Shown here: one piece after another, positions 1-64,000 of the stretch
Layout of the letters: every line of letters begins with the position of its first letter
Position numbering within the stretch: the stretch's first letter is position 1
Sequence record: OQ599310
Strand: one strand, 5' to 3'
Length of the DNA stretch: 64,000 nt
Origin: Escherichia phage 55
Position numbers and translations under genes: made by a program
The notes under the pieces: generated by a model
What the model was told of the DNA's origin: nothing
The model's input: only the letters and a program-made list of their open reading frames with translations
The model's database searches: none

Positions 1-39
1 TGTGTTACTATAGACATGTCAACTAGAGGAGAAATCAAA

Positions 40-498
40 ATGACTATCAATTCAGACGTTTTTATCCGCCGCAATAAACTCCGTCGAATCTTTGAAACGG
101 AGTTCCGCAAAATAAATGCCGGTATAAAAGATGCTGCAAAGTCTCTTGGACTACCAGGCTTTCATATCAAGTATTCTCAACATCTCTTAGATCGTGCCAT
201 CCAGAGAGAAATAGATGAGAATTACGTTTTTGAATTATTTCATAAAGTAAAAAATCATGTTAAAGAAGTTGCAGAATTTTTATCAATGCCGGCACGTCCA
301 GATGTTGATGAAGATTTTGTCGAAGGTGTCGAATATCGCCCAGGCCGTTTAGAAATAACTGACGGAAATCTTTGGTTAGGACTTACAGTCTGTCGCGAAA
401 ATCCAGCATTCAAAATGAAGACTCTTCAATGCAGAATGGCTATTATTAACAGTAAACGACTACCAGGAAAAGCTTCTAAAGCAGTGATTAAAATCTAG
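40..498 (+). CDS. regB: RegB-like sequence-specific endoribonuclease
   Basis: 152-aa ORF; GAGGAG RBS precedes ATG at 40 (track start 16 is an upstream in-frame ATG); size and position upstream of tk match T4 regB. Confidence 0.6.
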   Translation: MTINSDVFIRRNKLRRIFETEFRKINAGIKDAAKSLGLPGFHIKYSQHLLDRAIQREIDENYVFELFHKVKNHVKEVAEFLSMPARPDVDEDFVEGVEYRPGRLEITDGNLWLGLTVCRENPAFKMKTLQCRMAIINSKRLPGKASKAVIKI

Positions 499-506
499 AG
501 GTAAAC

Positions 507-1049
507 ATGAGAAAAGCACTACTCGCTGGTCTATTTGCTCTTTCGTTATCAGCACATAGCTCCGAGCATACTTTTAGTAATGTCCAACTCGATAACTTGA
601 ATTATGCTTATCAGTTTGGGGAACAGTTTTCTAAGGACGGAAAATTTAAAACGCATGAAAATATGCATAAGAAAGGACTTGGATACATAATGGCCGCAAT
701 ACTATGGCAAGAATCATCCGCAGGTATTAATCTTAAAGATAAGAAAGGTCACCATGCGTATGGAATGTTCCAAAACTATCTACCAACAATGAGGGCAAGA
801 ATTAACCAGCTTGGTTATAATATGACTGATGCCCAAATTAAGAAAATGCTATCTAAGCGGTCTAATTCAGCAAGATGGGCTTATATCGAATTTTCTTATT
901 GGTTAAATATACATAACGGGGATATAAGAAAAGCTATATCCTCATATAATGCGGGATGGAAGACAAGTGCTGGAAGTAAATATGCTTCTGAAGTCCTAGA
1001 AAAGGCTAATTACCTTAAATCAAATAAACTACTGGAAATAAAAGAATGA
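507..1049 (+). CDS. exported lytic-transglycosylase-like protein
   Basis: N-terminal signal peptide (MRKALLAGLFALSLSAHS); E-S...GMFQ...YNAG pattern resembles SLT-domain motifs. Confidence 0.45.
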   Translation: MRKALLAGLFALSLSAHSSEHTFSNVQLDNLNYAYQFGEQFSKDGKFKTHENMHKKGLGYIMAAILWQESSAGINLKDKKGHHAYGMFQNYLPTMRARINQLGYNMTDAQIKKMLSKRSNSARWAYIEFSYWLNIHNGDIRKAISSYNAGWKTSAGSKYASEVLEKANYLKSNKLLEIKE

Positions 1050-1393
1050 CCAAAGTGTTGGCTTTAATAGTTGGCTTGGTTTCATTTAACACTCTTGCTA
1101 ATACTACATATACTGATGTAACGGAGTATACAAACAGAACGGCGTCTGATTATTGTGGTAAAAGCCAAGAGTGTAAAGTAGATTTTTCACAAAAATTGTT
1201 ATATGCGTATAAAGACGGAGAAAAAGATTGGGCGTCTAGTAGGTTCAAGGCGTCTACCTTAATTAAAAGATACTATAAAAAATGGCAAATATTAGAATGC
1301 TCGGTGGCGGAACCTAAAGATAAGGCAGCATGCAATTCTATGGTGGACCGTCTAGTTGACTCTTATAATAGAGGACTTGCAGCAAGTGATTAA
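1046..1393 (+). CDS. small exported protein
   Basis: 115-aa ORF with hydrophobic N-terminal signal sequence; ATGA overlap with upstream gene. Confidence 0.5.
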   Translation: MTKVLALIVGLVSFNTLANTTYTDVTEYTNRTASDYCGKSQECKVDFSQKLLYAYKDGEKDWASSRFKASTLIKRYYKKWQILECSVAEPKDKAACNSMVDRLVDSYNRGLAASD

Positions 1394-1853
1394 AAACTAT
1401 ATCAAGGGCGATATTGTCGCCCTGTTTTCTAAAGGTAATAATATTGCTCATGGGTGTAATTGTTTTCATACAATGGGCGCCGGTGTAGCAGGCCAATTAG
1501 CAAAGGCTTATCCAAAAATTTTAGAAGCCGATAAACTTCAAACCGAATTCGGAGACGAGTCTAAACTCGGGTCTTATTCGGTTTATGAAAAATATTTTAA
1601 GACCCATAAAGCTTATTGCTTTAATCTTTATACACAGTTTGAGCCCGGACCTAATTTTGAGTACTCTGCTTTAATGAATTGTATAATAGAATTAAATGAA
1701 TTCGGAAAGAATAAGATAACAAAGCCTGTAATTTATATGCCAAGAATTGGTGCAGGTATCGGTGGCGGAAACTGGGATATCATCGAAGAGATTTTAGATA
1801 CGTATTCCACTAAACTAGAAATTGTGATTGTTGATTGGGAACCATTATTATGA
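1356..1853 (+). CDS. macro-domain (ADP-ribose binding/hydrolase-like) protein
   Basis: GDIVALF...NIAHGCNCFHTMGAGVAGQL and PRIGAGIGGG resemble macrodomain Gly-rich loops; start uncertain (38-nt overlap with upstream ORF). Confidence 0.5.
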   Translation: MTLIIEDLQQVIKNYIKGDIVALFSKGNNIAHGCNCFHTMGAGVAGQLAKAYPKILEADKLQTEFGDESKLGSYSVYEKYFKTHKAYCFNLYTQFEPGPNFEYSALMNCIIELNEFGKNKITKPVIYMPRIGAGIGGGNWDIIEEILDTYSTKLEIVIVDWEPLL

Positions 1854-2062
1854 ATATACATTATCCACATCCATACGACCCAAAGAATAAGGCAGTAATT
1901 ATTCGTCAATGGGAACGCATTTGCCGTACTAAATGTCCAATTAATAGTCCACATGATGTAGATAAAGACTACATTGGAACATTCGTTGAATATACCTTTA
2001 TTGATAAGAAAGGTCGTAAACAGCATGTAGAAGAATACTGCTTAAAGGTGACATGGTTATGA
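1835..2062 (+). CDS. hypothetical protein (75 aa)
   Basis: ORF in tight early-gene array; start overlaps upstream gene. Confidence 0.4.
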   Translation: MGTIIMNIHYPHPYDPKNKAVIIRQWERICRTKCPINSPHDVDKDYIGTFVEYTFIDKKGRKQHVEEYCLKVTWL

Positions 2063-2265
2063 GCCAAACAAAAATTCTTACAGGCGCTAAATGCGAAAAA
2101 TGCGAATGGCCTGTAGTTTTTGCTTTATGCAATGACGAAATGGCTTGTGATTTTGATTATTGGTGTTACTGTTCGAACAAAGGTTGTAGCAATCATAAAG
2201 GTGAAGGGTTTTACTCAGGATTTTACCCTTACCCAGATTTCGTTAAAGAAGGTGAACCTAAATGA
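2053..2265 (+). CDS. Cys-rich small protein, putative zinc-binding
   Basis: 70 aa with multiple CxxC-type pairs (CEKCEW..., CYCSNKGCSNH). Confidence 0.45.
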   Translation: MVMSQTKILTGAKCEKCEWPVVFALCNDEMACDFDYWCYCSNKGCSNHKGEGFYSGFYPYPDFVKEGEPK

Positions 2266-2444
2266 AATTGACTAAAGAAGAGAAAGCTAAACTGTTAGAA
2301 CTTATCCATGACCTATTGGATGAACAAGCAGCCACCAATGCGTACGATGAATATGCTCCTTTGACGGACGAAGAATATCACGCATTGATGGAATCATTTG
2401 ACAGGAAAGAACAAGAACTCATTGACTACGTGAATTCACTATAA
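2262..2444 (+). CDS. hypothetical acidic protein (60 aa)
   Basis: ATGA overlap with upstream ORF; helical acidic sequence. Confidence 0.45.
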   Translation: MKLTKEEKAKLLELIHDLLDEQAATNAYDEYAPLTDEEYHALMESFDRKEQELIDYVNSL

Positions 2445-2453
2445 GGGACTCTT

Positions 2454-3035
2454 ATGGCTAGTTTAATTTTTACATATGCCGCTATGAACGCTGGTAAGTC
2501 TGCTTCATTACTTACTGCCGCACATAACTATAAAGAACGTGGCATGGGTGTATTAGTTCTTAAACCGGCTATTGATACTCGTGATTCAAAAGGTGAAATA
2601 GTCTCTCGTATTGGTATTCGTCAGGATGCCAATATAATTACAAAAGACATGGACATCTTTGAATTCTATAAATGGGCTGCAGCACAAAAGGATATTCATT
2701 GTGTATTTGTTGACGAAGCTCAGTTCTTAACTACTGAAAAGGTGTATCAACTTAGTCGTATTGTTGACGTATACAATGTGCCAGTAATGGCATATGGGCT
2801 ACGAACAGATTTTAAAGGTAATCTATTTGAAGGTTCTCAAGCATTAATGGCTATTGCCGATAAGCTTGTTGAACTTAAAGGTGTCTGTCATTGTGGTAAA
2901 AAGGCCACAATGGTAGCTAGAGTCACGGAAGACGGACTTCCAATTACAGATGGCAGTCAAATTGAAATTGGTGATACCGATAGATATGTGTCATTATGCC
3001 GGAAGCATTGGAATGATTTGACAGGGTTGTTATAA
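2454..3035 (+). CDS. tk: thymidine kinase
   Basis: MASLIFTYAAMNAGKS P-loop start, CHCGKKA zinc motif; near-collinear with T4 Tk as recalled. Confidence 0.95.
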   Translation: MASLIFTYAAMNAGKSASLLTAAHNYKERGMGVLVLKPAIDTRDSKGEIVSRIGIRQDANIITKDMDIFEFYKWAAAQKDIHCVFVDEAQFLTTEKVYQLSRIVDVYNVPVMAYGLRTDFKGNLFEGSQALMAIADKLVELKGVCHCGKKATMVARVTEDGLPITDGSQIEIGDTDRYVSLCRKHWNDLTGLL

Positions 3036-3038
3036 ATA
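3031..3038 (+). promoter_or_regulatory. late-promoter-like TATAAATA overlapping tk stop codon
   Basis: exact TATAAATA about 25 nt upstream of the ATG at 3063. Confidence 0.35.
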
Positions 3039-3062
3039 CTAATATCTAATCAAGAGGTATAT

Positions 3063-3275
3063 ATGTAGCAATTAAACGAAAGACAACTTCGTAATCTTAC
3101 TGTAACCCAATTGGATGAAATCCGAAGAGAATTAGGACATTCTATTTCTCATTTAAATGAGGATATCCGTCAAACTGGTTCTAAAGCTGATTATACACGC
3201 AAGCGCAAGCTGGAAAAATACCTCACAGATGTTAAGGCCGTCCAAAGGCGAAAAATAAATACTGGCCAAAATTAA
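3063..3275 (+). pseudogene. small ORF with in-frame TAG as codon 2 (possible amber-interrupted gene between tk and rI)
   Basis: AAGAGG RBS, ATG at 3063 followed directly by TAG, then 68 sense codons with protein-like composition ending TAA at 3273..3275. Confidence 0.3.
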
Positions 3276-3287
3276 CAGGAGGCCTAT

Positions 3288-3590
3288 ATGGCCTTAAGAG
3301 CGATAGCTGTCATAGCGATGCTGGGGTTTTTTGCAGCAACAACTCCTATCGTTGGTACTGCACATATCGACCCATATTTTGATAACTTTATGGAATCAGG
3401 GATTAAAAACGTATATACTTTGTTTGAAATTCAAAATGTCGAGAATTCTGAAAAATTCTATAAGTATATGGCAAAGCATTACAAAAATAGTCCCTGTGAT
3501 GATGCATTTGAATGTCATGAACAAGGCATAAAAACCGCCAGACAATTTGCTGAGTTCATGAAAATAAAATTAGAGCCTACATCTATCTAA
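3288..3590 (+). CDS. rI: lysis-inhibition regulator RI-like protein with signal-anchor
   Basis: 100 aa, hydrophobic N-terminus, AGGAGG RBS; position downstream of tk and size match T4 rI. Confidence 0.6.
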   Translation: MALRAIAVIAMLGFFAATTPIVGTAHIDPYFDNFMESGIKNVYTLFEIQNVENSEKFYKYMAKHYKNSPCDDAFECHEQGIKTARQFAEFMKIKLEPTSI

Positions 3591-3596
3591 TTTACT

Positions 3597-3625
3597 AGCC
3601 CCTTCCGAAAGGTTGGGGCTTTTTG
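3597..3625 (+). terminator. rho-independent terminator after rI
   Basis: AGCCCC...GGGGCT stem with inner GAAA loop followed by TTTTT. Confidence 0.55.
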
Positions 3626-3635
3626 GCATTTAGCA

Positions 3636-3664
3636 GTTTACTTTTCCTCAGGTTGTGTTATAGT
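3636..3664 (+). promoter_or_regulatory. early promoter (sigma70-like, -35 GTTTAC, -10 TATAGT, 17-nt spacer)
   Basis: GTTTAC 3636..3641, TATAGT 3659..3664. Confidence 0.55.
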
Positions 3665-3691
3665 AGACCTTACTTACTAGAGGAGAACATT

Positions 3692-3871
3692 ATGACACGT
3701 AAAGAAAAAATTTCTAAGTTAATGTTTTTGATTGAAGAGTACGCTAATGCGGTATCTGATTGGGAAAATGCTCATGGTTGCGAAGATGGAGACATCGACA
3801 TTAACAGGGCCATGAAAAAGATGGCTGATACGCACACCGAATTGCAAATGTATGTTAACGAGATTATGTGA
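3692..3871 (+). CDS. hypothetical small protein (59 aa)
   Basis: GAGGAG RBS before ATG at 3692; track ORF 3623 extends upstream through the promoter. Confidence 0.5.
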   Translation: MTRKEKISKLMFLIEEYANAVSDWENAHGCEDGDIDINRAMKKMADTHTELQMYVNEIM

Positions 3872-3878
3872 GGATATT

Positions 3879-4088
3879 ATGCTTTACGATTATACTGGAA
3901 AATCTGAAGACGGTGTACTTGAACTTTTACCTGAAAGCGCTGAAGATGACGATATGACGACGGTGATGTTTTGTAAAAATGGCCCTGGGGATAAGGGATG
4001 GATTTATCTTCGTCAAGAAAATGACTTAATTGTTTTGGACCCTAAACAAGTTGAAGAACTTTATCAACATTTAAAACACAATCGGTAG
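3879..4088 (+). CDS. hypothetical acidic protein (69 aa)
   Basis: GAGGA RBS before ATG at 3879. Confidence 0.5.
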   Translation: MLYDYTGKSEDGVLELLPESAEDDDMTTVMFCKNGPGDKGWIYLRQENDLIVLDPKQVEELYQHLKHNR

Positions 4089-4126
4089 TTTACAACTTGA
4101 TAGGACTATGTTATAGTAGTCCTATC
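4088..4126 (+). promoter_or_regulatory. early promoter with 10-bp inverted repeat spanning the -10
   Basis: GTTTAC 4088..4093, TATAGT 4112..4117; GATAGGACTA / TAGTCCTATC arms. Confidence 0.55.
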
Positions 4127-4145
4127 AAACCGAACGGAGAACAAA

Positions 4146-4256
4146 ATGAAACTTTTGCTTATCGCTTATGTTGTAGTACAATACAATTATCCGATGTTTA
4201 CTTATAACATGGTAAACGGCATAGTGAATCTTATTGAAATGAGTATGGTAAAATGA
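4146..4256 (+). CDS. small hydrophobic ORF (36 aa), not in track
   Basis: GGAG RBS before ATG at 4146; stop overlaps next start as ATGA. Confidence 0.3.
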   Translation: MKLLLIAYVVVQYNYPMFTYNMVNGIVNLIEMSMVK

Positions 4257-4432
4257 CCCGTGAACAAGCTAATAAATTGATGGACCTTATCCGTGACCTA
4301 CGTGAAGCCGATTCAGATTTGAATGATGTAGCTTATCACGCGGTAAATGATAACGGAGACTTTTATGAAAATCAGGTTGACGCTTGCCAGAATGCTTTGG
4401 TGAATTTTGTTGAAACTTTAATTGGTGAATAA
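4253..4432 (+). CDS. small acidic ORF (59 aa), not in track
   Basis: ATGA-coupled start; protein-like sequence; stop 2 nt before next ATG. Confidence 0.4.
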   Translation: MTREQANKLMDLIRDLREADSDLNDVAYHAVNDNGDFYENQVDACQNALVNFVETLIGE

Positions 4433-4433
4433 T

Positions 4434-4964
4434 ATGAAAACTGTAATTGAAACAACAGAGTTGTTCGGTGATTTATGTATTGAAAAACGCGGTTATGCTT
4501 ACGTTCTGACGCAAGAAGATGATTCTGTTACTATTCTTCCTATGGAACTGGACAAGATTTTGAAACTCAATCCGCCAGGCCATGCATCTGTAATTAACAT
4601 CGATGAAGACCTTCAAGTTCGTTTTTATCACGGTCTTTATAGTGGGGTTAATATCGAAACAGAAGATGAATGCCTTTCTATCAATAATTGGAAAACATTC
4701 GTCACTAAGGTGAAAGAATTAATGGAATCTGAAATAGCCAAAAAGGCCAAACTTCAATGGGCTAAATGCCGTAATGCTTTTATTACAAATCAGGACCGCC
4801 CTGACTATACAACAGTCCTAGGCGTTAATCCTTCTTATGAAGATGGCGATGTTGTAGTTATTCGTCAAATTGATGACCTTCGTCAACATATCGTTACATT
4901 AGACAAAGATGAAGCAGTTGCTCTTAAAGCTTATCTCGATTCTATTATCCCGACTTTGAAATAA
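4434..4964 (+). CDS. hypothetical protein (176 aa)
   Basis: ATG at 4434 (track start 4422 is TTG). Confidence 0.6.
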   Translation: MKTVIETTELFGDLCIEKRGYAYVLTQEDDSVTILPMELDKILKLNPPGHASVINIDEDLQVRFYHGLYSGVNIETEDECLSINNWKTFVTKVKELMESEIAKKAKLQWAKCRNAFITNQDRPDYTTVLGVNPSYEDGDVVVIRQIDDLRQHIVTLDKDEAVALKAYLDSIIPTLK

Positions 4965-4973
4965 GGAATTATT

Positions 4974-5447
4974 ATGATTATCAATGAAAACTCTTGGCAC
5001 TTTAAAATTTATGCCGCGTTCAATAGTACATGGAATCGTCCGAAAACGTTGTGTGCTTATTTTTGGAAAACGTTAATCCCGGTATTGGCTGTTTCAATTA
5101 TTGGATTTGCGATTTTAGCAGCAGTCACAATCGTTGGCCAGGAAATTTTAACTAAATTCTTTGTTTTTAGCAGTCTATGGACATTAGTTCCAGCCTCAAT
5201 TGGTGTAGGCATTTTAATTGTAGCAGTCATGGCTTTTATTGCTACCGGGTTAGTAATTGGTCCGTCTTGGTTGTTAGACAAATATAACGACAGAAAATAT
5301 TATAAAGAAATTGAGCTCATTGCGCAAAACCAAGAACGAATTAAAAATGGACTTGAGCCTATTGAACGTAAGAAATCATTAATAGGTGAATACCTTAAAG
5401 CTCGTAAAGAAAAAGTCTGTCCTACTCTTGAATATAAGGCTAAATGA
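4974..5447 (+). CDS. membrane protein (multi-TM N-terminal region)
   Basis: long hydrophobic segments (LIPVLAVSIIGFAILAAVTIVG..., VPASIGVGILIVAVMAFIATGLVIG). Confidence 0.6.
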   Translation: MIINENSWHFKIYAAFNSTWNRPKTLCAYFWKTLIPVLAVSIIGFAILAAVTIVGQEILTKFFVFSSLWTLVPASIGVGILIVAVMAFIATGLVIGPSWLLDKYNDRKYYKEIELIAQNQERIKNGLEPIERKKSLIGEYLKARKEKVCPTLEYKAK

Positions 5448-6433
5448 TGAAAACAATTATGAAAGGCTACTTTGGTAGCCACCTTTATGGAACGTCTACT
5501 CCTGAATCTGACGTCGATTTTAAAGAAATTTATGTCCCTCATGCTCGTGATATCTTGACAGGTAACGTTAAAGAACATATGAGCAAGAACACGAATAACA
5601 CATCTTCTAAGAACACAAAAGACGACGTGGACCATGAGTTGTATAGTCTCAAATATTTCTTTAAACTAGCTGCGGATGGTGAAACTGTTGCATTAGATAT
5701 GCTTCACACTCCACCAAGTCTAGTAGTTAAATCTGATTTGCCTGATGTATGGAAGTATATTCAAGATAACAGGTCTCGTTTCTATACCACTAACATGAAA
5801 TCTTATTTAGGGTATGTCCGTAAGCAAGCTTCTAAATATGGTGTCAAGGGTTCTCGACTGGCTGTTCTTCGTCAAGCCCTTAAACGTTCTAATGAATGGG
5901 GACAATACTTTGATAACGGTGCAGTAATTCGTTTATCACATATGAAGAATGTTCTGCCTGTAGGTGAATTTGCTTCGTGGGTTGAAACCGAAAACGAGAA
6001 AACAGGTAAGCAAACATTCTATAATCTGTTAGACCGTAAATTCCAAGATACGTTAACCAATAAAGAGTTCAATGCCATCCTGGTTAAACTGGAAGAGAAC
6101 TATGGCGAACGTGCTCGTAAAGCAGAAGCTAACGAAGGTATTGACTGGAAAGCATTGAGTCATGCATGTCGTGGTGGACTTCAATTATTGGAAATTTACA
6201 AAACCGGCGACCTGGTTTACCCACTTCAGGATGCTCCATTTATTCTCGATGTTAAGCTTGGTAAACATACGTTTAAAACTGTACAAGAATTCCTAGAAGA
6301 TATCGTTGTCCAAGTTGAACATGCGTCAGAACAAGCTGCCAAGAACGGTATGCAACAAAAAGTAGATATGAGTTTCTGGGATGATTTCCTTGAGCAAGTC
6401 TATCTCGAAAATCATAATTCTTACTATAAATAA
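5444..6433 (+). CDS. nucleotidyltransferase-fold protein (Pol-beta-like)
   Basis: N-terminal YFGSHLYGTSTPESDVD fits the G[GS]-x(9-13)-DxD NTase signature; C-terminal ~200 aa unassigned. Confidence 0.5.
   Translation: MMKTIMKGYFGSHLYGTSTPESDVDFKEIYVPHARDILTGNVKEHMSKNTNNTSSKNTKDDVDHELYSLKYFFKLAADGETVALDMLHTPPSLVVKSDLPDVWKYIQDNRSRFYTTNMKSYLGYVRKQASKYGVKGSRLAVLRQALKRSNEWGQYFDNGAVIRLSHMKNVLPVGEFASWVETENEKTGKQTFYNLLDRKFQDTLTNKEFNAILVKLEENYGERARKAEANEGIDWKALSHACRGGLQLLEIYKTGDLVYPLQDAPFILDVKLGKHTFKTVQEFLEDIVVQVEHASEQAAKNGMQQKVDMSFWDDFLEQVYLENHNSYYK
6425..6432 (+). promoter_or_regulatory. late promoter TATAAATA
   Basis: exact TATAAATA 33 nt upstream of ATG 6465. Confidence 0.5.
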
Positions 6434-6464
6434 GTAGATAAATAACCCTTAACTTGAGGTAAAT

Positions 6465-6725
6465 ATGAAAAAATTAGCAATCGGTTTATTCGCAGTAATG
6501 ATGGCATTCTCTGTTGGTGCTACCACAGGAGCTGGTGGTAACCAGTCTTCTGGGCCTTCCAACGGTTCGGTAAATGCATCACATTCTCAGGGTATTGAGA
6601 ATATCAAATCAAGCTATATTAATAGCACGGCCGGACAAGCAACTGAAGCATGGTCAAAGGGTCGAGTAGTTACACGCTCCGTATTCTGTGATATGCCTAA
6701 TTATGTTGCTAAGTGTGATAAGTAA
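6465..6725 (+). CDS. small secreted Gly/Ser-rich protein
   Basis: signal peptide MKKLAIGLFAVMMAFSVGA; preceded by late-promoter motif. Confidence 0.6.
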   Translation: MKKLAIGLFAVMMAFSVGATTGAGGNQSSGPSNGSVNASHSQGIENIKSSYINSTAGQATEAWSKGRVVTRSVFCDMPNYVAKCDK

Positions 6726-6730
6726 ATGTG

Positions 6731-6750
6731 GGGACCTTCGGGTCCCTTTA
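6731..6750 (+). terminator. stem-loop terminator with UUCG tetraloop
   Basis: GGGACC-TTCG-GGTCCC followed by TTTA. Confidence 0.55.
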
Positions 6751-6777
6751 GGGGGTTAAAATATTTTTAAAAAGTAG

Positions 6778-6812
6778 TGTACATGCTTTTAGGATATGAT
6801 ACTATAGACCTA
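6778..6812 (+). promoter_or_regulatory. early promoter (-35 TGTACA; conserved ACTATAGACCTATC downstream box)
   Basis: TGTACA 6778..6783 followed by GATACTATAGACCTATC. Confidence 0.45.
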
Positions 6813-6843
6813 TCGAAACGAAATGAGTAAATTGGAGAATAAA

Positions 6844-7824
6844 ATGTTCAACGTTCAAATCAAAAAAGGTATCTATCGTAATAACGAAATCTCTGGTTCT
6901 TATGTTGCCACAAAGACCTGGTTCCCGGCAAAGCTTAATCCTGAATGTTCCCACTTAGGTGATGGTAAAATTTTCGTTATGATTGATGGTTCTGAACGTG
7001 GAGTATGGGTCTTCAAATCAGACATCGTAATGGAAGGAGTTGAGACGTCACCAGTTGCAGTTGTTGAAAGCACTGAAGATATGAAAACTCGTATCAACAA
7101 ACGCTTTAAAGTAATGAACATGATGACGAATGGCATTATTGATGGCAAAATTCGTTCACTCATTATTTCAGGTGCAGCTGGTATTGGTAAGACGTATTCT
7201 CTGGATAAAGCACTTAATAATGCTAATGATAATGGTTTCATCAAATACAAAAGCATTAATGGTAAAATCTCCGGTATTGGCCTTTACGAACAACTTTGGC
7301 TCAACCGTGATGAAGACAGCGTTCTCTTAATCGATGACGTTGACGTATTCTCAGATATGGACATCCTGAACCTTCTTAAAGCAGCATTAGATACCGGCGA
7401 TAAACGCAAAGTTTGTTGGAGCACTGCGTCATCTTATCTCGATGATAAGGGTATTGATAAAGAATTTGAGTTTGAAGGTACTATCGTTTTCATTACAAAC
7501 GTTGATATCGATAAAGAGTTAGAACGCGGTTCGAAACTTGCTCCGCACCTTCAAGCTTTAGTATCTCGTTCAGTGTATTTAGACCTTGGAGTACACTCTA
7601 ATGAAGAGATTATGGTTCGAGTTGAAGATGTAATATTATCTACTGACATGATGCAGAAACGTGGTCTGACGGATGCAGAAACGTATAAAGCATTGTCCTG
7701 GATGAAGGCTAACGTATCTCGTCTTCGCAATGTATCATTACGTACGGCTCTTTATGTAGCAGATTTTATTTCAACCGATAAAGATGGTTGGGAGGAAATC
7801 TCTGAAGTAACTTTACTGAAATAA
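6844..7824 (+). CDS. P-loop ATPase
   Basis: Walker A GAAGIGKT, Walker B VLLIDDVD; GGAG RBS before ATG 6844 (track start 6823 lacks RBS). Confidence 0.6.
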   Translation: MFNVQIKKGIYRNNEISGSYVATKTWFPAKLNPECSHLGDGKIFVMIDGSERGVWVFKSDIVMEGVETSPVAVVESTEDMKTRINKRFKVMNMMTNGIIDGKIRSLIISGAAGIGKTYSLDKALNNANDNGFIKYKSINGKISGIGLYEQLWLNRDEDSVLLIDDVDVFSDMDILNLLKAALDTGDKRKVCWSTASSYLDDKGIDKEFEFEGTIVFITNVDIDKELERGSKLAPHLQALVSRSVYLDLGVHSNEEIMVRVEDVILSTDMMQKRGLTDAETYKALSWMKANVSRLRNVSLRTALYVADFISTDKDGWEEISEVTLLK

Positions 7825-7962
7825 GCTTATAGGAAGTTCTGAGGTAACAAAAGCCATAAAGATGAATAATCATATGGCTTACCTAAAAGAAGGACACCAG
7901 GAACCTACTGAGGGCATAGAAATATTTAAAAATAATGATGTACAAATCAAAGAGGATATGTT

Positions 7963-8250
7963 ATGGATTTTATGCAAAAAATTAAAGCCGCAGTCGAACT
8001 CTATGCTCATCGTATGGTTAGTTCTACGATGCAATATAGCGAGGAGGTTCGCCAGGACTCTTCCTTGAAAGGAAAAACTAAAGCCTTAATTACCTTAGAT
8101 CATTTGCAAAAGAGTGCCATAGAGATGCTCCAGTACGACAAGGATGCGTATAAGAAAGAACAGGAAGAGAAACTTAAATCTGAAAAATTACAAAAAATCC
8201 CGAAGTCGGTTTGGTTCAGTGGAAAAAATACCGAAAAAAGTTTCTTTTAG
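7963..8250 (+). CDS. hypothetical protein (95 aa)
   Basis: AAGAGG RBS before ATG 7963. Confidence 0.5.
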   Translation: MDFMQKIKAAVELYAHRMVSSTMQYSEEVRQDSSLKGKTKALITLDHLQKSAIEMLQYDKDAYKKEQEEKLKSEKLQKIPKSVWFSGKNTEKSFF

Positions 8251-8252
8251 TT

Positions 8253-8281
8253 GTTTACAAGGTCTATGATTATGTTATTAT
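8253..8281 (+). promoter_or_regulatory. early promoter with inverted repeat
   Basis: GTTTAC 8253..8258, TATTAT 8276..8281; GGTCTAT/ATAGACC arms. Confidence 0.5.
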
Positions 8282-8308
8282 AGACCTATCAACTACTGGA
8301 GGTAAAAC

Positions 8309-8836
8309 ATGAACGCTAAAGATATTTTCAACCTGGTAAATTATAACGACGGTAAATTTAAATCTGAAGCACAAAGCAAGTTCTTTAATGACGTTGCTTA
8401 TGGTAACGAGATTACCGTAGACGGAGGTCAGATTTTCAAATCTCGCTGGAATTGGATTGTTATCATCGATTCAGTTGGAATTGTGGAAGTCTACAAAAAC
8501 ACCAACAAAAAACGTACATTATTCTGGTCTCGTGAAACTAACGAGCAGTACAAAAAGGATAAAGCATCTCGTTTATCCAAAGTAACCCAGGAAGATATCG
8601 AGTTTATCAAGAAAGATATCGAGATGTACGAAAATTTAATCGCTGAAGACCAGGCAGTACTCGATAAGTTTGATGAAATTAAAGCTTCTCGTGAAATCCC
8701 TGACTTCATGAAAGAAACAGTAAACGAACGATACGCTCTCACTTCAGAACGTATTGCAAACTATACAAAACAGAAAGCAGAACGTATTAGTACTCTTCGG
8801 AAATTTGAAGAACGTTTAAAGACGGTTCACGCATAA
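8309..8836 (+). CDS. hypothetical protein (175 aa)
   Basis: GGAGG RBS before ATG 8309. Confidence 0.6.
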   Translation: MNAKDIFNLVNYNDGKFKSEAQSKFFNDVAYGNEITVDGGQIFKSRWNWIVIIDSVGIVEVYKNTNKKRTLFWSRETNEQYKKDKASRLSKVTQEDIEFIKKDIEMYENLIAEDQAVLDKFDEIKASREIPDFMKETVNERYALTSERIANYTKQKAERISTLRKFEERLKTVHA

Positions 8837-8837
8837 A

Positions 8838-8863
8838 CGCTTTACCCAAGGACGGGTTATAAT
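8838..8863 (+). promoter_or_regulatory. middle-promoter-like element (MotA-box-like GCTTTA + TATAAT)
   Basis: aacGCTTTA 8836..8844, 13-nt gap, TATAAT 8858..8863. Confidence 0.35.
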
Positions 8864-8898
8864 GGTTTTGAGTTCCAATTCAATCTGAGGAAATAGTT

Positions 8899-9894
8899 AT
8901 GAGCATTACATCTGATGCGGTAAAACATGAAATTAACGGTTTATGTGCTTCACAGATTAAAGTGTGGTTTAAAGACCATAACGATCGCAGAGCACTTAAT
9001 TATGAGCAAATTGCTATCCAAGTTCATCAATTACTGACTAGTAAATTTGATTTTCATATGCCGTCTGAAATCTATACTAATCTGCCGCGAGCACTTATTA
9101 AAGCGTGTAAAGGTTATGGAAAATCAATGGCTGATGGAATCTTCAGCGCGCTGAATAAACTTAACGTTCTGTCGATGATTAACTCTAACAACATCCTGCG
9201 TAATCTAGGACGTACTGATTTGTTCGGTCGTGAACAGTGTAAAATGCCTTTGAAATGGATTGTTGCTCATCTTAACGAGAACCAAACACGTTTTATGGCC
9301 GTAACAGCACGTTTACAAATGGGCCTAGATCGTCAGATGAACTTTAAAACTCATCCACGTTATTCAGGTTCAACAGACTTTTATAAATGTGAGCTTCAAA
9401 AGGTTGGTGGTAAAACTGTCTTAGTAGTTCGTGTAACGTTTGAAGGACGACGTCAAGGATATTTTGACATAATCGGCTCTGGACTTAAACATTGTGGATT
9501 TATCGACGAAGTTGATATCAAGCGAGACGGCGTTGGATACCGTATTGGGTATGTTTGTACTCTTAAAGAAGAGATTTCAGGACCAGTACCAGGACTAAAA
9601 GACGTTAGATATAAAGACGAGCTCGTTGAAGAAATAAAAGAAGTTGAATATGATATCAACCAAGAAGATGCTCTTAAAGACCTTATTGATGAACTGAACC
9701 AAGACGTTATTCCTGTTCAGAAATTTGAATCAAAACATGCTGAGCAAATCAAATACTTTGAAGCTTTGATTAACGAACTTAATGTAACTATTCAACAGAC
9801 TGACGATGAAATCTCACGATTAGCAGGCTTAAATGGTAAAAATAAAACAGAACGAGCTAATCTTATTCAAGTAGTAAAACTTCTTAAGGAATGA
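8899..9894 (+). CDS. hypothetical protein (331 aa) with C-terminal coiled-coil-like tail
   Basis: long ORF, GAGGAAA RBS; heptad-like C-terminus. Confidence 0.6.
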   Translation: MSITSDAVKHEINGLCASQIKVWFKDHNDRRALNYEQIAIQVHQLLTSKFDFHMPSEIYTNLPRALIKACKGYGKSMADGIFSALNKLNVLSMINSNNILRNLGRTDLFGREQCKMPLKWIVAHLNENQTRFMAVTARLQMGLDRQMNFKTHPRYSGSTDFYKCELQKVGGKTVLVVRVTFEGRRQGYFDIIGSGLKHCGFIDEVDIKRDGVGYRIGYVCTLKEEISGPVPGLKDVRYKDELVEEIKEVEYDINQEDALKDLIDELNQDVIPVQKFESKHAEQIKYFEALINELNVTIQQTDDEISRLAGLNGKNKTERANLIQVVKLLKE

Positions 9895-9923
9895 TGTACA
9901 ACCAAGGATGGTTGGAGTATAAT
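9895..9923 (+). promoter_or_regulatory. early promoter, copy 1 of conserved ~30-bp promoter repeat
   Basis: TGTACA-ACCAAGGATGGTTGGAG-TATAAT. Confidence 0.55.
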
Positions 9924-9949
9924 AAATTTTTCAACATGAGGAATATAAA

Positions 9950-10909
9950 ATGGCTTTTATTACACGTAGAGAACTTATCAAAGAATTTACCTCGAACGCA
10001 TATACTCCAGGACCTAATCCTATCCGTATGCCTGTAAAGACTCCTGAAGAGATTGAGGAAATCTGTTCATATTATGGGATTAATTCTCGTATGTTTACTC
10101 AATTTGAATGCGTTACTAACACACCCGTTAAAGAGTTCATTAAAAATGGTGAGTTCAGCCGTTTATTAGCCAAACAGAAACTTCGTAATTTTTGTATTGG
10201 TGGTGAAGGACAATATTTCGCTAAGCAGTTCCGGAATAACCTTAACAATCTGATGGCCATTGCTTCTCGTATTCGTCCTCAAGCAATTAACATGAAACAT
10301 TTGAAATATACTTACGATAAGTTAGAAATCATGGTTATCAGTGAGAACGAGTTCACTCTTACATATAATCCTAAGAATGATAACGTTGCTCGTGTATTCC
10401 ACCAAGCACTGGAAGTTTTAGGCGATAATATCCACCAGATTAAAGCGATTTATTCTCGTGAGCTTAATATTATTGACCCTATCAAGAATAAGGGCAATAT
10501 CGCTATCCAGGCTCGTGTATCTATTGGTAAAAAGGTTCCTGCGCCATGGTGGCACAAAGACTCTGAATACTATCAAAATCTTAAAAAGGAAAATGCATTG
10601 TTTGAAGCATCGCTTACTGGGACCCCAATTGGCAATGCTGAAGTTCTAGGTGCATATTCTACTTCGAGTAAATCAATGTTTAAAGGTTTGCCAAATGTGT
10701 GCAAACTGTCTGCAGTAAAACTAAATGTTTCTAATGACCTTCTTCCGGCCGAAGATTACCATTACAATCAAATCAAGGCCACTATGGACCAACTGTCTGT
10801 TGAACTTGACAAAGCACAAGCTAAGCTTCGTGATGCTCAACAAGTAGTTACCAATCTCCAGTTGCAGTACTCTAAACTTTTTAACGCAATGAATGCATTA
10901 AAATCATAA
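9950..10909 (+). CDS. hypothetical protein (319 aa) with C-terminal coiled-coil-like tail
   Basis: long ORF downstream of promoter repeat; GAGGAA RBS. Confidence 0.6.
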   Translation: MAFITRRELIKEFTSNAYTPGPNPIRMPVKTPEEIEEICSYYGINSRMFTQFECVTNTPVKEFIKNGEFSRLLAKQKLRNFCIGGEGQYFAKQFRNNLNNLMAIASRIRPQAINMKHLKYTYDKLEIMVISENEFTLTYNPKNDNVARVFHQALEVLGDNIHQIKAIYSRELNIIDPIKNKGNIAIQARVSIGKKVPAPWWHKDSEYYQNLKKENALFEASLTGTPIGNAEVLGAYSTSSKSMFKGLPNVCKLSAVKLNVSNDLLPAEDYHYNQIKATMDQLSVELDKAQAKLRDAQQVVTNLQLQYSKLFNAMNALKS

Positions 10910-10913
10910 ATCA

Positions 10914-10943
10914 GTTTACAACCAAGGATGGTTGGAGTATAAT
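10914..10943 (+). promoter_or_regulatory. early promoter, copy 2 of conserved promoter repeat
   Basis: GTTTAC-AACCAAGGATGGTTGGAG-TATAAT. Confidence 0.55.
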
Positions 10944-10971
10944 GAATCTATCTTAACGAGAGGAAAATATT

Positions 10972-11916
10972 ATGACACGTTCACATTACATTGATTATTT
11001 TGCAGGTCTTATCGCTAATGTTCATGCCCAACGTGCTTCTGGTTCATTAGGATTTGATGTTCCACACCGAGATGTAGTAAGTGGTATTCTTCGCGATTTT
11101 GGTACATATACCGGCCAAGAAAATCATATCTGTAAAGATACTCAAAATGCGTATTCTCATTCATTAGGGACACTGCTTCAATGGTTCAAACGTTCTCGTT
11201 TATTATCTTCTACTGTGGCTCGCGATAACATTAAAAACTTTATGAAACCGAGCTTTATTAAATCTGTGACATCTAAAACCGATTTGGTTGAATTTACCAT
11301 TATTAACGATGTTAAAAAGACTCATTTAGCTGATTGGTTATCTACAATTCCTGAAACTAAATTTGCTGATAAATTTGCTTGTGAATTCAATAACCAAGTG
11401 AATATGCTTTTTAAACATTCACGTAAATTATTCACAGGCGGCGATGGTCGTACAAATAAAGTTCATGTTAAAGATTGGGTTACTGCAGTATTCAAACCAA
11501 CTGGTAATGGTAACGCATCGTTATCAATTGATATCCAGGTTCCTTATTATTACTCACGTAATCTCGGTACAATGAAAGCCGAAGAAATTAATAAGCGCAA
11601 CAAAACCATTCGTTCTCTGTCTTATAAACTTCGCATGATGTTACAGACTATGGATGTTGTTGAAATGTTCGACGAAACCGAAGATAACGGTTCAATGTTA
11701 TTCAGTTCTCGAATTAAAATTAAACTGAAGAACCCTAATGTGTTTAAGTCTATTAAAGAACCTAAAGCAGAAAAGGTTGATATCATGGCTGAAGAACGTG
11801 AGTACCTCAAATCTCGTCTGAAAGAAGTCGAAGCCCAGATTGCAGAACAAACTAAATCGTTAAAAGCTCTGAATGCGAAAGCGGACGGTTTACGAAATGC
11901 CATTGAGGTTTTATAA
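10972..11916 (+). CDS. hypothetical protein (314 aa) with C-terminal coiled-coil-like tail
   Basis: long ORF; GAGAGGAAAA RBS. Confidence 0.6.
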   Translation: MTRSHYIDYFAGLIANVHAQRASGSLGFDVPHRDVVSGILRDFGTYTGQENHICKDTQNAYSHSLGTLLQWFKRSRLLSSTVARDNIKNFMKPSFIKSVTSKTDLVEFTIINDVKKTHLADWLSTIPETKFADKFACEFNNQVNMLFKHSRKLFTGGDGRTNKVHVKDWVTAVFKPTGNGNASLSIDIQVPYYYSRNLGTMKAEEINKRNKTIRSLSYKLRMMLQTMDVVEMFDETEDNGSMLFSSRIKIKLKNPNVFKSIKEPKAEKVDIMAEEREYLKSRLKEVEAQIAEQTKSLKALNAKADGLRNAIEVL

Positions 11917-12221
11917 TGAAACTACGTCTTTTAGAGGATATTGATATGAGCACTAATCACGGCTTGGTTAAGTTTATTGACGATAGTTCAAAGATTGAAT
12001 TTGTTCAGCGAGATAAAATCCACGGTGAAGAAGAGTTCGTTCCTCCGGCATGGAACGAAATAATGAAAATGGTTGAACGACGTGAAAATGCTGCCAAATC
12101 GGCGGCAAAACATCTATGCCCGGAATGTGGAACTATCCAAGTCCAACTGGTTAACTGGACCACCGATAACTTGAAATTGAAATGCCGTAAATGCTTCCAC
12201 AAATTTGAGAGAACATTATAA
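11916..12221 (+). CDS. zinc-ribbon protein
   Basis: CPECG...CRKC pairs; ATGA-coupled start. Confidence 0.55.
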   Translation: MKLRLLEDIDMSTNHGLVKFIDDSSKIEFVQRDKIHGEEEFVPPAWNEIMKMVERRENAAKSAAKHLCPECGTIQVQLVNWTTDNLKLKCRKCFHKFERTL

Positions 12222-12634
12222 TGAGATATAGCCTTCGTTGTTTTATCGCAGCTTTAGTTTTTGCTGTTATTCCATTCATTTGGAACAGCCAGAATACTTA
12301 CATGGAAACTAAAGTAATTCCTGTGGAGGTAGTGGAATTAATCTCAGGCCAATCTACAGGAAAATATTCTAAATTGGAATTTATCGCAGTCTATAAAGAT
12401 GAGCAAGGACGAGTTTTTGACAGGCATGTATCTCCATCATTTTATACGCTTCTGAATAAAGGTGATACGATAGCTATAGAAATTCGTGAGATGGATATCA
12501 AACAAACTACTAAAGATAACTTGATTTGGTTCTTTGGTACAGTGTTGTTGGTTTCTATCTGTATCACAGGTTTTATTACATGTATTGTATTTGGCATTGC
12601 ATATTTAATCGATGAAAGGAAAAATAATGTTTAA
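12221..12634 (+). CDS. membrane protein
   Basis: N- and C-terminal hydrophobic helices; ATGA-coupled start. Confidence 0.55.
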   Translation: MRYSLRCFIAALVFAVIPFIWNSQNTYMETKVIPVEVVELISGQSTGKYSKLEFIAVYKDEQGRVFDRHVSPSFYTLLNKGDTIAIEIREMDIKQTTKDNLIWFFGTVLLVSICITGFITCIVFGIAYLIDERKNNV

Positions 12635-12890
12635 AGTGTACGGGTATGACTCTACTATTCATAAATGCATTTATTGTGATAATGCGAAACGATTGCTGGC
12701 TGTTAAGAAACAGCCGTTCGAATTCATTAATGTTATGCCAGAAAAAGGTGTTTTTGATGATGAGAAAATTGCTGAGCTTCTGGTTAAGCTTGGGCGTGAA
12801 TCACAAGTCGGATTGACTATGCCTCAAGTGTTTGCTCCTGACGGAAGTCACATTGGTGGATTTGACCAACTGCGAGAATATTTTAAATGA
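12627..12890 (+). CDS. nrdC: glutaredoxin/thioredoxin NrdC
   Basis: MFKVYGYDS...CIYC active-site motif; near-identical to T4 NrdC as recalled; ATG 12627 with GAAAGGAAAA RBS. Confidence 0.85.
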   Translation: MFKVYGYDSTIHKCIYCDNAKRLLAVKKQPFEFINVMPEKGVFDDEKIAELLVKLGRESQVGLTMPQVFAPDGSHIGGFDQLREYFK

Positions 12891-13054
12891 TTGAATTAAT
12901 GTTGGGTGTTTTGTATATTATCATTGGTATTGGCTATGCTAAGACCCTAGCTAAATTAGATGATTTCGGTGTAGGTGATTTTTGTTGGTGGCTGACGTCT
13001 ATGATTTGTTGGCCTTTATTTCTGGTTGGTGCTTCATTCTGGAACTTTAAATGA
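12887..13054 (+). CDS. small membrane ORF (55 aa), not in track
   Basis: ATGA overlap with nrdC stop; hydrophobic sequence. Confidence 0.4.
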   Translation: MIELMLGVLYIIIGIGYAKTLAKLDDFGVGDFCWWLTSMICWPLFLVGASFWNFK

Positions 13055-13076
13055 TTAATGAATTTATGGTGGAATT

Positions 13077-13385
13077 ATGAGTGAATTAAGTGGACAAACA
13101 ATTTATCTAGGCGATGGTAACGAAGACGACCTGGAATATAAACTATATGAATACATGGTAGCCCTGGCGAAAGAAGAAGGTATTGACTTTGCTGTTGCTA
13201 ACCATTGGGGTGAAAACACCGTCGTAATTGGTGGCACTGCTTATGAAGTCCAATGGCAATACGTTGGACTAGAACCTGAAGAATATAACGTCACTGACGA
13301 CGGTAAATGGATTCCTATCGGTCCCTGGTCCTGGAATGATGACGAACCCGATTTTGAAGTATCGAGCTATTGGTGTGACCGTTAA
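13077..13385 (+). CDS. hypothetical acidic protein
   Basis: 102-aa ORF. Confidence 0.55.
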   Translation: MSELSGQTIYLGDGNEDDLEYKLYEYMVALAKEEGIDFAVANHWGENTVVIGGTAYEVQWQYVGLEPEEYNVTDDGKWIPIGPWSWNDDEPDFEVSSYWCDR

Positions 13386-13524
13386 GCCATGGTATGTCGC
13401 TCGATGGGAGACTGTCGAGCCAGACGTTGAAACAGTTTACAACGACGAAGAAACGTGTTATGATGAACCTTCAATAAATGAATTAATTGATATGGAAATG
13501 GGAAGAGATTATTATGCAAGTTAA
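13336..13524 (+). CDS. possible small ORF (start uncertain)
   Basis: track ORF overlapping upstream gene by 50 nt; no clear RBS. Confidence 0.25.
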   Translation: MMTNPILKYRAIGVTVKPWYVARWETVEPDVETVYNDEETCYDEPSINELIDMEMGRDYYAS

Positions 13525-13684
13525 ATTATTGTACCGTTTATTAAAAAATGGCAAGCATGATTGGTATTTGCTTATTAAAACCGATCCTAATTTTTTCTCT
13601 GGACAACCATTTACAGTTCGTCCTACTAAACGTCAGCTTCGCAAAGCTAAACGTTCTCATCGTAACTTTTATAGAGAATATTGA
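13514..13684 (+). CDS. small basic protein
   Basis: internal ATG of track ORF 13487; Lys/Arg-rich C-terminus. Confidence 0.4.
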   Translation: MQVKLLYRLLKNGKHDWYLLIKTDPNFFSGQPFTVRPTKRQLRKAKRSHRNFYREY

Positions 13685-13685
13685 T

Positions 13686-14099
13686 ATGAATATTTCTGAA
13701 ACTCGCGGTAAATGGTTCAAGATTGTTAAAGAAGATGAAGAACTACAAGTCAAGTTTCCTGAATTAAAGAAAGGAACAATCATCAAGGTAATTGGTACTA
13801 CTACCGAAGATGGTTATGGCGACCATGGCATTATCGAAGTGATGTTGGACACAGGTGAGAAACTTTGCATCTATGACCGTGATACTTCTCTTTGGTGCTT
13901 CTGGGAATCCCATTCAATAGATGAACTCGAAGAAATTGACCAAGTAGTTTGTGATGGTGGACTTGGCGAATTCGAAGGTGAACGTATTTCTTATGCTTTA
14001 GCTAAATTAGCTGGTCAAGAAAATAATGACGGTTATGAAGGTAATCTGATGCAAGCCGCAGCGGAATACATTGAATATTTAGAAAGACGTTTAAGTTAA
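13686..14099 (+). CDS. hypothetical acidic protein (137 aa)
   Basis: ATG at 13686; track ORF 13548 extends upstream implausibly through the previous gene. Confidence 0.55.
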   Translation: MNISETRGKWFKIVKEDEELQVKFPELKKGTIIKVIGTTTEDGYGDHGIIEVMLDTGEKLCIYDRDTSLWCFWESHSIDELEEIDQVVCDGGLGEFEGERISYALAKLAGQENNDGYEGNLMQAAAEYIEYLERRLS

Positions 14100-14134
14100 T
14101 AAATACCCTTATCTATTTAAGGTAAGGGTTTATC

Positions 14135-14608
14135 ATGTTATTATCAGGCGCAAAATATAAAGAAGAAAAACAAAAATTTTATGATGCACAGAACGGTAAG
14201 TGTCCTATTTGCCACCGTGAATTAGACCCTGATGTTCAAGGTAACCATCTTGACCACGACCACGAATTAAACGGGCCAAAAGCCGGTAGAGTTCGTGGAT
14301 TACTCTGTAATCTGTGCAACGCAGCAGAAGGTCAAATGAAGCATAAGTTCAATCGTTCTGGTCTTAAAGGTCAAAACGTTGATTACCTCGAATGGCTTGA
14401 AGCTCTTCTTGCTTATTTGAAACAAGATTATTCTGATAATAATATCCATCCTAATTTTGTTCCAGACAAAACTAAAGAGTTCTCAAGACTAGGTAAAGAG
14501 GAAATGATGACTGAGATGCTTCAAAGAGGATTTGAATATAATGAATCTGATACTAAAACACAATTAATAGCTTCATTCAAAAAGCAGCTTAGAAAGAGTT
14601 TAAAATGA
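14135..14608 (+). CDS. 49: recombination endonuclease VII
   Basis: 157 aa; CPIC...HLDHDHEL...CNLCN motifs; matches T4 gp49 as recalled. Confidence 0.9.
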   Translation: MLLSGAKYKEEKQKFYDAQNGKCPICHRELDPDVQGNHLDHDHELNGPKAGRVRGLLCNLCNAAEGQMKHKFNRSGLKGQNVDYLEWLEALLAYLKQDYSDNNIHPNFVPDKTKEFSRLGKEEMMTEMLQRGFEYNESDTKTQLIASFKKQLRKSLK

Positions 14609-15426
14609 ATGTAGTATATAAACTATCATTTATTAATAGAATTAATGCTAAAACCCCACCATATTATTACATTGGAAGTAAAACCAATTGCACTTTTGAT
14701 GGAACGAATATTATTGATAAAAATGGTAAATTTTATTATTCGTCTTCGTCATCTTCCGAATTTCAAAAAGCCTTATTGAAAGAAACGCCGAAAGTTGAAA
14801 TATTATATTTTCAATTAGTCGGAGATGAACAAATAACTAGCATTGAAGCTGAATTTCAAAAGAATATAGAAAAAGATGTATGGAATAAAGAGTATTTTAA
14901 TTTAGCATATGCTGATGGCAAATTTACGACATATGGTATTTCTCCTTCTAAAGAAACTAGAGAAAAGCAATCAATAACCATGATTAAAAGAAATCGTAAT
15001 AAAGGCAAAAATCATGGATTTTATGGAAAGCATCATACTAATTTAGCCAGAAAGAAAATATCAGAAGCTTCTAAAAAATACTGGAAAGAAAATCCGCATC
15101 GTGGATTTTCGCATACAAAGGAAGCTAAAATTAAAATTGGAATTTCATCTTCTATCAGGCATAAAGGAAGTGGAAATCCGATGTATGGTGTAAAACCTTG
15201 GAAAACTCCGAACGCAATTAAATCTGGTACTTGTATATTATGGTTAAAATACGCAGAAATTTTATATGATTATTTAGGTCCAGATTTTAAAAGTAAATCA
15301 TCTATTTTTGCGGATTTAAACTTACCGAAATTTAGAATTGATAATTTCATCAAAAGGTTTAAAATGGGTTGGAACCCATATTTAGACGAAGAATTTCAAA
15401 AGGATAAATTAGAATTATGTCTTTAG
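14605..15426 (+). CDS. free-standing homing endonuclease (Seg-like, divergent GIY-YIG with NUMOD3-type DNA-binding motifs)
   Basis: N-terminal VVYK...YYIGSK; repeated GKHHT..KKIS / SHTKEAKIKIG motifs; very AT-rich gene between 49 and nrdD. Confidence 0.55.
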   Translation: MNVVYKLSFINRINAKTPPYYYIGSKTNCTFDGTNIIDKNGKFYYSSSSSSEFQKALLKETPKVEILYFQLVGDEQITSIEAEFQKNIEKDVWNKEYFNLAYADGKFTTYGISPSKETREKQSITMIKRNRNKGKNHGFYGKHHTNLARKKISEASKKYWKENPHRGFSHTKEAKIKIGISSSIRHKGSGNPMYGVKPWKTPNAIKSGTCILWLKYAEILYDYLGPDFKSKSSIFADLNLPKFRIDNFIKRFKMGWNPYLDEEFQKDKLELCL

Positions 15427-17234
15427 AGAAAGATGTTTTAAATTTTATTTCAAATAAAGATAAAGAATTAAATACCGAAAACGCCAACAAAGATTCTCGT
15501 GTCTTTCCAACAAAAAGAGATTTAATGGCCGGTATTGTTTCTAAACATATCGCTTGTCGTATTCTTCCAAGTCATATTGTAAATGCCCATAATGTTGGAT
15601 TAATTCATTTTCATGATTTAGATTACAGTATATCATTGCCTTTTACTAATTGTTGTTTAGTAGATTTAAAAGGAATGCTTGAGAATGGATTTAAATTAGG
15701 CAATGCTCAAATTGAAACGCCTAAATCTATTGGCGTTGCTACTGCAATTATGGCACAAATTACCGCGCAAGTTGCTTCACATCAGTATGGCGGAACTACA
15801 TTTGCGAATGTCGATAAAGTTCTTTCTCCTTATGTTAAACGTACATACGCTAAACATGTTGAAGATGCAGAAAAATGGCAAATCACCGATGCACCGAATT
15901 ATGCTCAATCTAAAACAGAAAAAGACGTATACGATGCATTCCAAGCTTATGAATATGAAGTAAATACTCTCTTTAGTTCAAACGGACAAACGCCTTTTGT
16001 AACAATTACATTTGGTACGGGAACTGACTGGACTGAACGAATGATTCAGAAAGCAATTCTGAAAAATCGTATTAAAGGTCTTGGACGTGATGGGATAACT
16101 CCTATTTTCCCTAAGCTTGTTATGTTTGTTGAAGAAGGTGTTAATCTTTATAAAGATGATCCGAACTATGATATTAAACAACTTGCGTTAGAATGTGCAA
16201 GCAAAAGAATGTATCCTGACATTATTTCGGTTAAGAATAATAAAGCTATTACTGGTTCTTCAATTCCTGTTTCTCCGATGGGTTGCCGTAGTTTCTTGAG
16301 TGTATGGAAAGATTCGACTGGCAATGAAATTCTTGATGGACGTAATAATCTCGGTGTTGTAACACTGAATCTTCCTCGTATCGCATTAGATTCTTATATT
16401 GGAACACAGTTCAATGAACAGAAATTTACTGAATTGTTTGATGAGCGAATGGACCTGTGTTTTGAAGCTTTGATGTGTAGAATTAGTTCCTTAAAAGGAG
16501 TTAAAGCTACTGTTGCTCCTATTCTTTACCAAGAAGGTGCATTCGGGGTTCGTCTTAAACCTGATGACGACATAATTGAGTTATTTAAAAACGGCAGAAG
16601 TTCAGTGTCTTTAGGATACATCGGTATTCATGAATTGAATATTCTTGTTGGTCGTGATATTGGACAAGAAATTTTAACTAAAATGAATGCTCATCTTAAA
16701 CAGTGGACCGAAAGAACTGGATTTGCTTTTAGTTTATATTCTACTCCTGCTGAAAACTTGTGTTATCGTTTCTGTAAACTCGACACAGAAAAATATGGAA
16801 GCGTAAAAGATGTTACCGATAAAGGCTGGTACACTAATAGTTTCCACGTTTCAGTAGAAGAAAATATTACTCCGTTTGAAAAGATTTCTCGTGAAGCGCC
16901 ATATCATTTCATTGCGACAGGTGGTCACATTTCTTATGTTGAACTTCCTGATATGAAAAATAACTTAAAAGGACTTGAGGCTGTCTGGGATTATGCTGCA
17001 CAACATTTAGATTATTTTGGTGTTAATATGCCAGTAGATAAGTGTTTTACATGCGGAAGTACCCATGAAATGACTCCTACTGAAAACGGATTTGTTTGTT
17101 CAGTTTGCGGAGAAACTGATCCTAAAAAGATGAACACCATAAGAAGAACATGCGGTTATCTTGGAAATCCGAACGAACGCGGATTTAATCTCGGTAAAAA
17201 TAAAGAAATCATGCATAGGGTTAAACACCAATGA
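15417..17234 (+). CDS. nrdD: anaerobic ribonucleoside-triphosphate reductase
   Basis: 605 aa; C-terminal Cys cluster (CFTCGSTHEM...CSVCG) and RxxCGY glycyl-radical-type tail; no intron. Confidence 0.95.
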   Translation: MSLEKDVLNFISNKDKELNTENANKDSRVFPTKRDLMAGIVSKHIACRILPSHIVNAHNVGLIHFHDLDYSISLPFTNCCLVDLKGMLENGFKLGNAQIETPKSIGVATAIMAQITAQVASHQYGGTTFANVDKVLSPYVKRTYAKHVEDAEKWQITDAPNYAQSKTEKDVYDAFQAYEYEVNTLFSSNGQTPFVTITFGTGTDWTERMIQKAILKNRIKGLGRDGITPIFPKLVMFVEEGVNLYKDDPNYDIKQLALECASKRMYPDIISVKNNKAITGSSIPVSPMGCRSFLSVWKDSTGNEILDGRNNLGVVTLNLPRIALDSYIGTQFNEQKFTELFDERMDLCFEALMCRISSLKGVKATVAPILYQEGAFGVRLKPDDDIIELFKNGRSSVSLGYIGIHELNILVGRDIGQEILTKMNAHLKQWTERTGFAFSLYSTPAENLCYRFCKLDTEKYGSVKDVTDKGWYTNSFHVSVEENITPFEKISREAPYHFIATGGHISYVELPDMKNNLKGLEAVWDYAAQHLDYFGVNMPVDKCFTCGSTHEMTPTENGFVCSVCGETDPKKMNTIRRTCGYLGNPNERGFNLGKNKEIMHRVKHQ

Positions 17235-17701
17235 ATTATGATAGATTTTATCCTTGCGATTTTGTGAATGGCCCTGGTTGCAGGGTCGTTCTTTTCGTTA
17301 CAGGTTGTTTGCATAAATGCGAAGGGTGTTATAATAAATCAACATGGAATGCTAGAAATGGTATTCCATTCACTGGTGAAACACTAGAACAATTAATTGA
17401 ATGTTTGAATAATGATTATATAGAAGGATTAACTATAACTGGAGGTGACCCTCTTTATCCTGATAACAGAGACGTGATTCACTCTGTGGTACAAACTATT
17501 AAAAATCTTTATCCCAATAAAAGCATTTGGTTGTGGACAGGATATAAGTTTGAAGATATTAAACAACTAGAAATGCTTAAATATGTTGATGTTATTATTG
17601 ATGGGAAGTATGAGAAAAATCTTCCGACCAAAAAGCTGTGGCGAGGATCAGATAATCAGCGACTTTGGTCAAATACCAACGGGGTGTGGAAACATGATTA
17701 A
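17231..17701 (+). CDS. nrdG: anaerobic RNR activating enzyme (radical SAM)
   Basis: CxxxCxxC-type motif (GCLHKCEGCYN); ATGA-coupled to nrdD. Confidence 0.9.
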   Translation: MNYDRFYPCDFVNGPGCRVVLFVTGCLHKCEGCYNKSTWNARNGIPFTGETLEQLIECLNNDYIEGLTITGGDPLYPDNRDVIHSVVQTIKNLYPNKSIWLWTGYKFEDIKQLEMLKYVDVIIDGKYEKNLPTKKLWRGSDNQRLWSNTNGVWKHD

Positions 17702-17815
17702 ATTGAATTATATTATGGATACTATAAATGATATGATTTTTCATTTTGGTCCAGAATTTTATTCACAGTGTAGTTTAGTGCTTATCAATGCTTGGTTAAC
17801 CAATTAAGGGTAAAT

Positions 17816-18028
17816 ATGTATAAATTTCGTAAAGGTTTAGCTGATTTTCTTACAACTGTAACGTTCTTTTTGTTTATGGCAGTTGGAGCTATTTTTCTTA
17901 TTCCTTTTACTGTTGTATTTTTCGTGATTAGTTTAATTTCTCCGGAAAAGGGTTTATCCTCCAGCGAATTCAATGAACGTTTGGACAAAATTACTAATAA
18001 ACTGAATTCTGTTCTTGGCAAGGAATAA
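17816..18028 (+). CDS. small membrane protein
   Basis: ATG 17816 with AAGGG RBS; central hydrophobic stretch. Confidence 0.5.
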   Translation: MYKFRKGLADFLTTVTFFLFMAVGAIFLIPFTVVFFVISLISPEKGLSSSEFNERLDKITNKLNSVLGKE

Positions 18029-18030
18029 TT

Positions 18031-18339
18031 GTGGAACACAACAAGATTGAAATTTATGGCATCCCTGAAGAAGTAGGACGTTGTCCAGGATGTTATACTG
18101 TTACAAAACTTTTAAAGGAGCTCAATGCTCCTTATACATTTTATAAAGTCCTCACTAATAATGGTAAGATTGAATATGACCGTCCTTTAATTGTATCTCT
18201 TGCTAAACGTGCAGGATTCACTTCACTTAATATTCGTTATCCTGTCATATTTTTAAATGGTAAGAAACAAAAGAATATTGCAGAGTTTAAAAAGTCCTTG
18301 ATTTCATTAGGATACGACTCTGATATCATAGAAGATTGA
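18031..18339 (+). CDS. nrdH: glutaredoxin-like protein NrdH
   Basis: CPGCY redox motif; GTG start 6 nt after AAGGA. Confidence 0.75.
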   Translation: MEHNKIEIYGIPEEVGRCPGCYTVTKLLKELNAPYTFYKVLTNNGKIEYDRPLIVSLAKRAGFTSLNIRYPVIFLNGKKQKNIAEFKKSLISLGYDSDIIED

Positions 18340-18363
18340 CCAGGTGCCGCCTGGTCTTCTTTA
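18338..18363 (+). terminator. stem-loop terminator after nrdH
   Basis: GACCAGG-tgccg-CCTGGTC followed by T-rich tract. Confidence 0.5.
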
Positions 18364-18447
18364 TCCCATTTCTAATATACTCCATTGGAATCTTCACTTC
18401 ACTATCTCCTTGTGCCCCTCTCAAATCAAAAATATTTTCATAAAACA

Positions 18448-18476
18448 GTTTACATCCTCAATAGATGTGTTAAGAT
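18448..18476 (+). promoter_or_regulatory. early promoter (-35 GTTTAC, -10 TAAGAT)
   Basis: GTTTAC 18448..18453, 17-nt spacer; CTCAATAGATG/CATCTACTATAGAGG inverted repeat. Confidence 0.45.
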
Positions 18477-18504
18477 TAAACCATCTACTATAGAGGAAAA
18501 TAAA

Positions 18505-18687
18505 ATGACAATTGAAGATAAAGAAATTAAGGTCGACCAGTACTATTCTGTCAACGGTAATGCAGTACAGATAACCAGAGTTTCAAGCCTGGATGTTTGG
18601 TACCGTTCAATCAAATATCCAGAAATTGGTGAAATGCTTTGTGACCGTGGTATCTTCTGTTCAATTGCGAAGGAAATTAAGCCATGA
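18505..18687 (+). CDS. hypothetical small protein (60 aa)
   Basis: GAGGAAAA RBS before ATG 18505. Confidence 0.5.
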   Translation: MTIEDKEIKVDQYYSVNGNAVQITRVSSLDVWYRSIKYPEIGEMLCDRGIFCSIAKEIKP

Positions 18688-18932
18688 TTAGTTTAGATTC
18701 AAAGAAAGTTGTTCTAACCCTTAAAGTTAATGACGAGCGACCGGTATTCATTACCATTTCCGATTTACATGTTGAAATTGCTAATGGCGTTCGTACTTAT
18801 CAAACGACTAAAACACAATGGGACTATATCCCGATGTTGACGCTTACTCAGCGTTTAGAATCAATCGGTCTTAAAGACCTTTCAGTAAGTGAAGTGAATT
18901 TTATCAAACGTGTCGTATCAATCAACCTCTGA
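18684..18932 (+). CDS. hypothetical small protein (82 aa)
   Basis: ATGA-coupled ORF. Confidence 0.5.
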   Translation: MISLDSKKVVLTLKVNDERPVFITISDLHVEIANGVRTYQTTKTQWDYIPMLTLTQRLESIGLKDLSVSEVNFIKRVVSINL

Positions 18933-18939
18933 GGTACTT

Positions 18940-19233
18940 ATGGGTAAAACATATCGTCGTAAAGATTTGAAAGTTCGCGATTATGACTATTTTGGTAAGC
19001 GTAAAGCTCCTGACGGTGTTAGCCACAAAGACATGGTTGAAAACATTTTCCGCTCAGATAAATGGAAACGTATGAAAGGAGTTGATTCTGAAGTCAAGAA
19101 TGAAATGAATCGACAACTCCGCAAAGAAGTTCGTAAGTTGAAAAAAGATGTTTACAGTAAAGAAGAGTATGATTATAATACTTCTCATACTGAAGCCAAA
19201 CGTAAAGCTAACGAATGTTATCGTTACAGTTGA
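18940..19233 (+). CDS. hypothetical basic protein (97 aa)
   Basis: GAGGT RBS before ATG 18940. Confidence 0.5.
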   Translation: MGKTYRRKDLKVRDYDYFGKRKAPDGVSHKDMVENIFRSDKWKRMKGVDSEVKNEMNRQLRKEVRKLKKDVYSKEEYDYNTSHTEAKRKANECYRYS

Positions 19234-19240
19234 GGAAATT

Positions 19241-19375
19241 ATGAATATCAAACGAATGCTTTTTAAGCAGGGATTATATACTTTAAATGTTAATCCAAAG
19301 GGTGATACAACTAAATGGTCTGTAAATGACTGGATTAAGTTCATCGATGAAAATGGGGCGTGGAACACAAAATGA
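19241..19375 (+). CDS. hypothetical small protein (44 aa)
   Basis: GAGGAAA RBS before ATG 19241. Confidence 0.4.
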   Translation: MNIKRMLFKQGLYTLNVNPKGDTTKWSVNDWIKFIDENGAWNTK

Positions 19376-19572
19376 ATCCTGAAAATATTGTGTCATGGCA
19401 ACTTCGTGAAGAACGTGCCGAATTCTTTGCCAATATGAAACTCAACGGTGTTGAGGATGAAGACTTTTTACGCTGGTTCTGGATTTACAAATACAAAGAA
19501 TGCCAACATGCTGTGCTATTGACTTGCGCAATTATGTACGAAGGCTGGAAAGGCGCTAAAAAGTTCGGTTAA
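19372..19572 (+). CDS. hypothetical small protein (66 aa)
   Basis: ATGA-coupled start at 19372. Confidence 0.45.
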   Translation: MNPENIVSWQLREERAEFFANMKLNGVEDEDFLRWFWIYKYKECQHAVLLTCAIMYEGWKGAKKFG

Positions 19573-19583
19573 TAGTTTATGAT

Positions 19584-19610
19584 GGTAGGAAGAAGTGTTA
19601 TCTTCCTACC
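19584..19610 (+). promoter_or_regulatory. promoter-associated inverted repeat (GGTAGGAAG/CTTCCTACC)
   Basis: 9-bp perfect inverted repeat between GTTTAT -35-like hexamer and the RBS of ORF 19628. Confidence 0.4.
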
Positions 19611-19627
19611 AATTTGAGGAGAATATC

Positions 19628-19867
19628 ATGGAACAAGAATTAGACATTATTACATCGAAAAAACGTCTTGAAGTTGTAGTGACCGGCTCAACTATTAAGT
19701 TTGTATATGACACTTTAACTGATGCTATTACCGTTAGTTGTGGCGGAAAGGCTTTTAGTCTAGATTCTACTGAAAACAAATACCCGTTCTATAAAGGTAT
19801 CTTTGATATGGGTGTTGATATCAGTGTTCGTCAAGCAAACTATTTACATTATCTTATCACGAAATAA
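19628..19867 (+). CDS. hypothetical protein (79 aa)
   Basis: GAGGAG RBS before ATG 19628. Confidence 0.5.
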   Translation: MEQELDIITSKKRLEVVVTGSTIKFVYDTLTDAITVSCGGKAFSLDSTENKYPFYKGIFDMGVDISVRQANYLHYLITK

Positions 19868-19933
19868 CGCACAAACTCTTGAGAGCAGAGTATAATGCTC
19901 TCGTTGGATAATAAAATAACAGAGGAAAATAAT

Positions 19934-20266
19934 ATGTCTACTAAAATCAAAAACGTAGTGAACTCTTTCGCTTTCGATAAAGTTGTTAGTCTTCTAGAAA
20001 AAGGTGGTATTGTTACTCCTCAAGTTCTTGACGCGTGGGAATTCCGTCTTTATGAAATCATGCAAAAACACGACCAGAAAATTGGACGTAATTCTATTCG
20101 TGAAATTCTAGTACAATATATTCTTTCTGAATTTGACGTTGCTGCATTTGGTGTTGAATCTAAAGCTTATCAGAAACATGAAATCTCTGAAAAAACTATC
20201 CGTCGTATGAAAAATCAACGTAAGAAAAAATTCGCTGACTTGAAAATTGTTAAGGCGGTAAAATGA
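19934..20266 (+). CDS. hypothetical protein (110 aa)
   Basis: AGAGGAAAA RBS before ATG 19934. Confidence 0.5.
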   Translation: MSTKIKNVVNSFAFDKVVSLLEKGGIVTPQVLDAWEFRLYEIMQKHDQKIGRNSIREILVQYILSEFDVAAFGVESKAYQKHEISEKTIRRMKNQRKKKFADLKIVKAVK

Positions 20267-20490
20267 GCATACTAACAGAAACTTTGATTAATGATCTGCG
20301 TCTAGCTGGTTACGAAGTTGGTACAAATAGTCTAGGTCTTCCTCAGATTGAAGGTCCTGGATTTATTCTAGAATACGAATTCAAACAATGGTGGCTATAT
20401 GCTACGGTTGACGATGCGTTGAATATTGATTTCGTTGACCAATTTGATTCATTGGATGCTGCTCTTGAAGCGGCAAAGGAACTAGAATGA
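20263..20490 (+). CDS. hypothetical acidic protein (75 aa)
   Basis: ATGA-coupled ORF. Confidence 0.5.
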   Translation: MSILTETLINDLRLAGYEVGTNSLGLPQIEGPGFILEYEFKQWWLYATVDDALNIDFVDQFDSLDAALEAAKELE

Positions 20491-20756
20491 AATTAACTCG
20501 AATCAGTATAACTGAAGAAAAGCTGGGCGAATTTTATGTTGACGAATACATGAAAGTCACGTATTTTCCATTCGTTAAAGGTGTTGGTTTTTGGGAAACT
20601 CATGTATCTCAATTAAATGAAGGCGACTATAACGAAACACATGAGAACTTTTTAGATTTTCTTTATAATGCCGGTCTTACTGAGCTTTATATTGATATAC
20701 ATGAGTTCAAACGTTTAATGGAAAAAGTGTTTCAGGCTTATTGTTTGCTCCGATAG
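20487..20756 (+). CDS. hypothetical protein (89 aa)
   Basis: ATGA-coupled ORF. Confidence 0.5.
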   Translation: MKLTRISITEEKLGEFYVDEYMKVTYFPFVKGVGFWETHVSQLNEGDYNETHENFLDFLYNAGLTELYIDIHEFKRLMEKVFQAYCLLR

Positions 20757-20763
20757 TATCTCG

Positions 20764-20807
20764 TGCTTTAAGATAGGTCTCTAAATATTATGATATAATA
20801 GACCTAT
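20764..20807 (+). promoter_or_regulatory. promoter region of gene 55 (TGCTTTA box, TATAAT, ATAGGTCT/AGACCTAT inverted repeat)
   Basis: TGCTTTA 20764..20770; TATAAT 20794..20799; 8-bp inverted repeat flanking the -10. Confidence 0.4.
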
Positions 20808-20828
20808 GAATTGAGCCAAGAGGTACTT

Positions 20829-21386
20829 ATGACTGAACAAAAACCTAAAAATAACTATGTGAATAATAAAGAGCTTCTCGCCGCTATAATCGAGTGGAAA
20901 AAGGAGCTCCTAAATAATAAAGACCCAAACAAAATTATTCGTCAGAATGATACCATCGGTTTAGCAATTATGCTTATCGCCGAAGGCCTGTCCAAACGTT
21001 TCAACTTTTCAGGATATACCCAGTCTTGGAAGCAGGAGATGATTGCAGACGGGATTGAAGCCTCTATTAAGGGACTTCATAATTTCGACGAAACTAAGTA
21101 CAATAACCCACATGCATACATAACTCGAGCTTGTTTTAATGCTTTTGTCCAACGTATCAAAAAAGAACGTAAGGAAGTTGCAAAGAAATATAGTTACTTC
21201 GTTCATAATGTCTACGACAGTCATGACGATGATATGGTAGCGTTGGTAGATGAAACGTTTATTCAAGACATCTACGATAAAATGACGCATTATGAAGAAT
21301 CCGCTTATAAAGCTCCTGGGGCTGAAAAGAAGGAAGTTGTTAGCGATTCGCCTAGTTTGGATTTTTTATATGAGGATGACAATTGA
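20829..21386 (+). CDS. 55: late-transcription sigma factor gp55
   Basis: [17 protein letters not shown]...; near-collinear with T4 gp55 as recalled; AAGAGG RBS before ATG 20829. Confidence 0.9.
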
Positions 21387-21585
21387 CATCTCTAACTACT
21401 TAGAAGAACCTTTTGACGAAGCAATCCCTTATTTGGTAAAACTGTTGGGTCGTGAATTTAAAATTAATTTTGACATCGACCCTTTGAACCCACATGACGT
21501 GTCATTTTCAATAAATGGGACTCCAGTTGAGTACGAGTTCTGTATTGAAGAGGATGGACGTTTTTATTTTAATTTAATGAGATAA
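21370..21585 (+). CDS. hypothetical small protein
   Basis: ATG pair at 21370/21376 overlapping the gene 55 stop. Confidence 0.45.
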
Positions 21586-21586
21586 T

Positions 21587-21910
21587 ATGACTACCGAGAT
21601 TATTGAAAATAAAGAAGCAGAAGATGCAGTAGCTAAAATGCTACAAGAAATCCAAAAGAAAAATGAAGCTGAAGCACGTAAAAAATCCGAAAAGATTCTT
21701 AAAAAGAATCGTTTTGAACTAAACCGTCTTTATGCACATGCTCAAGAAGCAGCAATTCAAAACAACTTCGAAGCTTACGAATATGCTATTAAGAAATCTC
21801 GGGATATTCTACGACAACCATATAATGACAAGTTAATTAAAATCCAGTGGATTACTACTCGTCAGGCTATTGAGGACATCATTAATGGCGCTAGTTCAAA
21901 CAAAGTTTAA
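21587..21910 (+). CDS. hypothetical protein (107 aa)
   Basis: ATG immediately after previous stop. Confidence 0.55.
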   Translation: MTTEIIENKEAEDAVAKMLQEIQKKNEAEARKKSEKILKKNRFELNRLYAHAQEAAIQNNFEAYEYAIKKSRDILRQPYNDKLIKIQWITTRQAIEDIINGASSNKV

Positions 21911-22091
21911 ACGTCTGAAGCTGAACGCAGGGTTCACCCTTAAATTGGGAGGTCCTCTCTGTGTTAAAATTTCTGAAAAGGAATATCACGACGGTTCTAT
22001 TACAGAAATTTGTCCGCCTATTGTAAAGGCAGACCCAAAACAACTCGTGTGGGTCGATTCATTTCAAGTTAAGAAATGGTGGAAACGATGA
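21885..22091 (+). CDS. hypothetical small protein (68 aa)
   Basis: internal ATG of track ORF 21870, overlapping the upstream gene end. Confidence 0.45.
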   Translation: MALVQTKFKRLKLNAGFTLKLGGPLCVKISEKEYHDGSITEICPPIVKADPKQLVWVDSFQVKKWWKR

Positions 22092-22130
22092 GAGAAATCG
22101 ATTTAGGTATTTTCTGAGAGGTGCTTATGC

Positions 22131-22304
22131 GTGACGAACATCCCGACTTCTGAAAATTTCGATAAAATCCGTAAAGGCAAAGCAGAAAGAACGAGACGTT
22201 TTAAAGAGTCTTATGATAAAGCTAAAGCCGAAGGAACTATTACATACAAGCCCATTCGATTTAAAAGTTCAAATGAGCCTCTGTACGGTGTACTATGTGG
22301 ATAG
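22131..22304 (+). CDS. possible GTG-initiated small ORF (57 aa), not in track
   Basis: GAGAGG upstream, basic protein-like sequence, stop abuts the terminator hairpin. Confidence 0.2.
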   Translation: MTNIPTSENFDKIRKGKAERTRRFKESYDKAKAEGTITYKPIRFKSSNEPLYGVLCG

Positions 22305-22327
22305 GAACTCTTCGGAGTTCCTTTTTT
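22304..22327 (+). terminator. stem-loop terminator with UUCG tetraloop
   Basis: GGAACTC-TTCG-GAGTTCC + TTTTTT. Confidence 0.6.
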
Positions 22328-22350
22328 GCTTTATAAACGGATGATAGAAT
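22327..22350 (+). promoter_or_regulatory. middle promoter of gene 47 (MotA box TGCTTTA + TAGAAT)
   Basis: TGCTTTA 22327..22333, 11-nt gap, TAGAAT 22345..22350. Confidence 0.5.
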
Positions 22351-22373
22351 GAATTAACTAATGAGGAAATAAT

Positions 22374-23393
22374 ATGAAAATTTTGCACTTAGGCGACTTC
22401 CATATCGGAGTCAAACAAGACGACCCGTGGGTTCAAGATATTCAACGTGATGGTATTCGTCAAGCAATTGAATACTCTAAGAAACACGGGATTAAAACTT
22501 GGATTCAGTACGGCGATTGGTTTGACGTCCGTAAAGCAATAACACATCGTACGATGGAATTCAATCGTGAAATCGTTGATATGATTTCTAAAGCAGGCAT
22601 TCACGTTCATGTCACGATAGGAAACCATGACATGGCGTTTAAGAATACAATAACACCTAACACTGTTTCTGAATTGTTAACTCAATTTGAAAACTTTACT
22701 ATTTACGAACATCCAACTACTGTAGATTTTGACGGATGTCTGATTGATATCGTTCCATGGATGTGTGAAGAAAATACAGGTGAAATCTTAGAGCACATCA
22801 AGACTTCTTCTGCTGCGTATTGTGTTGGTCATTGGGAACTGAACGGCTTTTATTTCTATAAAGGAATGAAGTCTCATGGGCTTGAACCTGATTTCTTAAA
22901 GACCTATAAACAAGTCTGGTCTGGCCACTTCCACACAATCTCTGAAGCTGCTAACGTCAAATATATTGGGACACCATGGACCCTTACTGCAGGCGATGAG
23001 AACGACCCGCGCGGATTCTGGGTATTCGACACTGATGTTGAACGTATGGAATTTATTCCTAATGAAACAACATGGCATCGACGAATCACTTATCCGTTTA
23101 AAGGCAAAATCAATTATTCTGATTATACTAATCTAGCCGTACGTGTTATAGTATCAGAAATTGATTCAGAGTTGACTAAGTTTGAATCTGAACTTGAAAA
23201 AGTAGTTCACTCTCTTCGTATGGTTTCTAAAGTTGATAACAGTGTTGAATCTGATGACGACCAGGAAATCGAGATTAAATCACTTCAAGATATCATTAAA
23301 GAATATATTGACGCGATTCCAGATATCTCAGACGAAGACCGAGAAGCGCTGGTCAAATATTCCAACGAACTTTATATCGAGGCAACACAATGA
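22374..23393 (+). CDS. 47: recombination nuclease subunit gp47 (Mre11-like phosphoesterase)
   Basis: 339 aa; HLGDFHIG and GNHD metallophosphatase motifs. Confidence 0.9.
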   Translation: MKILHLGDFHIGVKQDDPWVQDIQRDGIRQAIEYSKKHGIKTWIQYGDWFDVRKAITHRTMEFNREIVDMISKAGIHVHVTIGNHDMAFKNTITPNTVSELLTQFENFTIYEHPTTVDFDGCLIDIVPWMCEENTGEILEHIKTSSAAYCVGHWELNGFYFYKGMKSHGLEPDFLKTYKQVWSGHFHTISEAANVKYIGTPWTLTAGDENDPRGFWVFDTDVERMEFIPNETTWHRRITYPFKGKINYSDYTNLAVRVIVSEIDSELTKFESELEKVVHSLRMVSKVDNSVESDDDQEIEIKSLQDIIKEYIDAIPDISDEDREALVKYSNELYIEATQ

Positions 23394-23647
23394 CTTTAGA
23401 TGAATTTAACAATGCCGGACTCAGCCTTGAAGTTGAAATGGACGTTAAAGATGATGATGGATTCGAGAACACTATCAAGTATTGGATTGAACCATTACGT
23501 GTTGAAGGCAATGAAGTTAAAGCAGTTCATGTCTGCACCGACTGGGCTATTGAATTTAGCTTTAATATAATGGACAACGATACTCCCGGTTCTATTCTTA
23601 AAATGGCTGAAGCATGTATCAAGGATGCGTATAATGACGAAGACTGA
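23390..23647 (+). CDS. hypothetical small protein (46.x-like)
   Basis: ATGA-coupled ORF between 47 and 46. Confidence 0.5.
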   Translation: MTLDEFNNAGLSLEVEMDVKDDDGFENTIKYWIEPLRVEGNEVKAVHVCTDWAIEFSFNIMDNDTPGSILKMAEACIKDAYNDED

Positions 23648-23873
23648 TTATGAAATCCATCGTCACGAATTTAGTATTGGTGACGGTTATATTGGTATCG
23701 TTGAATGGACTGAGAATTACGAGGAGACAACTCCTCGTTTCTTTGGAACAATGTATGTTACCTGTGAGTACGCACCTGGTGTTGTTATGTATGCAGAACT
23801 AGATGAATATTTTGCTGATAGAGATGACATGTTAAAATATGTAGAGGACTTCATTCGAAGAGAATACATATGA
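23634..23873 (+). CDS. hypothetical small protein (46.x-like)
   Basis: ATGA-coupled ATG at 23634 (track start 23625). Confidence 0.45.
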   Translation: MTKTDYEIHRHEFSIGDGYIGIVEWTENYEETTPRFFGTMYVTCEYAPGVVMYAELDEYFADRDDMLKYVEDFIRREYI

Positions 23874-25558
23874 AATCATTTAAATTAAATCGTGTTCGTT
23901 ATCAAAACATCATGTCGGTAGGTGGGAATCCTATTGATATCCAATTAGATAAAGTCCAAAAGACCTTAATCACTGGTAAAAACGGCGGTGGTAAATCTAC
24001 GATGTTAGAAGCCATCACTTTCGGACTTTTCGGTAAACCATTTCGTGATGTTAAGAAAGGACAAATCATTAATAGCACGAACAAGAAAGAGCTCTTAGTT
24101 GAGCTTTGGATGGAATTCGATGATAAAAAATACTTCATTAAACGAGGCCAAAAGCCCAATATTTTCGAAATCTCCGTTGACGGTGTTCGTCTTGATGAAT
24201 CTGCCAGCAGTCGTGACTTCCAAGAAGAATTTGAACGTAGCATCGGAATGTCATACGCGTCTTTTAAACAGATCGTTGTGCTTGGGACGGCAGGGTATAC
24301 CCCTTTCATGGCTCTTAGCACCCCTGCTCGCAGAAAGCTTGTCGAAGACTTATTAGAAGTTGGAACACTAGCTGAAATGGATAAAATCAATAAGTCTCAA
24401 GTTCGAGAACTTAATTCACAGGGACAAGTTCTCGATGCCAAGAAAGATGGTATTATCCAACAAATTAAGATTTATAACGAGAATATCGAACGTCAAAAGA
24501 AATTATCTGGCGATAATGTAGCGCGTCTACAGAATATGTATGACGACCTAGCCAAAGAAGCTCGTTCATTAAAAGCAGAAATTGAAGAAGCTAACGAGCG
24601 TCTACTTAATATCGTTCTTGACGAAGACCCTACTGAGGCATTCAACAAGATCGGACAAGAAGCATTATTGATTAAATCTAAAATTGACTCATATAACAAA
24701 GTTATTAAGATGTATCATGATGGCGGTACATGTCCTACTTGTGCATCACAGTTGCACCAGGGTGATCCTATTGTCTCTAAGATTACCGATAAGCTTCATG
24801 AATGTAATCACTCATTCGAGCAACTTACCTGTCACAGAGATAATCTGAGTGTCCTAGTGGACGAATATAGAGCTAATGTTAAGACTAAACAGGACCTTGC
24901 ATCTGATATTCGTACCAAGAAACAAGCAATGATTGCCACTATTGATAAAGCTAAGAAAGTTAAAGCTGCAATAGAACAAGCCTCGGCGGAATTTATCGAC
25001 CATGCCGATGAGATAGCTTTGCTTCAAAAAGAACTTGATAAAATCATTAAAACAAAATCGGATATCGTTCTTGAAAAATACCATCGTGGTATTATCACAG
25101 ATATGTTAAAAGATTCTGGTATTAAAGGTGCTATCATTAAAAAATATGTGCCTCTGTTCAACAAGCAGATTAATCATTACCTTAAAATCATGGAAGCTGA
25201 TTACGTGTTTTCTATTGATGAAGAATTCAATGAATCTATAAAATCACGTGGTCGTGAAGATTTTAGTTATGCTTCATTTAGTCAAGGTGAAAAGGCACGT
25301 ATCGATATCGCATTGTTGTTTACATGGCGAGATATTGCTGAAAAAGTTTCTGGTGTTAAAATCAACACGTTGATTCTTGATGAGGTTTTTGACGGCGCTG
25401 TAGATTCTGAAGCTGTTAAGGCTATAGATACCATTCTTGGAAGTTTACAAAATACTAACGTGTTCATTATCTCTCATCGAGACCATGACCCTCAACGTTA
25501 TGGACAACATCTTCAGATGAGTAAAGTTGGACGATTTACTGTAATGACTGTTTCATAA
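23870..25558 (+). CDS. 46: recombination ATPase gp46 (Rad50/SbcC-like)
   Basis: 562 aa; Walker A GKNGGGKST; central coiled coil with CxxC hook-like CPTC; C-terminal ILDEVFDG D-loop. Confidence 0.9.
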   Translation: MKSFKLNRVRYQNIMSVGGNPIDIQLDKVQKTLITGKNGGGKSTMLEAITFGLFGKPFRDVKKGQIINSTNKKELLVELWMEFDDKKYFIKRGQKPNIFEISVDGVRLDESASSRDFQEEFERSIGMSYASFKQIVVLGTAGYTPFMALSTPARRKLVEDLLEVGTLAEMDKINKSQVRELNSQGQVLDAKKDGIIQQIKIYNENIERQKKLSGDNVARLQNMYDDLAKEARSLKAEIEEANERLLNIVLDEDPTEAFNKIGQEALLIKSKIDSYNKVIKMYHDGGTCPTCASQLHQGDPIVSKITDKLHECNHSFEQLTCHRDNLSVLVDEYRANVKTKQDLASDIRTKKQAMIATIDKAKKVKAAIEQASAEFIDHADEIALLQKELDKIIKTKSDIVLEKYHRGIITDMLKDSGIKGAIIKKYVPLFNKQINHYLKIMEADYVFSIDEEFNESIKSRGREDFSYASFSQGEKARIDIALLFTWRDIAEKVSGVKINTLILDEVFDGAVDSEAVKAIDTILGSLQNTNVFIISHRDHDPQRYGQHLQMSKVGRFTVMTVS

Positions 25559-25584
25559 ACGCTTTAACACGATGTGGTTATAAT
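25558..25584 (+). promoter_or_regulatory. middle promoter (MotA-box-like GCTTTA + TATAAT)
   Basis: aacGCTTTA 25558..25566, 12-nt gap, TATAAT 25579..25584; ATGTGGT/ACCACAT inverted repeat around the -10. Confidence 0.45.
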
Positions 25585-25612
25585 GACCACATCAAATTAA
25601 ATGGAGAACAAC

Positions 25613-25801
25613 ATGGAGTATTCAACCGGACAACATCTTCTTGTTGTCCCTGAAATTAAAAAATATGTTTTGACCAATACGTTTTCAGGTGAAGAACATA
25701 TTGTTACTGAACAAATGCTCAAATCTGCTTTTAAAGATGAGTATAATAAAATAATGTCTAATCGCAATTCCGCATGGACAGTTACTGACTTCTACGAATA
25801 A
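25613..25801 (+). CDS. hypothetical small protein (45.2-like)
   Basis: GGAGAA RBS before ATG 25613. Confidence 0.5.
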   Translation: MEYSTGQHLLVVPEIKKYVLTNTFSGEEHIVTEQMLKSAFKDEYNKIMSNRNSAWTVTDFYE

Positions 25802-25813
25802 GAGAGAAATAAT

Positions 25814-26230
25814 ATGTTTACTACTGCTAAAGGTTTCACTGCTGCTGATCTGAAAGTTACTTCTATCCGTACTGACGCTAACCCGCATAACCATAATCGT
25901 GTTCGTAAAGCATGGGTCCTGCATTGTGATGACGCAAGTGCTAAAAAGCTTCAATCTTTGCCACAAGAAACTCGTTTTATGATTTATGGTTTTATTGATA
26001 ACGATGTATCTGATATGTGGATTCATCTGATGCGTAAGCACTATAAAGATTCTATTGAAGCTGGCGGAAAAATCGTTCTTGATAAAGACGGTTCTGAGCG
26101 TCTAGAAGATTTCTACTGTGTTGATGCCGACGAACAACTAATTGCAGCTGGCGAAATTGTTGCTTCTAAAATTCCAGAATATATTGAATCACTGCCTGAA
26201 GCTATTAAAAAGCAGATGGTTGCTGCATAA
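25814..26230 (+). CDS. rpbA: RNA polymerase-binding protein RpbA-like
   Basis: 138 aa directly upstream of gene 45, as in T4; assignment by position and size. Confidence 0.45.
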   Translation: MFTTAKGFTAADLKVTSIRTDANPHNHNRVRKAWVLHCDDASAKKLQSLPQETRFMIYGFIDNDVSDMWIHLMRKHYKDSIEAGGKIVLDKDGSERLEDFYCVDADEQLIAAGEIVASKIPEYIESLPEAIKKQMVAA

Positions 26231-26272
26231 TAAATTTGTTATAAACTTTGAATTGTCTTGAAAGGAAATAAA

Positions 26273-26959
26273 ATGAAACTGTCTAAAGATACTATCGCTA
26301 TTCTGAAAAACTTTGCCTCTATTAACTCTGGTATTCTGCTGAGTCAAGGTAAATTTATTATGACTCGTGCAGTTAATGGCACCACTTATGCGGAAGCAAA
26401 TATCTCTGATGAAATTGATTTTGACGTAGCACTTTATGATTTGAATAGCTTCTTAAGCATTTTGAGTCTAGTGTCTGATGATGCTGAAATTTCAATGCAC
26501 ACTGATGGCAATATTAAAATTGCAGATACACGTTCCACAGTTTATTGGCCTGCCGCTGACAAGAGCACCATTGTTTTTCCTAATAAGCCAATTCAATTCC
26601 CAGTGGCTTCTGTGATTACTGAAATTAAAGCAGAAGATCTTCAACAATTGCTTCGAGTTTCACGTGGTCTTCAGATTGATACAATTGCTATTACAAATAA
26701 AGATGGTAAAATTGTTATCAATGGCTATAATAAAGTTGAAGATTCTGGCTTGACTCGTCCTAAGTATTCTTTGACTCTTACCGATTATGATGGTTCTAAC
26801 AACTTTAACTTCGTAATCAATATGGCTAATATGAAAATCCAGCCAGGTAACTATAAAGTAATGTTGTGGGGAGCTGGTGATAAAGTTGCAGCTAAGTTTG
26901 AAAGCTCTCAAGTAAGTTATGTTATTGCGATGGAAGCCGATTCTACTCACGACTTCTAA
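26273..26959 (+). CDS. 45: sliding clamp gp45
   Basis: MKLSKDTIAILKNFASINSGILL...; near-collinear with T4 gp45 as recalled; ATG 26273 (track start is TTG). Confidence 0.95.
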   Translation: MKLSKDTIAILKNFASINSGILLSQGKFIMTRAVNGTTYAEANISDEIDFDVALYDLNSFLSILSLVSDDAEISMHTDGNIKIADTRSTVYWPAADKSTIVFPNKPIQFPVASVITEIKAEDLQQLLRVSRGLQIDTIAITNKDGKIVINGYNKVEDSGLTRPKYSLTLTDYDGSNNFNFVINMANMKIQPGNYKVMLWGAGDKVAAKFESSQVSYVIAMEADSTHDF

Positions 26960-26965
26960 GTCAAA

Positions 26966-27008
26966 GCTTTACGTTTAATGTAGTACGATTATGGAGGAGA
27001 AATCCTCC
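26966..27008 (+). promoter_or_regulatory. gene 44 leader: middle-promoter-like element plus GNRA-tetraloop hairpin
   Basis: GCTTTA 26966..26971, TACGAT -10; GGAGGA-GAAA-TCCTCC hairpin 26993..27008 just upstream of the gene 44 RBS. Confidence 0.45.
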
Positions 27009-27034
27009 AGTTTAATGATAATGAGGAAAATTAC

Positions 27035-27997
27035 ATGATTACTATCAATTCCAAAGAGCACATTCTAGAACAGAAATATCGTCCTTCTTCCATTGACGAA
27101 TGTATTCTGCCTGCGTATGACCATGAAACATTCAAGTCTTTAGTATCTAAAGGAAAACTTCCTCATATTATTTTACACTCTCCATCTCCTGGTACCGGTA
27201 AAACAACCGTGGCAAAAGCATTATGTAATGATATCAATGCCGAAATGATGTTCGTCAACGGTTCTGATTGTAAGATTGATTTTGTGCGTGGTCCGTTAAC
27301 TGCATTCGCTCGTTCAGTCTCAATGGAAGGCAAGCCTAAAGTTATTGTTATTGATGAATTTGACCGTAGTGGCCTCGCCGAATCACAACGTCACCTTCGT
27401 ACATTCATGGAAGAATTCTCTAGTAACTGCTCTATTATTATCACTGCTAACAATATTGATGGAATTATTGAACCATTACGTAGCCGTTGTCGAGTTATCG
27501 AATTCGGACGTCCGACTGAAGAAGATAAAATCTCGATGATGAAGAAAATGATTCATCGTATGGTTGAAATCTGTAAGAACGAAAATATCGAAATCGCTGA
27601 TATGAAAGTTGTTGCAGCTCTGGTTAAAAAGAACTTCCCAGACTTTCGTCGCACAATTGGCCAATTAGACCAGTACTCGTCTAAAGGTGTTCTTGATGCA
27701 GGTATTCTGTCTATCGTAACTAATGACCGTGGCACAGTCTCTGATGTTATCGAAGCAATGAAGAACAAAGATATCAAACAGCTTCGTGCATTAGCTCCAA
27801 AATATGCTGCAGATTATTCATGGTTCATCGATAAATTAGTTTCAGAATGTTATGATCAAGTTGCACCCGGTAAAAGTATTATTTCGCTTTACGAAATTGC
27901 AGGCGAAAATAATAAGTTTCATGGACTAGCAAGTAATATTGAATTACATGTTATGTATATGCTTCTTCAACTGACCTGCGAACTGACTTGGAAATAA
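27035..27997 (+). CDS. 44: clamp loader large subunit gp44
   Basis: Walker [10 protein letters not shown]; DEFD Walker B; SRC motif. Confidence 0.9.
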
Positions 27998-27998
27998 T

Positions 27999-28562
27999 AT
28001 GAACTTATTCGATGATGACGTCCAGCTTAACGAGCACCAAATTGCATGGAAGTCTAATGACGCTGATGCGATTCAAAAATGTGCTGATATGTTTAAAGAA
28101 AAACCTGAGAATGAATTCTTTAAAATCATTAATGCTATTAATGAAAAGAAATCTATGTCAATTGCTCAGGTCGACTACTCAAAATTTATGGTTGAGAACT
28201 CATTATCACAGTTTCCAGAATGTATGCCAGCCGTTTACATGATGAACTTAGTCGGTTCTGAATTAAGTGATGAAGCGCACTTCAACTATATGATGGCGGC
28301 AATTCCACGTGGTCGTCGATTCTCTAAATGGGCTAAACTAGTCGAAGACACTTCAGAGTTACTAGTTATCAAACTGTTGATGAAACATTACACAATCAAC
28401 ATGAATGATGCTACCGAGTATAAGCGGCTCCTTGAAAAAAATAACAAGTTGCCAATAGTCCTTAAAGAACTGAAGGCCATGGTCACTGATGAATTTCTCA
28501 AAGAAGTTACTAAAAACGCAAAAGAACAAAAACAATTTAAAAAATTAGCATTGGAATGGTAA
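27999..28562 (+). CDS. 62: clamp loader small subunit gp62
   Basis: 187 aa immediately downstream of gene 44; position and size. Confidence 0.8.
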
Positions 28563-28564
28563 AA

Positions 28565-28933
28565 ATGATTGAAATTAAATTGAAGAACCCTGAAGATTTT
28601 CTGAAAGTCAAAGAGACTCTAACCCGTATGGGCATCGCTAATAACAAGGATAAAGTTCTTTATCAGTCCTGTCATATCCTCCAAAAGCAAGGTAAGTACT
28701 ATATTGTCCACTTTAAAGAAATGTTGCGTATGGATGGACGTCAGGTTGATATTGATGGTGAAGACTATCAGCGACGTGATTCGATTGCTCAGCTGCTTGA
28801 AGACTGGGGATTGATTGTTATTGAAGACTCTGCTCGTGAAGATCTGTTTGGCCTGACTAATAACTTCCGTGTTATCTCTTTTAAACAGAAAGATGACTGG
28901 ACTTTGAAAGCAAAATACACAATTGGTAATTAA
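28565..28933 (+). CDS. regA: translational repressor RegA
   Basis: MIEIKLKNPEDFLKVKETLTRMGIANNKDKVLYQSCHILQK...; matches T4 RegA as recalled. Confidence 0.9.
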   Translation: MIEIKLKNPEDFLKVKETLTRMGIANNKDKVLYQSCHILQKQGKYYIVHFKEMLRMDGRQVDIDGEDYQRRDSIAQLLEDWGLIVIEDSAREDLFGLTNNFRVISFKQKDDWTLKAKYTIGN

Positions 28934-28938
28934 AGCAA

Positions 28939-28957
28939 TGGGACTTCGGTCCCATTT
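28939..28957 (+). terminator. stem-loop with UUCG tetraloop after regA
   Basis: TGGGAC-TTCG-GTCCCA + TTT. Confidence 0.5.
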
Positions 28958-29014
28958 GGAGTATAATAAGTTCATCAACAAACAAAAGACAATAACTCGT
29001 CTAAAGGAAATTAA

Positions 29015-31726
29015 ATGAAAGAATTTTACTTAACGGTTGAACAGATTGGTGATTCAATTTTTGAACGTTACATCGATTCTAATGGCCGTGAACGTACTCG
29101 TGAAGTAGAATATAAACCATCATTGTTTGCTCATTGTCCAGAAAGTCAGGCTACTAAATATTTCGATATCTACGGTAAGCCGTGTACTCGTAAGTTGTTC
29201 GCTAATATGCGTGATGCCTCCCAATGGATTAAACGCATGGAAGATATCGGACTTGAAGCACTTGGCATGGACGATTTCAAATTGGCGTATTTGTCTGACA
29301 CTTATAACTATGAAATCAAATACGACCATACAAAAATTCGTGTGGCTAACTTCGACATCGAAGTAACATCTCCGGATGGGTTCCCTGAGCCGTCACAAGC
29401 AAAACATCCGATTGATGCTATCACCCATTATGACTCAATCGACGACAGGTTCTACGTATTTGACCTTTTGAATTCTCCATATGGTAATGTAGAAGAATGG
29501 TCTATCGAAATTGCGGCTAAGCTTCAAGAACAAGGTGGTGATGAAGTTCCGTCCGAAATTATCGATAAAATCATTTATATGCCGTTTGATAATGAAAAAG
29601 AATTATTGATGGAATATCTCAACTTCTGGCAACAGAAAACTCCTGTCATTTTGACTGGATGGAACGTTGAGTCATTTGATATTCCATATGTGTATAACCG
29701 AATCAAGAATATTTTTGGTGAATCTACTGCGAAACGTTTATCACCACATCGTAAAACTCGTGTTAAAGTTATCGAAAACATGTATGGTTCTCGTGAAATC
29801 ATTACATTGTTCGGTATCTCTGTTCTTGATTATATCGACCTTTACAAAAAATTCTCTTTCACAAACCAACCGTCGTATTCTCTGGATTACATTTCAGAAT
29901 TTGAATTGAATGTCGGTAAACTGAAATATGACGGTCCTATTTCTAAACTTCGTGAAAGTAATCACCAACGATATATTTCTTATAACATTACCGACGTGTA
30001 TCGTGTATTGCAAATTGATGCTAAACGCCAGTTCATAAACTTGAGTTTGGACATGGGTTATTATGCTAAGATACAGATTCAATCTGTGTTTAGCCCAATT
30101 AAAACATGGGATGCTATTATTTTTAATAGCCTTAAAGAGCAGAACAAGGTGATTCCACAAGGTCGTTCTCACCCGGTTCAACCTTATCCTGGCGCTTTTG
30201 TTAAGGAACCTATTCCAAATCGATACAAATATGTAATGAGTTTCGACCTTACATCTCTGTATCCAAGTATTATTCGCCAAGTGAATATTAGCCCAGAAAC
30301 AATAGCAGGAACGTTTAAAGTAGCTCCATTGCATGATTATATTAACGCAATCGCTGAACGTCCTTCAGATGTGTACAGTTGCTCTCCTAACGGCATGATG
30401 TATTATAAAGACCGTGATGGTGTAGTTCCAACTGAAATCACTAAGGTCTTTAATCAACGTAAAGAACATAAAGGTTACATGCTTGCAGCTCAACGTAATG
30501 GTGAAATAATTAAAGAAGCCTTACATAATCCTAATCTTTCTGTTGACGAACCATTAGATGTTGATTATCGTTTCGACTTCACTGACGAGATTAAAGAAAA
30601 GATTAAAAAGTTGTCTGCTAAATCTCTTAATGAAATGTTGTTTAGAGCTCAACGTACTGAAGTTGCAGGTATGACTGCACAAATTAACCGTAAATTGCTT
30701 ATCAACTCACTTTATGGTGCACTTGGCAACGTTTGGTTCCGTTATTATGATTTGCGTAATGCTACTGCAATCACAACATTTGGGCAAATGGCTTTACAGT
30801 GGATTGAACGTAAAGTTAATGAATACCTGAACGAAGTTTGTGGTACAGAAGGTGAAGCTTTCGTTCTTTACGGTGATACAGACTCTATTTACGTATCTGC
30901 TGATAAAATTATCGATAAGGTTGGTGAATCTAAATTCCGTGATACCAACCATTGGGTAGACTTCTTAGATAAGTTTGCACGTGAACGTATGGAACCGGCT
31001 ATTGATAGAGGTTTCCGTGAAATGTGTGAATACATGAACAATAAACAACACTTAATGTTCATGGACCGAGAAGCTATCGCTGGTCCTCCGCTCGGTTCTA
31101 AAGGTATTGGTGGATTCTGGACCGGTAAGAAACGTTATGCATTAAACGTGTGGGATATGGAAGGAACCAGATACGCTGAGCCTAAACTCAAAATCATGGG
31201 TCTCGAAACACAGAAATCTTCGACCCCTAAAGCAGTACAGAAAGCTCTTAAAGAATGTATTCGTCGTATGCTTCAAGAAGGTGAAGAATCATTACAAGAA
31301 TATTTTAAAGAGTTTGAAAAAGAATTCCGTCAATTGAATTATATTAGCATCGCGTCGGTATCTTCTGCGAATAACATTGCTAAATATGACGTTGGTGGAT
31401 TCCCTGGTCCTAAATGTCCGTTCCATATTCGTGGAATTCTGACATATAACAGAGCTATCAAAGGTAATATTGATGCTCCACAAGTTGTAGAAGGTGAAAA
31501 AGTATATGTTCTGCCTTTACGTGAAGGAAACCCATTCGGTGATAAATGTATCGCATGGCCTTCTGGTACTGAAATCACAGATTTAATTAAAGACGACGTA
31601 CTTCATTGGATGGACTACACTGTTCTCCTTGAGAAGACATTTATTAAACCACTTGAAGGATTCACATCAGCAGCGAAACTCGATTACGAGAAGAAAGCAT
31701 CTCTGTTCGATATGTTCGATTTTTGA
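29015..31726 (+). CDS. 43: DNA polymerase gp43 (family B, RB69-type, 903 aa)
   Basis: MKEFYLTVEQIGDSIF...; exonuclease FDIE/YNITD, polymerase DxxSLYPS and YGDTDS motifs; length and N-terminus match RB69 gp43 as recalled. Confidence 0.97.
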   Translation: MKEFYLTVEQIGDSIFERYIDSNGRERTREVEYKPSLFAHCPESQATKYFDIYGKPCTRKLFANMRDASQWIKRMEDIGLEALGMDDFKLAYLSDTYNYEIKYDHTKIRVANFDIEVTSPDGFPEPSQAKHPIDAITHYDSIDDRFYVFDLLNSPYGNVEEWSIEIAAKLQEQGGDEVPSEIIDKIIYMPFDNEKELLMEYLNFWQQKTPVILTGWNVESFDIPYVYNRIKNIFGESTAKRLSPHRKTRVKVIENMYGSREIITLFGISVLDYIDLYKKFSFTNQPSYSLDYISEFELNVGKLKYDGPISKLRESNHQRYISYNITDVYRVLQIDAKRQFINLSLDMGYYAKIQIQSVFSPIKTWDAIIFNSLKEQNKVIPQGRSHPVQPYPGAFVKEPIPNRYKYVMSFDLTSLYPSIIRQVNISPETIAGTFKVAPLHDYINAIAERPSDVYSCSPNGMMYYKDRDGVVPTEITKVFNQRKEHKGYMLAAQRNGEIIKEALHNPNLSVDEPLDVDYRFDFTDEIKEKIKKLSAKSLNEMLFRAQRTEVAGMTAQINRKLLINSLYGALGNVWFRYYDLRNATAITTFGQMALQWIERKVNEYLNEVCGTEGEAFVLYGDTDSIYVSADKIIDKVGESKFRDTNHWVDFLDKFARERMEPAIDRGFREMCEYMNNKQHLMFMDREAIAGPPLGSKGIGGFWTGKKRYALNVWDMEGTRYAEPKLKIMGLETQKSSTPKAVQKALKECIRRMLQEGEESLQEYFKEFEKEFRQLNYISIASVSSANNIAKYDVGGFPGPKCPFHIRGILTYNRAIKGNIDAPQVVEGEKVYVLPLREGNPFGDKCIAWPSGTEITDLIKDDVLHWMDYTVLLEKTFIKPLEGFTSAAKLDYEKKASLFDMFDF

Positions 31727-31766
31727 TATAATGCCATGGACGGTAAACTAATTAAATGAGAGAAAT

Positions 31767-32402
31767 ATGAAAACTACTCCTATTACTATCGCTATTGACG
31801 CAATTATAAAACAAGCTTCTTCTTTGGCCGCTATGGCCAAAGTAATTAGTCAAAACCCTGCTCGTTATAATGCTATTCTAGAAACTCTTCGACGCCCAGG
31901 ACTTAGCAATTATGAAAGCCGAGTAATTATTACAGGTGTTGGTAAGAATGCTAATATTGCAACTAAAGCTTCTGAGACATTTGCTTCACTCGGTATCCCA
32001 AGTATGTACTTGAACACCGGGCATTATTCTCACGGTGATGCAGGATTCATTGCGCCTAATGATGTGTTGATTCATATTAGTCGTTCTGGTAAAACTGAAG
32101 AAATGATAGGCGTGGCTAAGCATCTTAAAATGATTCGACCGAACGTCAAACAGATTCTGTTGCATTGTAACCCAGACATTCCACAAGAAAATGAAGCCCT
32201 TTTTGATTACTCTTTCTGTACAGGCATCGCGGTAGAGGTTGATGAGAATTCTCTGGCTCCGACCATGTCCACTACATTGTTGTTAGCGCTTATCGATACG
32301 TTTGCTATCAACCTTTCGTCTGAACGTGGATTTACCTCTAATGACTTCCTTAAGTTCCATCCAGGCGGTGCACTAGGTGCCATGTTACGAGGCGAGCAAT
32401 GA
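31767..32402 (+). CDS. single-domain SIS sugar-phosphate isomerase, D-arabinose-5-phosphate isomerase-like (KdsD/GutQ family)
   Basis: ITGVGKNANIATKASETFASLGIPS...HGDAGFI...ISRSGKTEE...LAPTMSTT...FHPGGALG tracks the KdsD SIS domain motifs. Confidence 0.7.
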   Translation: MKTTPITIAIDAIIKQASSLAAMAKVISQNPARYNAILETLRRPGLSNYESRVIITGVGKNANIATKASETFASLGIPSMYLNTGHYSHGDAGFIAPNDVLIHISRSGKTEEMIGVAKHLKMIRPNVKQILLHCNPDIPQENEALFDYSFCTGIAVEVDENSLAPTMSTTLLLALIDTFAINLSSERGFTSNDFLKFHPGGALGAMLRGEQ

Positions 32403-32542
32403 AAGCAATAACAATAGGACTTTTACTATTGATGCTTGCCATGACTATCTACTGGAGCTTAACGGCTCCAGTAATGATTCCAACACTTGTAATTGGATGG
32501 ATTATGATTGGTCTACAGGCAAAGTATGAATGCTTTAACTAG
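32399..32542 (+). CDS. small membrane ORF (47 aa), not in track
   Basis: ATGA overlap with upstream stop; two hydrophobic segments. Confidence 0.3.
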   Translation: MKAITIGLLLLMLAMTIYWSLTAPVMIPTLVIGWIMIGLQAKYECFN

Positions 32543-32583
32543 AATAGTGTACAATACACCTACTTACCAATGAGGACTTCAAC

Positions 32584-34269
32584 ATGAAAAAAGCTGTTAT
32601 TCTTGGTGCTGGATTAGCAACTCGTTTATATCCAATTACTCACCATATTCCTAAGGTGCTTGTTAACTATAAACAAGACACTATTCTGAGCAATTTGTAT
32701 ACAATTTATTCTGACCTTGGCGCAGATGAAATTATTGTAGTAGTTCATTCAAAATTTGCTGAAACTGTTCGAGCTTATTGTGAGCAAGAAGGGTTCAATG
32801 TGACTATTCGTACAGTTGATGAAGCGTATGGATCTGCTTATGCTCTTGCTAAATTACACAAAGATTTAGACGGCCATAATGTAATTGTTAACTGGTGTGA
32901 TATTATTCCTGATTTTGGTTCATGGTCTTGGAATGTCAACGCAATCTATGTTAAGGGTGATGAATGTCGATATAATTTCGACGGTGAAAATATCACTAAC
33001 GTAGGTTCAACAGGCGGTAATGTTGTAGGAATTTATCAGTTCAAAGACTGGGAATTCTATATGGGTTCTACCGATGAGGAAATTCATGAATACTGCAAAG
33101 GACGTGATTTCGTAGAATTCCTTTACAGCGGCGCATTCAATAAATCAGAGCTTATGAATATAATTGATTTAGGTGATATGCCTAAACTTGAAAAAGCTCA
33201 TGAAGTTCGTGAACTTAATCGTAGTTTTAATGCAGTTGAAATTGGTGAAGAAACTGTAACTAAATTCGCATTAACCGAACAGGGACGAGCTCTTCAGAAA
33301 GATGAGATTTCATGGTATTTGAAAGTGAAATCAGATTCAGTTCCTCAGTTAGTTTCTGTTAATGAAAACAATTTTGAAATGGAACGTATTAAAGGTAAGC
33401 CGGCATTTGAATATATTAAATCCAAATCAAGTCTTGCTCGTCCACAAATTGTTGATGCAATTTTAGATGCACTGAAATTCAGCACAGACACGTATTTTGT
33501 AAGTCCTGAAACTGTTCGTCGTGATTTCACTAAAGAATTCTATACGAAAGTTATTGATCGTTGTGAAAGCATTCAACCATTGATTGATTCATTTGGTAAA
33601 ATCACACATGTGAACTACACTAAGATTGGACGTCTGAAGCCAATGTTGAAACAAGCTTTAGAACATCTTATTCGTTATCATAACCGTTCTCAGGGACAGT
33701 ACTCTGTTATTCATGGTGACCCGAACTTCAGTAATACTATGATTACTGATAACGGCGAAGTCAAGTTTATCGACCCTCGTGGATATTTTGGCGAAACCAA
33801 GATTTACGGGCCAAAATTGTATGACGAAGCTAAAGTGCTTTATGCTGTTTCAGGTTATGATGAATTCAATGCTAATCCGACCTGGGGACAGTTTACTATT
33901 GATGAAACAACTTGTAATGTGACTATTAACATCAATCCATTAATTTACAAATATGGAAAGATGAGTTCGTTTAACGAGTATCATCATTTGGCGGTGGCAA
34001 TTATCTGGATTGCATTAGGTGGTTATTTCAAGAATAATCCACTTAAAGCGGTAGCCGCATATTATAAAGGTATGGAACTTCTGACTAAGCAATTACGTAA
34101 CATGGGCCGTGTACTTCAAGACGGCTCTATTAGTTATGACGTAGCAGAACCTGTAACGGCTACTCTGATTACAAAAAATCCTGGTAAATGGGTACTAACT
34201 GATAAAGAAACTGGTGTTTCCTATCGTCCAATCGGTGGCGATATCACTCACCAATGGGAACGAATCTAA
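32584..34269 (+). CDS. bifunctional sugar-1-phosphate nucleotidyltransferase / sugar kinase
   Basis: N-terminus AVILGAGLATRLYPIT (sugar nucleotidyltransferase G-x-G-x-R-L motif); C-terminus HGDPNFSN...IDPRG (APH/choline-kinase-like catalytic loop). Confidence 0.65.
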   Translation: MKKAVILGAGLATRLYPITHHIPKVLVNYKQDTILSNLYTIYSDLGADEIIVVVHSKFAETVRAYCEQEGFNVTIRTVDEAYGSAYALAKLHKDLDGHNVIVNWCDIIPDFGSWSWNVNAIYVKGDECRYNFDGENITNVGSTGGNVVGIYQFKDWEFYMGSTDEEIHEYCKGRDFVEFLYSGAFNKSELMNIIDLGDMPKLEKAHEVRELNRSFNAVEIGEETVTKFALTEQGRALQKDEISWYLKVKSDSVPQLVSVNENNFEMERIKGKPAFEYIKSKSSLARPQIVDAILDALKFSTDTYFVSPETVRRDFTKEFYTKVIDRCESIQPLIDSFGKITHVNYTKIGRLKPMLKQALEHLIRYHNRSQGQYSVIHGDPNFSNTMITDNGEVKFIDPRGYFGETKIYGPKLYDEAKVLYAVSGYDEFNANPTWGQFTIDETTCNVTININPLIYKYGKMSSFNEYHHLAVAIIWIALGGYFKNNPLKAVAAYYKGMELLTKQLRNMGRVLQDGSISYDVAEPVTATLITKNPGKWVLTDKETGVSYRPIGGDITHQWERI

Positions 34270-34655
34270 TGCACCGTGTAGAAAACATGCTTAATCTTTG
34301 TTTTGATGTCGATGATTGTATAACAGAGTGGAATAACAATCGTGATTACGTGAACTTCAAACCAGACGTCGAAATGGTGTCTGCCATTAATGCCTTGTAT
34401 GATGCAGGGCATACCATAACGCTTTACACTGCTCGCGGTATGAAGTCAGTAGGTCCCGGTCGTATAGCAATTGACATTCTCCCGAGTCTGATTCAGAACT
34501 TGGAAAACATTGGCTTGAAGTACCATAATTTGCTAACACATAAACCAGTATATGATTGGATTATCGACGACAAAGCTATGCGTCCTGACGAATTCAAAGC
34601 TCTTATGAATAAAGGCGAATTCGAAACATTTAAATCATATAAACCGAATCTATAA
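34269..34655 (+). CDS. HAD-superfamily phosphatase
   Basis: motif I FDVDDCIT, motif II TLYTAR, motif III K (LTHKP), motif IV WIIDD; TAATG-coupled start. Confidence 0.6.
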   Translation: MHRVENMLNLCFDVDDCITEWNNNRDYVNFKPDVEMVSAINALYDAGHTITLYTARGMKSVGPGRIAIDILPSLIQNLENIGLKYHNLLTHKPVYDWIIDDKAMRPDEFKALMNKGEFETFKSYKPNL

Positions 34656-34709
34656 TAATTTAAGTAAGACCTGCAAAAACCATCGCATCAATTAACGCGA
34701 GATGCAAAA

Positions 34710-35870
34710 ATGAACACTTTTAAAATCGGAACGAATTTTGATTTAGCTCTTCTTGATAAAATCGTAGAGCTCAATAAAACCTATCCTAATAGCTTGATAA
34801 ACGAAGTATATGGCTCTACAAGAGAAATGGCTTTTGTAGCAGCCAGACCTGATTTTAGGCTTCCTGACGTTGACAAAAAGATGTTAGAAGACTACGTTAA
34901 ACGTTGTAACGAATTAGGTATTTGCTTTAACTATACACTCAACACGATAAATCCTGGTTCAAAAAGAGAACTAGTTGAGTGGAAGAAGAAAGCTATTCAG
35001 GATTATGTTCAGTATCTTTGGTCAATAGGCGTATGGCGTATTACTATCGCTAACCCTGTTGTTATGGAAATTGTTCGTGAAGTCAATAAAGATATTGAGA
35101 TTGAAGTTTCAACAATTCTACATGTCGATGCTGTAACTCAAATCAAATACTTGCACGACCAATATAACATCAAAAAAGTCTGTTGCGGAATTCATAAGAA
35201 CCGTTCAGTTTCTTTCCTGAAGCGTGCAGCAGAGTTTTGCAATAAGAACAATATAATATTTGAAGTTCTTGTAAATGAGTTCTGTTCTAATGCTGGTAAA
35301 GGGTATACAACACATTGTAGTTATCGTGACTCTTGCTATATTTTCCATAGTACTGATGTTACCGCTGATGATGCTAAATCCTTAAATGGATATCCAATGC
35401 AGCACTGTATTAAAGCTCGTGATACAGATCCATTTAACTGGTTGAGAACTCGTTTTGTTCGTCCTCAAGATTTGAAACTTTATAATGATATTGGTATCAC
35501 TCAATTCAAAGTTTCAGGACGTACAGGTAGCACAGACTACATTTTGAAAGTTCTTGAAGCATACGCTTCTGAAAAGTTTGAAGGTAATTTGTTAGAACTG
35601 TGGAAGCCTTTAGAGACTATTTTCACTCTTGAAAACGAAACTGAGTTTTCACATACAGTAAATATTGAAACCTCTTTGTTAGATGGCTTTTTAGAAAAAA
35701 GGTGGTTCAGACATCCAGATTTTGATTGTGCTAATGAAATCTGTGGGTCAACGTGTACATATTGTGAAAGGTATTATAAACGTCAATTATCTAAAAACGG
35801 GTTAGCAGAAAACTCCATATCTATTATTGATATAACTAGCTCTGATGACGCTTTGAGATACCCGGAATGA
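34710..35870 (+). CDS. hypothetical enzyme with C-terminal Cys cluster (possible metal/Fe-S site)
   Basis: 386 aa; C-x4-C-x3-C-x2-C (CANEICGSTCTYC) near C-terminus plus internal Cys cluster; no confident family assignment. Confidence 0.55.
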   Translation: MNTFKIGTNFDLALLDKIVELNKTYPNSLINEVYGSTREMAFVAARPDFRLPDVDKKMLEDYVKRCNELGICFNYTLNTINPGSKRELVEWKKKAIQDYVQYLWSIGVWRITIANPVVMEIVREVNKDIEIEVSTILHVDAVTQIKYLHDQYNIKKVCCGIHKNRSVSFLKRAAEFCNKNNIIFEVLVNEFCSNAGKGYTTHCSYRDSCYIFHSTDVTADDAKSLNGYPMQHCIKARDTDPFNWLRTRFVRPQDLKLYNDIGITQFKVSGRTGSTDYILKVLEAYASEKFEGNLLELWKPLETIFTLENETEFSHTVNIETSLLDGFLEKRWFRHPDFDCANEICGSTCTYCERYYKRQLSKNGLAENSISIIDITSSDDALRYPE

Positions 35871-36106
35871 TTTCTAGAAAAAGTTTTAATTATAAACTTA
35901 ACGAAGAGATTTTGACTATGAAACTGAACACTAACGAACAAATTCTTAAAAAGGCCCTTATGGGCCTGTTTGAAACCAAAGCGGCTAAAGTGATTAAAGA
36001 ACCTGTTCAATTGGAATACTACACTGATGCATTCCTTCATAGTGTTCTTGGAAGTATAGATTCTGAAGCTTTACGTTATATCAACATTGCCAAGAAATTC
36101 AAATAA
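35867..36106 (+). CDS. hypothetical small protein
   Basis: ATGA-coupled ORF; alternative internal ATG at 35918. Confidence 0.45.
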   Translation: MISRKSFNYKLNEEILTMKLNTNEQILKKALMGLFETKAAKVIKEPVQLEYYTDAFLHSVLGSIDSEALRYINIAKKFK

Positions 36107-36130
36107 GCTTTATGAATTGAGTATATAATA
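36104..36130 (+). promoter_or_regulatory. middle-promoter-like element upstream of gene 42
   Basis: aaGCTTTA 36105..36112 then TATAAT-like at 36124..36129. Confidence 0.4.
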
Positions 36131-36148
36131 AATTGTATTGAGGTAAAC

Positions 36149-36865
36149 ATGGGAAAACATAACACAATGAAATATATCAAAGCCGCAGATTTTCAAACCG
36201 CATTTAAAGCAGTCAATCGTGAAATTTTAGAAAACCCGGAATTCGTAACCGATTCTCGTATTGGACGTTGTAATGAAATTGGGTCTATGACAGTAGTTGT
36301 TGACAATCCATCATCATTCAAAATGACCGACCCACGTATTAACCGCATCTCTTATGAATATGCCGAAGACTTCTGGAAGTTTATGATTTCTGGTGGTACT
36401 GATGCAGAAGAAGCGTTTAAGGCATATCCTAATGTCGCTAAATTTATTTCTAAACCTAAATCAGACGCTTTGCCTGCAAACTTCAACACTTTCTACGGTC
36501 CTCGCATTGCGGCCCAATTACCAGCTCTTCTAAAAGAACTTAAAGAGAAACCTAACTCTCGAAGAGTTGTGTTCCAAATTCTAGAAAGTTCTGATCAGGC
36601 TTTGCTTGATTCGGACGAAACACTTGAATATCCATGTACTGACTCAGTAACTTATTATATTCGTGATGGTAAGCTTTATACCCACTGCCATATGCGTTCT
36701 CAGAACTGTGCTGTTGTTATGCAGTTGGATTTTTATCTCCAAGGAAAATTACTTCATTATATCGCTAACGAATGCGGTGTAGAAGTTGGTGATTATACTC
36801 ATACCATGGTAAGTGCCCATGTGTTTGAACGTGATTTTGATTATGTTAAAGGATTCCTTGACTAA
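36149..36865 (+). CDS. 42: dCMP hydroxymethylase (thymidylate-synthase fold)
   Basis: KPNSRRVVFQI and PCTDSVTYYIRDGKLYTHCHMRSQNCAVV align with T4 gp42 NPDSRRGIMIY / MCTNTVQYLIRD...NMRSNDVV as recalled; N-terminus divergent. Confidence 0.75.
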   Translation: MGKHNTMKYIKAADFQTAFKAVNREILENPEFVTDSRIGRCNEIGSMTVVVDNPSSFKMTDPRINRISYEYAEDFWKFMISGGTDAEEAFKAYPNVAKFISKPKSDALPANFNTFYGPRIAAQLPALLKELKEKPNSRRVVFQILESSDQALLDSDETLEYPCTDSVTYYIRDGKLYTHCHMRSQNCAVVMQLDFYLQGKLLHYIANECGVEVGDYTHTMVSAHVFERDFDYVKGFLD

Positions 36866-37764
36866 TGGCTATTTTCCGCGTACCAATCTTGAGTATGCGG
36901 TCTTATGAAACTGGACAGTATGCTATCCTTAAGGATGGCAACTTCCAACTTCATTTGCACCGTGCTAATCCAGGTGATGTGATTACATATCCACGTAATG
37001 CATCTGATATTAAAGAATGCGAACGTCTTTTCCCAGAATTTAAGTTTGTTCCATTATGGTATAAAGATAACGCGTATAACACTCGTAAATATTTCTGGTC
37101 TGAAAATGAATTTGTGGTTGATTCATTAATTGCTTATTATGATTGTGATTTTCTAATCACAGATATCACCGGATATGACGGCGCTTTTGATGTTGAATTC
37201 AATTTCAATATCACTGCAGACCCTAATAAACCACGTTTTTATATTGACGAATTCTTAAAAACCGATATGTTGTCGGTTAATCGTTCACTTCAAACTACTG
37301 TGTTGAATGAACGTCAAAAAGAAGTGCTGGTTAACGCAGGTGCAGATGGTAATAAGATTATCGTAACGCAGAAAGTTATACGTCCTTCCATCATGCAGCG
37401 TCTTGTAGGTGATTTGGCCCCTATTCATCTAGATGGTATTTTTCATCCATTTCGAATTAGTGACCCATGCTATCGTTTTGAACAAGTGGTTGAATGTGCA
37501 ATTCAATTAGGTCAACCGCTTTATATAACCGATCCAAATAATAGTTTCGACAGAAATAAGTATCCTGAAGAAGCGCTGATTCGAATTTTTAAACCAACTA
37601 AAACTGAGTACTATCAAATTCTTAAAGGACGACCGAAGATTCAATATTTCGAAAATCCTGAAGAAGTATTCCATCCAGGTCTTGGCGAGTTCATCTACTT
37701 TAATGCTTTAATTTCTTCGCCGTATAATATACCTAAATACGAAGATGTCGTAATCGAGGAATAA
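36865..37764 (+). CDS. hypothetical protein (299 aa) at the T4 beta-gt locus
   Basis: TAATG-coupled to gene 42; no family motif recognised; not similar to T4 beta-gt as recalled. Confidence 0.6.
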   Translation: MAIFRVPILSMRSYETGQYAILKDGNFQLHLHRANPGDVITYPRNASDIKECERLFPEFKFVPLWYKDNAYNTRKYFWSENEFVVDSLIAYYDCDFLITDITGYDGAFDVEFNFNITADPNKPRFYIDEFLKTDMLSVNRSLQTTVLNERQKEVLVNAGADGNKIIVTQKVIRPSIMQRLVGDLAPIHLDGIFHPFRISDPCYRFEQVVECAIQLGQPLYITDPNNSFDRNKYPEEALIRIFKPTKTEYYQILKGRPKIQYFENPEEVFHPGLGEFIYFNALISSPYNIPKYEDVVIEE

Positions 37765-37765
37765 A

Positions 37766-38314
37766 ATGGCTAAAATTATTTTAGTAGATGGCCCAGATAA
37801 TGCCGGTAAAACAACTTTCATTAATGACATAATGGAAATTAGTGAAAGATACGTAAAGATTGATTTCCCTAAACGAACAGTTGATGGACGTTTCGATGTT
37901 AAGTCTCGAAATGAAGTTGGTTGTTTCGAAACGATGTTGAATTATTTAGACCCTACTAAGATTTATCTGTTAGACCGTGGATATATTAGTAACTGGGTTT
38001 ATGGACGTATTCGACAAGATGCGGACTCTGTTCTTGATGTTTATGAGCAGGATTATGTTCGTCTTTGCCAAAACCATGATGTGTTCACAATTATTTTAAC
38101 ACGTAACGAAATGACTGAAAGTTTTGAAGACGACCTTATTACTTTGTCTTCATTCGGTTTTAATACAGTCATTTCACATTTTGAAGAGTTTGCAATTCAT
38201 AACAAAATCCAAACGTATCAATTACTTAATCATGATGGTGCTAACAAAGTTATAGGATTTAATGCAAGCGAACGTAATGGTTTGATTATAGAAATCATCA
38301 AATGGGCTCGTTAA
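37766..38314 (+). CDS. P-loop kinase-like protein
   Basis: ILVDGPDNAGKTTF Walker A near N-terminus, typical of small (d)NMP/nucleoside kinases. Confidence 0.5.
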   Translation: MAKIILVDGPDNAGKTTFINDIMEISERYVKIDFPKRTVDGRFDVKSRNEVGCFETMLNYLDPTKIYLLDRGYISNWVYGRIRQDADSVLDVYEQDYVRLCQNHDVFTIILTRNEMTESFEDDLITLSSFGFNTVISHFEEFAIHNKIQTYQLLNHDGANKVIGFNASERNGLIIEIIKWAR

Positions 38315-38332
38315 GAGCCATTTAAAGTTTTA

Positions 38333-38359
38333 AATGCTGTATAACCCTTAGTATATAAT
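38333..38359 (+). promoter_or_regulatory. middle promoter of uvsX (MotA-box-like + TATAAT)
   Basis: aaTGCTgtA 38333..38341, 12-nt gap, TATAAT 38354..38359. Confidence 0.45.
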
Positions 38360-38412
38360 CATCTTATCTTTTAAACATGAGTAAAATATAATGACGCCTA
38401 TGGAAAAATACA

Positions 38413-39585
38413 ATGTCTGATTTAAAATCTCGTCTGATTAAAGCTTCTACTTCTAAAATGACTGCAGACTTGACTAAGTCTAAGCTGTTTAATAATCGTG
38501 ATGAAGTCCCTACTCGTATTCCGATGTTGAATATCGCACTAGGTGGTGCTCTGAATGCAGGATTGCAATCAGGCTTGACTATTTTTGCTGCACCTTCTAA
38601 ACATTTTAAAACATTGTTTGGACTAACTATGGTTGCAGCGTATATGAAGAAATATAAAGATGCAATCTGTTTGTTCTATGACTCAGAATTTGGTGCTTCA
38701 GAATCTTATTTTCGTTCAATGGGTGTTGATTTAGACCGTGTAGTTCATACACCAATTCAGTCCGTCGAACAACTTAAAGTTGATATGACTAATCAGCTTG
38801 ACGCGATTGAACGCGGTGATAAAGTTATTATCTTTATCGATTCAATCGGTAATACTGCATCTAAGAAAGAAACCGAAGATGCATTGAACGAGAAAGTCGT
38901 AGGTGATATGTCTCGTGCTAAGGCACTTAAATCTCTGTTCCGTATTGTGACCCCGTATCTGACTATTAAAGATATTCCATGTGTTGCAATTAACCATACA
39001 GCAATGGAAATCGGCGGACTATATCCTAAAGAGATTATGGGTGGTGGTACAGGTATTCTTTACTCTGCTAACACTGTATTCTTTATCTCTAAACGTCAGG
39101 TTAAAGAAGGTACAGAATTGACCGGTTATGACTTCACGTTGAAAGCAGAAAAATCTCGTACAGTTAAAGAAAAATCTACTTTCCCAATCACAGTTAATTT
39201 TGATGGTGGTATCGACCCATTCAGTGGCTTGTTAGAAATGGCAACTGAAATTGGATTTGTTGTTAAGCCTAAAGCCGGGTGGTACGCTCGCGAATTCCTT
39301 GACGAAGAAACAGGCGAAATGATTCGTGAAGAGAAATCGTGGCGTGCTAAAGCTACTGATTGTGTAGAATTCTGGGGACCTTTGTTTAAACACAAACCTT
39401 TCAGAGATGCAATTGAAACTAAATATAAACTAGGTGCTATCTCTTCTATTAAAGAAGTTGATGACGCTGTTAACGACCTTATTAATTGCAAAGCAACAAC
39501 TAAAGTTCCTGTTAAAGCTTCTGATGCTCCGTCTGCAGCAGATATTGAAAACGACCTTGACGAAATGGAAGATTTCGATGAATAA
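38413..39585 (+). CDS. uvsX: RecA-like recombinase UvsX
   Basis: 390 aa; MSDLKSRLIKASTSK...; matches T4 UvsX as recalled. Confidence 0.95.
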   Translation: MSDLKSRLIKASTSKMTADLTKSKLFNNRDEVPTRIPMLNIALGGALNAGLQSGLTIFAAPSKHFKTLFGLTMVAAYMKKYKDAICLFYDSEFGASESYFRSMGVDLDRVVHTPIQSVEQLKVDMTNQLDAIERGDKVIIFIDSIGNTASKKETEDALNEKVVGDMSRAKALKSLFRIVTPYLTIKDIPCVAINHTAMEIGGLYPKEIMGGGTGILYSANTVFFISKRQVKEGTELTGYDFTLKAEKSRTVKEKSTFPITVNFDGGIDPFSGLLEMATEIGFVVKPKAGWYAREFLDEETGEMIREEKSWRAKATDCVEFWGPLFKHKPFRDAIETKYKLGAISSIKEVDDAVNDLINCKATTKVPVKASDAPSAADIENDLDEMEDFDE

Positions 39586-39919
39586 TCTCGATGATTTAAA
39601 TCTAGAAATCGTTGATGAATCCCCTTCTTCGGAAGGGGAAGACATTCGCAAAGAACGAGTGTTTAATGAATCTCTTAAAATTATCCGTTCAGCAATGGAA
39701 AATGTCATTCAAGAGATTCTGATTACACTTGAAGATGGTTCTCATCATATAGTCTATATTACAAAACTAGACTGGGTTGATGGTAAAATCGTAATGGACT
39801 TTGCAGTTCTTGACCAGGACAGAAAAGCAGAACTTGCACCGCATGTTGAAAAATGTGTTACAATGCAAGTACAACAAGCTTTTAATGAACGGGCCAAGAA
39901 AAAATTTAAATTCTTTTAA
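39578..39919 (+). CDS. 40: gp40-like protein
   Basis: ATG 39578 overlapping uvsX stop; track ORF 39434 is an implausible in-frame extension inside uvsX. Confidence 0.6.
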   Translation: MNNLDDLNLEIVDESPSSEGEDIRKERVFNESLKIIRSAMENVIQEILITLEDGSHHIVYITKLDWVDGKIVMDFAVLDQDRKAELAPHVEKCVTMQVQQAFNERAKKKFKFF

Positions 39920-39928
39920 GGAGTTATC

Positions 39929-41371
39929 GTGGTAGAAATTATTTTGTCTCATCTAGTATATGACCAGGCTTATTTTTCTAAGGTCTGGCCTTATATGGAT
40001 TCTGATTACTTTGAGCGTGGACCGGCAAAAAACGTCTTTAAAATTATAAAGAGCCACGTTAACGAATATAATGCAATGCCATCTATCAATGCATTAAAGG
40101 TGGCTTTAGATAACAGTTCTTTAACTGAAGCTGAATATAAAGGAACTTCAGACCTAATTGAAAAATTGGCTGATACTCCTGAAGACCATGAATGGCTGGT
40201 TAAAGAAACTGAGAAATATGTCCAGCAAAAAGCGATGTATAATGCTACATCCAAAATCATTGAGATTCAGTCTAATGCTGAACTACCTCCAGAACAACGT
40301 AACAAGAAAATGCCTGACGTAGGAGCTATTCCTGATATTATGCGTCAAGCACTTTCAATTTCGTTCGATAGTTATGTTGGACATGACTGGATGGAAGACT
40401 ACGAAGCACGCTGGCTTTCTTATCTAAATAAAGCACGTAAGGTCCCGTTCAAATTAAACATTTTGAATAAAATCACCAAAGGCGGTGCAGAAACAGGTAC
40501 ACTAAACGTTTTAATGGCTGGTGTTAACGTTGGTAAATCTTTAGGCCTTTGTTCACTTGCTGCAGATTATCTTCAAACAGGACATAATGTTCTTTATATT
40601 TCCATGGAAATGGCTGAAGAAGTTTGTGCTAAGCGTATAGATGCAAATATGCTTGACGTATCGCTCGATGATATCGATGATGGTAACGTATCTTATGCTG
40701 AATATAAAGCCAAGATGGAAAAATGGCGTTCAAAATCCACATTAGGACGTTTAGTAGTTAAACAGTATCCTACCGGCGGAGCTAATGCTAATACATTCCG
40801 TGCATTGCTTAATGAATTGAAACTCAAGAAGAACTTTGTGCCATCTGTAATCATGGTTGATTACTTAGGTATTTGTGGGTCTTGTCGTATCAGAGTTTAC
40901 ACTGAAAATAGCTACACATTAGTTAAAGCTATCGCAGAAGAACTTCGTGCATTAGCAGTAGAATCTGAAACAGTTCTATGGACTGCAGCTCAAGTAGGAC
41001 GTGCAGCATGGGATGCTTCGGACATGAACATGAGTGATATCGCAGAATCAGCAGGTTTACCAGCAACGGCAGATTTCATGTTGGCCGTAATTGAAACCGA
41101 AGAACTTGCACAAGCTGAACAACAACTTATCAAACAAATCAAATCACGATATGGCGATAAGAATAAGTGGAACAAGTTCTTGATGGGTGTACGTAAAGGC
41201 AACCAGAAATGGATTGAGATTGAGCAAGAAGGCGTGAACACCCCTAACACCGTAAATGAAAACGCAGGTGCTCAGATGCGTCAGGCAGAGGTGAATCGTA
41301 CGGAACGCGTAGGTAAAGCCAAAGCAACACGTGCTGACCTAGATAGCTTAGCCAATGAGTTAAAATTTTAA
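39929..41371 (+). CDS. 41: replicative DNA helicase gp41 (DnaB-like)
   Basis: MVEIILSHLVYDQAYFSKVWPYMDS...; Walker A GVNVGKS; GTG start after AAGGAG RBS. Confidence 0.95.
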   Translation: MVEIILSHLVYDQAYFSKVWPYMDSDYFERGPAKNVFKIIKSHVNEYNAMPSINALKVALDNSSLTEAEYKGTSDLIEKLADTPEDHEWLVKETEKYVQQKAMYNATSKIIEIQSNAELPPEQRNKKMPDVGAIPDIMRQALSISFDSYVGHDWMEDYEARWLSYLNKARKVPFKLNILNKITKGGAETGTLNVLMAGVNVGKSLGLCSLAADYLQTGHNVLYISMEMAEEVCAKRIDANMLDVSLDDIDDGNVSYAEYKAKMEKWRSKSTLGRLVVKQYPTGGANANTFRALLNELKLKKNFVPSVIMVDYLGICGSCRIRVYTENSYTLVKAIAEELRALAVESETVLWTAAQVGRAAWDASDMNMSDIAESAGLPATADFMLAVIETEELAQAEQQLIKQIKSRYGDKNKWNKFLMGVRKGNQKWIEIEQEGVNTPNTVNENAGAQMRQAEVNRTERVGKAKATRADLDSLANELKF

Positions 41372-41377
41372 TAAAAA

Positions 41378-41397
41378 GGAGACTTCGGTCTCCTTTC
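41378..41397 (+). terminator. stem-loop terminator with UUCG tetraloop after gene 41
   Basis: GGAGAC-TTCG-GTCTCC + TTTC. Confidence 0.55.
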
Positions 41398-41458
41398 GGG
41401 GTTTACATCTTCCTCTAGGCATGATATGATGAACTTACACAAACCAAGAGGAAACATT

Positions 41459-41833
41459 ATGAATATGTCTCAAGCAATTTTTACTGCAATCACCGAAAAC
41501 ACAACTGTTGAAGTAGTTTCTCCGCTGGCAACCTACGTTATTCTTGCTCCTAAAACTATTGTATCTCGTATGGAAAACATGGGCAAACGTATCGTACAAA
41601 TCGTTGGAGCCGGAAATCAAAAACTTGATTATCTGCGAACCATCAAAGCTTATGAACATTTCCAACTCGAAAAAGGTTCTCCTATCCAGGTAGAACTCGT
41701 AAATGGTGATATCGTTCGAGCAATGTTCCATCATTTCTATGCATTGAATGACCCATCTAAAGCGGTTCGTTTAATTGCATACGACGCAAACCAAAACGAA
41801 ATCAATGCAGATATATCTAAATTACGTTTTTAA
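41459..41833 (+). CDS. hypothetical protein (124 aa)
   Basis: AGAGGAAA RBS before ATG 41459. Confidence 0.55.
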   Translation: MNMSQAIFTAITENTTVEVVSPLATYVILAPKTIVSRMENMGKRIVQIVGAGNQKLDYLRTIKAYEHFQLEKGSPIQVELVNGDIVRAMFHHFYALNDPSKAVRLIAYDANQNEINADISKLRF

Positions 41834-41880
41834 GTTTACTTCTCCAGTAGTTGTGTTATTATAGACCTATCAACTACTGG
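41834..41880 (+). promoter_or_regulatory. early promoter with 10-bp inverted repeat whose downstream arm overlaps the RBS
   Basis: GTTTAC 41834..41839, TATTAT 41857..41862; CCAGTAGTTG 41844..41853 / CAACTACTGG 41871..41880. Confidence 0.55.
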
Positions 41881-41888
41881 AGAACAAA

Positions 41889-42206
41889 ATGAAAACCATC
41901 GATTGTAAAGCAGAATTTAAGATTTTTTATCACGGTTCAAGTAGTTCAGTTAACATCGAAAACATGCTTTGTCCTCCTGAAGAAACAGGAGTTCTGTCTG
42001 AAACTGGACGTAAGAAAAACTTGGATCGTGTATTCTTTACTGAAGATATCGGTTTAGCAAAGATTTATGCAGGACGAGCAGCACGCTCTTATGGAGGTGA
42101 ACCACGTCTCTATCGAGTAATTTCTCCGGTAGACGTAGTTCAAATGAATGATACTAAAGGTGCTACAGTTTATCACGCTGAATGGGCCTTCTGTGAGGAA
42201 ATCTAA
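41889..42206 (+). CDS. Arr-like (rifampin ADP-ribosyltransferase family) fold protein
   Basis: FYHGSSS...RVFFTEDIGLAKIYAGRAA...GEPRLYRVISP parallels Arr motifs FYHGTKA...HIYFS...GYIYIVEPTGP as recalled. Confidence 0.4.
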   Translation: MKTIDCKAEFKIFYHGSSSSVNIENMLCPPEETGVLSETGRKKNLDRVFFTEDIGLAKIYAGRAARSYGGEPRLYRVISPVDVVQMNDTKGATVYHAEWAFCEEI

Positions 42207-42213
42207 AATGGAA
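42195..42213 (+). repeat. 19-nt gene-junction repeat copy 1 (GAGGAAATCTAAAATGGAA)
   Basis: exact duplicate at 42400..42418. Confidence 0.8.
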
Positions 42214-42411
42214 AATATGGCTAAAGTGTTGTTTATTGGTTGGTTTGAAAATGGGAATATGTTTACCAAAGAAGTTACCATGGACGTGTCTGATAAAGAC
42301 CAAATCCTACGGGCCACTTCTCAATTTGCTGAAGTAAATAAAGCTTTAGTTGAAGCATTTGTTGATGATAAGAAAGTTTTTGAATCCGATTGGCGTAAAG
42401 AGGAAATCTAA
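42208..42411 (+). CDS. hypothetical small protein (67 aa)
   Basis: GAGGAAA RBS before ATG 42208. Confidence 0.5.
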   Translation: MENMAKVLFIGWFENGNMFTKEVTMDVSDKDQILRATSQFAEVNKALVEAFVDDKKVFESDWRKEEI

Positions 42412-42418
42412 AATGGAA
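42400..42418 (+). repeat. 19-nt gene-junction repeat copy 2
   Basis: exact duplicate of 42195..42213. Confidence 0.8.
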
Positions 42419-42553
42419 GAAGTAGAATGTGTAGTGTGTGGTTGTAGCGTCTATGAAGACGAAGCTGTTTTCGATGCATATGATAATGCGACTTGTTTAG
42501 ACTGCGACCGTGAATCTGAAGAACATGCTTACGAGCATGAAGACGAGGAATAA
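42413..42553 (+). CDS. small acidic zinc-ribbon protein
   Basis: CVVCGC...CLDC pairs; 46 aa. Confidence 0.5.
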   Translation: MEEVECVVCGCSVYEDEAVFDAYDNATCLDCDRESEEHAYEHEDEE

Positions 42554-42565
42554 AATAAAATAATT

Positions 42566-42600
42566 GTTTACAGGGGTCTATGGTAGTGATACTATAGACC
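42566..42600 (+). promoter_or_regulatory. early promoter (GTTTAC + conserved ACTATAGACCTATC box; GGTCTAT/ATAGACC inverted repeat)
   Basis: GTTTAC 42566..42571. Confidence 0.5.
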
Positions 42601-42623
42601 TATCAACTATAGAGGAAATTGAA

Positions 42624-42992
42624 ATGAAAAAATTAATCGCTTTAGCAATGGTATTTGGATTAACCGGATGTGGTGCTCATGGCTTTATCCCTAATAACGT
42701 TGGCCAATTGATTTATAACCCGAATGTTAAACAGTATAACCAACCTAAAGTTGAAGTGGAAGACCCGGTTACTGTAGGTAATCGAATGATTCAAGCTGAT
42801 GCTCATGCTCAACGTTATCGTGACTCTGATACTGTAGCTATGTCAAAAGAACAACGCGTTAAAGAACATTGTCTACAGGCTACTGAAATCGCATTTATTC
42901 GCTATGTTGAAACAACTGGTAAAGAGCCTACCCAGAAACAAATCGCGAATAACTACGTCCAGTGTATTGAACGTTTAAACAAATTTAATTAA
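42624..42992 (+). CDS. predicted lipoprotein
   Basis: MKKLIALAMVFGLTGC lipobox; AGAGGAAA RBS before ATG 42624. Confidence 0.5.
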   Translation: MKKLIALAMVFGLTGCGAHGFIPNNVGQLIYNPNVKQYNQPKVEVEDPVTVGNRMIQADAHAQRYRDSDTVAMSKEQRVKEHCLQATEIAFIRYVETTGKEPTQKQIANNYVQCIERLNKFN

Positions 42993-43053
42993 TTGGTTTA
43001 CACCAAAGTTAAACCAAGATACTATAAACATAACAAATCAAGAGGAAATTAAC

Positions 43054-43302
43054 ATGGAATTATTCGTGGCTAGTTCAGTAGCAGTTTTAATCGCAGGTAT
43101 TGGTTCAATCATCATTTACATGTTGCCTTGGGTAATCGCACTTATTCGTGGCACAAAAAGCACAACAGCAATCTTCTTTGTATCTTTACTCTTTAACTGG
43201 ACGATGGTTGGTTGGATTGGAACTTTAATTTGGTCTATCGTTGCCGAAAAGAAATCGGCTCAGCAGCCTCAACAAGTAATTATTATTCGCGAAAAAGAAT
43301 AA
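43054..43302 (+). CDS. small two-TM membrane protein
   Basis: two hydrophobic helices separated by RGTK. Confidence 0.55.
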   Translation: MELFVASSVAVLIAGIGSIIIYMLPWVIALIRGTKSTTAIFFVSLLFNWTMVGWIGTLIWSIVAEKKSAQQPQQVIIIREKE

Positions 43303-43306
43303 ACTT

Positions 43307-43345
43307 GTTTACATTATAGATGGACTATAGTATAGTAGTCCTATC
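43307..43345 (+). promoter_or_regulatory. early promoter (GTTTAC, TATAGT) with inverted repeat
   Basis: GTTTAC 43307..43312, TATAGT 43331..43336; GGACTA/TAGTCC arms. Confidence 0.5.
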
Positions 43346-43365
43346 AAATCAACTAAGGAGTTAAA

Positions 43366-43659
43366 ATGAAAAAGTTATCATTGGCAGCAATCCTACTTGC
43401 AGTATCATGTGCACCGGCTCCAGTTACGGCAGGTTATGATAAAGACCTCTGTGAGTGGTCAATGACTGCAAATCAAGAAGATGTTGAACAACAAATCTTC
43501 TCTGATATCATGAACATCACTAAACGAGACCGTCCTAATATGGTTAATAAAGTTGTTGAACAACTTAAGTCTGGCGGTATCATGCAGTACAACTATGTTT
43601 TGTATTGTGACCCTAATTTCGATAACAAAGATATCGTAACCGAAATCACAGGTGAATAA
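43366..43659 (+). CDS. exported protein, Spackle (sp)-like by size, signal peptide and position
   Basis: 97 aa; signal peptide MKKLSLAAILLAVSCA; between genes 41 and 61 as T4 sp. Confidence 0.4.
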   Translation: MKKLSLAAILLAVSCAPAPVTAGYDKDLCEWSMTANQEDVEQQIFSDIMNITKRDRPNMVNKVVEQLKSGGIMQYNYVLYCDPNFDNKDIVTEITGE

Positions 43660-43660
43660 T

Positions 43661-44311
43661 ATGATTTATTATATGCACAAAAACGCACCATTTAAATATG
43701 GTAAATTTCCTAATGCACAATGTTATAATATAACGCCGAATGAAAATAATAACGGATACCATATTGGTGTAATTTTTGTAATTGTTAAAGATAACGAAAT
43801 TGTTGCCTGGGCAGATTTTAAAGGTACAACATATGATGTTAATCCAGTGCCTTTCACATATTATAATTTAATGGATTTAGCATACGACTATAATTGGTTT
43901 ACTCATGATACTCTAGCACATGTTGAAGGCGTAGGATTTGACATCTCTTATTCTAGTTATTCATTATGTCCTATGAGCCGAGCTCACGGTAAAGATGTAT
44001 CATATCTTTCAATTCGGAAACGTGTAAACTTCAAACGTAGTACAGAGTATGTTGGTGGACTCTTTGTTAAAGATAATAAAATAACTCGTATTAGTTATCC
44101 TTTAAGTGTAGGTCAAAAAGATGTTGATGTTGATTTAGACTTAACTGAAAGTAACATTAATCGTATTGCTTCTGTATATTTTGATATCGATGAAAAAATT
44201 GTAGTGTGTGGATACGAATTACCACCTGAAGAAAAGGTTGAAGCAATTGAAGTCGAATTAGAAATTTCTGTTGATGACCAAATATTTAATGCATTTATGA
44301 ATCGAGGTTAA
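43661..44311 (+). CDS. hypothetical protein (216 aa) in AT-rich segment
   Basis: ATG 43661 right after upstream stop; markedly AT-rich codon usage. Confidence 0.5.
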   Translation: MIYYMHKNAPFKYGKFPNAQCYNITPNENNNGYHIGVIFVIVKDNEIVAWADFKGTTYDVNPVPFTYYNLMDLAYDYNWFTHDTLAHVEGVGFDISYSSYSLCPMSRAHGKDVSYLSIRKRVNFKRSTEYVGGLFVKDNKITRISYPLSVGQKDVDVDLDLTESNINRIASVYFDIDEKIVVCGYELPPEEKVEAIEVELEISVDDQIFNAFMNRG

Positions 44312-44312
44312 A

Positions 44313-44510
44313 ATGACTACTGCAATTTGCACTGGTTCTAAAATTAGTGTTTTTACAAGTTTTGAAGATTATGAAGTTGTTTCAAAACACCAATACAATA
44401 TTAGCGTAAAAGCTAATGATGGTGTAATTTGGAATATTCCACACTATGAAGACACTACATATGAAGTCACAGATGCGAACGGTGATAAAGCGATCTTTGT
44501 GATTGATTAA
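44313..44510 (+). CDS. hypothetical small protein (65 aa)
   Basis: ORF directly following 43661..44311. Confidence 0.45.
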   Translation: MTTAICTGSKISVFTSFEDYEVVSKHQYNISVKANDGVIWNIPHYEDTTYEVTDANGDKAIFVID

Positions 44511-44529
44511 ATATACTCAGGAGGTACCT

Positions 44530-44997
44530 ATGGGTATTATTAACACTGCAATAGATTCTGTTTACGCATATAAGTTTATTCGACTAATGCAAAAACCTTT
44601 TACCGAATGGAAAGCGTACGAAGCCAAAATAATCGACGAACGTGGAAGTGTTCTTAAACGTCCTTCTACTCCCGAAGAGAAAGCGGCTTATACACCTTTT
44701 CATGCTTCAGTTCGTTCAATGAAGCGAATGATGAGTACTGTTCCAGGTCTTAATGGAATGGCCTCAATGATGTCTGCCTGGAGTGCTGTAGCTTCACGCT
44801 ATAACATTACTGAAGAACAACAGAAAGAAATATTTAAAGAACTCCCTTTATTTGAGGATATGGTTGCTGGTGATTCAGGTGGCAGTCCTCAAGCTATTGC
44901 ATCAGGAACAACTACAGGTGCAGTCGTAAATAAAGGTCCAGAACAAATTCCTTCCAAGAAAAGAAAGCGAATTAAAGTAAATATTAATAAGTTGTGA
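44530..44997 (+). CDS. hypothetical protein (155 aa)
   Basis: AGGAGG RBS before ATG 44530. Confidence 0.5.
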   Translation: MGIINTAIDSVYAYKFIRLMQKPFTEWKAYEAKIIDERGSVLKRPSTPEEKAAYTPFHASVRSMKRMMSTVPGLNGMASMMSAWSAVASRYNITEEQQKEIFKELPLFEDMVAGDSGGSPQAIASGTTTGAVVNKGPEQIPSKKRKRIKVNINKL

Positions 44998-45036
44998 TAA
45001 GATGGCCTTATTAATTTAAGGCCTCTGGAGAATACT

Positions 45037-46059
45037 ATGGCTGAATGGATAGATAATGAATTTGCTTATCGTGCGTTTTCTCACCTACCTCGTTTTAGAC
45101 AAATCAATAATTCAAGCACATTTAAATTAACATTTCGATGCCCAGTTTGTGGCGACTCTCAGACAGATGCAATGAAAGCCCGCGGATGGTATTATGGCGG
45201 TACTCCAGGTAATGTGCATTGCTATAACTGTCAATATCATAATACAATTTCTGGATACTTAAAAGAGTACGATGAAGAGCTTTATCGCGAGTATCTAATG
45301 GAAGTTCGTAAAGAAAAAGCTAGAATGGAACCAAAGATTGAAAAGGTTCCTGAAGCTAAGCCGGAGCCAGAGAAAAAGACTATAAATTCTTTGCCGTCTT
45401 GTTCTCGTCTGGACAAGCTGCCTGAAGAGCATCCTATTGTGAAATATGTTAAGTCTCGGTGTATTCCTAAAGAATCGTGGAACAGATTATGGTTCACATT
45501 AGAATGGCCCAAATTGGTCAACAAGATTCAACCTGGTACGTATAAGAAAGAGATTCCCGAACCACGTTTAGTGATTCCTATTTTTAATAAAGACGGGAAG
45601 GCCGAGTCATTCCAAGGACGTGCACTTCGTAAAGATGCTCCTCAGAAATATATCACTATTAAAGCGTTTGAGTCTGCAACAAAAATTTATGGTGTTGAAC
45701 GTGTTAAGGAAGGGGACGTCTGGGTAATGGAAGGCCCTATTGATAGTTTATTCATACCCAATGCAATCGCTATTACAGGCGGCTCAATAGATTTAGATGT
45801 GGTACCATTTAAAGAACGTCGGGTATGGGTAATGGATAATGAACCTAGGCATCCGGATACTATAGCTCGTATGAAGCGATTAGTTGATGCAGGCGAACGT
45901 GTCATGTTCTGGGACCGAGCTCCATGGAGATCAAAGGATGTGAATGATATGGTAATGAAAGAAAATGCAACACCACAAGAAATTTTAGAATATATGAAAC
46001 AGAATATTTCAAGTGGGTTGCATGCTAAAATGAGATTATCTCGTTATTCGAAGATTTAA
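45037..46059 (+). CDS. 61: DNA primase gp61
   Basis: N-terminal zinc ribbon CPVCGDS...CYNC; TOPRIM-like region. Confidence 0.9.
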   Translation: MAEWIDNEFAYRAFSHLPRFRQINNSSTFKLTFRCPVCGDSQTDAMKARGWYYGGTPGNVHCYNCQYHNTISGYLKEYDEELYREYLMEVRKEKARMEPKIEKVPEAKPEPEKKTINSLPSCSRLDKLPEEHPIVKYVKSRCIPKESWNRLWFTLEWPKLVNKIQPGTYKKEIPEPRLVIPIFNKDGKAESFQGRALRKDAPQKYITIKAFESATKIYGVERVKEGDVWVMEGPIDSLFIPNAIAITGGSIDLDVVPFKERRVWVMDNEPRHPDTIARMKRLVDAGERVMFWDRAPWRSKDVNDMVMKENATPQEILEYMKQNISSGLHAKMRLSRYSKI

Positions 46060-46253
46060 ACAAGCCCTATAATAGCAAAGGCCAAATCAACTACAGTATC
46101 CAATGGAACAGAAGGAACCATAACACCATGGGCAACTAACAATGGTGCAATCCCGAAGTTCCATGAAATAATGCCACCTACAACTATTGCAGCGATAGCA
46201 GTTTTCTTTTTATTGCCTTTAATAGCGTTGATTAACGATGGAAGTTTAAACAT
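46056..46253 (-). CDS. small membrane protein on the minus strand
   Basis: AAGGAG RBS 7 nt upstream of ATG (minus strand); two hydrophobic segments; convergent with gene 61. Confidence 0.5.
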   Translation of the reverse strand: MFKLPSLINAIKGNKKKTAIAAIVVGGIISWNFGIAPLLVAHGVMVPSVPLDTVVDLAFAIIGLV

Positions 46254-46284
46254 AATATCTCCTTAGTTACCTATTATTTATTAC

Positions 46285-46308
46285 GCTTTATAAAATTAAT
46301 GGTAGAAT
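46285..46308 (+). promoter_or_regulatory. middle promoter of gene 56 (GCTTTA box + TAGAAT)
   Basis: cGCTTTA 46284..46290, 12-nt gap, TAGAAT 46303..46308. Confidence 0.45.
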
Positions 46309-46341
46309 TAACTTTCTTATACTGAATTGAAAGGAAAAATA

Positions 46342-46863
46342 ATGGCACACTTTAACGAATGTTCACAACTTATTTCTGGTGTTGATAAAGCAGAAGAAGC
46401 TTATTTTAATGCTCTGATTCACGAAGATAAAGACCCACTGCAGGTAATGCTTGATATGCAGAAATCTTTACAGGTTCGTCTGGCAAATGACAAGCCTGAA
46501 CATAACAAACATCCTGATGAATTGGCTACTGCTGGTGATGTTGTTGATTGGCTGCGTAATCAGAAAGATTATATTGATGATGAATTCCGTGAACTGCTGA
46601 CTTCACTTGGTGGTATGAGCAATGGTGAAAAAGCCGCTAGCTCTGTATGGAAGCCATGGAAAGCACAACATGCTGAATATCGTAATCGTCGTATTGATGA
46701 ACTGTCTCCTGAAGACCAACTGGAAATTAAGTTTGAAATGATTGATATTCTCCATTTCGTTCTGAACATGTTCCAAGGTCTTGGTCTTACAGCAGAAGAA
46801 ATCTTTAAACTTTATTACCTGAAAAATGCTGAAAATTTCGCACGTCAAGACCGAGGTTATTAA
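46342..46863 (+). CDS. 56: dCTP pyrophosphatase gp56
   Basis: MAHFNECSQLISGVDKAEE...; matches T4 gp56 as recalled. Confidence 0.9.
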   Translation: MAHFNECSQLISGVDKAEEAYFNALIHEDKDPLQVMLDMQKSLQVRLANDKPEHNKHPDELATAGDVVDWLRNQKDYIDDEFRELLTSLGGMSNGEKAASSVWKPWKAQHAEYRNRRIDELSPEDQLEIKFEMIDILHFVLNMFQGLGLTAEEIFKLYYLKNAENFARQDRGY

Positions 46864-47030
46864 TGGCTCGTTTAAATAAACGCCAGCTCAAGAAAGCCCA
46901 TAAGAAACGTATTGACCAGCTATTTAAAGATTATAACAAAGAGCTCGTGTGTGAGCTCTTAACTAATCAACTTCGTATGGTTGAAGTTATAGAAGGTCCT
47001 GACGAAATTTTGTCAGTGAAGAAGCTTTAA
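46863..47030 (+). CDS. small basic ORF (55 aa), not in track
   Basis: TAATG-coupled to gene 56. Confidence 0.35.
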   Translation: MARLNKRQLKKAHKKRIDQLFKDYNKELVCELLTNQLRMVEVIEGPDEILSVKKL

Positions 47031-47052
47031 AATTAATTATAGAGCATTCAAA

Positions 47053-47277
47053 ATGAAATTTGATTTCTACGCATGGCAAAAAGCCGGGAGACCGGCTAAT
47101 AAAGCATTCGGCTCTGATGGATATAATACTAGACTCCACTGGAAATTTAATACTCCAGATGATTATTCTCCGGTAATAATTAACGGCGGTGTTGTTATAT
47201 TAGCTAAATTCGGATATTTTATTGTCCCGAAGAAATTCATTATAAATACACCTGTAATTAAACAACAAAGGAGTTAA
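47053..47277 (+). CDS. possible small ORF
   Basis: track ORF; contains the soc late promoter in its 3' end. Confidence 0.3.
   Translation: MKFDFYAWQKAGRPANKAFGSDGYNTRLHWKFNTPDDYSPVIINGGVVILAKFGYFIVPKKFIINTPVIKQQRS
47241..47248 (+). promoter_or_regulatory. late promoter TATAAATA of soc
   Basis: exact TATAAATA 32 nt upstream of soc ATG. Confidence 0.6.
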
Positions 47278-47279
47278 TT

Positions 47280-47516
47280 ATGGGTGGTTATGTAAACATC
47301 AAAACCTTTACGCATCCTGCTGGTGAAGGTAAAGAAGTTAAAGGTATGGAAGTTTCTGTGCCGTTTGAGATTTATTCAAACGAACATCGGATCGCAGATT
47401 CTCATTACCAAATCTTTCCATCAGAAAAGGCAGCTTATTCTACTGTAGTTTCTGATGCAGCTGACTGGAAAACTAAGAACGCTGCAATGTTTACCCCTAC
47501 ACCAGTAAGTGGTTAA
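47280..47516 (+). CDS. soc: small outer capsid protein Soc
   Basis: GYVNIKTF...HYQIFPSEKAAYSTV matches T4 Soc as recalled; late promoter upstream. Confidence 0.85.
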   Translation: MGGYVNIKTFTHPAGEGKEVKGMEVSVPFEIYSNEHRIADSHYQIFPSEKAAYSTVVSDAADWKTKNAAMFTPTPVSG

Positions 47517-47525
47517 ATAATTTAA

Positions 47526-47551
47526 GGAATCCTTCGGGATTCCTTTTTTTT
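47526..47551 (+). terminator. strong rho-independent terminator (UUCG tetraloop, U8 tail) after soc
   Basis: GGAATCC-TTCG-GGATTCC + TTTTTTTT. Confidence 0.75.
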
Positions 47552-47560
47552 GTTTATACA

Positions 47561-47590
47561 GTTTACAACCACTAAAAACTGTGTTAAGAT
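47561..47590 (+). promoter_or_regulatory. early promoter (GTTTAC, TAAGAT)
   Basis: GTTTAC 47561..47566; same GTGTTAAGAT -10 region as the promoter at 18448. Confidence 0.45.
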
Positions 47591-47618
47591 ATTCTTACTT
47601 ACTCAAGAGGAGAACAAT

Positions 47619-47846
47619 ATGTTAAATCGTTGGATTAAACCTAATAACACATTAGGTGCTTTGATTGCTCAAGAAGTTTCGTTGAAATACGGTCTTGGAT
47701 ATTACGATGATGTAGTCATACACTCATTCATGATGGATGGTGAAGACGTCAAATTTAATGCTGAAATCCGTTGGGATGATGGTGGTGTTCGTTTTGTTCG
47801 AGGAACAATTAATGCTTACGATACTGAAGAAGTTATTTGCTGTTAA
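47619..47846 (+). CDS. hypothetical protein (75 aa)
   Basis: AAGAGGAG RBS before ATG 47619. Confidence 0.5.
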   Translation: MLNRWIKPNNTLGALIAQEVSLKYGLGYYDDVVIHSFMMDGEDVKFNAEIRWDDGGVRFVRGTINAYDTEEVICC

Positions 47847-47859
47847 ACCAGGCGAAGGG

Positions 47860-48048
47860 ATGATGCCTATTCCTGATACACACGAAAAAAGTTGGGAATA
47901 CATTGGTGACGGCATGATGGAAGAAGTTATTCGTCCTAAGTCTGCTTCAAGCTCTTCAAGTTATAATCATTCATACGTATCGTCTTGGCCTGGTGATTCC
48001 GGGTCAAGTTATTCTGATTGTGGTTCAAGCTCAGGGAGCTGCGAATGA
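47860..48048 (+). CDS. hypothetical Ser-rich small protein
   Basis: GAAGGG RBS before ATGATG at 47860. Confidence 0.4.
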   Translation: MMPIPDTHEKSWEYIGDGMMEEVIRPKSASSSSSYNHSYVSSWPGDSGSSYSDCGSSSGSCE

Positions 48049-48224
48049 ACAAGTTAGTTAAATGGTTTAAAAGCTGGGACGATGGTGTCGGTCCAGAAGA
48101 TTGGCTGGATGTTCTTGAAGAGAATATGGCTAAAGAATTCCAGAAACATGAAGAAAAGCTCGTCGAAGATGAAGGCGAACGTATTGTAAAACTTTATATG
48201 GGTGAACCATCGAGGAAATTATAA
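48045..48224 (+). CDS. hypothetical small protein
   Basis: GGGAG RBS before ATG 48045. Confidence 0.45.
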   Translation: MNKLVKWFKSWDDGVGPEDWLDVLEENMAKEFQKHEEKLVEDEGERIVKLYMGEPSRKL

Positions 48225-48688
48225 TGGATGCTATGCTATTTAAAATGTATTTGCTTGAAGCCAAGTCATTTAAACATATACCAGTAGAAGATAAGACTCC
48301 ACTAGAAATAGCTATTCTCATTAACAAAAGTCTAAATAATCCGCAATATATCGTAGAAGAATTCTGCAAATTGCAGATTCCTAAAGGTTACAAAATTCGT
48401 GTAGAGCGAGTTGGAGCTATTACTCGTTCTAAAAATTCTCCGTTTAGTCTTGAAGAAGGCATAAAGGACTTAGGTTATGAATCCACGGAAAATGCTGTTT
48501 ATGTGAATCCTGAAAAGCGTTTAGACCTGTTTGAAAAGCGGGACCATAAGTATTTTGCCAAAAAATACTTTATTACATCATTAGCAGATTTAGTCCATTT
48601 GCAACGAGCTATTTGGAAATTTTTTAAGACAAAAGGTGTAGCGCTAGAAACATTCTCCGAGCAGCCTAGTTTTTATTTAGGTGAATAA
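48224..48688 (+). CDS. hypothetical protein (154 aa)
   Basis: ATGA-style coupled ORF. Confidence 0.55.
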   Translation: MDAMLFKMYLLEAKSFKHIPVEDKTPLEIAILINKSLNNPQYIVEEFCKLQIPKGYKIRVERVGAITRSKNSPFSLEEGIKDLGYESTENAVYVNPEKRLDLFEKRDHKYFAKKYFITSLADLVHLQRAIWKFFKTKGVALETFSEQPSFYLGE

Positions 48689-48689
48689 T

Positions 48690-48869
48690 ATGGACCTTAT
48701 GAGTATGTTTGACGAGCCTGAAGTTGAGGCTCCTAAAGTGCATCGTAGTGAACTTGTTGATGAACTAGATAGTATTATACAACGACACGGCTTTAGTTTA
48801 CCTGTTGAAGCCCTGAAAGACCTTGCCTCTTATTATGACGACCCTCCGCCATGGAGTCCTTGGAAATGA
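48690..48869 (+). CDS. hypothetical acidic small protein
   Basis: ATG 48690 after upstream stop. Confidence 0.45.
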   Translation: MDLMSMFDEPEVEAPKVHRSELVDELDSIIQRHGFSLPVEALKDLASYYDDPPPWSPWK

Positions 48870-49030
48870 AAGAGAAATTTAAAGAGAAATTCTTACTAGA
48901 AATCAAGGAAAAAGACTTTGAGACATGGTATCGAATGGTGAAAGGGTTGACATTGCTTTTTAAAGCATCTTTATTCATGTTAGAACAACCCGGTCCTGAT
49001 GGTCCTTTAGTAGGAAAGCTTAAAAAGTAG
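48866..49030 (+). CDS. small ORF (54 aa), not in track
   Basis: ATGA-coupled; Lys-rich. Confidence 0.3.
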   Translation: MKEKFKEKFLLEIKEKDFETWYRMVKGLTLLFKASLFMLEQPGPDGPLVGKLKK

Positions 49031-49058
49031 TTTACATTCCCTCCTCTCGTGTTATGAT
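49030..49058 (+). promoter_or_regulatory. early promoter (GTTTAC, 17-nt spacer, TATGAT)
   Basis: GTTTAC 49030..49035; TATGAT 49053..49058. Confidence 0.5.
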
Positions 49059-49085
49059 AGGCTTATCTTTAAATGGAGGTCTATC

Positions 49086-49667
49086 ATGACATGTCAATCT
49101 GAACTTCAAGAACGCGAGTATCTCGCAGCACTAATTAACGATAAATTCACTAAACAAGAACAAAACATTCTCTGGGCTTGCACCGATTCTAAGGAAGACC
49201 CGGATTTCCACTATGAATTAGACCATCTTGTTCGTAAGCATATGACTTCTACAGTACCAGTAGAACTCTACCGTGGTGTAACTCCAGAAGAAGTAGAACA
49301 TCTTTCCCTTCTTTCTGTTGGATGCCATTGGTCTCCTGGACGAGTAACATCGTTCACAACTGATTTCAGTACGGCTCGTCAATTCTCTGGGAGATGGGAA
49401 TATCAGACGTACACTATTCTTAGTCTCAGGAATGCTCCATTCATTTTTGATTACTACCAAAACATGGTTAACATTGTACTCGCCGGAAAGAATCCTAAGC
49501 ATGTTATGGAAGAAACGCGCGTTGACGTCCTAGATATGATTGAATCTGAACAAGAGTACATGGTCTCAGGCATCTCTAGATTTGAGATTGTGGAAATTGA
49601 AGACTTAGAATATGACCCTTTATCTCGATTATACAAAATCATTCATTTGAAAATGTTGAATTTTTAG
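49086..49667 (+). CDS. modA: mono-ADP-ribosyltransferase, ModA-like
   Basis: R / S-T / E-x-E ART-type motifs (YRG..., SFTTD, EQEYMV); first of two tandem paralogs. Confidence 0.5.
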   Translation: MTCQSELQEREYLAALINDKFTKQEQNILWACTDSKEDPDFHYELDHLVRKHMTSTVPVELYRGVTPEEVEHLSLLSVGCHWSPGRVTSFTTDFSTARQFSGRWEYQTYTILSLRNAPFIFDYYQNMVNIVLAGKNPKHVMEETRVDVLDMIESEQEYMVSGISRFEIVEIEDLEYDPLSRLYKIIHLKMLNF

Positions 49668-49724
49668 TGTACAAACTCTTCCTATGATGATACTATACCT
49701 TTATCAACAACAGGAGAAACCAAA

Positions 49725-50333
49725 ATGTTTATGCCGTATAACGAGTGTGAAATTGAAGAAATGGTTCGTCGTGCTCAAAACCCCGAATATCAAGATGTAT
49801 TGCAGTACGAAATTGATAGTCAATTCAGCGACATTGAACAAAGTGTACTGTGGCAGTGTATGGAAAACAAGCCAGACTGTATTCAACAGGAGTTAAGTTC
49901 AATCGTTCGTAGAAATTGGACGTCTTCTGTTCCTGAGACAATGTATCGTGGAATCTCTAAGAAAACTATGGCCACACTTGATGATAAAGGCATCGGTAGT
50001 ATTATTAAATTTGACAGAGTAATGAGCTTCAGTCCAGTGTTCGGTGTAGCACGTAACTTTGCTTCGTATAATTTTTACGGAACATTTAATATGTTCTGCA
50101 TCAAAGATGCACCATTTGCTTTCAACTTCCGTGAACATATGCTTAACATGATTCTGGCTGCGCCATCTTGTGAGTTCAATGGAGCTTTCCCTGAAGCGAC
50201 AAGACGGTCTAATGCTAGACTTATATCTGACGAATGTGAATTTATGCTCCCTATAGGGACTACACTGCGTGTAGATTCTATTATTCAAGATGGACGTTAT
50301 ACAATCTGGAATCTGTCTATTGTCGGTTACTGA
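49725..50333 (+). CDS. modB: mono-ADP-ribosyltransferase, ModB-like
   Basis: paralog of previous ORF (YRGISKK..., SFSP..., ECEFMLP). Confidence 0.5.
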   Translation: MFMPYNECEIEEMVRRAQNPEYQDVLQYEIDSQFSDIEQSVLWQCMENKPDCIQQELSSIVRRNWTSSVPETMYRGISKKTMATLDDKGIGSIIKFDRVMSFSPVFGVARNFASYNFYGTFNMFCIKDAPFAFNFREHMLNMILAAPSCEFNGAFPEATRRSNARLISDECEFMLPIGTTLRVDSIIQDGRYTIWNLSIVGY

Positions 50334-50486
50334 CTGGATTGGAATAACCGGATGGAACTCAGAACCATTATAACACATAAAAAATTAAAGCATTTTATGA
50401 AAAAAGAGTGTACACTACCTGAGGGCATGATATTATAAGCTTATCAGCTAAATGACCTTAACGTCCGTAAGACAGAGGAAAATATT

Positions 50487-51233
50487 ATGTTATCAAATAA
50501 TAAAATTAACAAAATCAATCGTCGTCTTGACCACACCAGAGCTTCTGCGAAGAGACGCTCTAAGGATTTTAACTTAGACTTTAATTACCTTAAAAACATT
50601 CTTGATCAAAAGGTCTGCGCTTACTCAGGTGAATCTTTTAATAACTCTGTTGAAGGTGAGAAATTATCCTTAGAACGTTTTAATAATGATATAGGCTACA
50701 TTAAAGGTAATGTTATCCCAGTTAAGAAAAAATATAACACGGCTCGTTCTGATTTAACACTAGAAGAACTTATTGAGAAACGTGACGCTGTTGCAAGACG
50801 TATTGCTAATCCTTCTGCCCGTAAAGTAGAGAAACTTAATCTCGACGAGAAGAAATGGGCCCAAATTAAAAAGGTTTATGATACTATTTTAAAAATCCGA
50901 GCAAAACGTGAAAATCGTGTTAAGCATATGGCGAACATGATGAAAAATCAACCTTTATCTAACGAATCTAAACTTAGAATTGTTGCTTTGAAAGCACGCA
51001 TTAATGGCTCACATCAAGCAGAAGGCCATGAACTTACTAAACTCAACGTTCTTCTTAAAGGCTCTGACTGGAAAACTAAAACTAAATTAACTGACGCTGA
51101 ATCGCTTTTCGATACATATGATAAAGTTATCCAAGGTCTGCGACGTTTTGAAAAGATTGGTTTCATTGGTAAATTAAAATTGAAACGTGGCTTACCACTT
51201 AGCGCATCATTATTCCAACTGATTAAAGGTTAA
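50487..51233 (+). CDS. Srd-like protein (by position and size)
   Basis: 248-aa basic protein between modB-like gene and dda, as T4 srd. Confidence 0.4.
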   Translation: MLSNNKINKINRRLDHTRASAKRRSKDFNLDFNYLKNILDQKVCAYSGESFNNSVEGEKLSLERFNNDIGYIKGNVIPVKKKYNTARSDLTLEELIEKRDAVARRIANPSARKVEKLNLDEKKWAQIKKVYDTILKIRAKRENRVKHMANMMKNQPLSNESKLRIVALKARINGSHQAEGHELTKLNVLLKGSDWKTKTKLTDAESLFDTYDKVIQGLRRFEKIGFIGKLKLKRGLPLSASLFQLIKG

Positions 51234-51235
51234 TT

Positions 51236-51547
51236 ATGGTTTATGTATATGCAATAGTTTATCGAGATATGGAAGGATTTACTGTCCCGGTTCCACTTGA
51301 TGAGCATCGTCCTGCAGTATTTTTTAGAAAGGATATTGCAGATAAAGTTTTCGATACTTTGAAAACACAGTATAAAACAGATTTAAAAATGGGAGTTCTA
51401 AGAATGGTCGAAACTCCGCGTAAGTTCTGGTTTAATAAGCTTGAAATGAAACACGTTAAACTAGATGCGGAGACGCAAAGATTGTATCAACGAATTCTGG
51501 ACACAGGCCGTATTGTTAGTATTCCAATTGCAGGGACTTTACGATGA
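51236..51547 (+). CDS. hypothetical protein (dda.1 position)
   Basis: 103 aa, ATGA-coupled to dda. Confidence 0.5.
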   Translation: MVYVYAIVYRDMEGFTVPVPLDEHRPAVFFRKDIADKVFDTLKTQYKTDLKMGVLRMVETPRKFWFNKLEMKHVKLDAETQRLYQRILDTGRIVSIPIAGTLR

Positions 51548-52857
51548 CATTTGATGATTTGACTGAAGGCCAGAAAAACGCCTTCAACGTTGTTATGAAC
51601 GCTATTAAAGAAAAGAAACATCACGTAACTATTAATGGGCCTGCTGGTACAGGTAAAACAACCCTTACTAGATTCATCGTTGAAGCTCTTATTTCTGCCG
51701 GAGAATCAGGTATTATTTTAGCAGCCCCTACACATGCTGCTAAAAAGGTTCTAAGCAAACTTGCGGGTCAAGAAGCATCGACTATTCATAGCATTCTTAA
51801 AATCAACCCAACTACATACGAAGAAAACGTATTGTTTGAACAGAAAAAGGTTCCCGACTTAGCCTTGTGTCGTGTACTGTTATTTGATGAAGCGTCAATG
51901 TGTGACCGTTCTCTGTTTAAAATAATGTTAGCTAGTATCCCTAAATGGTGCACAGTAATTGGAATTGGTGACCGATGTCAGATTCGACCGGTAGACCCAG
52001 GCGAATCAACTGCGTATCTAAGTCCTTTCTTCACTCACAAAGACTTTGTGCAATGCGACCTTACAGAAGTTAAACGTAGCAATGCACCAATTATTGATGT
52101 TGCGACTGATATTCGTAATGGCAAATGGATTTATGATAAAGTAGTTGATGGGCATGGTGTTCATGGATATACAGACCTTAAATCGTATATGATGAATTAT
52201 TTTAATGTCGTTAAAACTCCTGAAGACCTTTTCGAAAATCGAATGATGGCATTCACAAATAAGTCAGTAGATAAGTTGAATTCAATTATTCGCCGAAAAC
52301 TTCTTGAAACAGAAAAACCATTTATTAAAGACGAAGTCATTGTTCTACAAGAGCCGTTTACCAAGACATATAAGCTAGATGGCAAAAATATGACCGAAAT
52401 GCTTTTCAATAACGGGCAGTTCGTTCGTATTCGAGACGCTGTAGAAACGTCTACATTCGTTAAAGCACGTGGTGTTTCAGGCGAATATATGATACGATAC
52501 TGGAATCTTACAGTAGAAACATATGGCGATGATGAAGAATACGTCCGCGAGGATATAAAGGTTATTTCTTCTGAAGAAGAGCTTTATAAATTCAATTTGT
52601 TTTTGGCTAAGACCGCAGAAACATATAAATTCTGGAATAAAGGCGGTAAAGCTCCATGGAGCGAATTCTGGGATGCTAAACGTATGTTCACTAAGGTGAA
52701 GGCATTACCAGTATCAACCTTCCATAAGGCCCAGGGTATGTCTGTTGACACGGCCTTTGTTTATACACCGTGTATCCATTATGCCGATTCAGAATTAGCC
52801 AAACAATTACTATATGTCGGCACAACTCGTGGTCGTTTTGACGTCCATTTTATTTGA
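51544..52857 (+). CDS. dda: SF1 DNA helicase Dda
   Basis: Walker A GPAGTGKTT, Walker B LLFDEAS; matches T4 Dda as recalled. Confidence 0.9.
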   Translation: MTFDDLTEGQKNAFNVVMNAIKEKKHHVTINGPAGTGKTTLTRFIVEALISAGESGIILAAPTHAAKKVLSKLAGQEASTIHSILKINPTTYEENVLFEQKKVPDLALCRVLLFDEASMCDRSLFKIMLASIPKWCTVIGIGDRCQIRPVDPGESTAYLSPFFTHKDFVQCDLTEVKRSNAPIIDVATDIRNGKWIYDKVVDGHGVHGYTDLKSYMMNYFNVVKTPEDLFENRMMAFTNKSVDKLNSIIRRKLLETEKPFIKDEVIVLQEPFTKTYKLDGKNMTEMLFNNGQFVRIRDAVETSTFVKARGVSGEYMIRYWNLTVETYGDDEEYVREDIKVISSEEELYKFNLFLAKTAETYKFWNKGGKAPWSEFWDAKRMFTKVKALPVSTFHKAQGMSVDTAFVYTPCIHYADSELAKQLLYVGTTRGRFDVHFI

Positions 52858-52866
52858 GAGAAAATT

Positions 52867-53544
52867 ATGAGCACTGATGTTATTATAGATTTTGAAACAT
52901 TCGGCAATACATCAAAAGCGGCTGTTATTGACCTTGCGGTTATTGCATATAATTCGGACCCTGAAGTTGTTGAAACATTTGAAGAACTTGTTCAACGAGG
53001 TAAGCGAATTAAATTTAATTTAGCTTCTCAAAAAGGGAAGCGAGTTTTCGCTAAATCCACTATGAAATGGTGGAAAGAACAATCAGCAGAAGCACGTAAA
53101 AACCTGGCTCCGTCTGAAGACGATGTCACTACGCTTGAAGGCATTAAAATCTTTTTAGACTATTGCCGAGCTAATAAAGTTGACCAATGGAAATCACAGA
53201 TGTGGTGCCGTGGTATGAGCTTTGACTTCCCGATCTTGGTCGATTTGATTCGTGACCTCTATCGTGATGAAGGTGTTCTTGAACCAGATATTGATACTGA
53301 TAAATTAGAACCTGTTAAATTCTGGGCTCAACGTGATATTCGTACGGCAATCGAAGCTTACTCGTTGACACGAGGATTAAGTATGTGTCCATTACCGATG
53401 GGTACGCTAAAAGGATTCGTTGCCCATGATAGTATTCATGATTGTGCTAAAGATATTTTGATGTTAAAATATGCTCAGCGTTATGCGCTTGGCCTTGAAG
53501 ATGTCCCTGAGAATCCTGACCCGTTAAGTGTAAAACAGCGATAA
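52867..53544 (+). CDS. dexA: exonuclease A (DEDD family)
   Basis: IIDFETFG exo I motif; HDSIHD motif; matches T4 DexA as recalled. Confidence 0.85.
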   Translation: MSTDVIIDFETFGNTSKAAVIDLAVIAYNSDPEVVETFEELVQRGKRIKFNLASQKGKRVFAKSTMKWWKEQSAEARKNLAPSEDDVTTLEGIKIFLDYCRANKVDQWKSQMWCRGMSFDFPILVDLIRDLYRDEGVLEPDIDTDKLEPVKFWAQRDIRTAIEAYSLTRGLSMCPLPMGTLKGFVAHDSIHDCAKDILMLKYAQRYALGLEDVPENPDPLSVKQR

Positions 53545-53549
53545 AACCA

Positions 53550-53579
53550 GTTTACAACCAAGGATGGTTGGAGTATAAT
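53550..53579 (+). promoter_or_regulatory. early promoter, copy 3 of conserved promoter repeat
   Basis: GTTTAC-AACCAAGGATGGTTGGAG-TATAAT. Confidence 0.55.
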
Positions 53580-53609
53580 CTTTCTATCTTAACCAAACAG
53601 GAAAACATT

Positions 53610-54104
53610 ATGAATATCAATACTACGGCTACTTACATCCTGAAAGATGAAAAACAAATCAACTGGTATGGTGCTTCAGTGCGAGCTTATGAAAAGTTTT
53701 GTGAAATTTTAGGTGCCACTCAAGGTAATAGTTTCACTATTGTTAACTTCATCAAACAAGTTGAAGGCCCTTGGTTATTCTTAGAAATTAAAAATTCATA
53801 TGGTACAATTTCTACTACCGCCCTTCCAAGCACCGACTTTGAACTGCTGATTGAAGAAGTAGAACCCGTTAAAGATATCTGTATTGATATGGATATCGCT
53901 TGTATGTACGGTACTCTTATTAAGCCTATTGAGCCTACTGATTTGCTGTGTAAATATGTTTCAATTCGACGCCCATTCGCTGGTCCAGTAAATGGATGGG
54001 TAACTGATCAGTGGATTGAAGACGGTGTTGAACTTCTGAACGTTGTTCATGCCGGTGATTTTAGTGTGGTTCCACGTAGTGCAGTAGTTAATATTCTAAA
54101 TTAA
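53610..54104 (+). CDS. paralog 1 of a three-gene family (conserved C-terminal GW[IV][ST]DQW[IV]EDG...N[IV]V...GDF.VV)
   Basis: ATG 53610 (track start 53568 is a TTG inside the promoter repeat). Confidence 0.55.
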   Translation: MNINTTATYILKDEKQINWYGASVRAYEKFCEILGATQGNSFTIVNFIKQVEGPWLFLEIKNSYGTISTTALPSTDFELLIEEVEPVKDICIDMDIACMYGTLIKPIEPTDLLCKYVSIRRPFAGPVNGWVTDQWIEDGVELLNVVHAGDFSVVPRSAVVNILN

Positions 54105-54107
54105 TGT

Positions 54108-54136
54108 TGTACATCCAAGGATGGATGGAGTATAGT
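54108..54136 (+). promoter_or_regulatory. early promoter, diverged copy 4 of conserved promoter repeat
   Basis: TGTACA-TCCAAGGATGGATGGAG-TATAGT. Confidence 0.5.
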
Positions 54137-54168
54137 GAATTCAATTTAAACAAAGAGAGAGAGAAATT

Positions 54169-54624
54169 ATGATTACTATTGGTGAAATTAAGCGTGTATC
54201 GTCTGCATCTCGTTCTAAAGCTGCAGGTCGTCTAGTTGAAGTGGTAGGACTTCGTACTAATGGTACTGGACGTGTTAAAGAAGTTAAAGTTCGAATCATT
54301 CCTAGTTCTGGAAAAACTGAAACTCAGTACGCTTACGTAAGTCCTAAATTCTTGGAAACTCATGTGAGCGCTCATTTTGCTTCTACTGAACCTAATGTAC
54401 AGTTCAAATGGGCCCTTTGCAAAGGCGTTGAATTCCGGACTGATAAAGAATTTGATTTCATCGACGAATATGGTTATCCAAACAAAACTGATATTATGTG
54501 CGGCTTCATCACTGACCAATGGGTTGAAGATGGTGAAAAGTTATACAATATCGTATTCTTAGGTGACTTCCGAGTTGTTAAAGAATCTGAAATCACTCGC
54601 TATGTGTCTCCTCGTAAAGCTTAA
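54169..54624 (+). CDS. paralog 2 of the three-gene family
   Basis: shares N-terminal SRSK(A/V)AG(R/K)LVEV and C-terminal GFITDQWVEDGEKLYNIVFLGDFRVV with paralog 3. Confidence 0.55.
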   Translation: MITIGEIKRVSSASRSKAAGRLVEVVGLRTNGTGRVKEVKVRIIPSSGKTETQYAYVSPKFLETHVSAHFASTEPNVQFKWALCKGVEFRTDKEFDFIDEYGYPNKTDIMCGFITDQWVEDGEKLYNIVFLGDFRVVKESEITRYVSPRKA

Positions 54625-54633
54625 GGAATTATT

Positions 54634-55053
54634 ATGAATATTGTAAATCTCTCTACAGGTGATTACGTATATGTATCTGTTGCTTCTCGCTCTAAAGTTG
54701 CCGGGAAGTTGGTTGAAGTTCTTTCTGTGAGTGATCCGGTTTTTGGTCGTAACCAAGTTAAAGTTCGTGATGCTAATGGTAATATTGGCTACGTCTCAAG
54801 CCAGTTCATTGAGCCAGAAGAAAAAGCGTTCAAATGGGGACTATGCAGATCAGTTTCTGTTGAAAAAGACCATGAATTCACTATTGCCGCGGCAACTGAT
54901 GGAACGCCATGGAAAACTAAGCAAATCGCCGGATTTATTAGCGACCGTTGGGTAGAAGATGGTGTTAAGCTTTATAACATCGTTTTCGCTGGTCAGTTCA
55001 TGGTAGTTCCTGAATTCCAAATTAAAAAATATAGCCCAGCTGCTTTCGCATAA
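54634..55053 (+). CDS. paralog 3 of the three-gene family
   Basis: GFISDRWVEDGVKLYNIVFAGQFMVV. Confidence 0.55.
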   Translation: MNIVNLSTGDYVYVSVASRSKVAGKLVEVLSVSDPVFGRNQVKVRDANGNIGYVSSQFIEPEEKAFKWGLCRSVSVEKDHEFTIAAATDGTPWKTKQIAGFISDRWVEDGVKLYNIVFAGQFMVVPEFQIKKYSPAAFA

Positions 55054-55057
55054 AGTT

Positions 55058-55106
55058 GTTTACTTCTCCTCTGGTTTTGATATTATAACCATATCAACCA
55101 GAGGAG
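55058..55106 (+). promoter_or_regulatory. early promoter with 11-bp inverted repeat whose downstream arm contains the RBS
   Basis: GTTTAC 55058..55063, TATTAT 55081..55086; CTCCTCTGGTT 55066..55076 / AACCAGAGGAG 55096..55106. Confidence 0.55.
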
Positions 55107-55112
55107 AATAAT

Positions 55113-55637
55113 ATGTTAGTTTACCGCGTAGAACGTAGTTTTTGTACTCAACGTGAATCATTACCAGGAATTGTTATCGAAGACGGTAAAGCCGTCAGAA
55201 TTTGGGAAACCTCTTGGAATAAAGAACCTCGCTCACCTTACGGTTGGTCTGGCACTGACAACTCTGAAGAAACATGGGAGTTCCTTGATAAGCATGGAAT
55301 ACTCTCAGGTAACTTCTACCATCACGGCGACAACTATAATGTCCCTAATCGTCCTACTGTAAATGAGGACAAACTTCTTGAACAAAATATCTTAAGATAC
55401 TACAGAATTGAGCACACATTTGAATTGAACGAAGATTGGGCTCAAGGGTTCTATTTTGGATTTGAAAGTGTTGACGCGGTTTATGCATGGTTTGATGACC
55501 AGGTGGATGTTGAACTCTTGAAAGCTAAAGGATACTACATCGCGGTCTATGAAGCACCTGATTTCATCCTCGGAAGTTGTCAATTAATGTTTAGACGTTC
55601 ATTGGCAGAACAAGTTGATTTTATTTTGCTAAAATGA
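55113..55637 (+). CDS. hypothetical protein (174 aa)
   Basis: GAGGAG RBS before ATG 55113. Confidence 0.55.
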   Translation: MLVYRVERSFCTQRESLPGIVIEDGKAVRIWETSWNKEPRSPYGWSGTDNSEETWEFLDKHGILSGNFYHHGDNYNVPNRPTVNEDKLLEQNILRYYRIEHTFELNEDWAQGFYFGFESVDAVYAWFDDQVDVELLKAKGYYIAVYEAPDFILGSCQLMFRRSLAEQVDFILLK

Positions 55638-55674
55638 TGTACAACAACTATGGTCTATGATACTATAGACCTAT
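55638..55674 (+). promoter_or_regulatory. early promoter (TGTACA + GGTCTATGATACTATAGACC inverted repeat)
   Basis: TGTACA 55638..55643; conserved ACTATAGACCTATC box. Confidence 0.5.
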
Positions 55675-55694
55675 CAAAACAAGAGGAGAATATT

Positions 55695-55922
55695 ATGAAA
55701 CGTCAAATCATTAAAAACGTAACTACTGATTCAAACATCGATGAGTTTGAAGATGTTCTGTTTAATCCTGATTTAGTTGTTGTACAGAAAAACTGGACCG
55801 AATTTTTATGCTACACTGAAGTGGTTTACGTTTACGAAAAACTCGGCGATGAAATGCCTATCTACGGTATCTTCCGTGAAATCACTGAAAACGGTACAAC
55901 TTATTGGAAGGAAACTTACTAA
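55695..55922 (+). CDS. hypothetical small protein (75 aa)
   Basis: AAGAGGAG RBS before ATG 55695. Confidence 0.45.
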
Positions 55923-56332
55923 TGGCTAATAAATTCCGCATTAACTCATGGTACCAATTTAAAGATAAACGTGCCCAAGAAGAGTTTATTAAAGACCATA
56001 CTGATAATGGGATTTATGCACGACGTCTTGGCCTGGAACCATTTAAAGTATTAGATGTTGACCATCTTGGTCGTCCTACTAAAATTGTGACATCTACTGG
56101 CATGGTTGGATACGCAACAGGCGGTGATATCCTTGATGAAAACTTTATCTGGCTCTCCACGAATGAAGCAGAGTTCTTTGACGAAGTTGGAAATCCATAT
56201 CAAGAGTCTGAAGAGCAAGATTCTAGTGAACTTGGTGAATTGTCTGAATTTCCGGTGATGTCGATTACTATCGAAAATAACGACCAGGCATGGTCTTTGT
56301 ATCAAATGTTGAAAGCACATTTTAAGGAATAA
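55922..56332 (+). CDS. hypothetical acidic protein (136 aa)
   Basis: TAATG-coupled start. Confidence 0.5.
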
Positions 56333-56337
56333 TAATA

Positions 56338-56517
56338 ATGCCGTTATACGACTATAAATGTCAATCTGAAGATTGTGGTCATGAATATGAAAAAATTAAA
56401 AGAATTTCTGAACGAGAAAACGATGTTTGCCCTGAATGTCATCGTCTGTCTACTCGTCGGGTTTCTGCTCCTAAACATGTGAACGGTGGTTTTTACGACT
56501 TACTTAAGAAGGGATAA
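56338..56517 (+). CDS. FmdB-type zinc-ribbon protein (59 aa), not in track
   Basis: MPLYDYKCQSEDCGHEYE...CPECH matches the MP-x-Y-[DE]-Y-x-C...C-G...C-P-x-C zinc-ribbon signature. Confidence 0.5.
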   Translation: MPLYDYKCQSEDCGHEYEKIKRISERENDVCPECHRLSTRRVSAPKHVNGGFYDLLKKG

Positions 56518-56519
56518 TT

Positions 56520-56942
56520 ATGGCTTTTAAAGGTTTTGAAGTTGGTAAGAAATATCGTATTATCAAAGGTCAAGAAGATAATTTCTTGAGAATTCTTAAT
56601 ACAACTGGTAAACGTCTTAACACTACTCTGCATACAGTTTTATTATCAAGAGATTTTATTGTAGAAGAGATGATTGGTTACGGTGTTTCAATGATTGCCG
56701 CTGAAACCGATGGACCTGGACGTACAATCATTAGTATGCAAGGTGATATTCTGCTTTATGGTGCAGAATTTAAATTCTTTGAAGAAGTTAAGGAACCAGA
56801 TACAGCTGTCGATTTCAAAAAAGGCTCTATAGAATTTGTTGATGGTTCGGTTATCGTATCAGGCGATGTGGTCATTACAGTTAAAAGTGAACAAGGGCGT
56901 TTGGCTGCAATTGATGCACTTCAGAAAATTAAATTTAAATAA
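56520..56942 (+). CDS. hypothetical protein (140 aa)
   Basis: ATG right after upstream stop; terminator follows. Confidence 0.55.
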   Translation: MAFKGFEVGKKYRIIKGQEDNFLRILNTTGKRLNTTLHTVLLSRDFIVEEMIGYGVSMIAAETDGPGRTIISMQGDILLYGAEFKFFEEVKEPDTAVDFKKGSIEFVDGSVIVSGDVVITVKSEQGRLAAIDALQKIKFK

Positions 56943-56959
56943 GGGCTTCGGCCCTTTTT
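56943..56959 (+). terminator. stem-loop terminator with UUCG tetraloop
   Basis: GGGC-TTCG-GCCC + TTTTT. Confidence 0.6.
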
Positions 56960-56983
56960 GCTTTAGATTTCGGATGATAGAAT
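56959..56983 (+). promoter_or_regulatory. middle promoter of gene 39 (MotA box TGCTTTA + TAGAAT)
   Basis: TGCTTTA 56959..56965, 12-nt gap, TAGAAT 56978..56983; shares CGGATGATAGAAT with the gene 47 promoter. Confidence 0.55.
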
Positions 56984-57005
56984 ACCTTCATAACGAGGAG
57001 ACAAC

Positions 57006-58823
57006 ATGATTAAAAATGAAATTAAGGTATTGTCAGATGTAGAACATATTAAGAAACGTAGTGGTATGTATATTGGTTCTTCTGCTAAAGAAGCCCACGA
57101 GCGTTTTTTGTTTGGTAAATATCAACAAGTTGAATATGTTCCTGGCCTGGTTAAATTAATCGATGAGATTATTGACAACTCGGTTGATGAAGCTATTCGT
57201 ACATCATTTAAGTTTGCAAATAAAATTGATGTGCAAATTAAAAATAATCAAGTTTCGGTGGAAGATAACGGACGTGGTATTCCTCAAGGTTTAGTTACCG
57301 ACCAAACAGGTGAACAAATTCCTGGGCCTGTAGCAGCCTGGACTATTCCAAAGGCCGGTGGTAACTTTGGTGATGATTCTGAACGCAAGACTGGTGGTAT
57401 GAACGGCGTCGGGAGTAGTTTAACTAATATCTTCTCTACGTTGTTTACAGGCATCACGTCAGATGGCGAAAATGAAATCACTGTTAACTGTTCAAACGGA
57501 ATGGAAAACAAATCATGGTCTTCTAAGAAATCTAAAGGTAAAGGCACTAAAGTAATCTTCACTCCTGATTTCACTTCATTTGAAGAGCATAATTTATCTC
57601 AAATTTATTTAGATATTACTTTAGACCGACTTCAAACATTGGCAGTCGTTTATCCTGATATCAAGTTCACATTTAATGGTAAAAAGGTTGATGGTAATTT
57701 TAAACGATTTGCTAAACAATTTGGTGAAGATAACATCATTCAAGAAAATGATAAAGTCTCTATAGCATTCACAACATCACCAGATGGCTTCCGTCATTTA
57801 ACTTATGTGAATAACATCCATACTAAAAATGGTGGTCATCATGTTGAATGTGTAATGGATGATATCTGCGAACATCTTTTGCCGGGTATTAAAAAGAAAT
57901 ATAAGGGTATTGAAGTCACTAAAGCTCGTGTTAAAGAATGTCTCACAATGTTGATGTTTATTAGAGACATGAGCAACATGCGTTTTGATTCTCAGACTAA
58001 AGAACGTTTAACGTCAACGTATGGTGATATTCGTAATCATATCCAATTAGATACTAAGAAAATTGCTCAGGCACTTCTTAAAAACGAAGCCTTGATTATG
58101 CCTATTGTTGAAGCAGCATTAGCTCGTAAATTGGCGGCAGAAAAGGCTGCAGAAACTAAAGCAGCTAAAAAGGCAACTAAAGCTAAGGTTCATAAGCATA
58201 TTAAAGCTAACCAATGTGGTAAAGATGCAGATACGACATTGTTTTTAACAGAAGGTGATTCGGCAATTGGTTATCTCATTGATGTTCGTGACCGTGAACT
58301 ACACGGTGGATTCCCATTACGTGGTAAGGTGATGAATAGCTGGGGTATGTCATATGCTGATATGATGAAGAACAAAGAGCTCTTTGATATCTGTGCTATC
58401 ACGGGTCTTATTCTTGGTGAAAAGGCAGAGAATACGAACTATCGTAATATTGCAATTATGACTGATGCCGATCATGACGGTCTTGGAAGCATTTATCCGG
58501 CTTTGCTTGCTTTCTTTAGTAATTGGCCTGAATTGTTTGAACAAGGACGTATTCGCTTTGTTAAAACACCTGTAATTATTGCACAAATTGGCAAAACTCA
58601 AAAATGGTTTTATACTGTAGCTGAGTATGAAGAAGTTAAAGATACACTGCCTAAGCATAGTATTCGATACATCAAGGGATTAGGCTCACTTGAAAAGTCA
58701 GAATATCGTGAAATGATTCAGAACCCTGTGTACGACGTAGTTAAACTTCCTGAAAATTGGAAAGAACTCTTTGAAATGTTGATGGGTGATGATTCAGAAC
58801 TTCGTAAAGAATGGATGTCCTAA
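57006..58823 (+). CDS. 39: topoisomerase II large (ATPase) subunit, fused gene 39+60 type
   Basis: 605 aa; GHKL ATPase motifs (IDNSVDEA, GRGIP, GGMNGVGSS) and TOPRIM-like EGDSA; one continuous ORF. Confidence 0.9.
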   Translation: MIKNEIKVLSDVEHIKKRSGMYIGSSAKEAHERFLFGKYQQVEYVPGLVKLIDEIIDNSVDEAIRTSFKFANKIDVQIKNNQVSVEDNGRGIPQGLVTDQTGEQIPGPVAAWTIPKAGGNFGDDSERKTGGMNGVGSSLTNIFSTLFTGITSDGENEITVNCSNGMENKSWSSKKSKGKGTKVIFTPDFTSFEEHNLSQIYLDITLDRLQTLAVVYPDIKFTFNGKKVDGNFKRFAKQFGEDNIIQENDKVSIAFTTSPDGFRHLTYVNNIHTKNGGHHVECVMDDICEHLLPGIKKKYKGIEVTKARVKECLTMLMFIRDMSNMRFDSQTKERLTSTYGDIRNHIQLDTKKIAQALLKNEALIMPIVEAALARKLAAEKAAETKAAKKATKAKVHKHIKANQCGKDADTTLFLTEGDSAIGYLIDVRDRELHGGFPLRGKVMNSWGMSYADMMKNKELFDICAITGLILGEKAENTNYRNIAIMTDADHDGLGSIYPALLAFFSNWPELFEQGRIRFVKTPVIIAQIGKTQKWFYTVAEYEEVKDTLPKHSIRYIKGLGSLEKSEYREMIQNPVYDVVKLPENWKELFEMLMGDDSELRKEWMS

Positions 58824-58845
58824 GCTCCTTCGGGAGCTTCATTTT
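58823..58845 (+). terminator. stem-loop with UUCG tetraloop after gene 39
   Basis: AGCTCC-TTCG-GGAGCT followed by T-rich tract. Confidence 0.5.
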
Positions 58846-58865
58846 AATTTTAATAAGGCTTAATT

Positions 58866-59966
58866 ATGAAAGTTATGTTTATCCCATCTCGTGCAGTCCC
58901 ATTTAATCCTGACCGTGTACAAGGTGGTCTTGAAGCAGTACATTTAAATGTGTTGAAATATTTAGTTTCTATCGGTGCCGATATTGATTATATTGGTTTT
59001 GATAATGACACATTTGGTGATTGGAAGGTTAATCATCATCCTGTTGGTCATCTGACTAAATTCAGTCTAGGTATGAGTTATACTATGGCTCGTAAGATTG
59101 TTGAACTAGCCGGCATCCATGAATACGATTTTGTTGTTACTATGGAACCGACTAAACTAACCGTTCAGGCAATTAAAGACGCAGGTCTCTCTAAAGTTCA
59201 TAAGAATTTTATGGCAACACCATTTGAACCGGTATCTCGTGGCATTGTTCAAATTTGGGACCAGACTATTCAAATTCATAAGAACGGTGGTAAGAGTTAT
59301 GCTCCTACTAAAGCCTTCCGTGAATTTGAACGTAAATATTGTTATATGACTTCAGGTCTGACTGACAAAATTGATTATGATTATTGGCGAGCAAATCCGT
59401 TGTTTGAAGCCGAAGATTATCCGGTTATTTGTTTGAATGAGAAACCTGAAGTTCTTCCGGCGACTGATCTGATTATTAGTGCACAACGTTATGACACTAA
59501 AATGCGTCGTACTGATGTTGCTCTTGAAGCGATTAAAGCACTAGGCGAAAATGGTGCAGGATACTGTCCTAGTAAATGGGCACCACCAGCTAAATATCCT
59601 GTTATTATTGATGCTCCACACAGTGAAATTATGGAACGTCTTAAAACAGCTAAAGCACTTATTAATACGTGTCCTGACACAGGTACGGTAGAGAATAGTT
59701 CTATTGAAGCCATCTCTAAAGGTGTCCCTGTAATCCAGCTAGTTTTTAAGGATTATCCTCATGCGACATTTGAATACGACCCAGATACTGTGCGTGTAGA
59801 AATTGATTCCTCTACTCCTAAGAAAGAAGTAGTTGCGCTTTACACAAAAGCTGTATTAGAATTCACTGACACATACGAAGCTCGAGTTAAACGTGCTGAA
59901 GCAGTATGGAAGAAGTATAACCGAGATGCGGTTGTTGCGATGTGGGATAAAATCTTCACAGCGTAA
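58866..59966 (+). CDS. GT-B-fold (GT4-like) glycosyltransferase; candidate DNA hydroxymethylcytosine glycosyl(arabinosyl)transferase
   Basis: N-terminal GGLEAVHLNVLKYLVSIG and C-terminal E-x7-E-like ENSSIEAISKGVPVI; sits where T4 has gene 60/mobA; no alpha-/beta-gt homolog elsewhere in the window. Confidence 0.5.
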   Translation: MKVMFIPSRAVPFNPDRVQGGLEAVHLNVLKYLVSIGADIDYIGFDNDTFGDWKVNHHPVGHLTKFSLGMSYTMARKIVELAGIHEYDFVVTMEPTKLTVQAIKDAGLSKVHKNFMATPFEPVSRGIVQIWDQTIQIHKNGGKSYAPTKAFREFERKYCYMTSGLTDKIDYDYWRANPLFEAEDYPVICLNEKPEVLPATDLIISAQRYDTKMRRTDVALEAIKALGENGAGYCPSKWAPPAKYPVIIDAPHSEIMERLKTAKALINTCPDTGTVENSSIEAISKGVPVIQLVFKDYPHATFEYDPDTVRVEIDSSTPKKEVVALYTKAVLEFTDTYEARVKRAEAVWKKYNRDAVVAMWDKIFTA

Positions 59967-59981
59967 ATCCTGAATCGCCTG

Positions 59982-60032
59982 AGGCACTATTACACATAAG
60001 ATGATAGATTATATGGTCTTTAGTAATAGTGC
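59982..60032 (+). promoter_or_regulatory. 11-bp perfect inverted repeat bracketing a promoter-like region upstream of rIIA.1
   Basis: GGCACTATTAC 59982..59992 / GTAATAGTGCC 60022..60032, 29-nt spacer containing GATGATAGATTAT. Confidence 0.4.
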
Positions 60033-60058
60033 CCTAGGAATCTACTGAAGAGAATATT

Positions 60059-60259
60059 ATGAGAACATATAACGTGGACTTGGAACTTTTTGATAAAGCA
60101 GTGCTCCGGGAATTCCGGCTTATCCAAAGATTTTTTGATATCGAGTCAGCAGAGTCCTTTAAAGAACGCTTTAAAGAAATTCGATATAAAATACAAACCG
60201 ATACAGCTACTAAAGAAGAACTTCTTGAAGTAGCAGAAATTTTTAAACGTAACTTGTGA
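60059..60259 (+). CDS. rIIA.1: rIIA.1-like small protein
   Basis: 66-aa ORF immediately upstream of rIIA; AAGAGAA RBS. Confidence 0.5.
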   Translation: MRTYNVDLELFDKAVLREFRLIQRFFDIESAESFKERFKEIRYKIQTDTATKEELLEVAEIFKRNL

Positions 60260-60271
60260 TGAGAGAAAAAT

Positions 60272-62485
60272 ATGATTATTGAAACGGCTAAAGAAACGAT
60301 TATTGGTTCAGGCGGTAAGAGCACAGCATTCACTATTCAAGGCAATAGCAAAGTTTATAAGATTTTGTCTAATGACCTTTATACAAACAAAGAATTGGCT
60401 TGTGTACGTGAATTAATTACAAACTGTATCGATGGACAAATTCTTAACGGTTGCACTGATAAGTTTATTGTTCAGGCTCCAGGTCGTTTAGACCCACGTT
60501 TTGTAGTTCGTGATTTTGGACCTGGTATGAGCGATTTCACCATTCGAGGTAATGACGAAGAGCCAGGAATTTATAACTCATATTTTGCTTCAACTAAAAC
60601 ATCGAGTAACGATTTCATTGGTGGATTCGGACTCGGCTCTAAAGCTCCATTAGCATATACCGATACGTTTAACCTTACGTCTTATCACAACGGTGAAGTT
60701 CGTGGTTACGTAATCTACCAAGATGACACAGGTCCACAAATTAAGCCGACCTTTGTAGATAAGATGGGTCCTGATGACCGTACGGGTGTAGAAGTAGTTG
60801 TACCGGTTAACCCGGAAGATTTTGAAAAGTTTGCATCCGAAATTGCATATGTTATGCGTCCTCTAGGTGATATTGCAGAAGTTCGTGGTGTTAAAGATAT
60901 TAAATACTTCCCAGAATTTGATGATGTATATTTGGCCAAGGAAGCTCCATGGGGTGAACGTGGTAATATCATGGCTGTTTATGGTGGTATTGTATATCCA
61001 ATCGGAAGTGTTATTAAAGAACAAACATGGATGATGACGCGATGCACTACAGCTTATATTAAATTCCCTATGGGTGAACTAGACGTAGCTCCGTCTCGTG
61101 AAGCATTGTCATTTGATAAACGTACAGTAGCAAATATCCATAAACGCGTTGCAGAAATCGATGCTAAATTGTTCGCTGAAGATTCTAAGAAATGGATTGA
61201 TTGTAAATACCCACGTCATGTGTTCCGTGAAATTGATTCTCTTGGCTATACCGCTCGTAAATACATGGAAAAGGCCGGGTCTAATATTGAATCACTGAAA
61301 TACTCTAAAGAACAACTAACTTATTCTGAGTTGTACAAACGTTTTAAAATGGGGCCTGAGTGGTGTAATCTTGGCGTCGTATATGATATCGTTGAATCCC
61401 CTCGTCTTCGTCGTATTCGTGAAAGTGGTAGCTCAACGGCAACCATTTCAATTAACAGTCTGATTGGCATTAACATTAAAAATGTTGAAATTGTTATTGA
61501 CGACGTTAAGGGACGCGTTCCATTAATGCGAGCTCTTAATTCAATTGAAATGTCTAAAGACGAGGTTAAATTAACTGGTAAAGTTCCACGCGGTTTTGGT
61601 AAAAGTGTACTATTCGTTGACCCTACAGACGAAGATGCAATGAAACTTCTGGAACGCCTTAAAGTTATCTTTGATGGCGACAACATTAACATGTACAAGA
61701 CTTCAGAGCTTTTACAAATCGTTAAGCCATGGATTGAAGTCAGGAAACGAACTAATGAGCCTCGTCCTAAATCCCCAAGTGCTCATCGGTTCTTTAAGAA
61801 TGAAAACGATGTTTGGGTATCAGAAGATCTCTTTATTCCAGCGAGTGAAGCAGATGAAATCCAAGGTTATGCTGTAATTCGTAATCGTTCTAATGCTGAA
61901 TGTCTTGACGCAGATAAAGGTTGGTTGAACTATGACTCCAATTTCTTGACCCGTATTGCTGATTTGTCAGGTATTAAAGAGTTCACTGTAGTTCGTCCAC
62001 AGATTGCTAAGAAAGTTCGTAAACTTGGTGAAGTAGAATGCTTGTTCGAAAAATCAATTAATGACTATATTACGCTAATCGATAAAGTGGATTATGATGA
62101 GTATGTATCACCAAGTCGTAGAGCACAGCCTTATTTGAATCATATTACTCGTAACGAAGAGCTTAACTTCCTTAGTAAGTATTTTAGCTCTAAGAACAAA
62201 GAAATCAGTAAAGACTTTGCAAAACTCTCAACAGTAAATAATCGTTGGGGATGGAATCGATTCGCAGGTGCTACTAATACAGACCTGAATAAGAAGTTAG
62301 AATTGTGTGCTAAAATTTTCGATAAGCTTAAAGATAATGCTTACGATAATGATGATAAAATGGTTATTGAATTCGAAACCAATTATCATATTGTGTCAGA
62401 CTACATGGGACGACGTGGTACTCTTTCTAAAGAACAAGTCGCTCAAATCGTTAAATTCATGAAGGCCGTGGAAGCGGCCAAATAA
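60272..62485 (+). CDS. rIIA: rIIA membrane-associated protein (GHKL ATPase-like N-terminus)
   Basis: MIIETAKETIIGSGGKSTAFTIQG...YTNKELACVRELITNCIDG matches T4 rIIA as recalled; 737 aa. Confidence 0.9.
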   Translation: MIIETAKETIIGSGGKSTAFTIQGNSKVYKILSNDLYTNKELACVRELITNCIDGQILNGCTDKFIVQAPGRLDPRFVVRDFGPGMSDFTIRGNDEEPGIYNSYFASTKTSSNDFIGGFGLGSKAPLAYTDTFNLTSYHNGEVRGYVIYQDDTGPQIKPTFVDKMGPDDRTGVEVVVPVNPEDFEKFASEIAYVMRPLGDIAEVRGVKDIKYFPEFDDVYLAKEAPWGERGNIMAVYGGIVYPIGSVIKEQTWMMTRCTTAYIKFPMGELDVAPSREALSFDKRTVANIHKRVAEIDAKLFAEDSKKWIDCKYPRHVFREIDSLGYTARKYMEKAGSNIESLKYSKEQLTYSELYKRFKMGPEWCNLGVVYDIVESPRLRRIRESGSSTATISINSLIGINIKNVEIVIDDVKGRVPLMRALNSIEMSKDEVKLTGKVPRGFGKSVLFVDPTDEDAMKLLERLKVIFDGDNINMYKTSELLQIVKPWIEVRKRTNEPRPKSPSAHRFFKNENDVWVSEDLFIPASEADEIQGYAVIRNRSNAECLDADKGWLNYDSNFLTRIADLSGIKEFTVVRPQIAKKVRKLGEVECLFEKSINDYITLIDKVDYDEYVSPSRRAQPYLNHITRNEELNFLSKYFSSKNKEISKDFAKLSTVNNRWGWNRFAGATNTDLNKKLELCAKIFDKLKDNAYDNDDKMVIEFETNYHIVSDYMGRRGTLSKEQVAQIVKFMKAVEAAK

Positions 62486-62494
62486 GGAAACATT

Positions 62495-63430
62495 ATGTAC
62501 AATATCAAATGCTTGTCCCAAGAAGAACAGTTAGAAGCTTACGGCCTGGTTGAATCAGGCAAATGGACTCGTAAAGAAATTGCCGATTACTTCAATATTT
62601 CTACTGACACTCTTCGTAAGATTGTTAAGAACTTTAAAGCTGAAGAGAAAGCAGCTGAATTTGAAGACGAAGAACAGGTCCAAGAAAATGATGAACCTAT
62701 TATCGGCGGACATCGTCCTGAAATCGTATGGAACGCGTCATCTAAATTTATTTCAATCATTGAAGGACGCGTAGCATACAATGCGACCCCATCAAGTCAT
62801 GCAAATTTTGAAGAAATTAAAGCTAATCTGGTCGCAGGAAACCTTAGTAAAGCTGTCGAACTTATTAACATCAAGAAAGCTATTACTAAGTTTGTTGATG
62901 GTAATGTTACTATTGAAGGTGGTAGTTTATTTTATCAAGGTATAGAGATTCGTTCAGGGCTGGTTAACCGTATTATTGATTCCATGGAAAAAGGCGAAGA
63001 CTTTAAATTCTATCTGCCATTCCTTGAAAACTTGTTAGAAAACCCAAGCGAAAAAGCTGTACAACGTTTATTCGACTTCTTGGTTGCAAACGATATTGAA
63101 ATCACTGAAGATGGGTATTTCTATGCGTGGAAAGTAGTTCGTAAGGACTATTTAGACTGCTATAGTGGTACATTTGATAACTCCCCAGGTAAAGTTGTTT
63201 CAATGCCTCGTACTCGAGTTAACGACGATGATACTCAAACCTGTTCTCGCGGTCTCCACGTTTGTGCTAAATCTTATATTCGCCACTTTGGTTCAAGCTC
63301 AGATAAAGTTGTTAAGGTTAAAGTTCATCCACGTGATGTTGTATCCATCCCGGTTGACTATGGTGATGCTAAGATGCGTACTTGTCGTTATGAAGTAATT
63401 TCAGACGTTACTGAATTATTTGCAGAATAA
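62495..63430 (+). CDS. rIIB: rIIB protein
   Basis: MYNIKCLSQEEQ...; 311 aa directly after rIIA. Confidence 0.85.
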   Translation: MYNIKCLSQEEQLEAYGLVESGKWTRKEIADYFNISTDTLRKIVKNFKAEEKAAEFEDEEQVQENDEPIIGGHRPEIVWNASSKFISIIEGRVAYNATPSSHANFEEIKANLVAGNLSKAVELINIKKAITKFVDGNVTIEGGSLFYQGIEIRSGLVNRIIDSMEKGEDFKFYLPFLENLLENPSEKAVQRLFDFLVANDIEITEDGYFYAWKVVRKDYLDCYSGTFDNSPGKVVSMPRTRVNDDDTQTCSRGLHVCAKSYIRHFGSSSDKVVKVKVHPRDVVSIPVDYGDAKMRTCRYEVISDVTELFAE

Positions 63431-63435
63431 TAATT

Positions 63436-63458
63436 GGGGACTTCGGTCCCCTTTTTTT
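63436..63458 (+). terminator. strong rho-independent terminator (UUCG tetraloop, U7) after rIIB
   Basis: GGGGAC-TTCG-GTCCCC + TTTTTTT. Confidence 0.75.
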
Positions 63459-63472
63459 CTTTAGGGGTAATT

Positions 63473-63760
63473 ATGATTCATCCATTTGACGTATCAGAAT
63501 CCAAAATTGCTAATCTTCGTGGTCATCATAAGTGTAAATCAGTTTATTGTGCTAAATTGGTAAAACATCCTGGTGATGCACACTATGGCTGGTTAGAATG
63601 CGACGAAGTTGTTAATGAAATTCCACCGGTAGATGCTAACTATCTTGAAGAAGGAGACCGCATTTATTTTGGCGAACTACACATCAGAGGTATCTATGGT
63701 AAAGACGAACTTGGGACTGTTGAGACTGAAGAATCTTCCGACATTTATCCTGTCGAATGA
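63473..63760 (+). CDS. hypothetical Cys/His-containing small protein
   Basis: ATG 63473 (track ORF 63434 starts inside the terminator). Confidence 0.45.
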   Translation: MIHPFDVSESKIANLRGHHKCKSVYCAKLVKHPGDAHYGWLECDEVVNEIPPVDANYLEEGDRIYFGELHIRGIYGKDELGTVETEESSDIYPVE

Positions 63761-63776
63761 GTTTTTGACTAGTGAA

Positions 63777-64000
63777 ATGAAAGTGAAGATTGCTAACACC
63801 GCTCGGTATTCCCTGAGCCAAAATCCAGACCAAAACAAAGAAGATGTAGTTCGACGTTGTAAGGTTGCAGTCTTTGCAGAGTATGTAGTAGCAAATTGGC
63901 TAGACGGATATGTTAATAAAGGTATTGAAGATGTAGAAGACCCGTATACGTATGCATGGGACGTGTTAGCTCATCCTAAGTACTGTGGTCTACGCGTAGA
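63777..64000 (+). CDS. 5' portion of an ORF truncated by the window end
   Basis: ATG 63777, open to the window end; identity not established. Confidence 0.4.
   Translation, partial: MKVKIANTARYSLSQNPDQNKEDVVRRCKVAVFAEYVVANWLDGYVNKGIEDVEDPYTYAWDVLAHPKYCGLRV

Follow-up and report, generated by a model that had tools for sequence, protein, structure and literature searches.

The window analyzed here is the whole 64,000-nucleotide stretch of DNA from Escherichia phage 55 (sequence record OQ599310), to which all positions below refer. The region of interest shares 98% identity with the genomes of Mosigvirus phages (PhAPEC2, p000v, and further relatives of RB69), and all the genes described here lie on its plus strand. 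They begin with a SIS-domain arabinose-5-phosphate isomerase of the RB69 gp55 type (31767-32402), a bifunctional sugar-1-phosphate nucleotidyltransferase/kinase of the AfhE or RB69 gp52:53 type (32584-34269), and a HAD phosphatase of the AfhF or RB69 gp51 type (34254-34655; phrog_1238), which scores 50.5 bits against TIGR01689, a model whose own cut-off is 162; the roles of the latter two are taken from PMC13326640. The gene under study follows at 34710-35870, an ORF with an ATG start that encodes a U32-family protein of 386 aa orthologous to RB69 gp50. Its stop codon overlaps the start (ATGA) of a 79-aa ORF (phrog_8601; 35867-36106), and two genes downstream of it lies a TS homolog (36149-36865; PF00303), the flavin- and O2-dependent 5-hydroxy-dCMP synthase of the RB69 gp48 type (PMC13326640). 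DNA arabinosyltransferase 1 of the RB69 gp46:47 type (36865-37764; 99.3% identical to the RB69 ORF046/047 region; PMC13326640) and a thymidylate-kinase-like nucleotide kinase of the RB69 gp45 type (37766-38314), related to the Tmk cluster, complete the series. Promoter and terminator scans of the locus gave results no better than those on shuffled sequence.

The DNA modification to which this cassette belongs has been described for RB69, whose DNA carries arabosylated 5-hydroxycytosine (Lee et al., 2026; PMC13326640). According to the same paper, gp48 makes the base as 5-hydroxy-dCMP, binds flavin, and incorporates 18O from O2 (He et al., 2026, being cited there for in vitro proof of O2 as the oxygen source), UDP-arabinose synthesis and transfer to DNA are the jobs of neighboring genes, and the arabinosyltransferases act on DNA. 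The published pathway from ribulose-5-phosphate to UDP-arabinofuranose is complete without the U32 gene (PMC13326640), and every published step is already assigned to other genes. Since RB69, which has the U32 gene, and DLP3, which does not, carry the same arabinosyl-5-hydroxycytosine (PMC13326640), no extra chemical step needs it. A 5-hydroxycytosine derivative is also the only non-canonical base reported in these T4-like phages.

The gene itself is known and widely annotated. Most GenBank records call it a “peptidase,” and Lee et al., who cite both He et al. (2026) and Mahler et al. (2025), list RB69 gp50 in their Table 1 alone, under the label “Sugar or heterocycle reductase” and with 5d88 given as its fold match, the protein being absent from their text and experiments (PMC13326640). 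It is not mentioned in the 2018 RB69 paper, the Shewanella phage Thanatos paper, or the Durham collection paper; the Thanatos authors stated that they could not suggest where the hydroxyl group comes from. No functional assignment was found in the accessible literature, in which our search also returned no paper linking a phage U32 protein, prephenate, and 5-hydroxycytosine.

The protein is no orphan but belongs clearly to the U32 family. Its catalytic domain (aa 94-286, positions 34989-35567, +) matches Pfam PF01136 (Peptidase_U32) at 42.2 bits against a gathering cut-off of 22.4, and the protein matches phrog_5757 over its full length. A profile of the phage family aligned with the U32 domains of E. 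coli TrhP, RlhA, UbiU, and UbiV over residues 43-288 with an hhalign probability of 98.8% (E 7e-17); when the E. coli paralogs were compared singly, RlhA ranked first (97.5%, E 8e-12), followed by TrhP (96.2%), UbiU (92.9%), and UbiV (9.3%). In the AF2 model (pLDDT 93.7), the predicted structure is a TIM barrel of the U32 type, and the top match in fold comparison was 5d88, the U32 protein Mk0906 of Methanopyrus kandleri, which is 247 aa long, 14% identical, and devoid of the C-terminal Cys-cluster extension. This match came through fold comparison only, as phmmer with the protein and hmmsearch with the family profile returned nothing useful from PDB sequences. Family membership and, in the model, the fold can be regarded as directly established. 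The original prediction, which a model had made from the sequence, described exactly this 386-aa ORF but could not place it in a family, noting a loose and weak likeness to TIM-barrel Fe-S enzymes of the U32 type; the Pfam match, the profile alignment, and the fold comparison turn that likeness into an assignment.

Within U32, for which Kimura et al. distinguish 12 subfamilies, the phage protein belongs to a distinct family whose members are mostly ~360 aa long and make up 1,187 representative clusters (E up to 1e-3), and it fits none of the narrower family definitions. Its sole NCBIfam match was a weak one to the UbiU equivalog NF047963 (18.5 bits against a cut-off of 440), and a search of the window found neither a UbiV- or UbiT-like partner nor a second U32 gene, which sets it apart from UbiU. 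The NCBIfam models for TrhP and RlhA gave no match, the TrhP alignment being limited to the shared U32 core. The architecture of RlhA (DUF3656 plus a C-terminal Cys region) is likewise not that of the phage protein, in which PF01136 stands alone in 386 aa, and hhalign found no homology between its C-terminal region and the essential Cys region at the C-terminus of RlhA (probability 0.9%).

Both Cys groups that had been noted in the original prediction, an internal one and a C-terminal C-x4-C-x3-C-x2-C, are read in the sequence and are conserved in homologs. Internal Cys residues occur at positions 158, 159, 177, 192, 203, 209, and 233, and include the motif C192-x10-C203-x5-C209-x23-C233 (35283-35408, +). 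The C-terminal cluster lies outside the U32 domain, where the DNA at 35727-35765 (+), tgt gct aat gaa atc tgt ggg tca acg tgt aca tat tgt, is translated as C340-ANEI-C345-GST-C349-TY-C352. Residues C158, C192, C203, C209, C233, C340, C345, C349, and C352 are invariant in 121 homologs of at least 46% identity. R46, R165, K267, and R271 are invariant too and might line a pocket for phosphate. Among 129 more divergent members (to ~27% identity), C192, C203, and C233 are kept in 99-100% and the four C-terminal Cys in 93-95% (93-100% overall for the latter), with C209 and C158 falling to ~62% and C177 to 19%. Because of this conservation across the 121 and 129 homologs, the pattern is not a product of chance. 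A radical-SAM reading of the C-terminal CX3CX2C was tried and rejected; there was no Radical_SAM match at E up to 0.1, and such a motif is expected near the N-terminus of the barrel, whereas here it sits in a C-terminal extension outside of it.

The internal motif is the proposed [4Fe-4S] site, as suggested by its conservation and its alignment to TrhP and RlhA. A CX6CX15CX3/4C motif is common to most U32 families, and UbiU (C169, C176, C193, and C232) and UbiV (C39, C180, C193, and C197) each bind a [4Fe-4S] cluster (Pelosi et al., 2019; PMC6747719). In the phage protein, C203, C209, and C233 align with Cys that bind such a cluster in UbiU/UbiV or are essential in RlhA, matching C170, C177, and C197 of TrhP and C169, C176, and C196 of RlhA (“HC203-SYRDS-C209-Y” to “LC169-VAYSGQ-C176-Y,” and “QHC233” to “QAC196” of RlhA). 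Cys 1, 2, and 4 of the motif are therefore present and aligned (C203-x5-C209...C233), and the canonical third Cys, at the position of RlhA C192, is a proline (P229). A family-specific insertion carries the invariant C192, which is the obvious candidate for the fourth cluster ligand. In RlhA, the C-terminal C580 and C611 are required besides the Cys of the U32 motif, and the C-terminal CX4CX3CX2C of the phage protein may be a second metal site, holding either an Fe-S cluster or zinc. By analogy with the UbiU-UbiV pair, we speculate that a second cluster in a single-subunit enzyme could stand in for that of the partner subunit. That the protein binds Fe-S at all is suggested by homology and gene context.

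Characterized U32 proteins have been tied to O2-independent hydroxylations that need prephenate, and none is a peptidase. RlhA (YdcP) is required for 5-hydroxycytidine 2501 in E. coli 23S rRNA and needs prephenate and Fe-S biogenesis. TrhP (YegQ) is required for the prephenate-dependent, O2-independent formation of ho5U34 in tRNA, for which the O2-dependent TrhO acts as backup. UbiU/V replace the flavin monooxygenases UbiI/H/F under anoxia, with a requirement for chorismate mutase activity, and prephenate is the proven oxygen-atom donor for the UbiU/V pathway, described in 2024 as the first organic O-atom donor. In vitro hydroxylase activity has been directly reconstituted for no U32 protein.

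Chorismate mutase is the prephenate-forming enzyme, and genes encoding it recur next to the phage U32 gene. In Serratia phage LC53 and Enterobacter phage Entb_45, a type II chorismate mutase (44.6 and 40.9 bits, respectively, against a Pfam cut-off of 27) lies between the U32 gene and the TS homolog. By tblastn, this mutase was found in 54 records of isolate phages, all from T4-like phages of Enterobacterales or Shewanella, and in those records annotated under the match it adjoins a “peptidase” and/or a “thymidylate synthase.” It is present at 17 of the 45 viral-contig loci with a U32 gene (12 of 15 T4-like and 5 of 30 divergent ones, described below) and at 4 of 12 genome loci. At two metagenomic loci (L050 and L063), the direct neighbor of the U32 gene is instead a DAHP-synthase-chorismate-mutase fusion, a protein that joins the first step of the shikimate pathway to the prephenate-forming one. 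The window, when searched, contained no chorismate mutase, so that in this Mosigvirus prephenate would need to come from host PheA/TyrA. The 79-aa ORF was considered as a diverged mutase and rejected, as neither Pfam and BLASTP nor hhalign and a custom HMM gave a match; moreover, in related phages (L018, L020, and L026) this ORF has the U32 gene on one side and a true chorismate mutase on the other, which shows it to be a separate small gene.

The 45 viral-contig loci comprise 15 from T4-like phages and 30 divergent ones, the latter with U32 proteins of 40-55% identity from non-T4-like phages with DnaE-type polymerases, and 7 kb was examined on each side. Within this distance, the TS homolog is present at all 15 T4-like loci and at none of the 30 divergent loci, and no TS-like gene was found among the other neighbors of the latter (hhalign probabilities <1%). 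A homolog of the arabinosyltransferase remains at 22 of the 30 divergent loci (hhalign 99.7% between subsets), as does the nucleotidyltransferase-kinase at 15, with 28-30% full-length identity to the window protein. Also kept are the SIS isomerase, a KdsC-type phosphatase, Tmk, MazG (whose weak similarity to the T4-type dCTPase, at 59%, allows its use at the family level only), dUTPase, and DnaE, a typical order being primase, MazG, Tmk, transferase, U32, and DnaE. This order is that of a T4-style pre-replicative modification module in which U32 fills the hydroxylase slot. The neighbors of the U32 gene are nucleotide-pool enzymes (Tmk, MazG, dUTPase, dCMP deaminase, NT5C, and dNK), and the gene adjoins DNA-precursor or DNA-glycosylation genes at 41 of the 45 viral loci, a neighborhood pattern that is directly observed. 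In a second context, the gene order is GP88, a guanylate-kinase-methyltransferase fusion, an unknown protein, and U32, which suggests that members of the family feed other nucleotide modifications.

The divergent clade was also found in GTDB genomes of Erysipelotrichales, Oscillospiraceae, Lachnospiraceae, Romboutsia, Gastranaerophilaceae, Tannerella, Phocaeicola faecalis (an isolate), and a few others, with the proviso that host labels of MAGs can err. These host taxa are mostly obligate anaerobes. At the 12 genome loci, no TS homolog lies within 7 kb of the U32 gene, which usually adjoins the same arabinosyltransferase and sugar-activation genes as at the 30 divergent viral loci. At the opposite end of the oxygen range, the arabinosyltransferase occurs in 348 phage records, 57 of which are from Acinetobacter, a strict aerobe. 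For the U32 gene, 221 phage records were found, of which none falls below 80% identity and none is listed from Acinetobacter. Acinetobacter phages and Dhakaviruses thus have the pathway but neither U32 nor the mutase. DLP3 and Dhakavirus JS98, which infects E. coli, both have the full cassette without U32 or mutase, which makes the U32 gene, with or without chorismate mutase, an accessory module immediately upstream of the O2-dependent hydroxylase; the gene is in turn absent from T4-like phages that lack the 5-hydroxycytosine cassette. As Dhakaviruses infect E. coli and yet have no U32 gene, the correlation with host oxygen is imperfect and confounded by phylogeny.

The published hydroxylase uses up O2, but the enteric hosts of these phages live for the most part in its absence. 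We consider it probable, if narrowly so, that the U32 protein is a single-subunit Fe-S enzyme providing a prephenate-dependent, O2-independent route to the 5-hydroxycytosine nucleotide; its use of prephenate, its substrate, and the level at which it would act (nucleotide or DNA) are read from homology and gene context. In the scheme that we propose, dCTP would be hydrolyzed to dCMP by the phage dCTPase, and under anoxia the Fe-S cluster(s) of U32 would oxidize the pyrimidine ring, which would be hydroxylated at C5, most simply in a conversion of dCMP to 5-hydroxy-dCMP. The hydroxyl would come from prephenate, which would decarboxylate to phenylpyruvate as in the scheme proposed for UbiU/V, and 5-hydroxy-dCMP would then pass through kinase and polymerase to arabinosylation on DNA, as in the published route. 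In air, the same hydroxylation would be carried out by the flavin-dependent TS homolog. Phages of obligate anaerobes would have no hydroxylase other than U32, whereas T4-like phages of facultative anaerobes would use it as the partner for low oxygen, similar to the host pairs UbiI/H/F-UbiU/V and TrhO-TrhP. More broadly, and more tentatively, with chances that we would put a little short of even, a dedicated single-subunit phage U32, often accompanied by its own chorismate mutase or DAHP-synthase-chorismate-mutase, may make 5-hydroxy-pyrimidine deoxynucleotides from prephenate without O2, acting alone as hydroxylase for DNA with glycosylated bases in many phages that infect obligate gut anaerobes, and as a low-oxygen partner of the flavin/O2 enzyme in T4-like enterobacterial phages.

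Each of the known systems resembles this proposal in part. RlhA, the best single-sequence profile match, is tied to C5 hydroxylation of cytosine, and its Cys lie in the U32 motif and a C-terminal region, the same two-site layout as in the phage protein. However, it is a 653-aa protein with DUF3656 and a ribosomal-precursor substrate, compared to 386 aa and a predicted DNA-precursor substrate in the phage, where the C-terminal Cys cluster is non-homologous and the third motif Cys is replaced. TrhP and TrhO form a pair of a U32 and an O2-dependent enzyme for one pyrimidine C5 hydroxylation, the pairing that is proposed here, with the motif Cys of TrhP aligned to those of the phage protein; they differ in that the substrate is a tRNA uridine, that TrhP has a C-terminal extension absent from the phage protein, and that the O2-dependent partner is a rhodanese rather than a flavin-dependent TS homolog. 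UbiU and UbiV are U32 proteins with demonstrated [4Fe-4S] clusters, paired with the flavin- and O2-dependent UbiI/H/F, but they work as a heterodimer of two U32 proteins with the lipid-binding factor UbiT on a prenylated phenol, whereas the window holds a single U32 gene. The synthases RB69 gp48, DLP3 gp80, and that of HY126 belong to the same cassette and make the product proposed for U32, with an unrelated fold and by means of flavin and O2; their role is experimentally proven, while we infer that of U32.

The same chemistry could also take place on the polymer, with cytosine being hydroxylated in newly replicated phage DNA instead of dCMP, given that the closest characterized relatives, RlhA and TrhP, act on nucleic-acid polymers and the arabinosyltransferases likewise act on DNA. 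We regard this as unlikely, although worth bearing in mind, since the compact phage protein lacks the extra domains of RlhA and TrhP, its gene is surrounded by those of nucleotide-pool enzymes, and full replacement of cytosine would be easier at the precursor level. As specificity is not readable from sequence and the GP88 context points to other nucleotide modifications, a prephenate-dependent hydroxylase might instead serve another substrate, such as dUMP, a second base position, or a host metabolite (e.g., a quinone precursor during takeover). This appears rather improbable to us, in view of the single non-canonical base reported in the T4-like phages concerned, the low UbiU equivalog score, and the lack of UbiV- or UbiT-like partners in the window. 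The notion of an RNA hydroxylase, i.e., a phage enzyme similar to TrhP or RlhA that modifies host or phage tRNA or rRNA and thereby tunes translation, draws on the ranking of these two as the best-scoring E. coli paralogs and on the tRNA genes that T4-like phages carry. It is quite improbable when set against the prevalence of DNA-precursor and DNA-glycosylation neighbors, the missing NCBIfam matches and C-terminal domains of TrhP and RlhA, and the absence of U32 from T4-like phages without the 5-hydroxycytosine cassette.

Two further readings give U32 no part in hydroxylation. The first, in which the protein reduces a sugar or heterocycle or performs some other redox reaction toward the arabinose donor, would agree with the Table 1 label of Lee et al. 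(2026; PMC13326640) and with the location of a putative TIM-barrel Fe-S protein at the end of the sugar-activation genes, and it comes near to the further step in sugar or nucleotide modification envisaged in the original prediction. Such a step is not needed in a sugar pathway that is complete without the gene, and DLP3 and JS98 keep the sugar genes with no U32. To our knowledge, no U32 protein is a reductase. The model also has no place for the chorismate mutase and DAHP-synthase partners, and its probability seems to us as low as that of the RNA enzyme. Even less credible, to the point of being barely worth entertaining, is a genuine peptidase or collagenase, for which the historical family name and the database annotations speak; characterized U32 members are no peptidases, and both the invariant Cys and the setting among genes of nucleotide metabolism point to a redox enzyme. 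Neither reading explains the mutase and DAHP-synthase partners or the substitution of U32 for the TS homolog. From the original prediction, what carries over into the hydroxylase interpretation is the (still putative) Fe-S cofactor, the TIM barrel, the redox chemistry, and the link to DNA modification, and what falls away is the lack of a family and the extra sugar step.

If the hydroxylase interpretation is true, the phage protein would mark the first case of a U32 hydroxylase at work in DNA metabolism, and the first in which the substrate is small and soluble. Prephenate-dependent hydroxylation would then reach beyond quinones and RNA modification into viral DNA. A mononucleotide substrate would make it the most tractable system for the study of the mechanism, and in vitro reconstitution of U32 chemistry could become possible. 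The modification would be made without oxygen in the gut, where an O2-requiring hydroxylase cannot work, and the presence of chorismate mutase and DAHP-synthase genes in phages would be accounted for by the need to supply the cofactor. A large unrecognized set of phages with hypermodified DNA would then be predicted in anaerobic microbiomes, with a bearing on restriction evasion, phage therapy, and metagenome sequencing.

As a measure of constraint, the median identity of the U32 protein across T4-like genera is 85%, compared to 88% for UvsX, 80% for the TS homolog, 71% for a DNA polymerase fragment, and 66-68% for the transferase, kinase, and phosphatase.

In two of the phage loci compared with the window, the U32 gene is immediately adjoined by a phage-borne gene encoding a DAHP synthase fused to a chorismate mutase (L050, 8079-9197; L063, 5931-6959). 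These fusions look like auxiliary metabolic genes, which would drive flux through the shikimate pathway to prephenate. In the window, the U32 stop codon is overlapped by a small ORF on the plus strand (35867-36106, 79 aa, phrog_8601), which is kept in Mosigvirus, Pectobacterium phage PM2, Yersinia phages, and others, and in some phages lies between the U32 gene and a downstream chorismate mutase gene. We considered this ORF as a chorismate mutase itself and rejected it, as it is unrelated to that enzyme, and a search for a family match to the 79-aa product found none. Its product could assist the U32 enzyme as an accessory factor.

The arabinose-5-phosphate isomerase gene is present in the window (31767-32402) and in phage DLP3, whereas Dhakavirus JS98 (L057) lacks it; JS98 also contains neither U32 nor chorismate mutase, and therefore the accessory gene content of the cassette differs between E. 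coli phages. In several T4-like genera, the HAD phosphatase and U32 genes are separated by an inserted gene annotated as a "putative endonuclease," which probably encodes a homing endonuclease (e.g., Serratia phage LC53, L009 4352-4990; cluster 23 in L016, L019, L020, and L022); it is absent from the window. Within the 54-nt gap 5' of the U32 gene of the window, TATAATAA (34651-34658) resembles the T4 late-promoter core, TATAAATA. We do not claim it as a promoter, because shuffled sequence yields promoter-like sites at least as often as this region does.

A second conserved context of the U32 family was found in L003 (5135-9098) and L066-L070 (e.g., L070 3044-7137), in genomes binned to anaerobes. 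Here U32 is preceded, in order, by GP88 (PF17338), a guanylate kinase-SAM methyltransferase fusion of ~440 aa, and a ~270-aa protein with weak likeness to archaeal 8-oxoguanine DNA glycosylase (E 0.0035). This conserved association suggests a nucleotide or DNA modification in which hydroxylation is followed by methylation, possibly yielding a 5-methoxypyrimidine. Further, a second, more distant U32 paralog is encoded ~5 kb 3' of the first in L003 (13227-14360) and L060 (12224-13357), and that in L003 lies beside two genes, one for a radical-SAM/SPASM protein and one resembling a nucleoside deoxyribosyltransferase gene.

Follow-up and report, generated by a model that had tools for sequence, protein, structure and literature searches.

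Two genes between a thymidylate synthase homolog and uvsX in Escherichia phage 55 belong to an arabinosyl-5-hydroxycytosine DNA modification pathway

In phage T4 the beta-gt gene lies between gene 42 and uvsX, and the same genomic slot in Escherichia phage 55 contains two genes, coding for proteins of 299 and 182 amino acids. What do these two genes do? We analyzed a 64,000-nucleotide window of sequence record OQ599310, which comes from an RB69/HY126-like Mosigvirus. Both open reading frames begin with ATG and are as the original prediction had described them, including the Walker A sequence GPDNAGKTT in the smaller protein (Table 1). They are flanked upstream by a thymidylate synthase-like gene and downstream by uvsX (38413-39585; Pfam T4_UVSX_C, E = 1.1e-38). 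The stop codon of the thymidylate synthase-like gene overlaps the start of the 299-aa gene in the sequence TAATG (36863-36867), the TAA stop codon of the 299-aa gene (37762-37764) is one base before the ATG of the 182-aa gene at 37766, and a GAGGA motif is located 6-10 nt 5' of that ATG. Because full-length homologs are found by TBLASTN in hundreds of phage records, these are real genes rather than chance ORFs: the 299-aa protein has full-length homologs in 340 of its 348 matching phage records, the 182-aa protein has homologs in 343, and identity for both extends down to about 37-45% across genera. A scan of the region 31500-38600 for promoters and terminators gave counts equal to the expectation from shuffled sequence, leaving the overlapping and abutting codons as the sole evidence for transcription units. 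The two genes had been described as unassigned, but Lee et al. 2026 (PMC13326640) gave each a putative function, and they are the last two genes of a published hypermodification pathway by which arabinosyl-5-hydroxycytosine takes the place of cytosine in phage DNA. The suggestion that they have a role in modification of DNA bases is therefore upheld.

The identity of the upstream gene determines which nucleotide is relevant. The 238-aa product of this "gene 42" matches Pfam Thymidylat_synt (E = 2.4e-15) and is near-identical over its full length to PDB entries 9iqc/9ir2 (E = 2.4e-161). In a MAFFT alignment it has E143, C146, N169 and D177 (E. coli ThyA numbering), which form the signature of 5-hydroxy-dCMP (5hodCMP) synthases, and this activity has been shown for RB69 gp48 (PMC13326640). 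On sequence grounds the protein is a flavin/O2-dependent 5-hydroxy-dCMP synthase, and not the dCMP hydroxymethylase for which it had been taken. Consequently, hydroxymethyl-dCMP, the substrate that had been suggested for the 182-aa kinase, is not the relevant one.

The set of enzymes for supplying UDP-arabinose is complete in the window, and consists of a SIS-domain isomerase, a bifunctional nucleotidyltransferase/kinase and a HAD-like phosphatase (Table 1); the role of AfhE in phage HY126 has been reported (PMC13326640), although the GenBank record of HY126 carries no functional names. Phosphorylation of pentoses, which had also been entertained for the 182-aa protein, is already covered by the bifunctional enzyme. 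Two other genes lie within the cluster: the U32-family protein has homologs in 221 phage records, with identities of 80% or more throughout and no Acinetobacter phage among them, and the 79-aa ORF occurs at some related loci only. Outside the cluster, the 366-aa protein matches PDB entries 9iqz/9ir0 ("phage HY126 glycosyltransferase") with an E-value of 7.8e-250. Arabinosylated 5-hydroxycytosine has been shown by others in the virion DNA of RB69, DLP3 and Mosigvirus NP, and we infer that it is present in the DNA of this phage because of 98% nucleotide identity.

Table 1. Genes of the modification cluster and the separate glycosyltransferase gene in the window.
Feature	Length (aa)	Position	Strand	Relatives and evidence
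SIS-domain protein, putative arabinose-5-phosphate isomerase (RB69 gp55)	211	31767..32402	+	Pfam SIS E 1e-10; RB69 annotation; role proposed in PMC13326640
Bifunctional sugar-1-P nucleotidyltransferase + APH-like kinase (RB69 gp53:52; AfhE-like), makes UDP-arabinose	561	32584..34269	+	Pfam NTP_transferase E 8e-10; weak APH/fructosamine-kinase matches
HAD-like phosphatase (RB69 gp51; AfhF-like)	133	34254..34655	+	NCBIfam TIGR01689 E 1.9e-13, sub-threshold; PHROG 1238; PMC13326640
U32-family protein (RB69 gp50) within cluster	386	34710..35870	+	Pfam Peptidase_U32 E 7e-11
ORF within cluster (RB69 ORF049c)	79	35867..36106	+	PHROG 8601
5-hydroxy-dCMP synthase (thymidylate synthase homolog), by sequence	238	36149..36865	+	PDB 9iqc/9ir2 match; E143/C146/N169/D177 signature
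GT-B-fold glycosyltransferase, putative first alpha-arabinofuranosyltransferase on 5-hydroxycytosine	299	36865..37764	+	RB69 gp46:47, DLP3 gp79, Thanatos TH1_063 family
Thymidylate-kinase-fold P-loop kinase, putative 5-hydroxy-dCMP kinase	182	37766..38314	+	RB69 gp45, DLP3 gp78, Thanatos TH1_064
GT-B glycosyltransferase (RB69 ORF003c / gp3 type), proposed second arabinosyltransferase, outside cluster	366	58866..59966	+	PDB 9iqz/9ir0 match

The 299-aa protein had been said to have no recognizable motif, which is true of its sequence but not of its predicted structure. It had no useful match in Pfam, NCBIfam, a phmmer search of PDB or a PDB profile search, and in particular it does not fall into a curated glycosyltransferase family such as Pfam Glycos_transf_1 or Glyco_trans_4. 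Structure prediction alone resolved its fold, which is GT-B: two Rossmann-like alpha/beta domains with a cleft between them. The protein is therefore modeled as a sequence-orphan GT-B (GT4-like) glycosyltransferase. In its family R197, K246 and H270-P271-G272 are invariant and E275 is mostly conserved, all of them in the C-terminal half, and these residues may be the equivalents of the Arg/Lys residues that bind the diphosphate of the donor, and of the acidic residue that binds its ribose, in GT-B enzymes. Database entries for its homologs carry the labels "hypothetical protein" or sometimes "RNA polymerase binding protein".

Lee et al. 2026 (PMC13326640) named RB69 gp46:47, DLP3 gp79 and Thanatos TH1_063 as putative alpha-arabinosyltransferase 1, and the 299-aa protein has no material difference from these, except that its gene is intact in our window whereas in the RB69 reference a 1-nt difference splits it into ORF047c and ORF046c, a sequencing error according to the same authors. 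A second glycosylation step had been proposed for this locus. Glycosylation is indeed involved, but the sugar added by the 299-aa protein is probably the first one, next to the base, and the second transferase is likely to be the separate gp3-type gene (Table 1). The two transferases are not paralogs detectable by sequence, as the hhalign probability between them is 0.3.

The original prediction was right to see a small nucleotide kinase-like protein with a P-loop in the 182-aa ORF, and the resemblance is to thymidylate kinases. Its N-terminus is MAKIILVDGPDNAGKTTF, with the Walker A motif at residues 9-17, and it has the whole motif set of thymidylate kinases (TMPKs; P-loop GxDxxGK[ST], FPxR/EP, DR(Y/H) and a lid arginine) in the form of G9-P-D11-N-A-G14-K15-T-T, F34-P-K-R37, D70-R71-G and R113. 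D11, G14, K15, D70, R71 and R113 are kept even in relatives with 23-30% identity. The fold is an NMP-kinase alpha/beta fold closest to TMPKs, but the protein differs from canonical TMPKs (PF02223; vaccinia 2v54 and human TMPK) in being about 30 residues shorter, in having Asn in place of Arg at the second P-loop position, and in having its own invariant motifs (GRF, RNEV..FETML and F-DDLI). It also falls below the family thresholds, scoring 15.9 bits against TIGR00041 (cut-off 83.25) and staying under the threshold of PF02223 Thymidylate_kin, to which 12 of 18 family members have a weak match (best E = 2e-4). An hhalign comparison to an approximate human TMPK sequence aligned the P-loop through FPxR (probability 93.6), and alignments to the approximate human and E. 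coli TMPK sequences ended after FPxR or after the P-loop, short of the base-binding helix.

The kinase family is small, with 317 clusters among 1.84 billion representatives, and among phage records it co-occurs with the 299-aa transferase (343 vs 348 records; kinase/transferase by host: Escherichia 176/176, Acinetobacter 57/57, Shigella 15/15 and Proteus 7/7). Rhizobium is absent from the ten commonest genera listed for the TBLASTN search with the window kinase, whereas searches with two homologs of the 299-aa transferase match 13 and 6 Rhizobium phage records. Some family members adjoin dCMP-type thymidylate synthase homologs with no transferase present (contigs L017 and L018). Because the kinase is located beside such homologs in phage modification clusters, its acceptor is probably a C5-modified dCMP and not dTMP. 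Lee et al. 2026 (PMC13326640) called RB69 gp45, DLP3 gp78 and RL38J1 gp214 a "nucleotide kinase". Given the small family, the co-occurrence with the transferase, the dCMP-type neighbors, and the absence of features of the DNA-acting kinase M6 gp54 (see below), the 182-aa protein is most likely a 5-hydroxy-dCMP kinase, and database entries that call it a "thymidylate kinase" probably have the substrate wrong.

We therefore propose, with moderate confidence in the scheme as a whole, the following pathway. The thymidylate synthase homolog would hydroxylate dCMP to 5-hydroxy-dCMP, as other work has shown for its orthologs in RB69 and HY126. The 182-aa kinase would convert this to the diphosphate, partly duplicating the role of the T4 gp1-type dNMP kinase, and the base would then reach DNA through the NDP kinase of the host and the polymerase of the phage. 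UDP-arabinofuranose would come from the three supply enzymes encoded upstream (isomerase, bifunctional kinase/uridylyltransferase and phosphatase). From it the 299-aa GT-B enzyme would transfer the first arabinose, in alpha linkage, to the 5-OH of 5-hydroxycytosine, with DNA as the most probable acceptor; this step is suggested by the fold of the enzyme, by synteny and by the mono-arabinosylated phage Thanatos. The GT-B enzyme encoded outside the cluster would then add the second arabinose. Several observations count against this scheme. RB69 gp159, a T4 gp1-type dNMP kinase, converts 5hodCMP to 5hodCDP, and gp159 and gp48 together suffice for 5-hydroxycytosine (5hoC) to appear in E. coli DNA (PMC13326640), so the 182-aa kinase would be redundant or have another job. 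When tested one at a time, the transferases of DLP3, gp79 reportedly among them, did not arabinosylate 5hoC DNA with either UDP-Araf or UDP-Arap (PMC13326640). The below-threshold TMPK scores and the base-binding residues that cannot be aligned to TMPK also weigh against it, as does Morganella phage MP1, in which the kinase gene is between pol and uvsX and there is no thymidylate synthase or glycosyltransferase gene in the first 50 kb. Lastly, some close relatives of the kinase carry an HhH-GPD glycosylase-like domain in the same polypeptide, a fusion that hints at action on DNA.

An alternative is that arabinosylation precedes replication: the 299-aa transferase would arabinosylate 5-hydroxy-dCMP, the 182-aa kinase would serve the bulky arabinosyl-5-hydroxy-dCMP that the gp1-type kinase cannot handle, and the polymerase would incorporate a glycosylated dNTP. 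This would give the second kinase, which has no obvious unique job if the gp1-type enzyme covers 5hodCMP, a function of its own, and it fits the inactivity of the single DLP3 transferases on DNA. The data of Lee et al. leave mononucleotide and DNA undistinguished as the acceptor of the first arabinose (PMC13326640), and in Mosigvirus, Acinetobacter phages, Thanatos and the distant contigs L019 and L020 the transferase gene lies next to that of the kinase or overlaps it. Against this, record coordinates place the two genes apart in Dhakavirus and Klebsiella phage Marfa, the kinases on L017 and L018 have no transferase to work with, and the phage DNA glycosylations characterized so far are all post-replicative, including that of the third arabinose in DLP3 (PMC13326640). 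A weak point in its favor is charge: with a median pI of 5.1 and a net charge of about -10, the 299-aa family is acidic, and rather more acidic than two proteins that act on DNA, DLP3 gp76 (pI 7.2) and gp77 (pI 5.7); we rejected isoelectric point as a proxy for DNA binding, since it does not discriminate when gp77 is acidic too. Overall we regard pre-replicative arabinosylation as unlikely.

Slightly less probable still is that the 182-aa protein phosphorylates dTMP, or dNMPs broadly, in the ordinary way, and that its gene has no particular connection to modification but simply lies in a plastic part of the genome. Its fold and its database labels are those of a thymidylate kinase, and phage MP1 retains it without the neighboring genes. 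However, T4-like phages have gp1 for the phosphorylation of dTMP, the protein is far below the cut-off of the dTMP-kinase equivalog (15.9 vs 83 bits), and its distribution over phage records is essentially confined to those with the 299-aa transferase.

It is very unlikely that the 182-aa protein acts on DNA as a base kinase like 5-HMUDK, phosphorylating a hydroxyl of the modified base or its sugar. The HhH-GPD fusions, in two relatively high-ranking relatives (P0179 and P0180; E = 4e-19 and 1e-18), recall the pairs of 5-HMUDK and HhH-like aGPT-Pplase in thymidine hypermodification (PMC8989533), and one of them is in a cluster with a thymidylate synthase homolog that has the 5hodCMP synthase signature, an FMN reductase, a SIS protein and an AfhE-like enzyme, with no homolog of the 299-aa transferase in a 12-kb stretch that ends at the contig end. 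These fusions prompted us to consider 5-HMUDK as the main reading for the kinase, which we rejected after comparison to M6 gp54, the one experimentally validated 5-HMUDK that we tested: it aligns only weakly (hhalign probability 82.5, over the N-terminal 85 columns only), Asn replaces the P-loop Asp (D11), FE stands at D70-R71, and R113 has no counterpart. M6 gp56 is unrelated to the kinase. Moreover, the fusion proteins themselves retain the NMP-kinase motifs, a phosphate on the phenol-like 5-OH would on chemical grounds be an unworkable leaving group for substitution, and the published abstract reports no phosphate on RB69 or DLP3 virion nucleosides (PMC13326640).

We give equally little credence to the possibility that, instead of transferring the sugar, the 299-aa protein supplies the donor as a UDP-pentose pyrophosphorylase (sugar-1-P uridylyltransferase). 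Such a role has been claimed for Thanatos TH1_063, which when purified made UDP-xylose from UTP and xylose-1-P as detected by LC-MS/MS, and did not transfer sugar to plasmid DNA, dCMP, dCTP or cytosine (PMC12838424).

Under the scheme that we favor, the logic of the locus resembles that of T4: a member of the thymidylate synthase family produces dCMP oxygenated at C5, which enters replication by way of a kinase, and the hydroxyl receives the sugar of a UDP-sugar through a GT-B enzyme. The chemistry differs, being folate-dependent hydroxymethylation in T4 and flavin/O2-dependent hydroxylation here, and the sugar is arabinofuranose made, unlike in T4, by phage-encoded enzymes. The 299-aa transferase is smaller than the alpha- and beta-glucosyltransferases of T4 and unrelated to them in sequence, and T4 lacks the extra TMPK-like kinase. 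There is also a likeness to the systems of 5-HMUDK (M6 gp54) and aGPT-Pplase/AADT (PMC8989533), which likewise have small phage P-loop kinases near thymidylate synthase homologs; 5-HMUDKs are paired with HhH-like transferases, just as some relatives of the 182-aa kinase are fused to an HhH glycosylase-like domain. M6 gp54 acts on DNA, whereas the 182-aa kinase keeps the motifs that bind a free nucleotide.

Mono- and di-arabinosyl-5-hydroxycytosine are DNA hypermodifications recognized only recently, and reportedly protect the DNA of phages against many restriction enzymes, the Brig1 glycosylase and some CRISPR systems. The locus was already known, and what we add is comparative data on the kinase family. 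Three annotations in Mosigvirus-type genomes need correction: "gene 42" is by its homology a hydroxylase and not a hydroxymethylase, the "hypothetical" or "RNA polymerase binding" protein is a predicted glycosyltransferase, and "thymidylate kinase" probably misnames the substrate. If arabinosylation were after all pre-replicative, it would be the first known pre-replicative glycosylation of a DNA base.

The two genes that the original prediction placed between gene 42 and uvsX were borne out by ORF calling as co-directional ORFs between a thymidylate synthase (TS)-like gene and uvsX. The genes run end to end: the stop codon of the TS homolog overlaps the start of the 299-aa ORF in the sequence TAATG, and the ATG of the 182-aa ORF, preceded by GAGGA, lies one base past the 299-aa stop. 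The region shows an even base composition, and a simple promoter/terminator scan found no excess of sites over shuffled sequence. Both are real genes, with full-length homologs in about 340 phage genomes at identities down to roughly 37-45%. The 2.25-kb stretch that contains them shares 98.3% identity with RB69 (NC_004928, 23961-26213) and with some 150 further Mosigvirus genomes. In the RB69 annotation the 182-aa gene appears as ORF045c and is called "thymidylate kinase", and the 299-aa gene is divided between two ORFs (047c and 046c), a split that results from a 1-nt length difference and was attributed to sequencing error by Lee et al. 2026 (PMC13326640). The genes affected by this split and by another in the RB69 reference, ORF053c/052c (locus L001, 6717-7617 and 2434-4120), are each uninterrupted in the window and in almost every relative. 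In several GenBank records the 299-aa homolog is called 'RNA polymerase binding protein', or the TS homolog 'dCMP hydroxymethylase'; these names look like misannotations that have been propagated.

Genes of the cluster and the second transferase gene in the window
Feature	Position	Strand	Basis or context
SIS isomerase	31767-32402		upstream of TS
561-aa nucleotidyltransferase plus APH-like kinase			upstream of TS, in cluster
HAD-like phosphatase			upstream of TS, in cluster
U32-family protein	34710-35870	+	upstream of TS, in cluster
79-aa ORF (PHROG 8601, RB69 ORF049c)	35867-36106	+	overlaps stop of U32 gene
238-aa TS-like ORF	36149-36865	+	Pfam; upstream flank
299-aa ORF	36865-37764	+	ORF calling
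182-aa ORF, sequence starting MAKIILVDGPDNAGKTTF	37766-38314	+	ORF calling
uvsX	38413-39585		Pfam; downstream flank
366-aa second transferase	58866-59966	+	

The TS-like gene had been taken for gene 42, encoding dCMP hydroxymethylase. This is wrong, because the whole of the 238-aa protein aligns with PDB 9iqc/9ir2 (E = 2.4e-161), and it bears the diagnostic residues E143, C146, N169 and D177. The homologous RB69 gp48 is a flavin-associated, O2-dependent 5-hydroxy-dCMP (5hodCMP) synthase, and the DNA of RB69 and of Acinetobacter phage DLP3 contains mono-, di- or tri-arabinosylated 5-hydroxycytosine (5hoC), not arabinosyl-hmC (Lee et al. 2026, PMC13326640). The upstream genes, from the SIS isomerase to the 79-aa ORF, correspond to RB69 gp55-gp49; their orthologs AfhE and AfhF in phage HY126 produce UDP-arabinose (He et al. 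2026, as cited in PMC13326640). The original interpretation is partly supported, and it was right in linking the two genes to base modification and glycosylation. The 79-aa ORF is present only in some related loci (L001, L002, L006, L010 and L012), and no function is suggested for it. Among the cluster ORFs of the window that were scanned, Pfam detected no flavin-reductase or flavodoxin domain. In distant versions of the module, flavodoxin-like (Flavodoxin_2; L020, 4715-5275) and FMN_red (L024, 8068-8613) genes directly adjoin the TS-like hydroxylase or the kinase, which fits a need for reduced flavin.

The U32 protein is conserved far above its cluster neighbors, with at least 80% identity in all 221 phage homologs. 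It is 82% identical in Shewanella phage Thanatos-2, and the transferase and kinase of Thanatos-1 are 47.5% and 43% identical; it is missing from all Acinetobacter phages that have the rest of the module. A CX4CX3CX2C motif lies at its C-terminus. U32 proteins include the O2-independent hydroxylases RlhA (which makes ho5C in rRNA), TrhP and UbiU/V, and therefore this protein could give phages of facultative anaerobes an anaerobic route to 5hoC. It is described by Lee et al. simply as a 'sugar or heterocycle reductase' (PMC13326640).

The 182-aa protein was correctly recognized as a kinase. It matches PHROG 761, "thymidylate kinase" (E = 8e-45). Matches to the Pfam and TIGR dTMP-kinase models are all below threshold. 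Even at 23-30% identity, family members conserve the P-loop aspartate D11, G14, K15, D70-R71, and R113 just after strand 4. In characterized thymidylate kinases, the P-loop aspartate contacts the acceptor's free 3'-OH, and the DR arginine contacts its phosphate. That the family retains these features suggests that its acceptor is a free deoxynucleoside monophosphate. The substrate first given as an example, hm-dCMP, does not hold, as the TS homolog of the cluster makes 5hodCMP instead.

Sequence and profile searches of Pfam, NCBIfam and PDB found no match to the 299-aa protein, which falls in a PHROG without known function (PHROG 3891). Its description as lacking any recognizable motif is accurate at the sequence level but not for its predicted fold, which is GT-B. 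An N-terminal SMRS loop, KDGN and several Arg and Tyr residues are invariant in the family, as are FPFR197, K246 and H270-P-G in the C-terminal half; the latter may correspond to GT-B donor-binding residues. The second transferase of the same phage, nearly identical to PDB 9iqz/9ir0, 'phage HY126 glycosyltransferase' (E = 7.8e-250), has no Pfam match, and its sequence shows no detectable relationship to the 299-aa family. It is of the RB69 ORF003c type and has been proposed as the enzyme that adds the second arabinose.

The kinase family is small: a profile search against 1.84 billion representative proteins returned 317 clusters with E ≤ 1e-3, of which 45 reached E ≤ 1e-10. Across 50,697 phage records, the kinase (343) and transferase (348) have almost identical distributions: 176/176 in Escherichia phages, 57/57 in Acinetobacter, 15/15 in Shigella, 9/9 in Enterobacter, 7/7 in Proteus and 6/6 in Yersinia. 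Of 16 Straboviridae loci examined (L001-L016), 14 have the order TS-transferase-kinase; of the other two, L003 does not reach far enough for the TS gene to be seen, and L013 (Morganella phage MP1) is the exception. The order is also kept in DLP3, in Thanatos (TH1_064 matches with hhalign E = 8e-49) and in two distant metagenomic phage contigs, of 356 kb and 169 kb. In these contigs a kinase homolog of ~31% identity overlaps the end of the transferase gene, and both TS homologs have the 5hodCMP-synthase signature. By record coordinates, the kinase appears upstream of the TS-transferase pair in Dhakavirus, and about 2 kb separate kinase and transferase genes in Klebsiella phage Marfa. In MP1 (NC_031020; L013 5995-6525, L022 20500-21030) a 54%-identical kinase lies between DNA polymerase and uvsX, and no TS-like or transferase gene was found at this locus or elsewhere in the first 50 kb; the related Rgz1 does carry the transferase gene. 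Two more distant kinase members (L017 and L018) are in clusters without any transferase. These clusters contain MazG-like pyrophosphatases and dCMP-type TS homologs (D177 but D169), with a dCMP deaminase in L017, the classic combination of genes for replacing dC entirely with a C5-modified dC.

The best-supported reading is that the kinase, traveling with dCMP-modifying TS homologs, would phosphorylate the TS product, here 5hodCMP, and that the GT-B enzyme would attach the first arabinose at the 5-OH. Besides UDP-arabinose synthesis in HY126, others have established that the TS homolog makes 5hodCMP, that the gp1-type kinase gp159 phosphorylates it, and that in DLP3 the third arabinose is added on DNA (PMC13326640); we infer the substrate of the 182-aa kinase and, for the transferase, its donor, its acceptor and the step at which it acts. 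Arabinose might instead be put on the mononucleotide before replication, with the 182-aa kinase acting on the glycosylated nucleotide. The data of Lee et al. do not distinguish this from a DNA route, and single transferases were inactive on 5hoC DNA (PMC13326640), but we disfavor it in view of the transferase-less kinase clusters and the variable gene order.

The published assignment of TH1_063 (L021, 5995-6897), the Thanatos homolog of the 299-aa protein, as a UDP-xylose pyrophosphorylase would make the 299-aa protein a UDP-pentose pyrophosphorylase; TH1_063 was reported to convert UTP and xylose-1-P to UDP-xylose in vitro (PMC12838424). This conflicts with the GT-B fold, a genuine nucleotidyltransferase domain is already present in the cluster (TH1_060 in Thanatos), and the acceptors tried in that study had no 5-OH group. 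The result may be a sign of UDP-pentose handling rather than of physiological function.

Some kinase relatives (P0179, P0180 and P0185), relatively high-ranking ones among them, are fused to an HhH-GPD glycosylase-like domain. One such fusion (L024, 7001-8074; JAXOUH010003483.1) lies between a TS homolog with the 5hodCMP-synthase signature and genes for an FMN reductase, a SIS protein and an AfhE-like enzyme; no homolog of the 299-aa transferase was found in the 12-kb stretch read, up to the contig end, and the HhH domain might substitute for it. The fusions suggested a kinase that, like 5-HMUDK, acts at the DNA level, which we rejected as the main reading: the one validated enzyme compared, M6 gp54, aligns poorly and lacks D11, DR and R113, whereas the fusions keep these motifs.

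The main difficulty for a 5hodCMP kinase is that gp159 would make it redundant. This could be explained parsimoniously if the TS-transferase-kinase module were self-sufficient in phages without a gp1-type kinase and T4-like phages had acquired it as a block. The locus, and putative roles for the two proteins, are already known from publications of 2025-2026; the comparative evidence on the role of the kinase is new in this analysis.

Follow-up and report, generated by a model that had tools for sequence, protein, structure and literature searches.

Early promoters embedded in inverted repeats in an RB69-like T-even phage, and their possible role in closing ribosome binding sites on read-through RNA

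Results

The early region of phage 55 contains sixteen uniform promoter cassettes

The 64,000-nucleotide stretch of Escherichia phage 55 DNA that was analysed (sequence record OQ599310; hereafter, the window) represents the main early region of a T-even, RB69-like phage (Mosigvirus), and is 98.9% identical to Escherichia phage LH01, which is also a Mosigvirus. Its + strand carries the early genes gp43, uvsX, gp41, dmd, imm, sp and gp61, together with dda, dexA, MotB-like genes, gp39 and rIIA/B. A regular-expression scan of the window identified 16 highly uniform early cassettes on the + strand, in which the hexamer GTTTAC is followed by a spacer of 17-18 nt, a -10 sequence that often has a TGn, some 28-32 nt of further sequence, an SD sequence of the GGAGAACAAAA type and an ATG. 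The transcription start sites were placed 7 nt after the -10, according to standard sigma-70 spacing, and are predicted positions throughout. The T4 GenBank and RefSeq records contain no promoter or start-site features, and a literature search for genome-wide 5'-end mapping in T4-like phages did not find any.

Short intergenic cassettes that combine a sigma-70-like promoter, an SD and a start codon are known as PeSLs (early promoter plus stem-loop) from RB49/phi1, PST/T4 and nt-1/KVP40 (Arbiol 2010, PMC2839356; Comeau 2014, PMC4122927), and all 16 GTTTAC cassettes have this composition. Some cassette sequences are repeated exactly within the window, namely a 26-bp core, of which there are three copies, and a 23-bp box, of which there are two. 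Rfam covariance models applied at the gathering score gave 0 matches in the whole window.

In roughly 60% of the cassettes, the spacer is complementary to the sequence at or after the predicted start site. The initial annotation had proposed that the -10 sequences of many early promoters are flanked by the arms of inverted repeats, and that the downstream arm reaches the ribosome binding site (RBS). All of the arms that it quoted are present at the coordinates given, but the downstream arm extends as far as the RBS in no more than 5-6 of the 16 GTTTAC cassettes, about a third, and in five others it ends 7-12 nt short of the SD. We refer to cassettes of the first kind, in which the SD is paired, as class A, and to those of the second kind, in which the SD is free, as class B; another five cassettes have no notable hairpin. 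Most of the examples that had been listed are indeed early promoters, except for the one at 25571, which is a MotA-box middle promoter, and the inverted repeat 59985-59993 / 60023-60031, where there is no recognisable promoter.

The promoter at 41834 has a predicted 14-bp helix that includes the SD

One of the 16 uniform cassettes has its -35 hexamer GTTTAC, which fits the T4/RB69 early promoter consensus, at positions 41834..41839 of the + strand, on which all of the features described below are located. The hexamer is directly followed, within the promoter spacer, by the upstream hairpin arm TTCTCCAGTAGTTG (41840..41853), which forms a perfect 14-bp inverted repeat with the downstream arm CAACTACTGGAGAA (41871..41884). 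The upstream arm contains the anti-SD run CTCC (41842-41845), and the downstream arm includes the SD GGAG (41879-41882). The extended -10 (TGT + TATTAT, 41854..41862), for which the promoter scan flagged the TG before the second hexamer, is located in the hairpin loop, and transcription is predicted to start 7 nt past the -10, at the A of ATCAAC (41869). The CC at -3/-2 of this position (ACCT before A) agrees with the preference for C at -3..-1 in the 57 early promoters of RB69 predicted by Nolan 2006, where repeats are not mentioned.

The promoter precedes an ORF of 105 aa (41889..42206; phrog_2110) that has orthologs in 50 T4-like loci and is located immediately before dmd. The co-directional ORF upstream (41459..41833) supplies read-through RNA that originates at the 41401 promoter, and the terminator scan detected no terminator-like site between 41401 and 41834. 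Its stop codon (41831-41833) lies 6 nt before the upstream arm, and a ribosome terminating there may mask the anti-SD, leaving the SD open for a short time.

The fold of 41834-41891 has a minimum free energy of -21.7 kcal/mol (z = -5.5), and that of the transcript predicted to start at the promoter itself (its own transcript) -1.0 kcal/mol. For the SD, the predicted unpaired probability rises from 0.00 in read-through RNA to 0.78 in the promoter's own transcript. Since the upstream arm lies 5' of the start site, the hairpin can form only in RNA that is read through from upstream.

Hairpins of two classes are embedded in the promoters

Class A comprises the cassettes at 41834, 55058, 41401, 18448 and 3636, and in part that at 49030, which has a variant form. 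In this class, the SD is paired with a CTCC/CCTC anti-SD run located right behind the -35. The loop contains the -10, and the predicted start coincides with, or slightly precedes, the 5' boundary of the downstream arm. The longest helices are those at 41834, with 14 perfect pairs, and at 55058, with 13. The latter cassette (55058..55115, + strand) is located before a MotB-like gene and has its SD inside the downstream arm (arms 55064-55076 / 55096-55108); its fold energy is -23.9 kcal/mol (z = -7.3) and that of its own transcript -0.9 kcal/mol, so that the predicted own transcripts of both focal hairpins fold with about -1 kcal/mol. The other members, also on the + strand, pair TTCCTCT (41410-41416) with AGAGGAA (41447-41453) in cassette 41401..41461, TCCTC (18455-18459) with GAGGA (18493-18497), in addition to an inner helix, in cassette 18448..18507, and a spacer TTCCTC with GAGGAG (3680-3685) in cassette 3636..3694. 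For these three, the predicted unpaired probabilities of the SD in read-through RNA and own transcript are 0.00 vs 0.75, 0.02 vs 0.66 and 0.00 vs 0.68, respectively; for the class as a whole they range from 0.00 to 0.06 when the spacer is included in the RNA, and from 0.63 to 0.87 when the RNA begins at the predicted start. Several class A helices have just 5-7 bp and loops of about 30 nt, and are therefore probably weak. The variant cassette (49030..49088, + strand) precedes a gene for a ModA/ModB-like ADP-ribosyltransferase. Its -10 region, ATGATAG (49054-49060), pairs with a CTATCAT that extends across the start codon, and its spacer also has a CCCTCC anti-SD run.

Class B contains the cassettes at 4088, 8253, 19575, 42566 and 43307, plus those at 20773 and at the middle promoter 25571. 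Here, the upstream arm extends from about -30 to -15, and the downstream arm begins in the 3' half of the -10 and continues to about +3, passing through a conserved box (A/T)CCTATCAA. The hairpin thus brackets the -10 and ends at the predicted start, and the SD, 7-12 nt beyond it, stays free. The cassette at 4088..4148 (+ strand) has 12-bp arms (4097-4108 / 4117-4128) around the -10 and a fold energy of -19.3 kcal/mol (z = -5.3), with the SD uncovered. The arms are AGGTCTAT / ATAGACCT (8260-8267 / 8280-8287) in cassette 8253..8311, TGGTAGGAAGA / TCTTCCTACCA (11 bp, 19583-19593 / 19601-19611) in cassette 19575..19630, which has the weak -10 TATCTT, and GGTCTATGGTA (42575-42585) / TACTATAGACC (42590-42600), with one G.U, in cassette 42566..42626; the predicted fold of cassette 43307..43368, before the spackle gene, pairs GGACTA with TAGTCC and has a bulged extension (all + strand). 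At the MotA-box middle promoter GCTTTA-N12-TATAAT, the hairpin GATGTGGT / ACCACATC (25571..25593, + strand; arms 25571-25578 / 25586-25593) likewise surrounds the -10. In yet another cassette, at 42993, the hairpin overlaps the -35.

Class B is about as common as class A, and about half of the strong hairpins make no contact with the SD. SD occlusion is therefore not the general reason for the repeats. According to the terminator scan, none of the promoter-embedded hairpins is followed by a T tract or is terminator-like. True terminators, consisting of a UUCG hairpin and a T-run, exist separately upstream of some of the promoters, for instance at 47524-47545.

The repeats exceed chance and their arms co-vary

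Perfect inverted repeats with stems of 8 bp or more number 56 in the window and 38 +/- 5 in shuffled sequences. Stems of 10 bp or more are found in six of those in the 64 kb, and four of these six fall in promoter cassettes, which represent about 1.4% of the sequence. The fold z-scores of the promoter hairpins range from -5.3 to -7.3.

We then analysed whether spacers and downstream segments match each other specifically, by joining the spacer of every promoter to the downstream segment of each promoter and comparing the duplex energies. In the window, the cognate combinations have a mean of -12.6 kcal/mol and the non-cognate ones of -8.2 kcal/mol, a difference reached in 0 of 20000 permutations, and the promoter's own downstream partner ranked first in 7-8 of the 16 cassettes. 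For a comparative set, we used 20-kb loci around orthologs of the conserved 105-aa ORF in about 50 T4-like genomes, this ORF taking the place of gp61 primase, which as locus query gave 2 loci. The cassette finder returned 141 matches on the gene strand and 14 on the opposite strand; together these gave 119 unique cassettes, and 66 representatives at <85% similarity. Among these 66 non-redundant cassettes, cognate spacers again pair best (z = -9.5; 0 of 20000 permutations), and duplexes of -12 kcal/mol or lower are formed by 30% of the cognate vs 5.5% of the non-cognate combinations. Both classes recur in other T4-like phages with wholly different arm sequences.

Eleven class B cassettes could be aligned in one register, and 11 of the 13 pairs show changes on both sides. 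This count is the sole informative measure from the alignment, because the aligned sequences had been picked for pairing in register and the percentage paired is thus biased; the covariation score is 0.49, compared with 0.26 for shuffled alignments and 0.07-0.18 with slid partners. Next, internal mismatches were counted in 38 distinct helices obtained with type-blind scoring: 11 are G.T, none is A.C and six are of other kinds. They correspond to about five or six independent events, some of the mismatches fall on -10/TGn positions, and visual inspection revealed one A.C, in L068. The occurrence of G.T but not A.C mismatches points to pairing in the sense-strand RNA. Helices with a score of at least 10 were found in 23 of the 66 cassettes (6.6 expected), and none of these 23 is located wholly within the promoter's own transcript. 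A survey at a score of at least 7, for which shuffles gave helices in about 75% of the cassettes, was dropped and rerun at thresholds of at least 9 and 10. Many of the statistics in this section draw on related, non-independent sequences.

The 23-bp box provides a direct example. The 23 nt TATAGACCTATCAACTACTGGAG, which span the -10 and 5'UTR, occur unchanged at 8279 and 41860. The 8253 cassette has a spacer complementary to ATAGACCT, giving a class B hairpin, and the 41834 cassette has one complementary to CAACTACTGGAGAA, giving a class A hairpin. Two different spacers thus pair with the same sequence, which indicates that the upstream arm is tailored to the downstream sequence and was not inherited together with it as one palindrome. 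Such matching had been noted before, in that the upstream arm changes together with the downstream box (AGTCC/GGACT versus AGACC/GGTCT), and it is real. The proposal that the arms are under selection for pairing is well supported by their co-variation within the genome and across phages, by the G.T and A.C counts, and by the 23-nt box with its two spacers.

SD occlusion is predicted more often for genes that have a promoter of their own

Next, the SD sequences of real genes were scored in their 62-nt upstream context, with promoter-less genes, which are translated from read-through RNA, as the control. In the window, the SD is predicted to be occluded at 6 of 15 genes with an early promoter, 3 of 9 with a middle promoter and 8 of 80 promoter-less genes (promoter-proximal vs promoter-less, 9/24 vs 8/80, p=0.003). 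In 100 kb of T4, the corresponding numbers are 7 of 18 early-promoter genes vs 12 of 115 (p=0.005). Predicted occlusion is therefore about fourfold more common at genes with their own early promoter, the level at promoter-less genes being about 10% in both the window and T4.

When all cassettes are taken together, the excess is small: the SD is predicted to be occluded in 21%, vs 15-16% with shuffled or random genomic spacers. Anti-SD 4-mers are present in 14 of the 66 spacers, against a background of 8%, and 12 of these 14 are located within the first 10 nt after the -35. Exchanging spacers between cassettes was uninformative for SD occlusion (cognate 21%, chimeric 20.5%), because the SD is common to all cassettes and any anti-SD spacer will occlude any SD; this test was replaced by the random-spacer nulls and the real-gene controls.

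In T4, class A promoters are located before seven genes: motB.2, alc, alt.-3, ndd.4, modB, 30.8 and mrh.2. The fold energies of the first five are -23.7, -24.4, -23.0, -20.9 and -18.0 kcal/mol, respectively. The modB promoter has the same design as the variant cassette at 49030, its -10 region pairing with the SD-AUG. Class B is represented in T4 as well, by hairpins at dmd (GACAAGACTA/TAGTCTTGTC) and at 30.7.

Hairpins and terminators rarely occur together

Phages in which the ORF downstream of the 41834 promoter is 77-99% identical keep (A/T)TCTCC directly behind the -35. The inner helix varies among them, being CAGTAGTTG/CAACTACTG, CTGTAGG/CCTATAG, CAAGGC/GCCTTG (with a G.U in one phage) or TTGG/CCAA. 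In lineages L061 and L065/66, the segment with the -35 and the anti-SD has been swapped for an intrinsic terminator, behind which there is a promoter of the extended -10 type, and in phages that are more distantly related the site is occupied by a class B hairpin. Among the 119 unique cassettes, 31 have a strong promoter hairpin alone, 20 an upstream terminator alone, and one has both. A terminator thus accompanies 1 of 32 strong hairpins, and is found in 20 of the 87 other cassettes (odds ratio 0.11, p=0.013, for cassettes that are phylogenetically non-independent). The ortholog changes and the near exclusion of hairpins and terminators fit elements that handle transcripts arriving from upstream.

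Hairpins are not kept at orthologous genes: T4 motB.2 has one, and its ortholog in the window, at 53550, is without. A 55058-like cassette is present at another locus in other phages.

Discussion

The cassettes have much in common with PeSLs, namely a strong sigma-70-type early promoter, AT-rich DNA upstream, a stem-loop, an SD and an ATG within a repeated unit of about 60-100 bp. Also shared are stem-loops located between the -35 and -10 or over the -10, G-T pairs, which have been noted in PeSL stems (PMC2839356; PMC4122927), and the swapping of cassettes between phages. A repeated, conserved sequence tied to gene exchange is part of the PeSL description, and the exact repeats in the window, the segment replacement in orthologs and the appearance of a 55058-like cassette elsewhere all agree with this. 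Five positions have been described for the PeSL stem-loop: in the upstream AT-rich region, over the -35, between the -35 and -10, over the -10, and from the -10 to the start site; those described for PST/T4 are the ones upstream of the promoter. The class B hairpins (over the -10), the hairpin at 42993 (over the -35) and the UUCG hairpins (upstream) occupy described positions, and class B falls within the published PeSL description. Class B also resembles the very stable hairpin just 5' of the unsequestered RBS of seg43(25) of Aeromonas phage 25, which differs in having no association with an early promoter.

In contrast, no published PeSL stem-loop runs from the spacer to the SD as those of class A do, and this span corresponds to none of the five described positions; translation and ribosome binding are mentioned nowhere in Arbiol 2010 (PMC2839356). 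The closest parallel to class A is found among T4 late genes. The RBSs of e, soc, 49, I-TevI/II/III and segB, and of mobE of Aeh1, are sequestered in long transcripts, and a promoter in the DNA of the 5' arm or loop gives rise to a shorter, translated RNA from which the 5' arm is missing, a control that has been proven for e, soc, 49 and I-TevI. Class A, and only class A, similarly pairs its SD in a stable helix of RNA from an upstream promoter, according to the predicted folds. However, the T4 late control uses the gp55 late promoter TATAAATA and delays expression until late, whereas the cassettes described here have neither TATAAATA promoters nor late genes: their promoters are of the early GTTTAC-N17/18-TAnnnT type, and the genes are MotB-like, ModA/B-like and the ORF before dmd. 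Class A thus appears to join two known ideas, the PeSL cassette and the promoter-in-hairpin control of an RBS, and would extend the latter to early promoters. We found no earlier description of this early-promoter form in the part of the T4 literature that was covered, and reviews state that all known hairpin-RBS-controlled cases in T4 are late genes, a statement that early control of the class A kind would contradict.

On balance, we think it probable, if only modestly so, that these are PeSL-type cassettes of which class A closes the RBS on read-through RNA and class B acts as an insulator, an attenuator or a barrier to decay. We infer this biological purpose, and any effect on translation, from the predicted folds and the comparative data. 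The structural prediction is a strong one for class A: the helix, often of 12-14 bp, would close over the SD as soon as it has been transcribed, thereby shutting the RBS of the read-through RNA. The RNA made by the cassette's own promoter would begin in the loop, without the 5' arm, and should be unstructured and translatable, and virtually all expression of the gene would then come from its own immediate-early promoter. The extension of early transcripts continues after the early promoters have been shut off; synthesis of the class A proteins would nevertheless end with this shut-off, despite continuing upstream transcription. Rho could act on the read-through RNA, which would be left untranslated, and RegB would be kept from its GGAG. 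Class B hairpins would most likely, as our best guess, act on upstream transcripts as RNA-level insulators or attenuators, or as barriers to decay from the 3' end. The initial annotation, which offered the reading that a read-through hairpin hides the RBS and that the promoter's own transcript is open, is thus partly supported: the predicted folds of class A agree with it, and those of class B, with their free SD, do not.

The authors of the PeSL studies interpreted the stem-loops as terminators or attenuators that shield each cassette from upstream transcription, and the conserved cassettes as recombination linkers for gene shuffling (PMC2839356; PMC4122927). Applied to the present hairpins, this view has appreciable weight, although we consider it unlikely. 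It draws on a published lacZ assay, the sole experimental hint on the role of class B, in which an RB49 PeSL stem-loop cut downstream expression as much as rrnB T1. The five published subclasses include stem-loops over the -10, with G-T pairs noted; exact repeated cores are present in the window and 55058-like cassettes at another locus in other phages; and the near mutual exclusion of hairpins and terminators is what would be expected if they do the same job. Like intrinsic terminators, including the T4 UUCG hairpins, the promoter-embedded hairpins are stable, intergenic, on the sense strand and able to act on upstream transcripts. However, they do not have the combination of a GC-rich hairpin and a U tract that is found at 47524-47545 and similar UUCG hairpins; the missing T tract argues against their being terminators, a reading that we therefore rejected, and the true terminators are separate elements. 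The targeting of the SD in class A, and the position of the anti-SD behind the -35, are also left unexplained. A role in recombination, finally, requires conserved sequence rather than intramolecular complementarity with varying arms.

A slightly less likely possibility is that the hairpins serve RNA stability or processing, class A by shielding GGAG of read-through RNA from RegB and class B by blocking 3' exonucleases or RNase E scanning, such that neighbouring cistrons decay independently. According to the literature, RegB cuts GGAG in early SDs located before A-rich sequence, secondary structure inhibits it, and most middle transcripts are resistant. The SDs of the cassettes are of the GGAGAACAAAA type, and the class B hairpins are located 7-12 nt 5' of such sites. 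For class A, however, shielding from RegB and blocking of ribosomes are inseparable. The regB gene lies outside the window.

The remaining explanations are less likely. It is improbable that the repeats couple translation, with a ribosome that finishes the upstream ORF melting the anti-SD arm and so tying downstream to upstream translation. The upstream stop codons at 41834, 49030 and 55058 are 5-10 nt before the upstream arm, and at 41834 the edge of the terminating ribosome would reach CTCC (41842-41845), but at 55058 it would barely be at the stem, stop and ATG are some 55 nt apart, and at 3636 and 41401 the stop is 39-52 nt away. A slightly poorer candidate still is a neutral origin, by which quasi-palindrome template switching and cassette duplication would perfect repeats in scarce non-coding DNA. 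T4 is the classic system for quasi-palindrome mutagenesis, and exact cassette duplicates and the gain and loss of hairpins between orthologs are in line with such an origin. It does not account for the stereotyped placement of the arms, for G.T mismatches without A.C, for the retention of the anti-SD in diverged orthologs while the inner helices change, for the lack of strong helices inside own transcripts, or for the fourfold enrichment of SD occlusion in two phages. A palindromic operator, at which a dimeric repressor would shut off early promoters, would suit repeats overlapping the -10 and start site, the classical operator position, and a shut-off that is not understood. It is very unlikely, and was rejected, because the arms differ completely between promoters with their complementarity kept, the signature of a nucleic-acid structure and not of a shared protein-binding site; symmetry due to divergent promoters was also rejected, as the reverse complements of the arms give no TAnnnT hexamers.

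A broader claim, which we advance tentatively and consider more doubtful than the preferred account, is that early promoters within SD-sequestering hairpins are a general T-even device, used by about 40% of early-promoter genes, the seven T4 genes named above among them, that the cassettes are autonomous portable units and that the PeSL stem-loops are insulators. If this were true, such a gene could be translated only from its own immediate-early transcript, and read-through RNA would be untranslated, open to Rho polarity and closed to RegB. This would be the mirror image of the late control of e, soc and I-TevI, and PeSL stem-loops would be RNA-level insulators instead of terminators. Such cassettes would also be of relevance to the design of insulated expression cassettes.

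The shut-off of early protein synthesis in T4 within minutes is partly explained; RegB contributes to it, and the mechanism by which early promoters are shut off is not understood. If class A works as predicted, many early genes would be translated solely from their own short-lived promoter. Some products of such genes are toxic to E. coli, as are ModA and MotB in T4. The hairpins would then provide a simple cis-acting off-switch, and would account for the ability of the cassettes to move between genomes without upsetting their neighbours.

Promoter Replacement and Possible Promoter Duplication

The 105-aa ORF at positions 41889-42206 (phrog_2110), which directly precedes dmd, is present in ~50 T4-like genomes belonging to several genera, with identities of 55-99%. 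T4 itself lacks this ORF, and its dmd gene is located directly after gene 41. In the loci L061 and L065/L066 of related T4-like phages, which contain an ortholog of the ORF, an intrinsic terminator (GGGGC..GCCCC-TTTTT) is present in place of the -35/anti-SD segment, ~70 nt upstream of the ortholog, and this terminator is followed by an extended -10 promoter. The 5'UTR CAACTACTGGAG is retained in these loci.

Elsewhere in the window, a 26-bp promoter core, ACAACCAAGGATGGTTGGAGTATAAT, is present in three exact copies (9898-9923, 10918-10943 and 53554-53579), each located before a different gene; one of the three is preceded by a TGTACA-type -35 box. The identity of these sequences suggests that the cores originated by cassette duplication or gene conversion.

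UUCG Hairpins and Putative Terminators

Five stem-ttcg-stem hairpins with a UUCG tetraloop were detected in the window, at positions 22303-22322, 28937-28956, 39620-39639, 41375-41396 and 47524-47545, and promoters are located immediately 3' of several of them. The first and the last are followed by T runs and look like true terminators; no clear T tract was found after the other three. A UUCG-type hairpin with a T run is also present, together with a MotA-box promoter, upstream of the gene encoding the gp39 topoisomerase subunit (start at 57006). The SD of this gene is predicted to be occluded (unpaired probability of 0.05 with ~60 nt of upstream context), and one review counts T4 gene 39 among the genes with a sequestered RBS.

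Gene Annotation

In T4 (NC_000866), the annotated start of ndd.4 at 166764 is an ATG within ctATGGAGGaac that lacks an SD, and a second ATG, located 15 nt downstream at 166749, is preceded by a canonical GGAGG SD. Both ATGs are located inside the T4 class A hairpin, a predicted fold in which an anti-SD run after the -35 box pairs with the SD. The annotated ndd.4 start may be wrong.

A 65-aa ORF on the minus strand (46056-46253) is flanked by the primase and dCTPase genes. In the 98.9%-identical relative LH01, it is annotated as hypothetical and is the sole annotated minus-strand gene within the ~10 kb examined.

Inverted Repeats Outside Early Promoters

Between a gene ending at 59966 and a small ORF at 60059, the 11-bp arms GGCACTATTAC/GTAATAGTGCC of an inverted repeat (59983-60033) are separated by a loop of 29 nt; neither a GTTTAC nor a MotA box is recognisable there.

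Inverted repeats also flank the -10 box of two MotA-box middle promoters: GCTTTA-N12-TATAAT at 25560-25615, with arms GATGTGGT/ACCACATC, and TGCTTTAA...TATAAT at 37700-37766, with arms TCTTCG/CGAAGA. In phage nt-1, such middle-promoter hairpins have been named PmSLs (Comeau 2014, PMC4122927). The hairpin habit therefore extends beyond the early promoters.
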